From the IMG/VR virus record IMGVR_UViG_3300033067_000130, positions 1-24,681 of that record: a stretch of DNA of 24,681 nucleotides. One strand, written 5' to 3'. Both the position numbers and the translations under genes were made by a program. Position 1 is the first letter of the stretch, and each line of letters starts with the position of its first letter. The DNA comes from a virus. Lineage: Duplodnaviria > Caudoviricetes. Shown piece by piece: positions 1 through 24,681 of the stretch. The notes under the pieces are model-generated. The model saw only the letters and a program-made list of their open reading frames with translations. It was not told where the DNA came from and did no database searches.

Positions 1-3000
1 CTCCCCACCCATGCGGACGAAGTACCGGCCCAGCGAGATTTCGGAGTACAGGTCGTTGAGGTACATCTCGTCGGCGGCGTCACCGGAGCAGACGAACTCC
101 AAGGTGTACTGCTGCTCGCCGTCTGGAATCTCAAAGAAGTCGGTGACGTATTCGTACCAGTAGCCCACGACGGGGGTGAAGGATTCCTCGTGGATGTAGA
201 TACCGTCGCTCAACCGGCGCAGCCGAATCTTGATTTCGTTGGTGTTGGCGACGGGCTTGTAGAAGATGCAGCCCAGCCGGAACAGACCGTGCGCGACGAA
301 GTTGAACCACTGCCGCACCTTCACGCCGGACTCGCCGCCTTGGTGGGCGCGGGTGAAGTGCAACACCCGCTTGCCCTGGAAGATGCGGTCGGGGTCCACG
401 TCAATCGCCACCTGGGCACGCGGGGCACCCCATGGAATGTTGGAGTCCGACCACTCCGCGATGGAGTCGTTCCACATGCCCGCCGGAATCTGGTCGGGGA
501 TGGTGGAGGTGTAGTACGCCAGCGCGGTGAAGCTGATGTTCTGGTCGGCCAGGTCTTGTCGAGCCCACATGTCGTTGGAGCGCACCAGGCCGGAGTCGCG
601 GAACTTGCACTTGAGCTTGGCGAAGGTCGAGGTCGTCAGGAAGTCCTTGTAGAGCGTGGACGCCACGGCGATGTCGGTGCCGCGATGCACCAGGATGCCG
701 GGAGAGGTGCCCACCAGCACGGTGTCGAACCAGACCTGTCCGGCGGTGGCATCTTCAGTGACCACCAGGGCCAGCCTCATCTGGTTGACGCCCTCGGGAA
801 TGACGAACGCGGTTCCCTCGGTCACGCTGGCTTCCACCGACGCCCAGTGATGGCTGTCGATCAGCGGAGTCTCGGCATCCCAGGTGAAGTAGGTCAGCCC
901 CACCGCCGTGCTGCTGACGAACACGCCGTTGAGGTAATACCACGCCTGCAGCTGGATGGCCGTGCTGCCATCGGTGGCGGCAAAGCCCTCCCACTGTGCC
1001 CAGACCGTGGAGTTCAGCGTGACGCCGGGTTCCACGTCGAAGCGGGTGGACAGCAACACCTTCTCGGTGCCGTCCGCGATGACGGTGGCTGAACCGGGAG
1101 CCCAGCGGTCGTGGGCAATGGAGCTTTCCCACATCCAATCGCCTTGGGCCTGAATCCAGCCGCCGATGTCGAGGTCGAAGGTGGGGTTGTCGATTTCGTA
1201 GAGCTTGTTGGCCGTAGTGACCGGCCCTGTATCCAGGGCGTCGCAGTTGGTCATCACCCACTGGCTGGAGTCGTAGTGGCTGAACGAGAACACCTCGGGG
1301 TCTTGCTCGTTGACGTGCGTGGTGACCATCGGGATCACTTCGCGCACCCCGGCGAAGTAGCCCACAGCGGCGTCGCGGATGGCCGTCTTGATGTCGTAGC
1401 GGTGCACGCAGGTCGTGGAGAACCGCAGCCGGGTCATGGTGGTGCCCTTTTTCGCCAGCTGGGTCTGCGTGCCCCCGGTGATGCCCTGCATCATACCAGC
1501 GGGCATCTTCAGTGTCCCGCCGGGGAACACCCACCAATCCGCGCCCTGTGTCGGCAATCCCGTCAAGGTGGTCGGCACGGTCAGCGCCGGGGTGAAGCCG
1601 TCCTTGACCGCATCGGCGGCAGGGCCGGTGGTCGCCGCAGTCTCGTTGAGAACCTGGGCTGCCAATACCTGGGCATTGCTCGGCGGGCGCTTGTAGATGA
1701 CCGGGGTCGCCAACTCCTGCCGGGACACGGTGAGGTTGAAGTCAGAGGCGTTGGGCAGGGAGGTCTGGTTGGTTCCCGGCCCAGTGATGACCGACGTGGG
1801 TGACTGCACCTGGCCGTAGGCAGAGTTGATCGCGGCGTTGACGGTGTAGGAGTTCAAGAAGTTGACCGAATTGGAGTTGGGGTTCACATCCCCACCCACG
1901 ACGAACTCCCCGCCGGGAGCCCACGGCGATTGCACGACGGTCTGGTAGACCGACACCGGGAACACCTCGTAGCTGGTCTGGATACCGGAGTCGTAGACCG
2001 GATACGGTTCCTCGGTCAACCGGCTGAACTCCAGCTTGAGGTATTTCAGGCTGGTCTGCTGGGGGAAGAACAGCTTGCCCTTGGTGGTCAGGTAGTTCTT
2101 CCAGATCGGGGTCCAGGTCTTGTTCTCATACCGGCTCTCATGGTCGCCGCCGGTCCCATGCTCCTGGGCGGTCCAGGCCGCAGCGTAGATCGCGTTGTCC
2201 AGGCTGCTGGACGGGATCACGCCGTTGACCGGCAGCACCGGGTCTGGCGACACGTAGACGGCGGGGTTGGCCTGGAACGGCCCCCGGCCCGTCAGCCAGT
2301 TCTCCAGCTTGATGACATACGCGGTCAGCAGGCCACGGAAGTTGGTCATGCCGATAGTGCCGTCCAGGCTGATCTTCGTCGGCAGGTCGGTGATGTGTTC
2401 TTGGAACAGGCCGATTTCCACGCTGGCAGCGGTCCTGACGCTGATGAGCAGGTTCATCGGGCTGTAGCCCCAGCCCACCACGATGCGCAGCGACTGATAG
2501 CGCTTGAACACCGGAGACAGCGGGCAGTTGTAGACCTGGGTGTCATCCCCGTTGGTGAACTCCACGACAAGCTCGCCCGCACCCACGTCGTAGGAAATCT
2601 TGGGCCACCACAGGTCGGGGTCTGCCCCCGCCGGGGGCGTCACGTTGAACAGCACCGGGTTCTCGGGCGGGGCCAAGCCGGGGTTGAAGTCCGGCGTCCA
2701 CTCAATGCCGATCCAGGCGTCCTGTTCGATCAACGGCCCCCAGGCCATGGGGAACTGGTAGTCGCTGTCGGACTCGGGTGCCACGGAGTCGATGTAGTCG
2801 ATGGTGTTGTCGGTGTTGAACACCAGCCGCCCCGCGCTGGACGAGTCCCACCGGCCCTTGCCCTGCTGCCAGGACGTGTTGACATCGGTGGTGGACACCG
2901 CCGCTACCGGCGAGAGCTTGAGCGTGCCCTGTGTCTCGTCGTTGGAGTAGTAGAGGTTCAAGTCCTGGCCGGTGTAGACCGGGTCGAGGTAGAGGGTGTC

Positions 3001-5964
3001 CACCAGCTGGGCATTGCCATTGGCGTCGCGGCAGTCCAGGTACAGCGACACCACCGCAGCCGGGTCCGGCATCGGCATGGAGCGCCAGTACGTCCTGGGG
3101 TCGGAGTCAAACGCCTTGGCCGCGTCCCAGTCCTTGATGTAGGACGTGATGACGTTGCCCAGTGCGTCCTGCTGATCGTCCAGCGCCTGGGCACCGGAGT
3201 TGCGGTCATAGATGTTGCGCCGGATCAGCCCGTTGCGCATGCCTACCGGGTAGGGCGCGTTGCCGGTGATGGAGTCCGGCACGCGGGTGAACCGCCACTG
3301 CAGCGACTTCGCCACGATGGGGTAGACGAAGAAGTGCGCCGGGTACCACGTGGTGCTTTGGCTGCCGGACAGCTTGAGGCTCACCGGGATACGGGCCTCG
3401 TCCAGCACCTGTCGCCAGTTGTTGAGCCGGTCGAGGTACCAGAGTTCGATCTTCACCGGCACGCGCAGAGTCTCAAAGCCCACCTCGCTGACCGACAGCG
3501 GGAGCTTGAAGTTGACCTGCAGCACCTCGGTTTCGTTCTTGAACTGCCAGTGCGCCAGCTGGTCGGCACTCACCGTGTCGGCCACGCCGTGGAGGTAGTT
3601 CAGCGCGATCTGGTAGCTCGTCAGCCCCCGCTGGGGGTCGCCTGGTGGGGGAGCCACCGGGTACTGAGTGTGTTCGCCGGACCCGGCCATCACCTCGCGT
3701 AGCTCGGAGATGATGCCCCAGTAGTCACCGCCCGCTGCCCAGCCGTGGGAGAAGTTGTTGTTCAGCTGATCCAGCGTGAGCAGCCCTCCGGTGTAGTGAC
3801 CGAACAACTGCCACATCAGGGTCTGGGCATCCACGCCGGTCGCGGAGTCGCCTACGGAGGACACGATGTCATCGACGTTGGTGAAGTCCCACCAGAAGGC
3901 GTCCGGCGCTACCAGCCGGTCCTCCATGGGGAACATGCCGTGGCCGCGCCGGGTGGAGCCGGGGATGTCCCAGGCACCGGAGTAACGGCTTCCCGGCCAG
4001 GTGTGGTCGATGGTCCGCATCGGGTTGCCGAAGGTCACCCCAGCCACCAGATCGGGTTTGCGGCTCTTGAGCCGACCGAACCGGATTTCGTTGTAGACGA
4101 TGCTCACTACCAGCGCGCCCATGGAGAAGCCGCCCAGCGCGAACTTGGTTCCCGGCGCAGTCGCTTCGATCTGCGCGATGACCTCGTTGACACCGTTGTT
4201 GACGCTGGCCTGCACCGGCCATGCCGACTCGTTCCAGCGCACCCGGCGAATGTCCCAGCGCGAGGGGTCCACCAGGGTGGGGAACGGGTCGCCCTTGGCC
4301 GTGCCGTCCCACTCGGCTCCGTAGCCGGTTTCCAGTGGCTCCAGCGAGGGGTAGTCCGGCACCGTCATGGACTCGGGGAACAGGTAGGCCGCGATCCGGT
4401 GGAACATCCGCGAGTAGACGTTGATGTTGGTGGTCTGCGCGTTCTCCAGCGCGGCGATGACCGTGCCGGACTTCTCATGGGCGAACACGCTGGCGCAGAA
4501 GGCTGGGGCTGAGCCGACATGGCCGACCCACTGGCCGAAGCTGATAGTGCCCAGCCCGTAGCCGAACACGCCAGGGCCACCGTCGATCTGCTGCTCCACG
4601 ATGGTGCGCCAGACGTTGAGCCGCAGTGCCTGCATGGCCGGGGAGAGCAGGGAACCGTCGCGGATTTCCCGGCCCCACTTCTCCATGTCGCCCACGGTGG
4701 AGGACAGCGCGCCAGCCGCCCCGAAGTATTCAGGGTTGAAGGTGCTGTAGGCGGCGGTGGGCTCGGGCATGTTGGAGTTGTCCGGCCACACGGTGCTGTC
4801 CAGCCCCAGCGGGTCGATGATGTCCTGCTCAAGAATCTGCCGGACGGTGCGACTGGTGCCATGCTCGGCGTCGAGGGCTTCCAGCACCGCTCCCAGCACG
4901 ATGGCGTTGGAGTTGTTGTACTCATAGCGCGAACCCGGCTGCCACTTAGGGGCATAGCTGCGGATGTAGGACAGGGCTGCAGCCTCGGAGTACCCGGCCC
5001 ATGGGTACCAGTAGAACGTCCAGTTGAGCCAGAAGTCAGCGGAGTAGTCCACCAGGCCAGACCGCTGCATCAGCAAGTCCTCAATGGTGAGGATGTCGCC
5101 GCCGGGGATGTCCTCCAGATACAGGCTCACCGGGTCGTGCAGGCTGATGTGTCCGGCATCGACGTGCTGCAGCAGCGCGGTCGCCACAAAGCTGAACGTG
5201 ATGCCGCCGATGCGGAAGTGGTCATCGGCGGTCAGGGCGCGATAGCCGTTGTGGCCGTAGGACTTGGTGTAGGTGCCACGCGGGCCGGTGATCTTCAGGT
5301 TGACACCCGCCGACTGCATGGTCGCCGCCACGATGGAGTCGATGGCAGCCTTGTCGGTGGCCGACATTTCGATGTCGGCGTAGCTGTAGTCCGGCACCTC
5401 CACGGTCTTGGCCTCGGACTGCTCCGACTCCACGCCGGAAGCGTTGACGGCAGTCGCAGTCAGCGAGTAGGTGTTCCCCGGCGTGACCTGGAAGGCGAAC
5501 CCCGGCAGCTTCTGCGGGTACACCGTCGCCCTGACGCCATTGAGGTAGAAGTGGAAGCCATAGACGCCCGCCGAATTGCTCTGAGAGGGCTCGGCAACCA
5601 CAGAGATACGTCCTGGGGCAACGGAGTTGACCACCAGGACCGGGGCCAATGCAGCGGCCTCATTGCTCACACCGCGCACCCATACCGGCTTGGCGAACGG
5701 AGCGGTCGAGCCCAACCCCAGCCGGTCGAACAGATAGCCGGTCGGGCTGGCGTAGAAGAAGACCGGCTTGTCTTCCAACGGGGGCGGTCCACCATCGACC
5801 GCAGAGCGCGGCTGACTGAGCCACTGCCGGGTCGCAGTGGGGGTCAACACCTGGGGCGTGTTGGGGTCGTTCTGGTTGTTCTGGATGACGCTCTCAATGA
5901 GCCGCTTGAGGCCAAGCGGAATGGAGAAGTCCCAGTACATCCCATCAGTGGGAGAGGAAGCCAT
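1..5964 (-). CDS. Giant multidomain baseplate/minor tail protein (>1988 aa, 3' end outside window)
   Basis: ATG at 5964, 12 nt after the stop of the upstream gene. Hand translation MASSPTDGMYWDFSIPLGLKRLIESVIQ... stays open to position 1 (...SEISLGRYFVRMGGE) with strong GC3 bias. Absent from the ORF track, presumably because it has no stop in the window. Confidence 0.92.
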   Translation of the reverse strand, partial: MASSPTDGMYWDFSIPLGLKRLIESVIQNNQNDPNTPQVLTPTATRQWLSQPRSAVDGGPPPLEDKPVFFYASPTGYLFDRLGLGSTAPFAKPVWVRGVSNEAAALAPVLVVNSVAPGRISVVAEPSQSNSAGVYGFHFYLNGVRATVYPQKLPGFAFQVTPGNTYSLTATAVNASGVESEQSEAKTVEVPDYSYADIEMSATDKAAIDSIVAATMQSAGVNLKITGPRGTYTKSYGHNGYRALTADDHFRIGGITFSFVATALLQHVDAGHISLHDPVSLYLEDIPGGDILTIEDLLMQRSGLVDYSADFWLNWTFYWYPWAGYSEAAALSYIRSYAPKWQPGSRYEYNNSNAIVLGAVLEALDAEHGTSRTVRQILEQDIIDPLGLDSTVWPDNSNMPEPTAAYSTFNPEYFGAAGALSSTVGDMEKWGREIRDGSLLSPAMQALRLNVWRTIVEQQIDGGPGVFGYGLGTISFGQWVGHVGSAPAFCASVFAHEKSGTVIAALENAQTTNINVYSRMFHRIAAYLFPESMTVPDYPSLEPLETGYGAEWDGTAKGDPFPTLVDPSRWDIRRVRWNESAWPVQASVNNGVNEVIAQIEATAPGTKFALGGFSMGALVVSIVYNEIRFGRLKSRKPDLVAGVTFGNPMRTIDHTWPGSRYSGAWDIPGSTRRGHGMFPMEDRLVAPDAFWWDFTNVDDIVSSVGDSATGVDAQTLMWQLFGHYTGGLLTLDQLNNNFSHGWAAGGDYWGIISELREVMAGSGEHTQYPVAPPPGDPQRGLTSYQIALNYLHGVADTVSADQLAHWQFKNETEVLQVNFKLPLSVSEVGFETLRVPVKIELWYLDRLNNWRQVLDEARIPVSLKLSGSQSTTWYPAHFFVYPIVAKSLQWRFTRVPDSITGNAPYPVGMRNGLIRRNIYDRNSGAQALDDQQDALGNVITSYIKDWDAAKAFDSDPRTYWRSMPMPDPAAVVSLYLDCRDANGNAQLVDTLYLDPVYTGQDLNLYYSNDETQGTLKLSPVAAVSTTDVNTSWQQGKGRWDSSSAGRLVFNTDNTIDYIDSVAPESDSDYQFPMAWGPLIEQDAWIGIEWTPDFNPGLAPPENPVLFNVTPPAGADPDLWWPKISYDVGAGELVVEFTNGDDTQVYNCPLSPVFKRYQSLRIVVGWGYSPMNLLISVRTAASVEIGLFQEHITDLPTKISLDGTIGMTNFRGLLTAYVIKLENWLTGRGPFQANPAVYVSPDPVLPVNGVIPSSSLDNAIYAAAWTAQEHGTGGDHESRYENKTWTPIWKNYLTTKGKLFFPQQTSLKYLKLEFSRLTEEPYPVYDSGIQTSYEVFPVSVYQTVVQSPWAPGGEFVVGGDVNPNSNSVNFLNSYTVNAAINSAYGQVQSPTSVITGPGTNQTSLPNASDFNLTVSRQELATPVIYKRPPSNAQVLAAQVLNETAATTGPAADAVKDGFTPALTVPTTLTGLPTQGADWWVFPGGTLKMPAGMMQGITGGTQTQLAKKGTTMTRLRFSTTCVHRYDIKTAIRDAAVGYFAGVREVIPMVTTHVNEQDPEVFSFSHYDSSQWVMTNCDALDTGPVTTANKLYEIDNPTFDLDIGGWIQAQGDWMWESSIAHDRWAPGSATVIADGTEKVLLSTRFDVEPGVTLNSTVWAQWEGFAATDGSTAIQLQAWYYLNGVFVSSTAVGLTYFTWDAETPLIDSHHWASVEASVTEGTAFVIPEGVNQMRLALVVTEDATAGQVWFDTVLVGTSPGILVHRGTDIAVASTLYKDFLTTSTFAKLKCKFRDSGLVRSNDMWARQDLADQNISFTALAYYTSTIPDQIPAGMWNDSIAEWSDSNIPWGAPRAQVAIDVDPDRIFQGKRVLHFTRAHQGGESGVKVRQWFNFVAHGLFRLGCIFYKPVANTNEIKIRLRRLSDGIYIHEESFTPVVGYWYEYVTDFFEIPDGEQQYTLEFVCSGDAADEMYLNDLYSEISLGRYFVRMGGE
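718..1194 (-). other. CBM4/9-like (galactose-binding-like) domain in the giant protein
   Basis: Pattern IDNPTFDLDIGGW...FDVEPGVTLNSTVWAQW...FVIPEGVNQMRLALVV...GQVWFDTV matches the NPxFE..W...VWFDDV jelly-roll signature. Confidence 0.65.
3586..4272 (-). other. LysB/cutinase-like alpha/beta-hydrolase domain (main body) in the giant protein
   Basis: WPVQASVNNGVNEVIAQIE; nucleophile elbow GFSMG (Ser codon 4123-4125); VTFGNPMR; DFTNVDDIVS (candidate Asp 3868-3870); GEHTQY (candidate His 3670-3672). Collinear with the motifs of mycobacteriophage D29 LysB as I recall them. Confidence 0.85.
4375..5367 (-). other. Serine beta-lactamase/D-Ala-D-Ala carboxypeptidase-fold domain, catalytically degenerate
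   Basis: DDHFRIGGITFSFVATALLQ (canonical FRIGSxTKxF), LTIEDLLMQRSGL, PGSRYEYNNSNAIVLG (YxN), GAAGALSSTVGDMEKW, YGLG, GHVG (HxG). Confidence 0.88.
5392..5649 (-). other. Fibronectin type III-like domain in the giant protein
   Basis: GVYGFHFYLNG...VTPGNTYSLTATAVNASGVESEQS matches the FN3 LxPGTxYxVxVxAxNxxGxS motif. Confidence 0.75.
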
Positions 5965-5976
5965 GTTCAGAGCCCT

Positions 5977-7452
5977 TTAGGTGTGGACGAAGTTGACGGG
6001 ATCGCGGATTTCCGGCGAGCTTTGACCCACGCGATTGCGGGTCAGGCTGGCGCTCACTGTGGAGTCCTTGGCTGGGGGGAAGGCGGCAATGGCGTAGTCG
6101 GGGGTGAAGGTGCGCGGGACGGCGTTGGGCTGCTGAATGGGCAGACTGTAGCCTTCCTCGTCGGCGGTGCCACCGATGTAGAGAACCTCGGCCATGCGTT
6201 CGATGACGTAGTTCTCCTGGCTGTCGTACTGGAAGTGGTACGGGCTGCCATCGGGGTTCAGCGCGGGCTCGTAGCTCGGGTGGATGCCGAACTTGCCACC
6301 GGGGAAGTTGTCTGGCGAGTCAGCCTTGTCGTATGCCTGCCGGGGTCCGTAGTGGCCGGTGGAGTCGAACAGCTGAAAGTCGTTCTCGGGCTTGATAGTT
6401 CCATCGTCGTTCAGCGTCCCGTAGGTCACGGAGTCGATGGGGCTGCGCTTGCCACCGCCGGTCAGATAGTAGTACGAGTACTCGGCGGTGATATTGAACG
6501 CAGCATAGGGCGCAAGCCGGGGGTCTGCTTGTGCGTCGTAAAGCCATGTCTCCGTTGGCAATAGGTCGATGGGCAGCAGTTCCGGTGGGGGCATCTGAGC
6601 CAGGACCGGAGTGGCGGTCACCATCCGTTGCACTTCAAAGTAGGTCGAGTTGGCAGCTGCGGCATTGACCTTCACCGGACTCGCCACAGCCAGACCATCG
6701 GCAGCAACGGTGATGATGCTGTCCACGGAGGTCATCTTGTCGAGCATGTCCCGCGTCAGCCGGATTTCCTCGGGGGCCAGCGACGCCTTGTGGGGCCGGA
6801 TCACCACCTCGTTGCGCGGTCTGATGATGCGGAACTCCCACGCGCCGGGGTCAGGACGCCCGGTAATGAATGTTTCGGCCTCACCGGCAGTGGGGAAGAA
6901 CCGCCACATGTCGTGGGCAGCGTTGTGCGCGGCGTAGTTGGGAGCCACCGGGGCTCGGCCCAGGTCAGCTACCAGGCCGAAGTTGTCGATGTAGCGCCAC
7001 ACCTCGTAGATGTCGCAGTCCACGCCCAAGGCCGCTTCCACACAGGTGCGGACGCCCTCCATAGTCCCGCCCTTGGTGGCGGCGGTGAAGAACTTCCTGA
7101 TCCGGTCCCGGTACCAGGAATCCTTGATGCGGACAACATCCCACTGCTCAGAGGTGAGTAGGTCGGTCTGCGGGTTCCAGGGGTAGGACTCAGCCGGGGA
7201 GCGCGAGAGGAAGTTGACCTTGCCGAAGATGAAGTCGAGGTCGTTGAAGTAGATCGTTTCCAGCGCACCGGCCATGCGCGCCAAGAAGATTTGGTTGATG
7301 AGCGCCCCGGCCCCGGTCGTGCCGCAGAGCGCATCCACCAGCTTGTAGAGGATGGTCGAGGTGTTGCCGGTGTAGACGTACTCATCGAAATGCATCAGCC
7401 GAAGCTCGGTGGATTTCGGCGGCATCAGGGGGAACGGCTCAATGCTCGCCAC
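5977..7452 (-). CDS. Baseplate wedge-type structural protein (491 aa)
   Basis: GTG start with AAGGGAGGG SD. LDFIFG...YRDRIRKFFTAATKGGTMEGVRTCVEAALG resembles the P2 gpI-like wedge motif. Lies directly after baseplate J. Confidence 0.75.
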   Translation of the reverse strand: MASIEPFPLMPPKSTELRLMHFDEYVYTGNTSTILYKLVDALCGTTGAGALINQIFLARMAGALETIYFNDLDFIFGKVNFLSRSPAESYPWNPQTDLLTSEQWDVVRIKDSWYRDRIRKFFTAATKGGTMEGVRTCVEAALGVDCDIYEVWRYIDNFGLVADLGRAPVAPNYAAHNAAHDMWRFFPTAGEAETFITGRPDPGAWEFRIIRPRNEVVIRPHKASLAPEEIRLTRDMLDKMTSVDSIITVAADGLAVASPVKVNAAAANSTYFEVQRMVTATPVLAQMPPPELLPIDLLPTETWLYDAQADPRLAPYAAFNITAEYSYYYLTGGGKRSPIDSVTYGTLNDDGTIKPENDFQLFDSTGHYGPRQAYDKADSPDNFPGGKFGIHPSYEPALNPDGSPYHFQYDSQENYVIERMAEVLYIGGTADEEGYSLPIQQPNAVPRTFTPDYAIAAFPPAKDSTVSASLTRNRVGQSSPEIRDPVNFVHT

Positions 7453-7479
7453 GGTGCCCTCCCTTCAGAGTCAGTGGGG

Positions 7480-9219
7480 TCATGGTGTCGCCACGCGCTT
7501 GATGAGGACGCCCTGGTAGTTCGCCAGCTGATTGTCGTCCAGCTTGAAGTCGGTCGTTTCCACCACCGCCGGGGTCGGGTCGAGGGAGTTGGCGTAAATC
7601 TGCACGCCGTAGTTGACCGGATCGTCGCTGGCGTCGGTGATCTTCACGTCCACCACGCCCAGCACCTGTTGGACGAACATGCATAGCGTGCCCAGCTTGA
7701 CCTGGGAGCCGAACGGCATCATGGAGAAGTAGGTCTGCAGCCGGTTGACGATAGAGGTGTTGACCACGCTCACGGAGTAGGAGCGGTCGTATTCGATGGT
7801 CAGGCAGGGCTGGACGTAGACGAACTCGCCCTGGTGCACCAGCACGTCGCTGGTGATCTGCTTGGCGCGGCCCATGACGGCGTTGAGCAGTTCCGGCGTG
7901 CGGTTGTAGACGTAGTCCAGGCTCAACTCCGTGCCGGTCGGCGGGCCAGCCACCGTCCACTCAATGCCGGAAGTCTCCTGATGGGTTCCGGCGATCAGCG
8001 TGGTGTCCTGCAGGACGTGGTAGTGGGTGCCTCGGGCGTAGACCACCCCGGTAATGGTCAGCGAGGACGGGAAGCTCACCAGGGGCGTGGAGCCTAGCCG
8101 CATGAAGCGGTTGCCCACCGTGGGCTCACCGGCTGATCCCACCCGCCGGAAGTTGCCGGTGTAGAGCGGGTCGGTGGAGTCGGAGGACAGCACTGCCGAC
8201 GTGATGACGCTGGCCTCGCGCACGGAGTAGGGGGCGATGCCGTCTACGAAGATGTCCACCTTGTTGGTGATGCCATTGACCGGATCATTGCGGGAGGACT
8301 TGGTGGTGTACTGGAACTCCAAGTCCACCACGGAGCCCACCTCCATGGCGTCGCTGATGCGGGTGATGGACGGCGAGGTGCCCCCGGTGAAGGTGTAGTC
8401 GTCCACCGGGCTGTAGAACACCTCGCTCTCCTGGCCCAGGTCCGCGAACACACTGGCCTGCCCCGGCCAGGCGTACTTCACGTCCTGGTTGACCGGCAGG
8501 GTCAGCGCGGTGTCGGGCACCTCAAACTGCGTGGAGTACAGCCGGACTGGGCCGAACACCGTCACCCGGCTCACGGAGTCGTTCTGCTGGCACAGTGCCT
8601 CGTAGAAGTCCGACGTGCCCGCCACGTTGCGCAGCAGGGTGTCCTTGAACCGCTGGCGTAGCTCGGCGTCAGTCTCCTTGTCCACACCGCCCGTCATGGC
8701 CGTCTGGTTGGTGCACGACGAGCCGCCGACCATGTTGCCGACGTAGGTGATGGAGTCCGGCGGCAGGTTGCCCTGCGTGCCCACCACGGTGCACTGGACC
8801 GGGATGTCGCAGGCGCTGGTCCCGGCCACCAGCACCACCGACTGCGTGGATGAGAAGTACATCTGATTGGTCATCCCCGCGAGCCCCTGCGAGGTGTAGA
8901 ACTGCGTGCCCGCCGGGAAGCTCTGATCCTGAGTGCTGACCGCGTTCGTCGTCACGCGCATGATGCCGGTCGAGGGCTTACCGGCCAGCCGTCCGAATCC
9001 GAAGATGCCGACGAAGGCTTCTAACTCCAGCCCGGTCTTGGTGTCGATGTCCAGCAGCGAGCCGACGAGGTACTGGTCGATATACGCCTCGGAGATGGCC
9101 TCGGAGGTGGCGTCGATGATCTTGCGCTCGGGCGTGCCGATTTCGCAGGACAGGCCAGGGATGGTCGTCGCCAGCGTGGCTCGGATTTGGGCGCTGATGT
9201 CAGTGGGTGACTTGCTCAT
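7480..9219 (-). CDS. Baseplate J-like protein (579 aa)
   Basis: Start moved to MSKSPTD at 9219, 2 nt after the upstream stop. Motifs GLELEAFVGIFGFGRLAG, VQCTVVGTQGN and TGGVDKETDAELRQR are Baseplate_J hallmarks. Confidence 0.93.
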   Translation of the reverse strand: MSKSPTDISAQIRATLATTIPGLSCEIGTPERKIIDATSEAISEAYIDQYLVGSLLDIDTKTGLELEAFVGIFGFGRLAGKPSTGIMRVTTNAVSTQDQSFPAGTQFYTSQGLAGMTNQMYFSSTQSVVLVAGTSACDIPVQCTVVGTQGNLPPDSITYVGNMVGGSSCTNQTAMTGGVDKETDAELRQRFKDTLLRNVAGTSDFYEALCQQNDSVSRVTVFGPVRLYSTQFEVPDTALTLPVNQDVKYAWPGQASVFADLGQESEVFYSPVDDYTFTGGTSPSITRISDAMEVGSVVDLEFQYTTKSSRNDPVNGITNKVDIFVDGIAPYSVREASVITSAVLSSDSTDPLYTGNFRRVGSAGEPTVGNRFMRLGSTPLVSFPSSLTITGVVYARGTHYHVLQDTTLIAGTHQETSGIEWTVAGPPTGTELSLDYVYNRTPELLNAVMGRAKQITSDVLVHQGEFVYVQPCLTIEYDRSYSVSVVNTSIVNRLQTYFSMMPFGSQVKLGTLCMFVQQVLGVVDVKITDASDDPVNYGVQIYANSLDPTPAVVETTDFKLDDNQLANYQGVLIKRVATP

Positions 9220-9221
9220 GG

Positions 9222-9638
9222 CTAGGTTCCTTGGGTGATAGCGATGGTGGTCGGTTCTTGCTGGGCATTGCTGACGGCCACCAGCACGTTCACGGTGTCG
9301 TAGTTGATGGTGACGGCGACTTTGTTGATGCTGTAGAGCAGTTCGCCCATGCTGTAGAGCGTGGGGTTGGCCCGCAGGCCCATGTACTGCACCTTCTGGT
9401 AGTTGCTCAGGACGCGGTTGGCCTCGGACTGCACCATGGCTCGGGTGTGTTGGGTGATGACGCCGCCGATGTAGTTCTGGAAGCAGCTGCCCATGACCGG
9501 GTGGAAGCGGTCGATGCCATAGCGCTCCAGCATCCACAGCGTGAGGTCTTGGTGGAGCTTGTCGGTGCCCGACACCACGGCCAGCCGGGAGCCCTGCTGG
9601 ACAAGATCACCGCCCCCTACTTGCAACGAGAAACTCAT
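9222..9638 (-). CDS. Baseplate wedge/sheath initiator, gp25/GPW-like (138 aa)
   Basis: Start MSFSLQV at 9638 with ATGA overlap. GDL...SGTDKLHQDL...ERYGIDRFHPVMGS motif. Lies just upstream of baseplate J. Confidence 0.85.
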   Translation of the reverse strand: MSFSLQVGGGDLVQQGSRLAVVSGTDKLHQDLTLWMLERYGIDRFHPVMGSCFQNYIGGVITQHTRAMVQSEANRVLSNYQKVQYMGLRANPTLYSMGELLYSINKVAVTINYDTVNVLVAVSNAQQEPTTIAITQGT

Positions 9639-10936
9639 TCCACTTCCCCTGTCCGGTAGACCTGGATCATCTGCCACGCATCGGCGGTGAGGTCTTGAGG
9701 CTGGGCCGGGTCCGCATCTAGCTCGGCGGTGACCTCCAACTCAGCCTCGCCACTGGTTCCCTGAACGACTTCCGCTGTCGTGGCGGCGACGGTGTCGAGG
9801 GAGGAATCGGCAGTGAACTCATGGGGGATGGGGTCAGCAGAGGACGTGGCCTCTGCTGTCCGGCTGGCCTGGATCATCTGCCAGGAGTCGGCGGTGAGGT
9901 CGGTCGGCATGCCCGCGCCGGACTCAGCGGTGACGGCTAGCTCGGCATCGGCGCTCATGTCGTGCGCGAGTTCCGCTGTGGTGCTGGCACCGATGAGGTT
10001 GATGACCGACTCGGCATTGATCGACTGCTGCATCTCGGCGGTGGTGCTGGCCGTGATGTCCTGGCCGCTGCCGAACGTCTTGTCTCCCGCTGCGCCGAAG
10101 TGGGCTTCGACCCGGCGCTCGGCGTCGATGCCCTGGCCCCGGCTACCGATGAACAGCGACACCACGTTGATGGTCTGATCGGCGTCGGCAATCGCCTCAT
10201 GGTGAATCTCGGTGCCCCGGCTGGCGACAATGATCTGGTCGGCATTGGCGAACAGGTGCGCCCCAGCCCGCAGGCTGCTGTCGGACTCGGCGGTAACGGC
10301 CAGTTCCGCTTCGACCTGGGCGTCCTGTTGCACCAGGCTGTCGGTGGCTGCCGTGATTTCCAGGTCCGCAGCGGCCATGGCATTCCACCGGCCTGTGGTC
10401 AAGATGTCGGCAGTCAATTCCAGAGTGCAGTCGGCGGTGTAGAACGTCCTGCCGGTGGCGTCGTGCCAGTCGCTGCCGTTCGACCAGATCGGCATGTTGA
10501 GGTCGGTGTCATAGATGTGGGTTCCCGGCGGGTAGAGCGCAGGATCGGGCCTAGTGACCGCTGTAGTGGTCTGTACGGACAGCGGAGCGTTGACGGCTAT
10601 CTGAGAGCCGTTGAGGTGCAACGGTCCTTGCTCAGAGCCTGTGGAGCCGATCTGCACCTGTCCTGGGACCGGGTCGGTGAGCAGATCGGTGGTGTTGTGC
10701 GGGAGCTTGCTGACCAGTACCCAGCCCATCCCTTGCGGGGCCACGATCCACTGCTCGTAGAGCATCGGCATGACGTGCACCGCGCCGACGTGGTAGCGCA
10801 GGTCGATGTCCACTCCGACAGAGCCCTGCCGGTTGGTGCCGGTCGCCTTCATGTTCACGGTGTCGATGGCCGTGATAGCAACAACCTGCTGGCTCCCCTT
10901 GGAGGTAGCCAGATTGGATGCGCTGGGCATAGTCAT
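9635..10936 (-). CDS. Putative baseplate spike-like protein with C-terminal acidic ~20-aa repeats (433 aa)
   Basis: TAATG coupling to the hub gene. Sits between hub and gp25-like gene, where spikes usually lie. Beta-rich N-terminus, then TRP...PGTHIYDTDLNMPIWSNGSDWHDATG, then about 13 degenerate ADAELxVTA-type repeats. Confidence 0.65.
   Translation of the reverse strand: MTMPSASNLATSKGSQQVVAITAIDTVNMKATGTNRQGSVGVDIDLRYHVGAVHVMPMLYEQWIVAPQGMGWVLVSKLPHNTTDLLTDPVPGQVQIGSTGSEQGPLHLNGSQIAVNAPLSVQTTTAVTRPDPALYPPGTHIYDTDLNMPIWSNGSDWHDATGRTFYTADCTLELTADILTTGRWNAMAAADLEITAATDSLVQQDAQVEAELAVTAESDSSLRAGAHLFANADQIIVASRGTEIHHEAIADADQTINVVSLFIGSRGQGIDAERRVEAHFGAAGDKTFGSGQDITASTTAEMQQSINAESVINLIGASTTAELAHDMSADAELAVTAESGAGMPTDLTADSWQMIQASRTAEATSSADPIPHEFTADSSLDTVAATTAEVVQGTSGEAELEVTAELDADPAQPQDLTADAWQMIQVYRTGEVE
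9661..9901. repeat. Intragenic direct repeat, 34 nt (9661-9694 and 9868-9901)
   Basis: cctggatcatctgcca-NNNN-tcggcggtgaggtc occurs twice with 3 mismatches and a 207-nt period. Encodes DLTAD(S/A)WQMIQ. Confidence 0.85.
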
Positions 10937-13869
10937 TAGCCGCCACTGCCCCAATCGGTCAGCGGAGCGACGTTGGGTGCGCCGTTGATGCTGCCGGGGT
11001 TGCCGAACGCCCGGTTGGAGTCACCGATGTTGGTCTGGCCGGGAGTGCTGACCGATGACATGGCCGACAGGATGTTGGGCCGCGACGGCGCGATGATGAC
11101 AGCGGTGGTGGAGAACCCGCCCTCCATGTCGCACTGGTGGGTGACCTCGGTGACGTAGACCGTGACGTTGTGGCTTGCCAGCTGCACCCGCATCCCCGGC
11201 ATCAGTTCCGGCATGAAGGTCATGGAGATGGTGGTCTGGTATTGCTGTGCCCATTTCTCCATAAAAACTTGGCAGGCCAACATCAGTTCCAACTCATAGG
11301 AGCCCGCCATGGCGAATACCTGCTTGAGCGGACGAACTCCGAAGCGCTGCATGATTTCCTGGCCGGTCGCCCCTTCCAGATCGCCGGGGGCCACCATGGC
11401 AAGCCGTGCGAACAACCAGTTGTTCTCCACGGTCGCCACGCCAGCGGTGTCCAGCCAGCCCAGTAGCTCGTTGTTCTGACCCATCTTGGTCAGGTTGCCT
11501 TCGACGTAGACGTGGGTCGTCAGCGGGTCGTCGGAGAAGTTGATGCGGAAGTCCTTGAGTTCGATGTCCTCCAAACGCATTACGGCGGGCTTCTGATCGA
11601 CGCCGAAATAATCGGGGTAGTAGGCGATGAAGTCTCCGTTGGGAGCCGACTGCCACTTGCGCAGGCCCGCCGTGCAGACGGCGGTGATGATCTGCAGCAG
11701 CGGCTGGCTGTCGAGGAACGCCTTCTCTCCCTTGAGGTAGTTGGCCCCCTCCGCGCTGAACTTGCCGGTCCACATGTAGGCGAACAGGTTCTTGGCGATG
11801 GGCTCGCCACCGCCTGCGCTACCGGGAGCGCCTGAGCCGCCTTGGGTTTCCAGAGAGCCCACGGACTGCCCCGGTCCCATCAGCTGCGGGGGAGTGAACG
11901 GAGCAGACGGGTCCACGCCGCCGTTCTCACAGGCCCGCCGGACGTAGGTGGCCGACGCCAGGTAGTTGGGTCCGACCGGACGGCGCTTGATGACATCACC
12001 CGTCTGCGGGGCTTCGATGATGGTGCCGTCGCCGCACCAGATCACCACGTGCTGCTCGCCGTTGGGGAACACCAGATCGCCGCGCTGGGCTGCCGTCGTA
12101 GGCACGACAGGGGTCAGCGAGTTGATCTGCGTGCCGGTGTAGTGCCCGCCAGTGCTGACGCCGATGGAGCGGAACGCCATCATGGTCAGACCGGAGCAGT
12201 CGTAGCCCTCCGGTCCTTCACCGCCCCAGATGTAGGGCAGTCCGCACACGCTCATGGCCCAGTTGATCGCGCCCTCGGAGTCCGGCACCGGCTTGGTCGC
12301 CCGCAGGGGGTTGGCTGCCCCCAGCGGATTGTTCAGCGCCGGGTTGGTGTTGGCGGCAGAGAACTCGCTGCCGGGAGACAGGCTCGGCATTCCCGGCACC
12401 AGGCTGCCGGTGGTGGACGGCGCTGCCCCCAGCAGCCCGCCTGCCGTGGTCCCTAGCGTTGAGCCGTTGAGCGCGCCCTTCGCCATCCGTGCGGCCTTGA
12501 CCTGGATGGTGGCCCAGCCGATCTGCGCGGAGTAGCGGTCGGGGAAGGCAGAGCGCTGCACTGCCTGGATGGCAGAGCCTGGTTCGATGTTGCGCCAGTT
12601 GGGCACCATCCGCGCCAGGTGATCGAAGAACATTCCGGCTGCCTGCTTGGGGTTCATCCGCTGCTGGACGGTGCCCCACTCGGAGAAGTTCTGCTGCTGG
12701 AAGATGCCGCAAGAGCTACCGTCCGATCCCGGCCCGTCGTTGGGCACGCACTCCTGGGAGCCCGGTGCCCGCACGTTGTAGAGGTTGCGGATCACGGCGG
12801 GGCCAGTCTCCACCACCGCACACGCCACGCCCAGGATCGCCGCGTCGGAGAGCCGGTTGGCCTGCTGCTGGCTCAGACCCAGCGAGGACATCTGCTCACC
12901 GGCCTTCTGGGTGGCGTTGTCCCGGCTGCCTGCCAAGGTTTCACCGGCCTGGCTGATGCCCGCGCCCTGGTTGTTGTCCATGACCAGCGGACCCATGCCT
13001 CGGTCGTCGCAGGCTTGGATGATCTGGGTGACGTAGAACGCCGTCGAGCCACCGACCACCCCGGCACCCGGTACGGCACCGATGCCGGACATTGGGCCGG
13101 GGGCACCCGCGTTGGGGTTGTACCCGGCGTCCGCACCAGGAGCCGGACTCTGGTCGGAGCCCAGCAGCATCTGCCGGAAACCCTCCACCGACTTCTTGTT
13201 CTCGCTCTTCTGTTTCTCCAGCTGCTGGGCGAGGAACCGGAAGAAGATTTCGGGGAAGTTCTGGATTTGGATGTTGGCCGTGGGCCACCCGGCGACAAAG
13301 ACCAACAGACGGCGCAGCATGGAGCCCAGACCGCTGTCCAGCCCGCCCTGACGGTCGCCAGCCATCATGGCTTGTGCGCCTTGCTGGTTGAGCAGTTCTT
13401 GGCTCTTTGCCAGGTTGGGGTTCCAGCGGGTGTGCATGAGGCGCTTGATCGTGCACGTGGCCTTGAAGTCCACCGTGCCGGGGTACGCCTGCTTCCAGGG
13501 CACGGTGTCGAGGTAGCCGCTGAACACCTGAATCAGCTGAGTCCGGCCCATGTAGACCACGATGCGGTCCATCCGATGGAACACCGGAGCCCCGTCGCGG
13601 GGTGTGTACTTCCAGTTCTTGTTCGCCAGGGTCATAAAGAAGGTGGCTGCGGAGGATTCGGCGCGATGCAGGCTGCAGCGCACGATGTCTCTAGACACGT
13701 CGATCTGCTTGTTGCCGCGAGCGATGACCACGCGCACCTTGGGGGTGTAGACGAAGGTTTTCATCCCCGGCGAAGGGGTGGTGCTGCGCATCGGCACGTT
13801 CTGCGGGATGATCGGGATGCCGCCGGGGATTCCACTCCCCGGCTGACTTGACGGTGTTGTTGATGGCAT
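10936..13869 (-). CDS. Baseplate hub / tail-associated lysin with lysozyme-like and NlpC/P60 domains (977 aa)
   Basis: Start MPSTTP at 13869 (TAATG). Hub-like termini (IQVFSGYLD; FMPELMPGMRV...YVTEVTH). Lysozyme-like VVETG (Glu 12808-12810)...SCGIFQQ...WGTVQQRMNP...QAVQRSAFPDRY. NlpC/P60 PYIWGG...YDCSGL (Cys 12196-12198)...HVVIW (His 12049-12051)...IIEAP. Confidence 0.9.
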   Translation of the reverse strand: MPSTTPSSQPGSGIPGGIPIIPQNVPMRSTTPSPGMKTFVYTPKVRVVIARGNKQIDVSRDIVRCSLHRAESSAATFFMTLANKNWKYTPRDGAPVFHRMDRIVVYMGRTQLIQVFSGYLDTVPWKQAYPGTVDFKATCTIKRLMHTRWNPNLAKSQELLNQQGAQAMMAGDRQGGLDSGLGSMLRRLLVFVAGWPTANIQIQNFPEIFFRFLAQQLEKQKSENKKSVEGFRQMLLGSDQSPAPGADAGYNPNAGAPGPMSGIGAVPGAGVVGGSTAFYVTQIIQACDDRGMGPLVMDNNQGAGISQAGETLAGSRDNATQKAGEQMSSLGLSQQQANRLSDAAILGVACAVVETGPAVIRNLYNVRAPGSQECVPNDGPGSDGSSCGIFQQQNFSEWGTVQQRMNPKQAAGMFFDHLARMVPNWRNIEPGSAIQAVQRSAFPDRYSAQIGWATIQVKAARMAKGALNGSTLGTTAGGLLGAAPSTTGSLVPGMPSLSPGSEFSAANTNPALNNPLGAANPLRATKPVPDSEGAINWAMSVCGLPYIWGGEGPEGYDCSGLTMMAFRSIGVSTGGHYTGTQINSLTPVVPTTAAQRGDLVFPNGEQHVVIWCGDGTIIEAPQTGDVIKRRPVGPNYLASATYVRRACENGGVDPSAPFTPPQLMGPGQSVGSLETQGGSGAPGSAGGGEPIAKNLFAYMWTGKFSAEGANYLKGEKAFLDSQPLLQIITAVCTAGLRKWQSAPNGDFIAYYPDYFGVDQKPAVMRLEDIELKDFRINFSDDPLTTHVYVEGNLTKMGQNNELLGWLDTAGVATVENNWLFARLAMVAPGDLEGATGQEIMQRFGVRPLKQVFAMAGSYELELMLACQVFMEKWAQQYQTTISMTFMPELMPGMRVQLASHNVTVYVTEVTHQCDMEGGFSTTAVIIAPSRPNILSAMSSVSTPGQTNIGDSNRAFGNPGSINGAPNVAPLTDWGSGG

Positions 13870-14465
13870 TACCGCGATCCCGCCGTGATGCCCCCGTTGG
13901 GGGTTCCCCACCCGCCGCCCTGCGGCTGCACCTCGGGGATGTCGTAGTTGCCCCAGTGGTGATCCCGCGCCATATCGCGCTCGGCCTGTGTCGGCGGCGC
14001 GAGGATGGCCCCCGGCCCCATACCCTCACCGAAGATGGTGTTGGCACTGGGCACCAGAGAGGCGATGTCGGTACGGGAACTGACCATGGAGTCGATCAAG
14101 TCCACGACGAAGCTGCAACGGGGGGCGAACACAAAGCGCTCTCCACCAGCACGGAACGCCTTGATGACGCCGGTCCAGTTGTCGATGTCGCGCTCAGGCC
14201 AGTTCAGCCAGATCACGTTGGAGGGGTTGGGGTTGTAGAGCGCCCGCTGCTGGTGCCCACGGACGAACCGCTGGAAGTTCTCGTACTCTTCCTCGCTGGG
14301 GAAGATCACGTCGAGCTTCAGTTCAGGCTGGACGCTCTTGATGGGGAAGTGCACCTCCATCTCGCGGGTCTGTGCCGAAGTCATCGTCCCGAAGATGGGG
14401 GAACTGAACGAGGTGACGTTCAGCTTGAAGCCCTGTCCACCCATGGACAGATAGAGATGGCTCAC
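13869..14465 (-). CDS. Minor tail protein (198 aa)
   Basis: GTG start overlapping the upstream TGA, TAATG coupling downstream, typical codon bias, located between tape measure and hub. Confidence 0.75.
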   Translation of the reverse strand: MSHLYLSMGGQGFKLNVTSFSSPIFGTMTSAQTREMEVHFPIKSVQPELKLDVIFPSEEEYENFQRFVRGHQQRALYNPNPSNVIWLNWPERDIDNWTGVIKAFRAGGERFVFAPRCSFVVDLIDSMVSSRTDIASLVPSANTIFGEGMGPGAILAPPTQAERDMARDHHWGNYDIPEVQPQGGGWGTPNGGITAGSR

Positions 14466-14638
14466 TGCGGTTCCTCAAAGATCGACGGCAGCTTGAACGG
14501 CAGCACTGGCTCGTCGCCGGGGATGTAGAACATCCCGATGTCGTAGTTGAACTGCAGCCCGTTGAGGTCAACGTCCGACTGCACGTCGGGGAGGTGGATG
14601 GGGGTCGAAATCGGTGCGTTGCTCACCCAATCTGGCAT
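14462..14638 (-). CDS. Small acidic/Pro-rich hypothetical virion protein (58 aa)
   Basis: MPDWVSNAPIS... preceded by AAGGAG SD, fills the gap exactly, GTGA overlap with the next gene. Confidence 0.75.
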   Translation of the reverse strand: MPDWVSNAPISTPIHLPDVQSDVDLNGLQFNYDIGMFYIPGDEPVLPFKLPSIFEEPQ

Positions 14639-14648
14639 GACATTCTCC

Positions 14649-15455
14649 TTAGAGCATCGGGAGTAGAGCGGCGAGGAACGAGAACGGATTGGCCCCAAGG
14701 GGGTTGTTGCCCTGTGGGTTGGAGTCCACGGTGTTGGTCACGTTGCTCTGGGTGTACGGGATGCCGGTGCCGTTGCCCCCCAGGATGCCCTTGACGCTGT
14801 TCAGGATCGTCTTTCCGACAGCGGCAATCGGCCCATCGGCCAGCGAGATGCCATTGGCGTTGAAGTCGTTGTACTGGTTGTGAATCGGCTGGCCCGGTCG
14901 GAAGATGCCGTCCTGCAGGCTCGCCAGTTCGACGTTGAGGCTTGTCTGGCTGATGACGCCGGACACGTCCTCCTGAATCTTGAAGCGGATTTCGATTTCG
15001 CGGGTGGTCGCCGTGATCTGATCCTGAAACGGGATGCTCATGGCGTAGACGTTGAGCTTCCAGTTCCGCGTGGTGTACTCAAAGGTGGCCGTGTTGCCGT
15101 CGCGCTGATCCACCATGATGTCGCGCAGGAACAGCACGGTGTTCATCAGGTAGTCCCAGCCGCCCTCGCCGCACTCCACCTTGACGGTCAGGTCGCCCAG
15201 CCGGGTGCCCAGAATCTGCACCACCCGGCCCCCGTAGGTCTGCTCAACGTGGGTGATGAGTTCGTAGCTCCACCACACGGAGTTGGGGTTGGTGCGGAAC
15301 TGGTAGACCTTGCCGCCGTACTCCAGAGTGCAGATGCCGCGCTCGGTGCTTCCCGGCTTGCTCATTCGATCTTCGCCGCCACCAATCCCCTGGAAGGTGT
15401 TGGCCTGCATCAGGTTTTCAGCCCCGACGTTGATCTTCTGGAATGCGGTCGTCAT
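14649..15455 (-). CDS. Minor tail protein, possible tube initiator (268 aa)
   Basis: TGATG coupling to the tape measure stop. YQFRTNPNSVWWSY...EQTYGGRVVQ resembles tube-initiator/Dit-like proteins. Confidence 0.72.
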   Translation of the reverse strand: MTTAFQKINVGAENLMQANTFQGIGGGEDRMSKPGSTERGICTLEYGGKVYQFRTNPNSVWWSYELITHVEQTYGGRVVQILGTRLGDLTVKVECGEGGWDYLMNTVLFLRDIMVDQRDGNTATFEYTTRNWKLNVYAMSIPFQDQITATTREIEIRFKIQEDVSGVISQTSLNVELASLQDGIFRPGQPIHNQYNDFNANGISLADGPIAAVGKTILNSVKGILGGNGTGIPYTQSNVTNTVDSNPQGNNPLGANPFSFLAALLPML

Positions 15456-17902
15456 CAGTTCACCCCGAACTGGCTAGCAATGGCGTTGCCGATGTTTCTC
15501 AGCTGATTGAGGATTGGGGGATCGTTCATCTGGGCGTCGCCCGATCCCTTCTTGGCGGCGTCCTCGTTGGCGGTCAGCGGCACAGAGCCGGGGGCGCTGA
15601 CGTTTCCGTTGCGGTCGATCTTGATGGTCAGGGTGCCAGTGACCTTGCCTTCGTCCTTCTTGTCGTCCTTGTTGCTGGTGCCCAGACCCGCCGGGTTGGT
15701 GGGATCGTCGGTCGAGAACTTGTCGTTGATGGACGCGGGGGTGTCGTTGAGCGTGAGCCCTTCGCCCTTGTCGCCCTTATGTCGCCACTTGGCTTGGTCG
15801 TTGTCCAGAGCGAGCATCTGTTCAGCGTTGGTCGGGTCAAGCTCTTCCCACTTGCCGTTCTTGCCCTTGACTTCGATCTTGTCGGCACCGCCGTAGGCGT
15901 TGATGATGTTGTCCTCGGCGCGGCTGGTGAAGCTGTCGCCCTGGACGCCCTTGGCGAAGTTGGGGAAGTCGCCGAACGGAGTGTGGACGGTTTCCCAGCC
16001 ACCGGGATGGCGCTGCATCTCGCGCATCTTTTTGCGATCTTCGCCCTTGGCCTGTTTGACGATCTGTTTCGGATCGCTGGAACCGCCGATGCCCCAGATC
16101 AATTGGTTGTAGAGCCGGTTGGAGTTAGTCATGTCGCGCAGCGGGCTATCGCCAGTGATGAGGTCTTGGATATACATGGCGAACAGGCCAGTGGCGTGTA
16201 TCCAACCGGGGTCTTCTGGGTTCTTGCCGCCAGAGGTGTCTGGGCCGTTGTCGCGGGCCATCTCGGCGTAGTGCTTGAGGGTCTGCAGCTGAGCCTCTTG
16301 GCCTCGGCCTGTCGTCTGGTCGTAGCGGGCGTAGTCCTGGGGCATCAGCTTGTCGGGGTACTGCAGTCCAGTGCCACCGGGGCCACCGAACAGCGACTCC
16401 TGCATGCCCATCTGCGCAGAGAATTGCGTGTCACCGAATACCCCGGCCAGCAAGGGGTTGTCGGAGAACAGCATGGTCTGCGTCTGGGCCGCCTTCATTG
16501 CCGCCCGCTCAGGAACGCCCTGAGACTCCAACTGCGCCCAGCGCTCTCGGAATTGGCGCTGCATCTCTCCCTGGCTTACCGTCCCGTCCTTGGCGGTCTG
16601 CTGCAGGACGTAGAGGGCGTCGTTGAGTTCACCCACTGACACCTTGGTGGTGTGGGCGGTCAGCTTCAGCAGCTGCATGCTCTCGCTGACCGACATGTTG
16701 TACTGCTTGACGTTGGTCTTGAGGTAGCCCAGAACCTCGTCGGACTGCCGACCTCCACCGCTGGCATCGGCATAGCCCTCGCTGAGCATGGCCTGGTACA
16801 TCTCGCGGGACTGCTCGGTGGTGATATTGGGGTCCATCGACAGCATGCGCTGACGCATGGAGAGCATGAAACCCTCACCGGCTCCACCGCCTCGGGGCGA
16901 GGCGATGTTGCGCCAGCCCTGCACCATCTGCCCGCCCTTTTCGTACAGGGCGAAGGCAGCCAGGGCGGCAGTGATGGCACCGCCACCGACGCCCAACATC
17001 TTGGCGAGCCCAGCAAGCTCCCCCACGTCGCCTTTGGCGCTGGGGTCGGCGTCGGGGTTACCAGAGCCGTCGTCGCGGGCTCGGCCACTGCTGGCATCGG
17101 TCTTGGCGGCGCGTTCTTCCAGCTTCTTGCGTGCCCAGTCCATGCCGCGCACCGCCATCTGCCCCAGGCCACCTCCCCCGGCACCGACCTCGTTCATCAC
17201 CTGTCCGGCCAGTCCGGTGGCGGTCTGCACCCGATGCTCAAACTGGTCGAACACGTCAGTGGCATCGGGATGACGCTGCGCCGGGGGAGGTTGGCGATGG
17301 GGAGCCTGCCCAGATCGGGTGTGCTTGGCCGTCTGGCCCAGAGCGCGCTCCCGGTCTGCGATCTGACTGGCGAGGCTCTGAATGGACTCGGGGCTGATGG
17401 AGATGGTGTCCGGCACGTTGCCGCGCTGGTGGTGCATGTTGAGGTAGCCCGCTGCGCTCTGGTGGGTTCCCCCGGCCCGGTCGCCCAGCTGGTAGATCAC
17501 GTCGGAGGGGTTGGGCATCCGTGCCCCCGGCGGGACCGGACTGGCACCGGCTCCCATGCCCGGTGTCCCGGCTTCCCACGGAGCCTTGTGCGGGCCAGCC
17601 GGAACGCCGGAACTCTGCCCCTGCGAGGAAATCTGGTTGGTCAGCTTCAAATAGGCTTCCAGCTGCTCAGTCATGTTGGTCTGAGCCTCGGCGGCGAGCG
17701 TGACAGACTCGCTCATCTTCTCGGCGTAACTCGCCATATCGGCCTCGGCGCGAATGGCCGCTTCCATGGCTACCGTGTAGCGCTCAACCTCGTCCGCGAT
17801 TTCTTTGACGCCCTTGGCTGCGGTTTCGGGGATGTCGAGGTTGAGGCGCAGGGCAACGTAGTCGTCGCCTTCGATGAATCCACCACCGCCAGCTGTGGTC
17901 AT
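15455..17902 (-). CDS. Tape measure protein (815 aa)
   Basis: Directly follows the frameshifted chaperone (ATGA overlap). Helical Ala/Gly/Gln-rich sequence with a hydrophobic segment LAGLAKMLGVGGGAITAALAAFALY. Confidence 0.82.
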   Translation of the reverse strand: MTTAGGGGFIEGDDYVALRLNLDIPETAAKGVKEIADEVERYTVAMEAAIRAEADMASYAEKMSESVTLAAEAQTNMTEQLEAYLKLTNQISSQGQSSGVPAGPHKAPWEAGTPGMGAGASPVPPGARMPNPSDVIYQLGDRAGGTHQSAAGYLNMHHQRGNVPDTISISPESIQSLASQIADRERALGQTAKHTRSGQAPHRQPPPAQRHPDATDVFDQFEHRVQTATGLAGQVMNEVGAGGGGLGQMAVRGMDWARKKLEERAAKTDASSGRARDDGSGNPDADPSAKGDVGELAGLAKMLGVGGGAITAALAAFALYEKGGQMVQGWRNIASPRGGGAGEGFMLSMRQRMLSMDPNITTEQSREMYQAMLSEGYADASGGGRQSDEVLGYLKTNVKQYNMSVSESMQLLKLTAHTTKVSVGELNDALYVLQQTAKDGTVSQGEMQRQFRERWAQLESQGVPERAAMKAAQTQTMLFSDNPLLAGVFGDTQFSAQMGMQESLFGGPGGTGLQYPDKLMPQDYARYDQTTGRGQEAQLQTLKHYAEMARDNGPDTSGGKNPEDPGWIHATGLFAMYIQDLITGDSPLRDMTNSNRLYNQLIWGIGGSSDPKQIVKQAKGEDRKKMREMQRHPGGWETVHTPFGDFPNFAKGVQGDSFTSRAEDNIINAYGGADKIEVKGKNGKWEELDPTNAEQMLALDNDQAKWRHKGDKGEGLTLNDTPASINDKFSTDDPTNPAGLGTSNKDDKKDEGKVTGTLTIKIDRNGNVSAPGSVPLTANEDAAKKGSGDAQMNDPPILNQLRNIGNAIASQFGVN

Positions 17903-18899
17903 ACCAGGACTCCCTCGCCGTCAGCCAAGCCCAGAATGTGGTCGAGCCCGCCGGGGGCTTGGGCACCGCTGATCCGGCGCTGGCGCTCCAGGTTCTCGTA
18001 CCAGGCGTCGAGGTCTGCCGGATCGGTCACCGGAATCTCATCGGATGCCGACGAGACACTGACCGGCGTGCCGTCACTGCTGCTGACGCCAGGAAGCATC
18101 TGCTCGCGGTAGAGCGAGCCCCACCGCTCGGGGAACAGGTTGAAGCACTGATGCTCAAGCTCGGCCTGCATGTCGTCCAGCTGGGTACGCCGGTCCATGT
18201 AAATCCAGTACTGCAACGCCCACTTCTGGATGGGGTTCAGACTGGGTTTGTTCAGCAGTCCCTGTGCTTGGGCTAGGCGAACCTGGAGTTCCCCCCGATT
18301 CCCTAGCCGTCCAATTTTCCCAGGCGGGTCGCCAACTCCACGAATTCCTTCTCGGCATCCATGACGGCCCGGTAGATGCGGTTGATGACCGTGGGGTACA
18401 TCTGGCCCACCTTGGCAGCCTTCTGCTGGAACAGGGCGTCGTTGTCGGCCTGCTCGTAGATCGTCTGCACCAGCGGCTGGCCGTCGATGCTGCGGATGCC
18501 TGCTGCAGCCACCGCGATCTGGTAGGCCCGCTGCTCGCCCATGGAGCCGACGTACTCCTTGACGTACAGGCCAATGCGCAGGTCGTCGTCGCCGCACAGG
18601 GTCTGCACCACCACGGTGTGGTCGAGGATGTGGGCCACCTTGGTCCGACGCCCGCAGGTCAGCAGCGAGGCGAACATGACCTCTTCCTCGGGGGAAAGCT
18701 CGGAGACTTCCTCGGCCTCGGGCAGCGGATCGCCCACCAGGACGCCGCCTTCTTGGTCTTGGTCTTCCATGGCAGCGAATGCCCCCGCCGGGGGTACGAA
18801 CTCTTCCGGCGGCTGGGGCGGTGCCTGCGGAGCGACGAGTGCGGCGTCGGCCAATCCCACCGGGATCGCCGGTTCGGGTGCGCGGCGGCGTCCGCTCAT
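17899..18899 (-). CDS. Tail assembly chaperone, long -1 frameshift product (about 333 aa)
   Basis: 195 aa to ...RLGK, then the -1 frame IGRLGNRGELQVRLAQAQGLL...GEGVLV (138 aa), ending in an ATGA overlap with the tape measure start. Confidence 0.85.
18271..18321 (-). promoter_or_regulatory. Programmed -1 frameshift: slippery G GGA AAA (18321-18315) plus downstream hairpin (18308-18271)
   Basis: Minus strand reads GGGAAAA-TTGGAC-GGCTAGG GAATC G GGGG GAA CTCC A GGTTC G CCTAGCC. This is an X XXY YYZ heptamer, a 6-nt spacer and a long stem. Confidence 0.88.
18303..18899 (-). CDS. Tail assembly chaperone, short form (198 aa)
   Basis: Lies between tube and tape measure, TGATG coupling, slippery site 4 codons before the stop. 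Confidence 0.88.
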   Translation of the reverse strand: MSGRRRAPEPAIPVGLADAALVAPQAPPQPPEEFVPPAGAFAAMEDQDQEGGVLVGDPLPEAEEVSELSPEEEVMFASLLTCGRRTKVAHILDHTVVVQTLCGDDDLRIGLYVKEYVGSMGEQRAYQIAVAAAGIRSIDGQPLVQTIYEQADNDALFQQKAAKVGQMYPTVINRIYRAVMDAEKEFVELATRLGKLDG

Positions 18900-19231
18900 C
18901 AGCGGTTCCCCCGATTTTCGATCTGCTCACGCTGCTGACGTGCGCTGTCGAGGTGAGGCACTTCTTTGTAGTAGGTGCCCTCATCGAACTTTGCACCGCC
19001 CGACAACTCACCATGGTTCTGGTAGCTGGGCTTATATTCTGGGCAAAGACCCGGCTGGTGCTCAACTTTGCCGTGGCAATGGGGGCACTCGGCGGCAGCG
19101 ATCTTGGTCGGGCCGGACCAGGGCGTCGGAGCCTTGAGCAGATCAGCGACATGCTCAGCTGCCGGGGCAGGGGCGCGCTCGGGCTGGGGAAGCCCGTAGT
19201 AGTCAGACTGGGAAACGATTTCTTGCGGCAT
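18899..19231 (-). CDS. Hypothetical protein with CPHC...H...C putative metal-binding motif (110 aa)
   Basis: Strong SD GGAGGTGG before ATG, TGATG coupling to the chaperone. Confidence 0.8.
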   Translation of the reverse strand: MPQEIVSQSDYYGLPQPERAPAPAAEHVADLLKAPTPWSGPTKIAAAECPHCHGKVEHQPGLCPEYKPSYQNHGELSGGAKFDEGTYYKEVPHLDSARQQREQIENRGNR

Positions 19232-19327
19232 GTTCCACCTCCACTTATTGGTGCGCCAGAAGGGGCTGTTTACACCCCTATAGGGAAAATCAAGTTTTCT
19301 CTGGGCCGACCAAATTTGCAGGTAGAA

Positions 19328-20047
19328 CTACCCAACTGGTTTGCGGAAGCCGTTGTTGATGTGAGCGACCTTCCAGGCGTGGGCGTGCTGCTCGTCGGTA
19401 ACGAGATGGGCGCGGGCCTGAAGCCAGTCGAACAGATCGGATTCCCAGAGGACGTAGCACTTCCAGCCGCGCTGGGCGTAGAACTCCTTGACCCGGCGTT
19501 CCTCGTCGCGGTCGGGATGCCAGTAGGTGCCGAAATACTCGTAGACGCGCTTGTTCGCCTCGTCCACGAAGTCGGGGATGCGCTGGCCCACCCGGCGTCC
19601 TGTGCCGTGCTGGAAGCCCAGAGCGGCCATGTAGGGCACCAGGGCGAGTTCATGCTTGGACGTGCGCTTGCGAGTGCCGTAGTGGCGGTTGCGGCGGCGT
19701 CCTTCAGCCTTGGCCTTGGCGTGATCGGCCTTTCTAGCCTCAGACATGCGACGAGATACCTCGGCTCGTTTCTCGTCAGTCCAGGCCGCTCTAGTGGCAG
19801 CAGTTTTCTCAGCACGGCCCTCGTAGACGCCGGACTCCCACTTCTTCTTGGTGGCCTGTCGCTGAGCCTCTTTGTATTCATCGGTCTGACGGTACGACGG
19901 GTCTTCAGTCTTCTTGGCTTCACGCAAAGCAGCAATCCGACGAGCTTCTTGCTCAGGCGTGCGAGCAGCCGCAGACCTTTTTCCTGCCTCACGCAGCTTC
20001 TGTCGAGTCTCCTCGGTGATGGGTTTCCGAGTGCGCTTCTTTTCCAT
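19328..20047 (-). CDS. Free-standing homing-endonuclease-like protein: NUMOD3-like basic repeats plus Vsr/EDxHD-like nuclease (239 aa)
   Basis: N-terminal KPITEETRQKLREA, RTPEQEARR, WTDEKRAEVSRRMSE. C-terminal SKHE...IPDFVD...VYEYFGTYWH...GWKCYVLWESDL. Confidence 0.82.
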   Translation of the reverse strand: MEKKRTRKPITEETRQKLREAGKRSAAARTPEQEARRIAALREAKKTEDPSYRQTDEYKEAQRQATKKKWESGVYEGRAEKTAATRAAWTDEKRAEVSRRMSEARKADHAKAKAEGRRRNRHYGTRKRTSKHELALVPYMAALGFQHGTGRRVGQRIPDFVDEANKRVYEYFGTYWHPDRDEERRVKEFYAQRGWKCYVLWESDLFDWLQARAHLVTDEQHAHAWKVAHINNGFRKPVG

Positions 20048-20082
20048 CCAGCAAATCTACCCTGGATTAGACTAGCTTTCAA
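20048..20082 (-). promoter_or_regulatory. SigA-type promoter, probably giving a leaderless mRNA for the Vsr-like endonuclease
   Basis: TTGAAA (20082-20077), 17 nt, TAGATT (20059-20054), 6 nt, ATG (20047). No SD before the ATG. Confidence 0.72.
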
Positions 20083-20124
20083 TACTCCTGCTCAGACCCT
20101 GTTTTAAGGTTAAACTGGAGTACT
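20081..20124 (-). terminator. Imperfect stem-loop right after the tail tube stop (terminator or RNA-processing/stability element)
   Basis: AGTACTCC-A-GTTTA-ACCTT-AAAAC-AGGGT-C-TGAGC-A-GGAGTATT pairs over three helices with G-U pairs. No U-tract follows. Confidence 0.45.
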
Positions 20125-20590
20125 ACACCGGCGTGGAGTAACAGTACTGGAACGTCAGGGTGCGGGGGATCGTCATGGTCCCGATGTTGACGTTCTCCCC
20201 CTCGTCCACGTCAGTCACCACCACTGAGTGGTACACCTTGGCCCGCATGATGCCGGACGGGCTCTTGATGACCTTCTGCATGGAGATGGAGCCCAGCGAA
20301 ATTTGCCGCTTGAGGACATCCAGCAAATTGTAAGTGCCCTGCAGACCAGGCAAAGCACTCCATACAGGAAAATTCCAAAGCTCATAGAAAGAGCATCTTA
20401 GGGTACCCACACCTACTGCCATGGCCGTGACAATCTCCAGCGGGACCGACTCGTCAATCGGCTGCACTGCCTGGGCCGATGCCACCGGGGTGGGCGGGGT
20501 GTCCTGCAGCTGCTGTAGGTAGGCCAGCCGCAGGTTCTGGAACAGCATGGTGGTAAACCCACTGCCGCCAATTCGGGTCTTGGATTCCAT
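20123..20590 (-). CDS. Tail tube protein (155 aa)
   Basis: Size, position after the sheath, and gp19-like pattern (QPID...EIV...GTL...YELWN...YHSVVVTDVDEGE...TLTFQY). SD GAGGAGGT. Confidence 0.87.
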   Translation of the reverse strand: MESKTRIGGSGFTTMLFQNLRLAYLQQLQDTPPTPVASAQAVQPIDESVPLEIVTAMAVGVGTLRCSFYELWNFPVWSALPGLQGTYNLLDVLKRQISLGSISMQKVIKSPSGIMRAKVYHSVVVTDVDEGENVNIGTMTIPRTLTFQYCYSTPV

Positions 20591-21153
20591 TAGACGGCCA
20601 CCTCCTCAAGCTCGGAGGGAAGGCCAGCTTCCCTCACCTCGGTGTAAGTGACCACCACCAGGCGATGGCCCAACGTGACGAAACTGTCGATCTTCTTAGC
20701 CGCCTCATCGGTCAGCCAAGCCTTGATTTCCACCCATGTGTCGGAGCCGGGGAGATAGAAGTCGGGCATGTAGGTGGCCCACCCCAGATCGAAGCGGCGT
20801 GGCTCGTATTCCCAGGCCACACCGTGTCGGTCGAGTTTCTCCGCAAACAGAACCTCGGACTGGCTACGCATGTTGATCTGACCGGAAGGGCCGCTGTAGA
20901 CGCACCACTTGTTCTTGAAGTGATTCGTCTTGTCGGCACGCCCCTCTTTGTAGGCCAACAGACCGGCTGCGCTGAGCTTGGCGCGGACCTCGGGGGTGCG
21001 AGGGACACCTTTCTGGTTGCTCCAAGCATTACCAGGGATGGAGCGGCGCAGGCGCATTGCCTCGGACATACGTGCCCGCTGCTCTGGCGTTCGCTTCTGA
21101 CCCCGACGAGCATCGGCTGACCGCCGACGCTGCTCAGGTGTCAAGTTGTCCAT
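20590..21153 (-). CDS. Free-standing homing-endonuclease-like protein: NUMOD3 repeats plus PD-(D/E)xK nuclease (187 aa)
   Basis: GQKRTPEQRARMSEA and KGVPRTPEVRAKLS (NUMOD3). MRSQSE..FAEKLD..GVAWEYEP...YMPDFYLP..DTWVEIK. SD GGGAGGTG. Inserted between sheath and tube. Confidence 0.85.
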   Translation of the reverse strand: MDNLTPEQRRRSADARRGQKRTPEQRARMSEAMRLRRSIPGNAWSNQKGVPRTPEVRAKLSAAGLLAYKEGRADKTNHFKNKWCVYSGPSGQINMRSQSEVLFAEKLDRHGVAWEYEPRRFDLGWATYMPDFYLPGSDTWVEIKAWLTDEAAKKIDSFVTLGHRLVVVTYTEVREAGLPSELEEVAV

Positions 21154-21187
21154 CGGTGGTCACCTCCCTCGGGTCGTTGCTTGAGAC

Positions 21188-22756
21188 TTAGGTCGATTGC
21201 AGGGTGTTGGACGCGCCGCCGAAGTCGTTGATGATCGAACTCGTCGGGATGCCGATTTGGCCGGTCGTCTGGCCTGCGCTGGTGATGTTGGCGATGTTGG
21301 AGCCGGTGCCACTGTTGGAGGTCAGGTTGCCGGTGGAAAGGCTGACCGAGAATGTGACAACGATGTAGTTCAGCGGGAATGCGGGCAGCCAGCTGTAGCT
21401 AACTTCCAGCACGTCGGGATTGGTCGCCAATTGACGCACCTTGAGCCCGGTGTAGTCCACAATTAGACCGTCCCGAATAAGGCTCTGAAGTGCAGCTTCA
21501 GCCGATCCCTTAACGTTAATTAATGTGAAGGGGTAAATGGGCTGACCAATCAAATTATCTGATTCCAGATAATCCCGCAAACGATATACCATTGCATCTT
21601 CTTGACCAATGATCGACCATTCCCGGCTCAGCAAATCGGTCGGGTCGGTGGAAACTCCGTGCCGGACCTGGACGATCTGGCGGCGGGTTTTCTCCACCAC
21701 GCACAGCCCGTTCTGGCTTTCCAGGTTCTTCTGGCCGTCCTGCTCAAACTCGTCCACACCCATCCAGCCGGTGACCGTCTTGCGAGTCAGCGGCATGGCG
21801 AAGGACTGGTGGACGGTGATCCCGGCCAGCGAGGCTGCCATGTACTGCCCACCCAGGATCACCGGCTTGTTCAACTCCGCAGAGAAGTAGTTGAAGGTGC
21901 CGGGGCAGACCAGCATGATGCGCCGGTCGGTCAGTTCCTGGGCGTCGATGATGCGCTGGCTGGAGGACACCGGGGTGGTGGTGCCGTCGAGGCCGACGAT
22001 GGCGCGACGCTCAAAGCGGTTCTCGCTCTCAAAGTCCACATGCTCTTGGATCAGCTGGTGCAGCGGCTGGGCTCCGCTGTCGGCGCAGATGACCGCGATC
22101 AGCGGCTGGTTCTTGAGCTTGTCGAGGGCGTCGCCGTAGTCGCCCACGGTGGCGTTCCCCGGCGTGGTCGAGGACTGCACCGCGCACAGCACCACTTGGT
22201 AGGCACCGTTCAGGAACGCGAATTTCGCCATCAGCGTCAGACCGGAGTTGATCGCCCCGGTCGTGGTGTTGAACGGCTCGCCGTAGGCAGCCCGCACGTC
22301 GTCGTAGTCGTAGAAGATGTACGGCGTGTAGTACGTCGGGTCGGTGTAGTTGTACTTGACCTGGATGTAGTCACCCGGCTGGAGGTGCCCGCCGTCGATT
22401 ACCCGCTTGATGGCGTAGGTGGCGTTGGAGGTGCCGTTGGTGCCGCCGACGTTGACCACGGTGTAGTCGGTCGCCACCACATAGGGCACCCCGGTGTTGG
22501 GGTTGATGACCTGAACCGACGTGGTGTCGATGCCCTGCTGCGCGAGCGTCTGCGTCGCGCTGGGGGTGGTGTCGTTGGTGTCGGGGTTGATCTGCACCGT
22601 CTGGATGAAGCTGCGGTAGCCCTGCGTCTGGCCGATGATGCCGACTGCGGTGGGCTGAGTGCTGTTGACCGCCAGCTGCGGTCCCGGCATCCGCTGCGAG
22701 TAGACGCCCGGTGGAAGGTAGTGCGAGAAGTCGATGATGCTACTGGGCGTTGCCAT
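21188..22756 (-). CDS. Tail sheath protein (522 aa)
   Basis: Start moved to MATPSS at 22756 (SD GGGAGG). YLPPGVYS, AVGIIG, AFLNGA, ERRAIVG, PLTRK, LESQNGLCVVE...VRHGVST, VSYSWLPAFPLNYIVVTF are sheath motifs. Confidence 0.93.
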   Translation of the reverse strand: MATPSSIIDFSHYLPPGVYSQRMPGPQLAVNSTQPTAVGIIGQTQGYRSFIQTVQINPDTNDTTPSATQTLAQQGIDTTSVQVINPNTGVPYVVATDYTVVNVGGTNGTSNATYAIKRVIDGGHLQPGDYIQVKYNYTDPTYYTPYIFYDYDDVRAAYGEPFNTTTGAINSGLTLMAKFAFLNGAYQVVLCAVQSSTTPGNATVGDYGDALDKLKNQPLIAVICADSGAQPLHQLIQEHVDFESENRFERRAIVGLDGTTTPVSSSQRIIDAQELTDRRIMLVCPGTFNYFSAELNKPVILGGQYMAASLAGITVHQSFAMPLTRKTVTGWMGVDEFEQDGQKNLESQNGLCVVEKTRRQIVQVRHGVSTDPTDLLSREWSIIGQEDAMVYRLRDYLESDNLIGQPIYPFTLINVKGSAEAALQSLIRDGLIVDYTGLKVRQLATNPDVLEVSYSWLPAFPLNYIVVTFSVSLSTGNLTSNSGTGSNIANITSAGQTTGQIGIPTSSIINDFGGASNTLQST

Positions 22757-22839
22757 GTCGCCTCCCGGTGCTGCGTATAAACTCAGAGCGCTGCTGGATG
22801 TAACTCTCACTTCTTCTGGCGCGCACAAGGGGAATTCAC

Positions 22840-23334
22840 ATGACTGTCTGGTACGAGATTCCGAATTTCCCCGGCTATAGGATCAGCGTCCTGGGCGAGA
22901 TTCTTGACCTCAAGAGGGAGCCCCCGCGCCCGCTGGAGGTCAGCGTCGATCCCGCGTCCGGCTACGCCCAGGTCTGCCTGGACCGGCGCGGCGAGCCCCA
23001 CGCTCTGCGGGTGCATACCCTGGTAGCCCAGGTCTTTCTCGGAACACCCCCAACGGGGGCAACGGTCATCCACGTCAACGGGAATCGGGCCGACAACCGG
23101 GCCGGGAACCTGCGCTACGACAACCCTGTTCACCATGAATCGGCCCGCACCCACTGCGACGCCGGACACGAGTTCACGCCGGACAACACCATGTGGCGTT
23201 GGGGCAAGGGCGGCAAGGCCGGGGGTGTGCGCTACCGCAAGTGCCGCAAGTGCCACGCCGCCTACATGGCCCGCTATAGGTCGAAGCGCAAAGCTACACC
23301 CAGCGGGGGTCGCGGGGAGGACGGCTCGGGTTAG
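22840..23334 (+). CDS. HNH homing endonuclease (NUMOD4-HNH, I-HmuI-like, C-terminal Cys/His Zn domain; 164 aa), antisense to the operon
   Basis: WYEIPNFPGYRISVLGEI (NUMOD4), VHTLVAQVFLG..P....VIHVNGNRADNRAGNL, THCDAGHEFTPDNT...RKCRKC. SD AAGGGG at 22827-22832. Confidence 0.88.
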   Translation: MTVWYEIPNFPGYRISVLGEILDLKREPPRPLEVSVDPASGYAQVCLDRRGEPHALRVHTLVAQVFLGTPPTGATVIHVNGNRADNRAGNLRYDNPVHHESARTHCDAGHEFTPDNTMWRWGKGGKAGGVRYRKCRKCHAAYMARYRSKRKATPSGGRGEDGSG

Positions 23335-24082
23335 TCGAGTCCTCGGGCGGGATTTCGTCGGTGAGAACGGGCCGATGCCGGACCTCGGCCAGCGAGTACA
23401 CGCCGTCGTAGGAGAACCGCAGGTTGAACTGGCCGTGGCAGCCCACGGAGTAGGTGTCCTCGTAGAGCAGGATGTTCTGCGCCCACGGCGTTCCCGACGT
23501 GACCGTCTGCCCACCGGAGTTGATCTGATCGGTGTTGACCGTCATCGACACATACGGATTCTGGTCGAGGGCGGTGATGAGCCCGCGCATCTGGTTGGCG
23601 TTGGTGCGCGGGTTGTAGATCACCAAGTCCGGCGGGCGGGCGAAGGCCAGCTGGGCGATCACCGTGTCGGCCAGCCGGTCACGGTCCTTGGAGGTCAGCG
23701 CGGCGATGGTCAGGCTGATGTTGCCGTTGAAGCTCCACTCTTGGATGGCTCCCCAGTTGTCGTTGGCGTCCTTCGTCCAGGTTTCCATGGCGAGTCCGGC
23801 GCGGGTGAGGCTGGCGATGGAGAACTGCACCCAGATGCCGGGGTAGCTCGTCGGGTCGGTGGGGTATTCGATGTCGATGTAGAACTTGTTCTCCCCGGCC
23901 CCCAGCGAGGTGTTGCCGAAGCTCTCCCGCAGGCCGGTGATGACCGCACGCTTGACGGCTTCGATCATGCCGCCCTGGCTCCAGGCGCGGGGCAGCGGCT
24001 CGTTCAGCACGGTGGTGGGGTCCGGCAGGGTCACGTCGGAGAAGAACATGTCCGGCCCGTAGGTCAACGGCTCGTCACTCAT
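23294..24082 (-). CDS. Tail terminator/completion-like neck protein (262 aa)
   Basis: Start MSDEPL at 24082 (SD GGAG, ATGA overlap). IDIEYP...YPGIWVQF...ISLTIAALTSKDRDRLAD resembles tail terminators. Last structural gene before the sheath. Confidence 0.72.
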   Translation of the reverse strand: MSDEPLTYGPDMFFSDVTLPDPTTVLNEPLPRAWSQGGMIEAVKRAVITGLRESFGNTSLGAGENKFYIDIEYPTDPTSYPGIWVQFSIASLTRAGLAMETWTKDANDNWGAIQEWSFNGNISLTIAALTSKDRDRLADTVIAQLAFARPPDLVIYNPRTNANQMRGLITALDQNPYVSMTVNTDQINSGGQTVTSGTPWAQNILLYEDTYSVGCHGQFNLRFSYDGVYSLAEVRHRPVLTDEIPPEDSTNPSRPPRDPRWV

Positions 24083-24210
24083 AGGGCACTCCGATACGCC
24101 TCGTTGCAGGGGCCGCACAACTCAGGATGGTCGTGGGTGTCCTTGAAGTCCTCGTCGTCGGGGTCGATGACCTCCCCGCAGGTTTCGCACCGCTGCACCA
24201 CGTAGCTCAC
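24079..24210 (-). CDS. 43-aa C4 zinc-finger microprotein
   Basis: MSYVVQRCETCGEVIDPDDEDFKDTHDHPELCGPCNEAYRSAL*. GTG overlaps the upstream TGA, its TGA overlaps the downstream ATG, high GC3, CxxC-x20-CxxC. Confidence 0.8.
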   Translation of the reverse strand: MSYVVQRCETCGEVIDPDDEDFKDTHDHPELCGPCNEAYRSAL

Positions 24211-24680
24211 TGGAAGTGCCCCCCGAACAGCGACCTGGCGTATGCCTCAATCTCGGGCTTGGCCTCGGCCACCGCCTTGTTCAGCCCGTTGTGCATGAAG
24301 TTGCGGCTCTTGATGCCGGGGTGCTTCCAGCGCTGATCGCGCCAGACCTTGCCGACGTGGGGGATGTCCACATACCCGGCCTCACCGACGTGTCCTCCGC
24401 GCCGGAAGTGCGGGCCGTCGCCCATCTTGCAGCCCAGCGGCAGGGTGCGGTCCTGCACCCACCACATCAGCCAGGGGTGGTTGACGCCGCGCTCTTGGAG
24501 CATCAGGTAGTGGAAGTACTTGGAACTGAGCCGGATACCGACCAGCCCGGTGTCGGTCATGTCCTGCAGCGCCTGGATGGACTTGTCCGACCAGCCCCAG
24601 CCGCTCATCTCCTCGCGGGCATACCTGACTGCCTGCTGGCTGATCTTCTGGCACATCGACTTGGGCAGGGGAACTTTCAT
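24207..24680 (-). CDS. Neck/head-tail connector-like protein (HK97 gp10-like), possibly 5'-truncated by the window edge
   Basis: YLMLQERG...WKHPGIKSRNFMHNGL resembles the Y...E.G...HPG...RPF motif. Located upstream of the terminator-like gene. Confidence 0.6.
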   Translation of the reverse strand: MKVPLPKSMCQKISQQAVRYAREEMSGWGWSDKSIQALQDMTDTGLVGIRLSSKYFHYLMLQERGVNHPWLMWWVQDRTLPLGCKMGDGPHFRRGGHVGEAGYVDIPHVGKVWRDQRWKHPGIKSRNFMHNGLNKAVAEAKPEIEAYARSLFGGHFQ

Positions 24681-24681
24681 C

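Follow-up and report, generated by a model that had tools for sequence, protein, structure and literature searches.

The tail sheath gene of the phage described here carries, in its most conserved part, an island of A/T-ending codons that is an almost purely synonymous rewrite. We give a probability of about 50% to the reading that this island is an orphan homing scar, i.e., a stack of short cleavage-resistant co-conversion blocks not tied to the nuclease gene (nuc2) behind the sheath gene; a scar of mobile DNA-cutting genes is favoured because the island is also found in relatives without this nuclease gene. The patchy character of the rewrite, the blocks shared between distant phages and the nuclease-linked gene-end replacements in cultured relatives speak for this reading, while the cultured tracts, which are terminal and abut their nucleases, speak against it, as the island described here is internal.

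Genomic Setting

The window, which means the whole stretch of DNA analysed (a virus record of 24,681 bases), holds the tail operon of a myovirus that is kin to Mycobacterium phage Phrappuccino and to Gordonia and Rhodococcus myoviruses. The metagenome runs containing it are for the most part aquatic, wastewater, sludge and digester runs. On the minus strand the order of genes is sheath, nuc2, tube and nuc1, and one more endonuclease gene lies on the opposite strand:

21188..22756, minus strand: tail sheath gene, 522 aa (phrog_2839 tail sheath, E = 2e-188)
20590..21153, minus strand: optional PD-(D/E)xK endonuclease gene nuc2, 187 aa (PHROGs endonuclease matches; NUMOD3-like N-terminus)
20123..20590, minus strand: tail tube gene, 155 aa (phrog_2756)
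19328..20047, minus strand: Vsr-like endonuclease gene nuc1, 239 aa (cluster members named very-short-patch-repair endonuclease)
22840..23334, plus strand: NUMOD4-HNH endonuclease gene upstream of the sheath gene (PF13392, E = 4e-8)

The sheath shares 59.5% identity with that of Phrappuccino, and the tube 62% with a gene annotated as tail tube in Rhodococcus phage E3. In relatives, the sheath-tube neighbourhood is occupied by at least three nuclease families. No sheath relatives were found in prokaryote genomes. Some sheath homologs (P0009, P0011, P0017, P0019, P0027, P0035, P0041, P0086, P0208 and P0209) are 720–1040 aa long and carry large insertions past residue ~63, which in the inspected ones are repeated T/G/S-rich modules.

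The Island in the Sheath Gene

The island and its weaker continuation are located as follows:

21461..21610, minus strand: A/T-third-position island, sheath codons 383–432 (33 of 50 codons A/T-ending)
21332..21460, minus strand: weaker A/T tail, codons 433–475 (9 of 43 codons A/T-ending, p = 0.01)

The island had been reported in a sequence-only reading of the window, and its count of 33 A/T-ending codons is borne out (21 end in T and 12 in A), with 5.2 of 50 expected from the gene's own codon usage and 49 of 472 such codons in the remainder of the gene; over 20,000 within-gene permutations, the best 50-codon window reached 22 (p < 5e-5). Its spot check at 21841–21900, given as 2 of 20, is in effect 2 of 21 in-frame codons, and the sheath frame passes through the island with no stop, as had been stated. 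The island had also been called sharply bounded, which holds at its left edge (8 of 50 A/T-ending codons in 333–382) and fails at its right edge, where the composition tails off; in L030–L032 codons 433–475 have 15–16 of 43, and the elevation extends to about codon 475. Past the island there are 90 further sheath codons, mostly GC-ending, and the distance from the island to the start of nuc2 is 308–457 bp.

The island lies in the most conserved protein segment of the sheath, with 84–90% identity at residues 376–450 across 53 homologs vs. 51–81% elsewhere. Codons 376–425 are separated from those of the close relative L011 by 24 synonymous and 2 non-synonymous changes. Inside the island, at window positions 21508–21521, an A/T palindrome of 8 bases overlaps one of 10 bases; both are present in the window allele only.

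Blocks Shared between Distant Phages

Islands were scored in 29 sheath lineages plus the cultured Gordonia phages Pupper and SCentae, with p < 1e-4 for an island call; the duplicates L012, L013, L022 and L023 were dropped, and L018 was left out because its contig ends inside the sheath gene. Besides the window (33 of 50), the island is present in L011 (17), L026 (25), L030 (21), L031 (30) and L032 (16 of 50). These carriers stand in three places of the sheath tree (window with L011; L032; L026 with L030 and L031), with island-free lineages interspersed. Two pieces of the island are shared:

21575..21598, minus strand: shared block A, codons 387–394 (codon alignment; same in the window and L031, near-identical in L026 and L030)
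21476..21502, minus strand: shared block B, codons 419–427 (same in the window and L031; contains a 6-bp inverted repeat)

Distant island carriers thus share synonymous blocks of 24–27 bases despite a protein identity of 62–64%. Between the window and L031 (62% protein identity) there are identical runs of 8 and 9 codons, the latter, in block B, being the longest run (p = 0.0003), and an 18-base piece of block B has three matches among viral contigs, all of them in the sheath genes of L026, L030 and L031; a sheath pattern search gave no further contigs. Where several codons were possible and both phages end in A/T, the same A/T codon as in the window was chosen in 13 of 15 cases by L031, 10 of 13 by L026 and 9 of 11 by L030. 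The positional overlap of A/T codons between L032 and the window is not significant (p = 0.49), and the L032 island may be independent in origin.

In the tree of the island-region protein each phage stays in its own clade, and in blocks A and B short donor-type sequence is shared across lineages against the gene tree, as would be expected of a co-conversion tract or homing scar. The sharing pattern fits short converted patches or a common selective agent, not the transfer of a whole segment.

It seems unlikely that the islands are recombination patches from lower-GC relatives that were possible only in a highly conserved segment and involved no nuclease. The island does coincide with the peak of protein conservation, lower-GC members of the family exist (L023/L033, 54–55% GC), nucleotide blocks are common to distant phages, and one terminal tract in the cultured phages partly matches a relative. 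Nevertheless, at the amino acid level the island groups every phage with its own clade, the lower-GC L033 is without blocks A or B, and the A/T-ending share of the island (66%) is higher than that of any sampled sheath gene outside the island (0.25 at most).

nuc2 and Its Insertion Junction

nuc2 combines a nuclease domain with a DNA-binding module, as free-standing homing endonucleases do, and is an optional gene precisely inserted beside conserved genes; it is plausibly a mobile endonuclease. Its NUMOD3 match is under the cut-off, its profile matches T7 endonuclease I (E = 2e-4), and the best PDB match of its predicted model, a weak one (E = 0.009), is the catalytic domain of the homing endonuclease I-Bth0305I. 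The catalytic core PDFYLP...(V/I)E(V/I)K is conserved in 21 aligned homologs. The gene is missing in L011–L013 (91% sheath and 98% tube identity), where an identical 37-bp spacer separates sheath and tube. It is inserted at the tube start, where it begins on the ribosome-binding site of the tube gene and provides, with its 3' end, a replacement for this site.

Contigs were compared with the window in 4 of 24 listed runs. In one of them, run X3, a nuclease-free contig (record 8) is identical to the window over 19626–20557 and 21149–21308, and the joint 20557–21149 holds 28 other letters, with 0 differences elsewhere. The sole host-gene difference between the window and this otherwise identical contig is therefore the 5' end of the tube gene:

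20558..20585, minus strand: tube 5' end, candidate nuc2 target region (synonymous differences in codons 6–11)

Sheath codons 483–522 are identical with and without nuc2 in this run. The contig ends at 21308, short of the island, and an identical island stands on a separate contig. Tube codons 6–11 vary also among nuclease-free strains, and because of that the tube 5' end is only a candidate target; on these junction sequences, the insertion junction or the tube 5' end is more likely to be the target of nuc2 than the sheath island.

Several further observations concern the nuc2 family. Three homologs, P0187–P0189, end in sheath-like C-terminal residues. In genome G003 (=L031) a homolog at 61925–62557 lies between baseplate genes, ~11 kb away and not at the sheath-tube junction. 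At 131 loci with distant nuc2-like genes there was no match to sheath, tube or other non-nuclease neighbour genes, and a subfamily DNA pattern search gave no match. Directly behind the homolog in L033 (L033:8477–8535), an 11-base insertion interrupts the tube gene after codon 13 and brings an in-frame TAG within an inverted repeat, after which come a possible new ribosome-binding site and an ATG; the L023 tube has an in-frame stop too. The L033 interruption may represent another means of destroying a target, or else be bypassed in translation.

Does the Island Follow a Nuclease?

According to the sequence-only reading, island and nuc2 form one module, i.e., nuc2 cuts the GC-rich sheath allele at 310–460 bp upstream, while the island protects the carrier's own allele, so that nuclease-free island carriers would have lost nuc2 or captured the tract. 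We consider this unlikely. Among the island carriers the window is the one lineage in which nuc2 separates sheath and tube, while the nuc2-family carriers L033 (11 of 50 on a background of 0.13), Pupper (1 of 50) and SCentae (0 of 50) have no clear island at the homologous site. One of the 4 carriers and 5 of the 26 non-carriers thus have the island (Fisher p = 1, a rough test because the lineages are related), and these five lineages without nuc2 carry it at the same site, which the reading itself had named as the outcome that would speak against it. One of them, G001 (=L026; 96% complete, 25 of 50), has no nuc2 homolog in its genome and only two distant HNH-like matches. In addition, the only host-gene change found in cis with nuc2 loss is in the tube 5' end.

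Some observations agree with such a module. T4 free-standing endonucleases are described as cutting hundreds to thousands of bases from their own gene (PMC2988022), the nuc2 family associates with the sheath 3' end in Pupper/SCentae and in P0187–P0189, the nuclease-free L011 carries only half an island, and run X3 has no contig that bridges the nuclease-free junction and the island.

As a partner of the island, the upstream HNH gene (22840–23334) was rejected, having homologs in the island-free L014, L016 and L018 and being missing at the site in the island-bearing L026, L030 and L031. Among the relatives examined, no nuclease was found whose presence follows that of the island. We also found no sheath interrupted by an intein or nuclease at the island site; the long homologs inspected have N-terminal insertions only, which is weak evidence.

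It had further been proposed that GC3 dips could predict nuclease targets. In genomes G001–G004, a recognisable nuclease stands next to 2 of 23 within-gene islands (by home-made gene calls and limited nuclease seeds), and GC3 dips alone are therefore a poor predictor.

The Tube Island and nuc1

A similar tract is found in the tube gene:

20297..20434, minus strand: second A/T island, tube codons 53–98 (23 of 46 codons A/T-ending; polymorphic among close strains)

Over these codons L011–L013, with a 98% identical protein, have 2–4 of 46 A/T-ending codons, and L016, L017, L030 and L032 have 21–27 of 46. The distance to nuc1 is 250–387 bp. In run X3 the tube island occurs in cis with the nuclease-free junction. 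As an immune allele of nuc1 it was rejected, since its 5' part is missing in cis with nuc1 in run X4, where record 15 joins nuc1 to an L012-like GC-rich tube allele at 20 of the 21 positions displayed (5 L012-matching positions lie in codons 53–65, and 166 more difference rows lie beyond those displayed).

Two different Vsr-like genes alternate behind the tube, that of the window (19328–20047) and that of L012/L013 (L012:4144–4938), and both forms occur in run X1. No match to nuc1 was found among cultured phages. The tube genes of L016 (L016:7603–8067), L017 (L017:1698–2162) and L032 (L032:7670–8134) have a GC3 of only 0.61–0.68, with ~0.9 in flanking genes; no nuclease adjoins them, and TTA codons are present in L016 and L017.

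Cis Elements and Mutation

It is improbable that the island is a cis element in coding sequence (promoter, protein-binding site, RNA hairpin or translational pause) of some lineages. The five carriers do have invariant cores of 11 and 15 bases, there are short inverted repeats, and the island folds with z = −2.95 against dinucleotide shuffles. Against synonymous-codon shuffles, however, the sense strand reaches only z = −1.25, the carriers fold differently and there is no Rfam match in the island, so no conserved RNA fold was found; an antisense fold (z = −3.07) is seen in L026 only. The shared cores have no exact repeat elsewhere in the window or in G001–G004, the other five frames across the island hold 3–5 stops each, leaving no overlapping gene, and the tube island is missing from strains with a 98% identical protein. 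No sigma-70-type site lies within the island, and the promoter profile of the phage family, built from 19 sheath-gene leaders, scores 5.6 there, with a cut-off of 12 that mostly selects intergenic sites. The element behind this profile is located ahead of the sheath gene:

22805..22842, minus strand: predicted phage-family promoter motif upstream of the sheath gene (TGTRAA, ~17 bases, purine-rich box), which recurs ahead of sheath genes

This bipartite motif has a second window match starting at 19276 (minus strand), is found also in G003 and G004, and stands 45–102 bp before many other gene starts; it is likely a late promoter.

A local mutational hot zone (e.g., error-prone repair) filtered by strong protein selection is very improbable: synonymous differences between the window and L011 do peak at the island (11–13 per 25 codons, with mostly 1–7 in other bins and 12 in the first), but independent mutation would not lead distant phages to agree on the A/T codon in 13 of 15 choices.

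Nucleases and Rewritten Gene Ends in Cultured Gordonia Phages

Pupper and SCentae are described as the first Gordonia myoviruses (PMC6965592). Both carry a nuc2 homolog (35–37% identity) directly behind the sheath gene, which CherryTomatoes (98–99% identical over the region) and Skog do not. The sheath genes of Pupper and CherryTomatoes differ in 15 of 583 codons, of which 14 lie within the last 22; these 14 changes are all synonymous, and the number of A/T-ending codons is 9 vs. 2. The module thus consists of the last 22–23 sheath codons, synonymously rewritten, then the nuclease, and then a copy of the original sheath end. Two other optional genes show replaced ends as well:

L074:3968–4860, L075:4117–5009 and L006:5190–5370: Pupper/SCentae endonuclease module
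W02 121470–122230 and W03 122525–123050: two optional HNH-type genes abutting replaced, A/T-shifted 3' ends

In SCentae, the replacement before the HNH-type gene spans 44 codons (34 differ, 9 of them non-synonymously; A/T-ending codons 25 vs. 3), and in CherryTomatoes it spans 13 codons (6 vs. 1). One HNH assignment is by a sub-threshold Pfam match and the other by motif and 37% identity to the first. The 13-codon tract partly matches phage Skog, and because of this, part of it was imported and not newly recoded. At the second HNH site Pupper has a different HNH gene (48% identical) with almost no tract.

In the whole-genome comparison (four of six possible directional comparisons, 151–156 ortholog pairs each), only these three genes passed the terminal-tract threshold, which was set after the first case (9 or more changes among the last 22 codons, with an A/T gain of 4 or more). 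Against a general rule, the seed set gave 6 optional nuclease insertions for the Gordonia trio, of which 3 are without an A/T-gain tract, and one such tract (SCentae gene 93277–95151) has no nuclease beside it. Terminal, carrier-specific A/T tracts are, in this small sample, a good predictor of a nuclease. The earlier idea that the mobile unit is a nuclease plus a recoded piece of the upstream gene is therefore supported for three optional nucleases in Pupper, SCentae and CherryTomatoes, where the tract is terminal (13–44 codons) and abutting, unlike the island of the window, which is no replacement tract of the Pupper type with its 90 codons to the gene end.

Proposed Origin and Meaning of the Islands

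To hypothesize, the orphan scar would arise in the following way. Free-standing nucleases would cut the GC3-rich common allele of conserved genes during mixed infections. Silent escape from C/G-ending codons would lead mostly to T/A, and resistant alleles would therefore appear as GC3 dips. Mobile endonucleases would in this way select or deliver the blocks, and the resistant tracts would spread by co-conversion and persist or spread without nucleases, either outlasting the nuclease or being picked up by nuclease-free phages. The nuclease could be lost, e.g., by recombination between direct repeats flanking the module, and the flanking repeat present in Pupper would permit survival of the tract past nuclease loss. 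More broadly, and only tentatively, the conserved structural-gene cores of GC-rich actinobacterial myoviruses may keep a readable record of endonuclease conflict, in which A/T-shifted blocks of the size of a recognition site stack, detach from nucleases and move between phages with ~62% protein identity.

In the Gordonia trio, carrier and empty phages form near-isogenic pairs, and the candidate protected site consists of a compact silent rewrite; target and immunity, which are known for only a minority of free-standing phage endonucleases, are therefore testable at once. Should the internal islands be resistant alleles that lost their nucleases, dips of codon usage in essential phage genes would be records of earlier nuclease conflict. 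This would account for one sort of synonymous mosaicism and provide a natural model of how homing drives are resisted; the blocks would then be gene-drive resistance alleles of natural origin, which GC3 alone would suffice to map. If the islands are merely recombination patches, they are an ordinary mosaic.

Comparison with Known Systems

Fungal mitochondrial homing endonuclease genes insert near the 3' end of a gene and supply a replacement end (atp6/atp9/rps3). The anatomy of Pupper and SCentae matches this type, with a replacement 3' end, a nuclease and the duplicated original end, whereas the island of the window is internal, and with the nuc2 insertion it is the 5' end of the downstream gene that is changed. 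The co-conversion tract of cox1 has been used as a footprint after intron loss. The present case resembles co-conversion at the plant cox1 intron in that a short donor exon tract moves with a homing element (as described in PMC8393795), and differs from it in that no intron or intein was found at the sheath site and phage free-standing nucleases are concerned instead.

Among phages, T4 free-standing endonucleases are described as having distant cleavage sites with co-conversion of flanks (PMC2988022), and T4 MobE as nicking a conserved region of a downstream gene in which carriers differ (PMC2790892); polymorphic core genes beside HNH insertions are also described (PMC12724721). As in T4 seg/mob and MobE-nrdB intronless homing, insofar as these accounts describe it, an optional nuclease lies between essential genes with a conserved coding target, the carriers' target sequence differs, and flanks are co-converted (PMC2988022, PMC2790892). 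Unlike in T4, the predicted enzymes here are PD-(D/E)xK and Vsr-like, the phage is a GC-rich actinobacterial myovirus, the recoding in the window is dense and visible as a GC3 dip, and the island is unlinked to the adjacent nuclease.

The HEG-islands of Barth et al. 2023 (PMC10448857) are described as having interchangeable nucleases around the tail operon, with PD-(D/E)XK replacing HNH, and a high nucleotide identity between otherwise distant phages, which is similar to our case; those are multi-gene blocks, whereas here the shared pieces are 24–27 bases inside one gene, and the word "synonymous" occurs 0 times in the main text of that paper. In the titles and abstract openings searched, which included few subscription papers, there was none on A/T-shifted synonymous tracts beside free-standing nucleases in actinobacteriophages, and the supplements of PMC10448857 could bear on this point. 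The principle of intronless homing with co-conversion is already known; new are the silent tracts visible in the sequence, a cultured set of near-isogenic phages for testing, and internal tracts without a nuclease.
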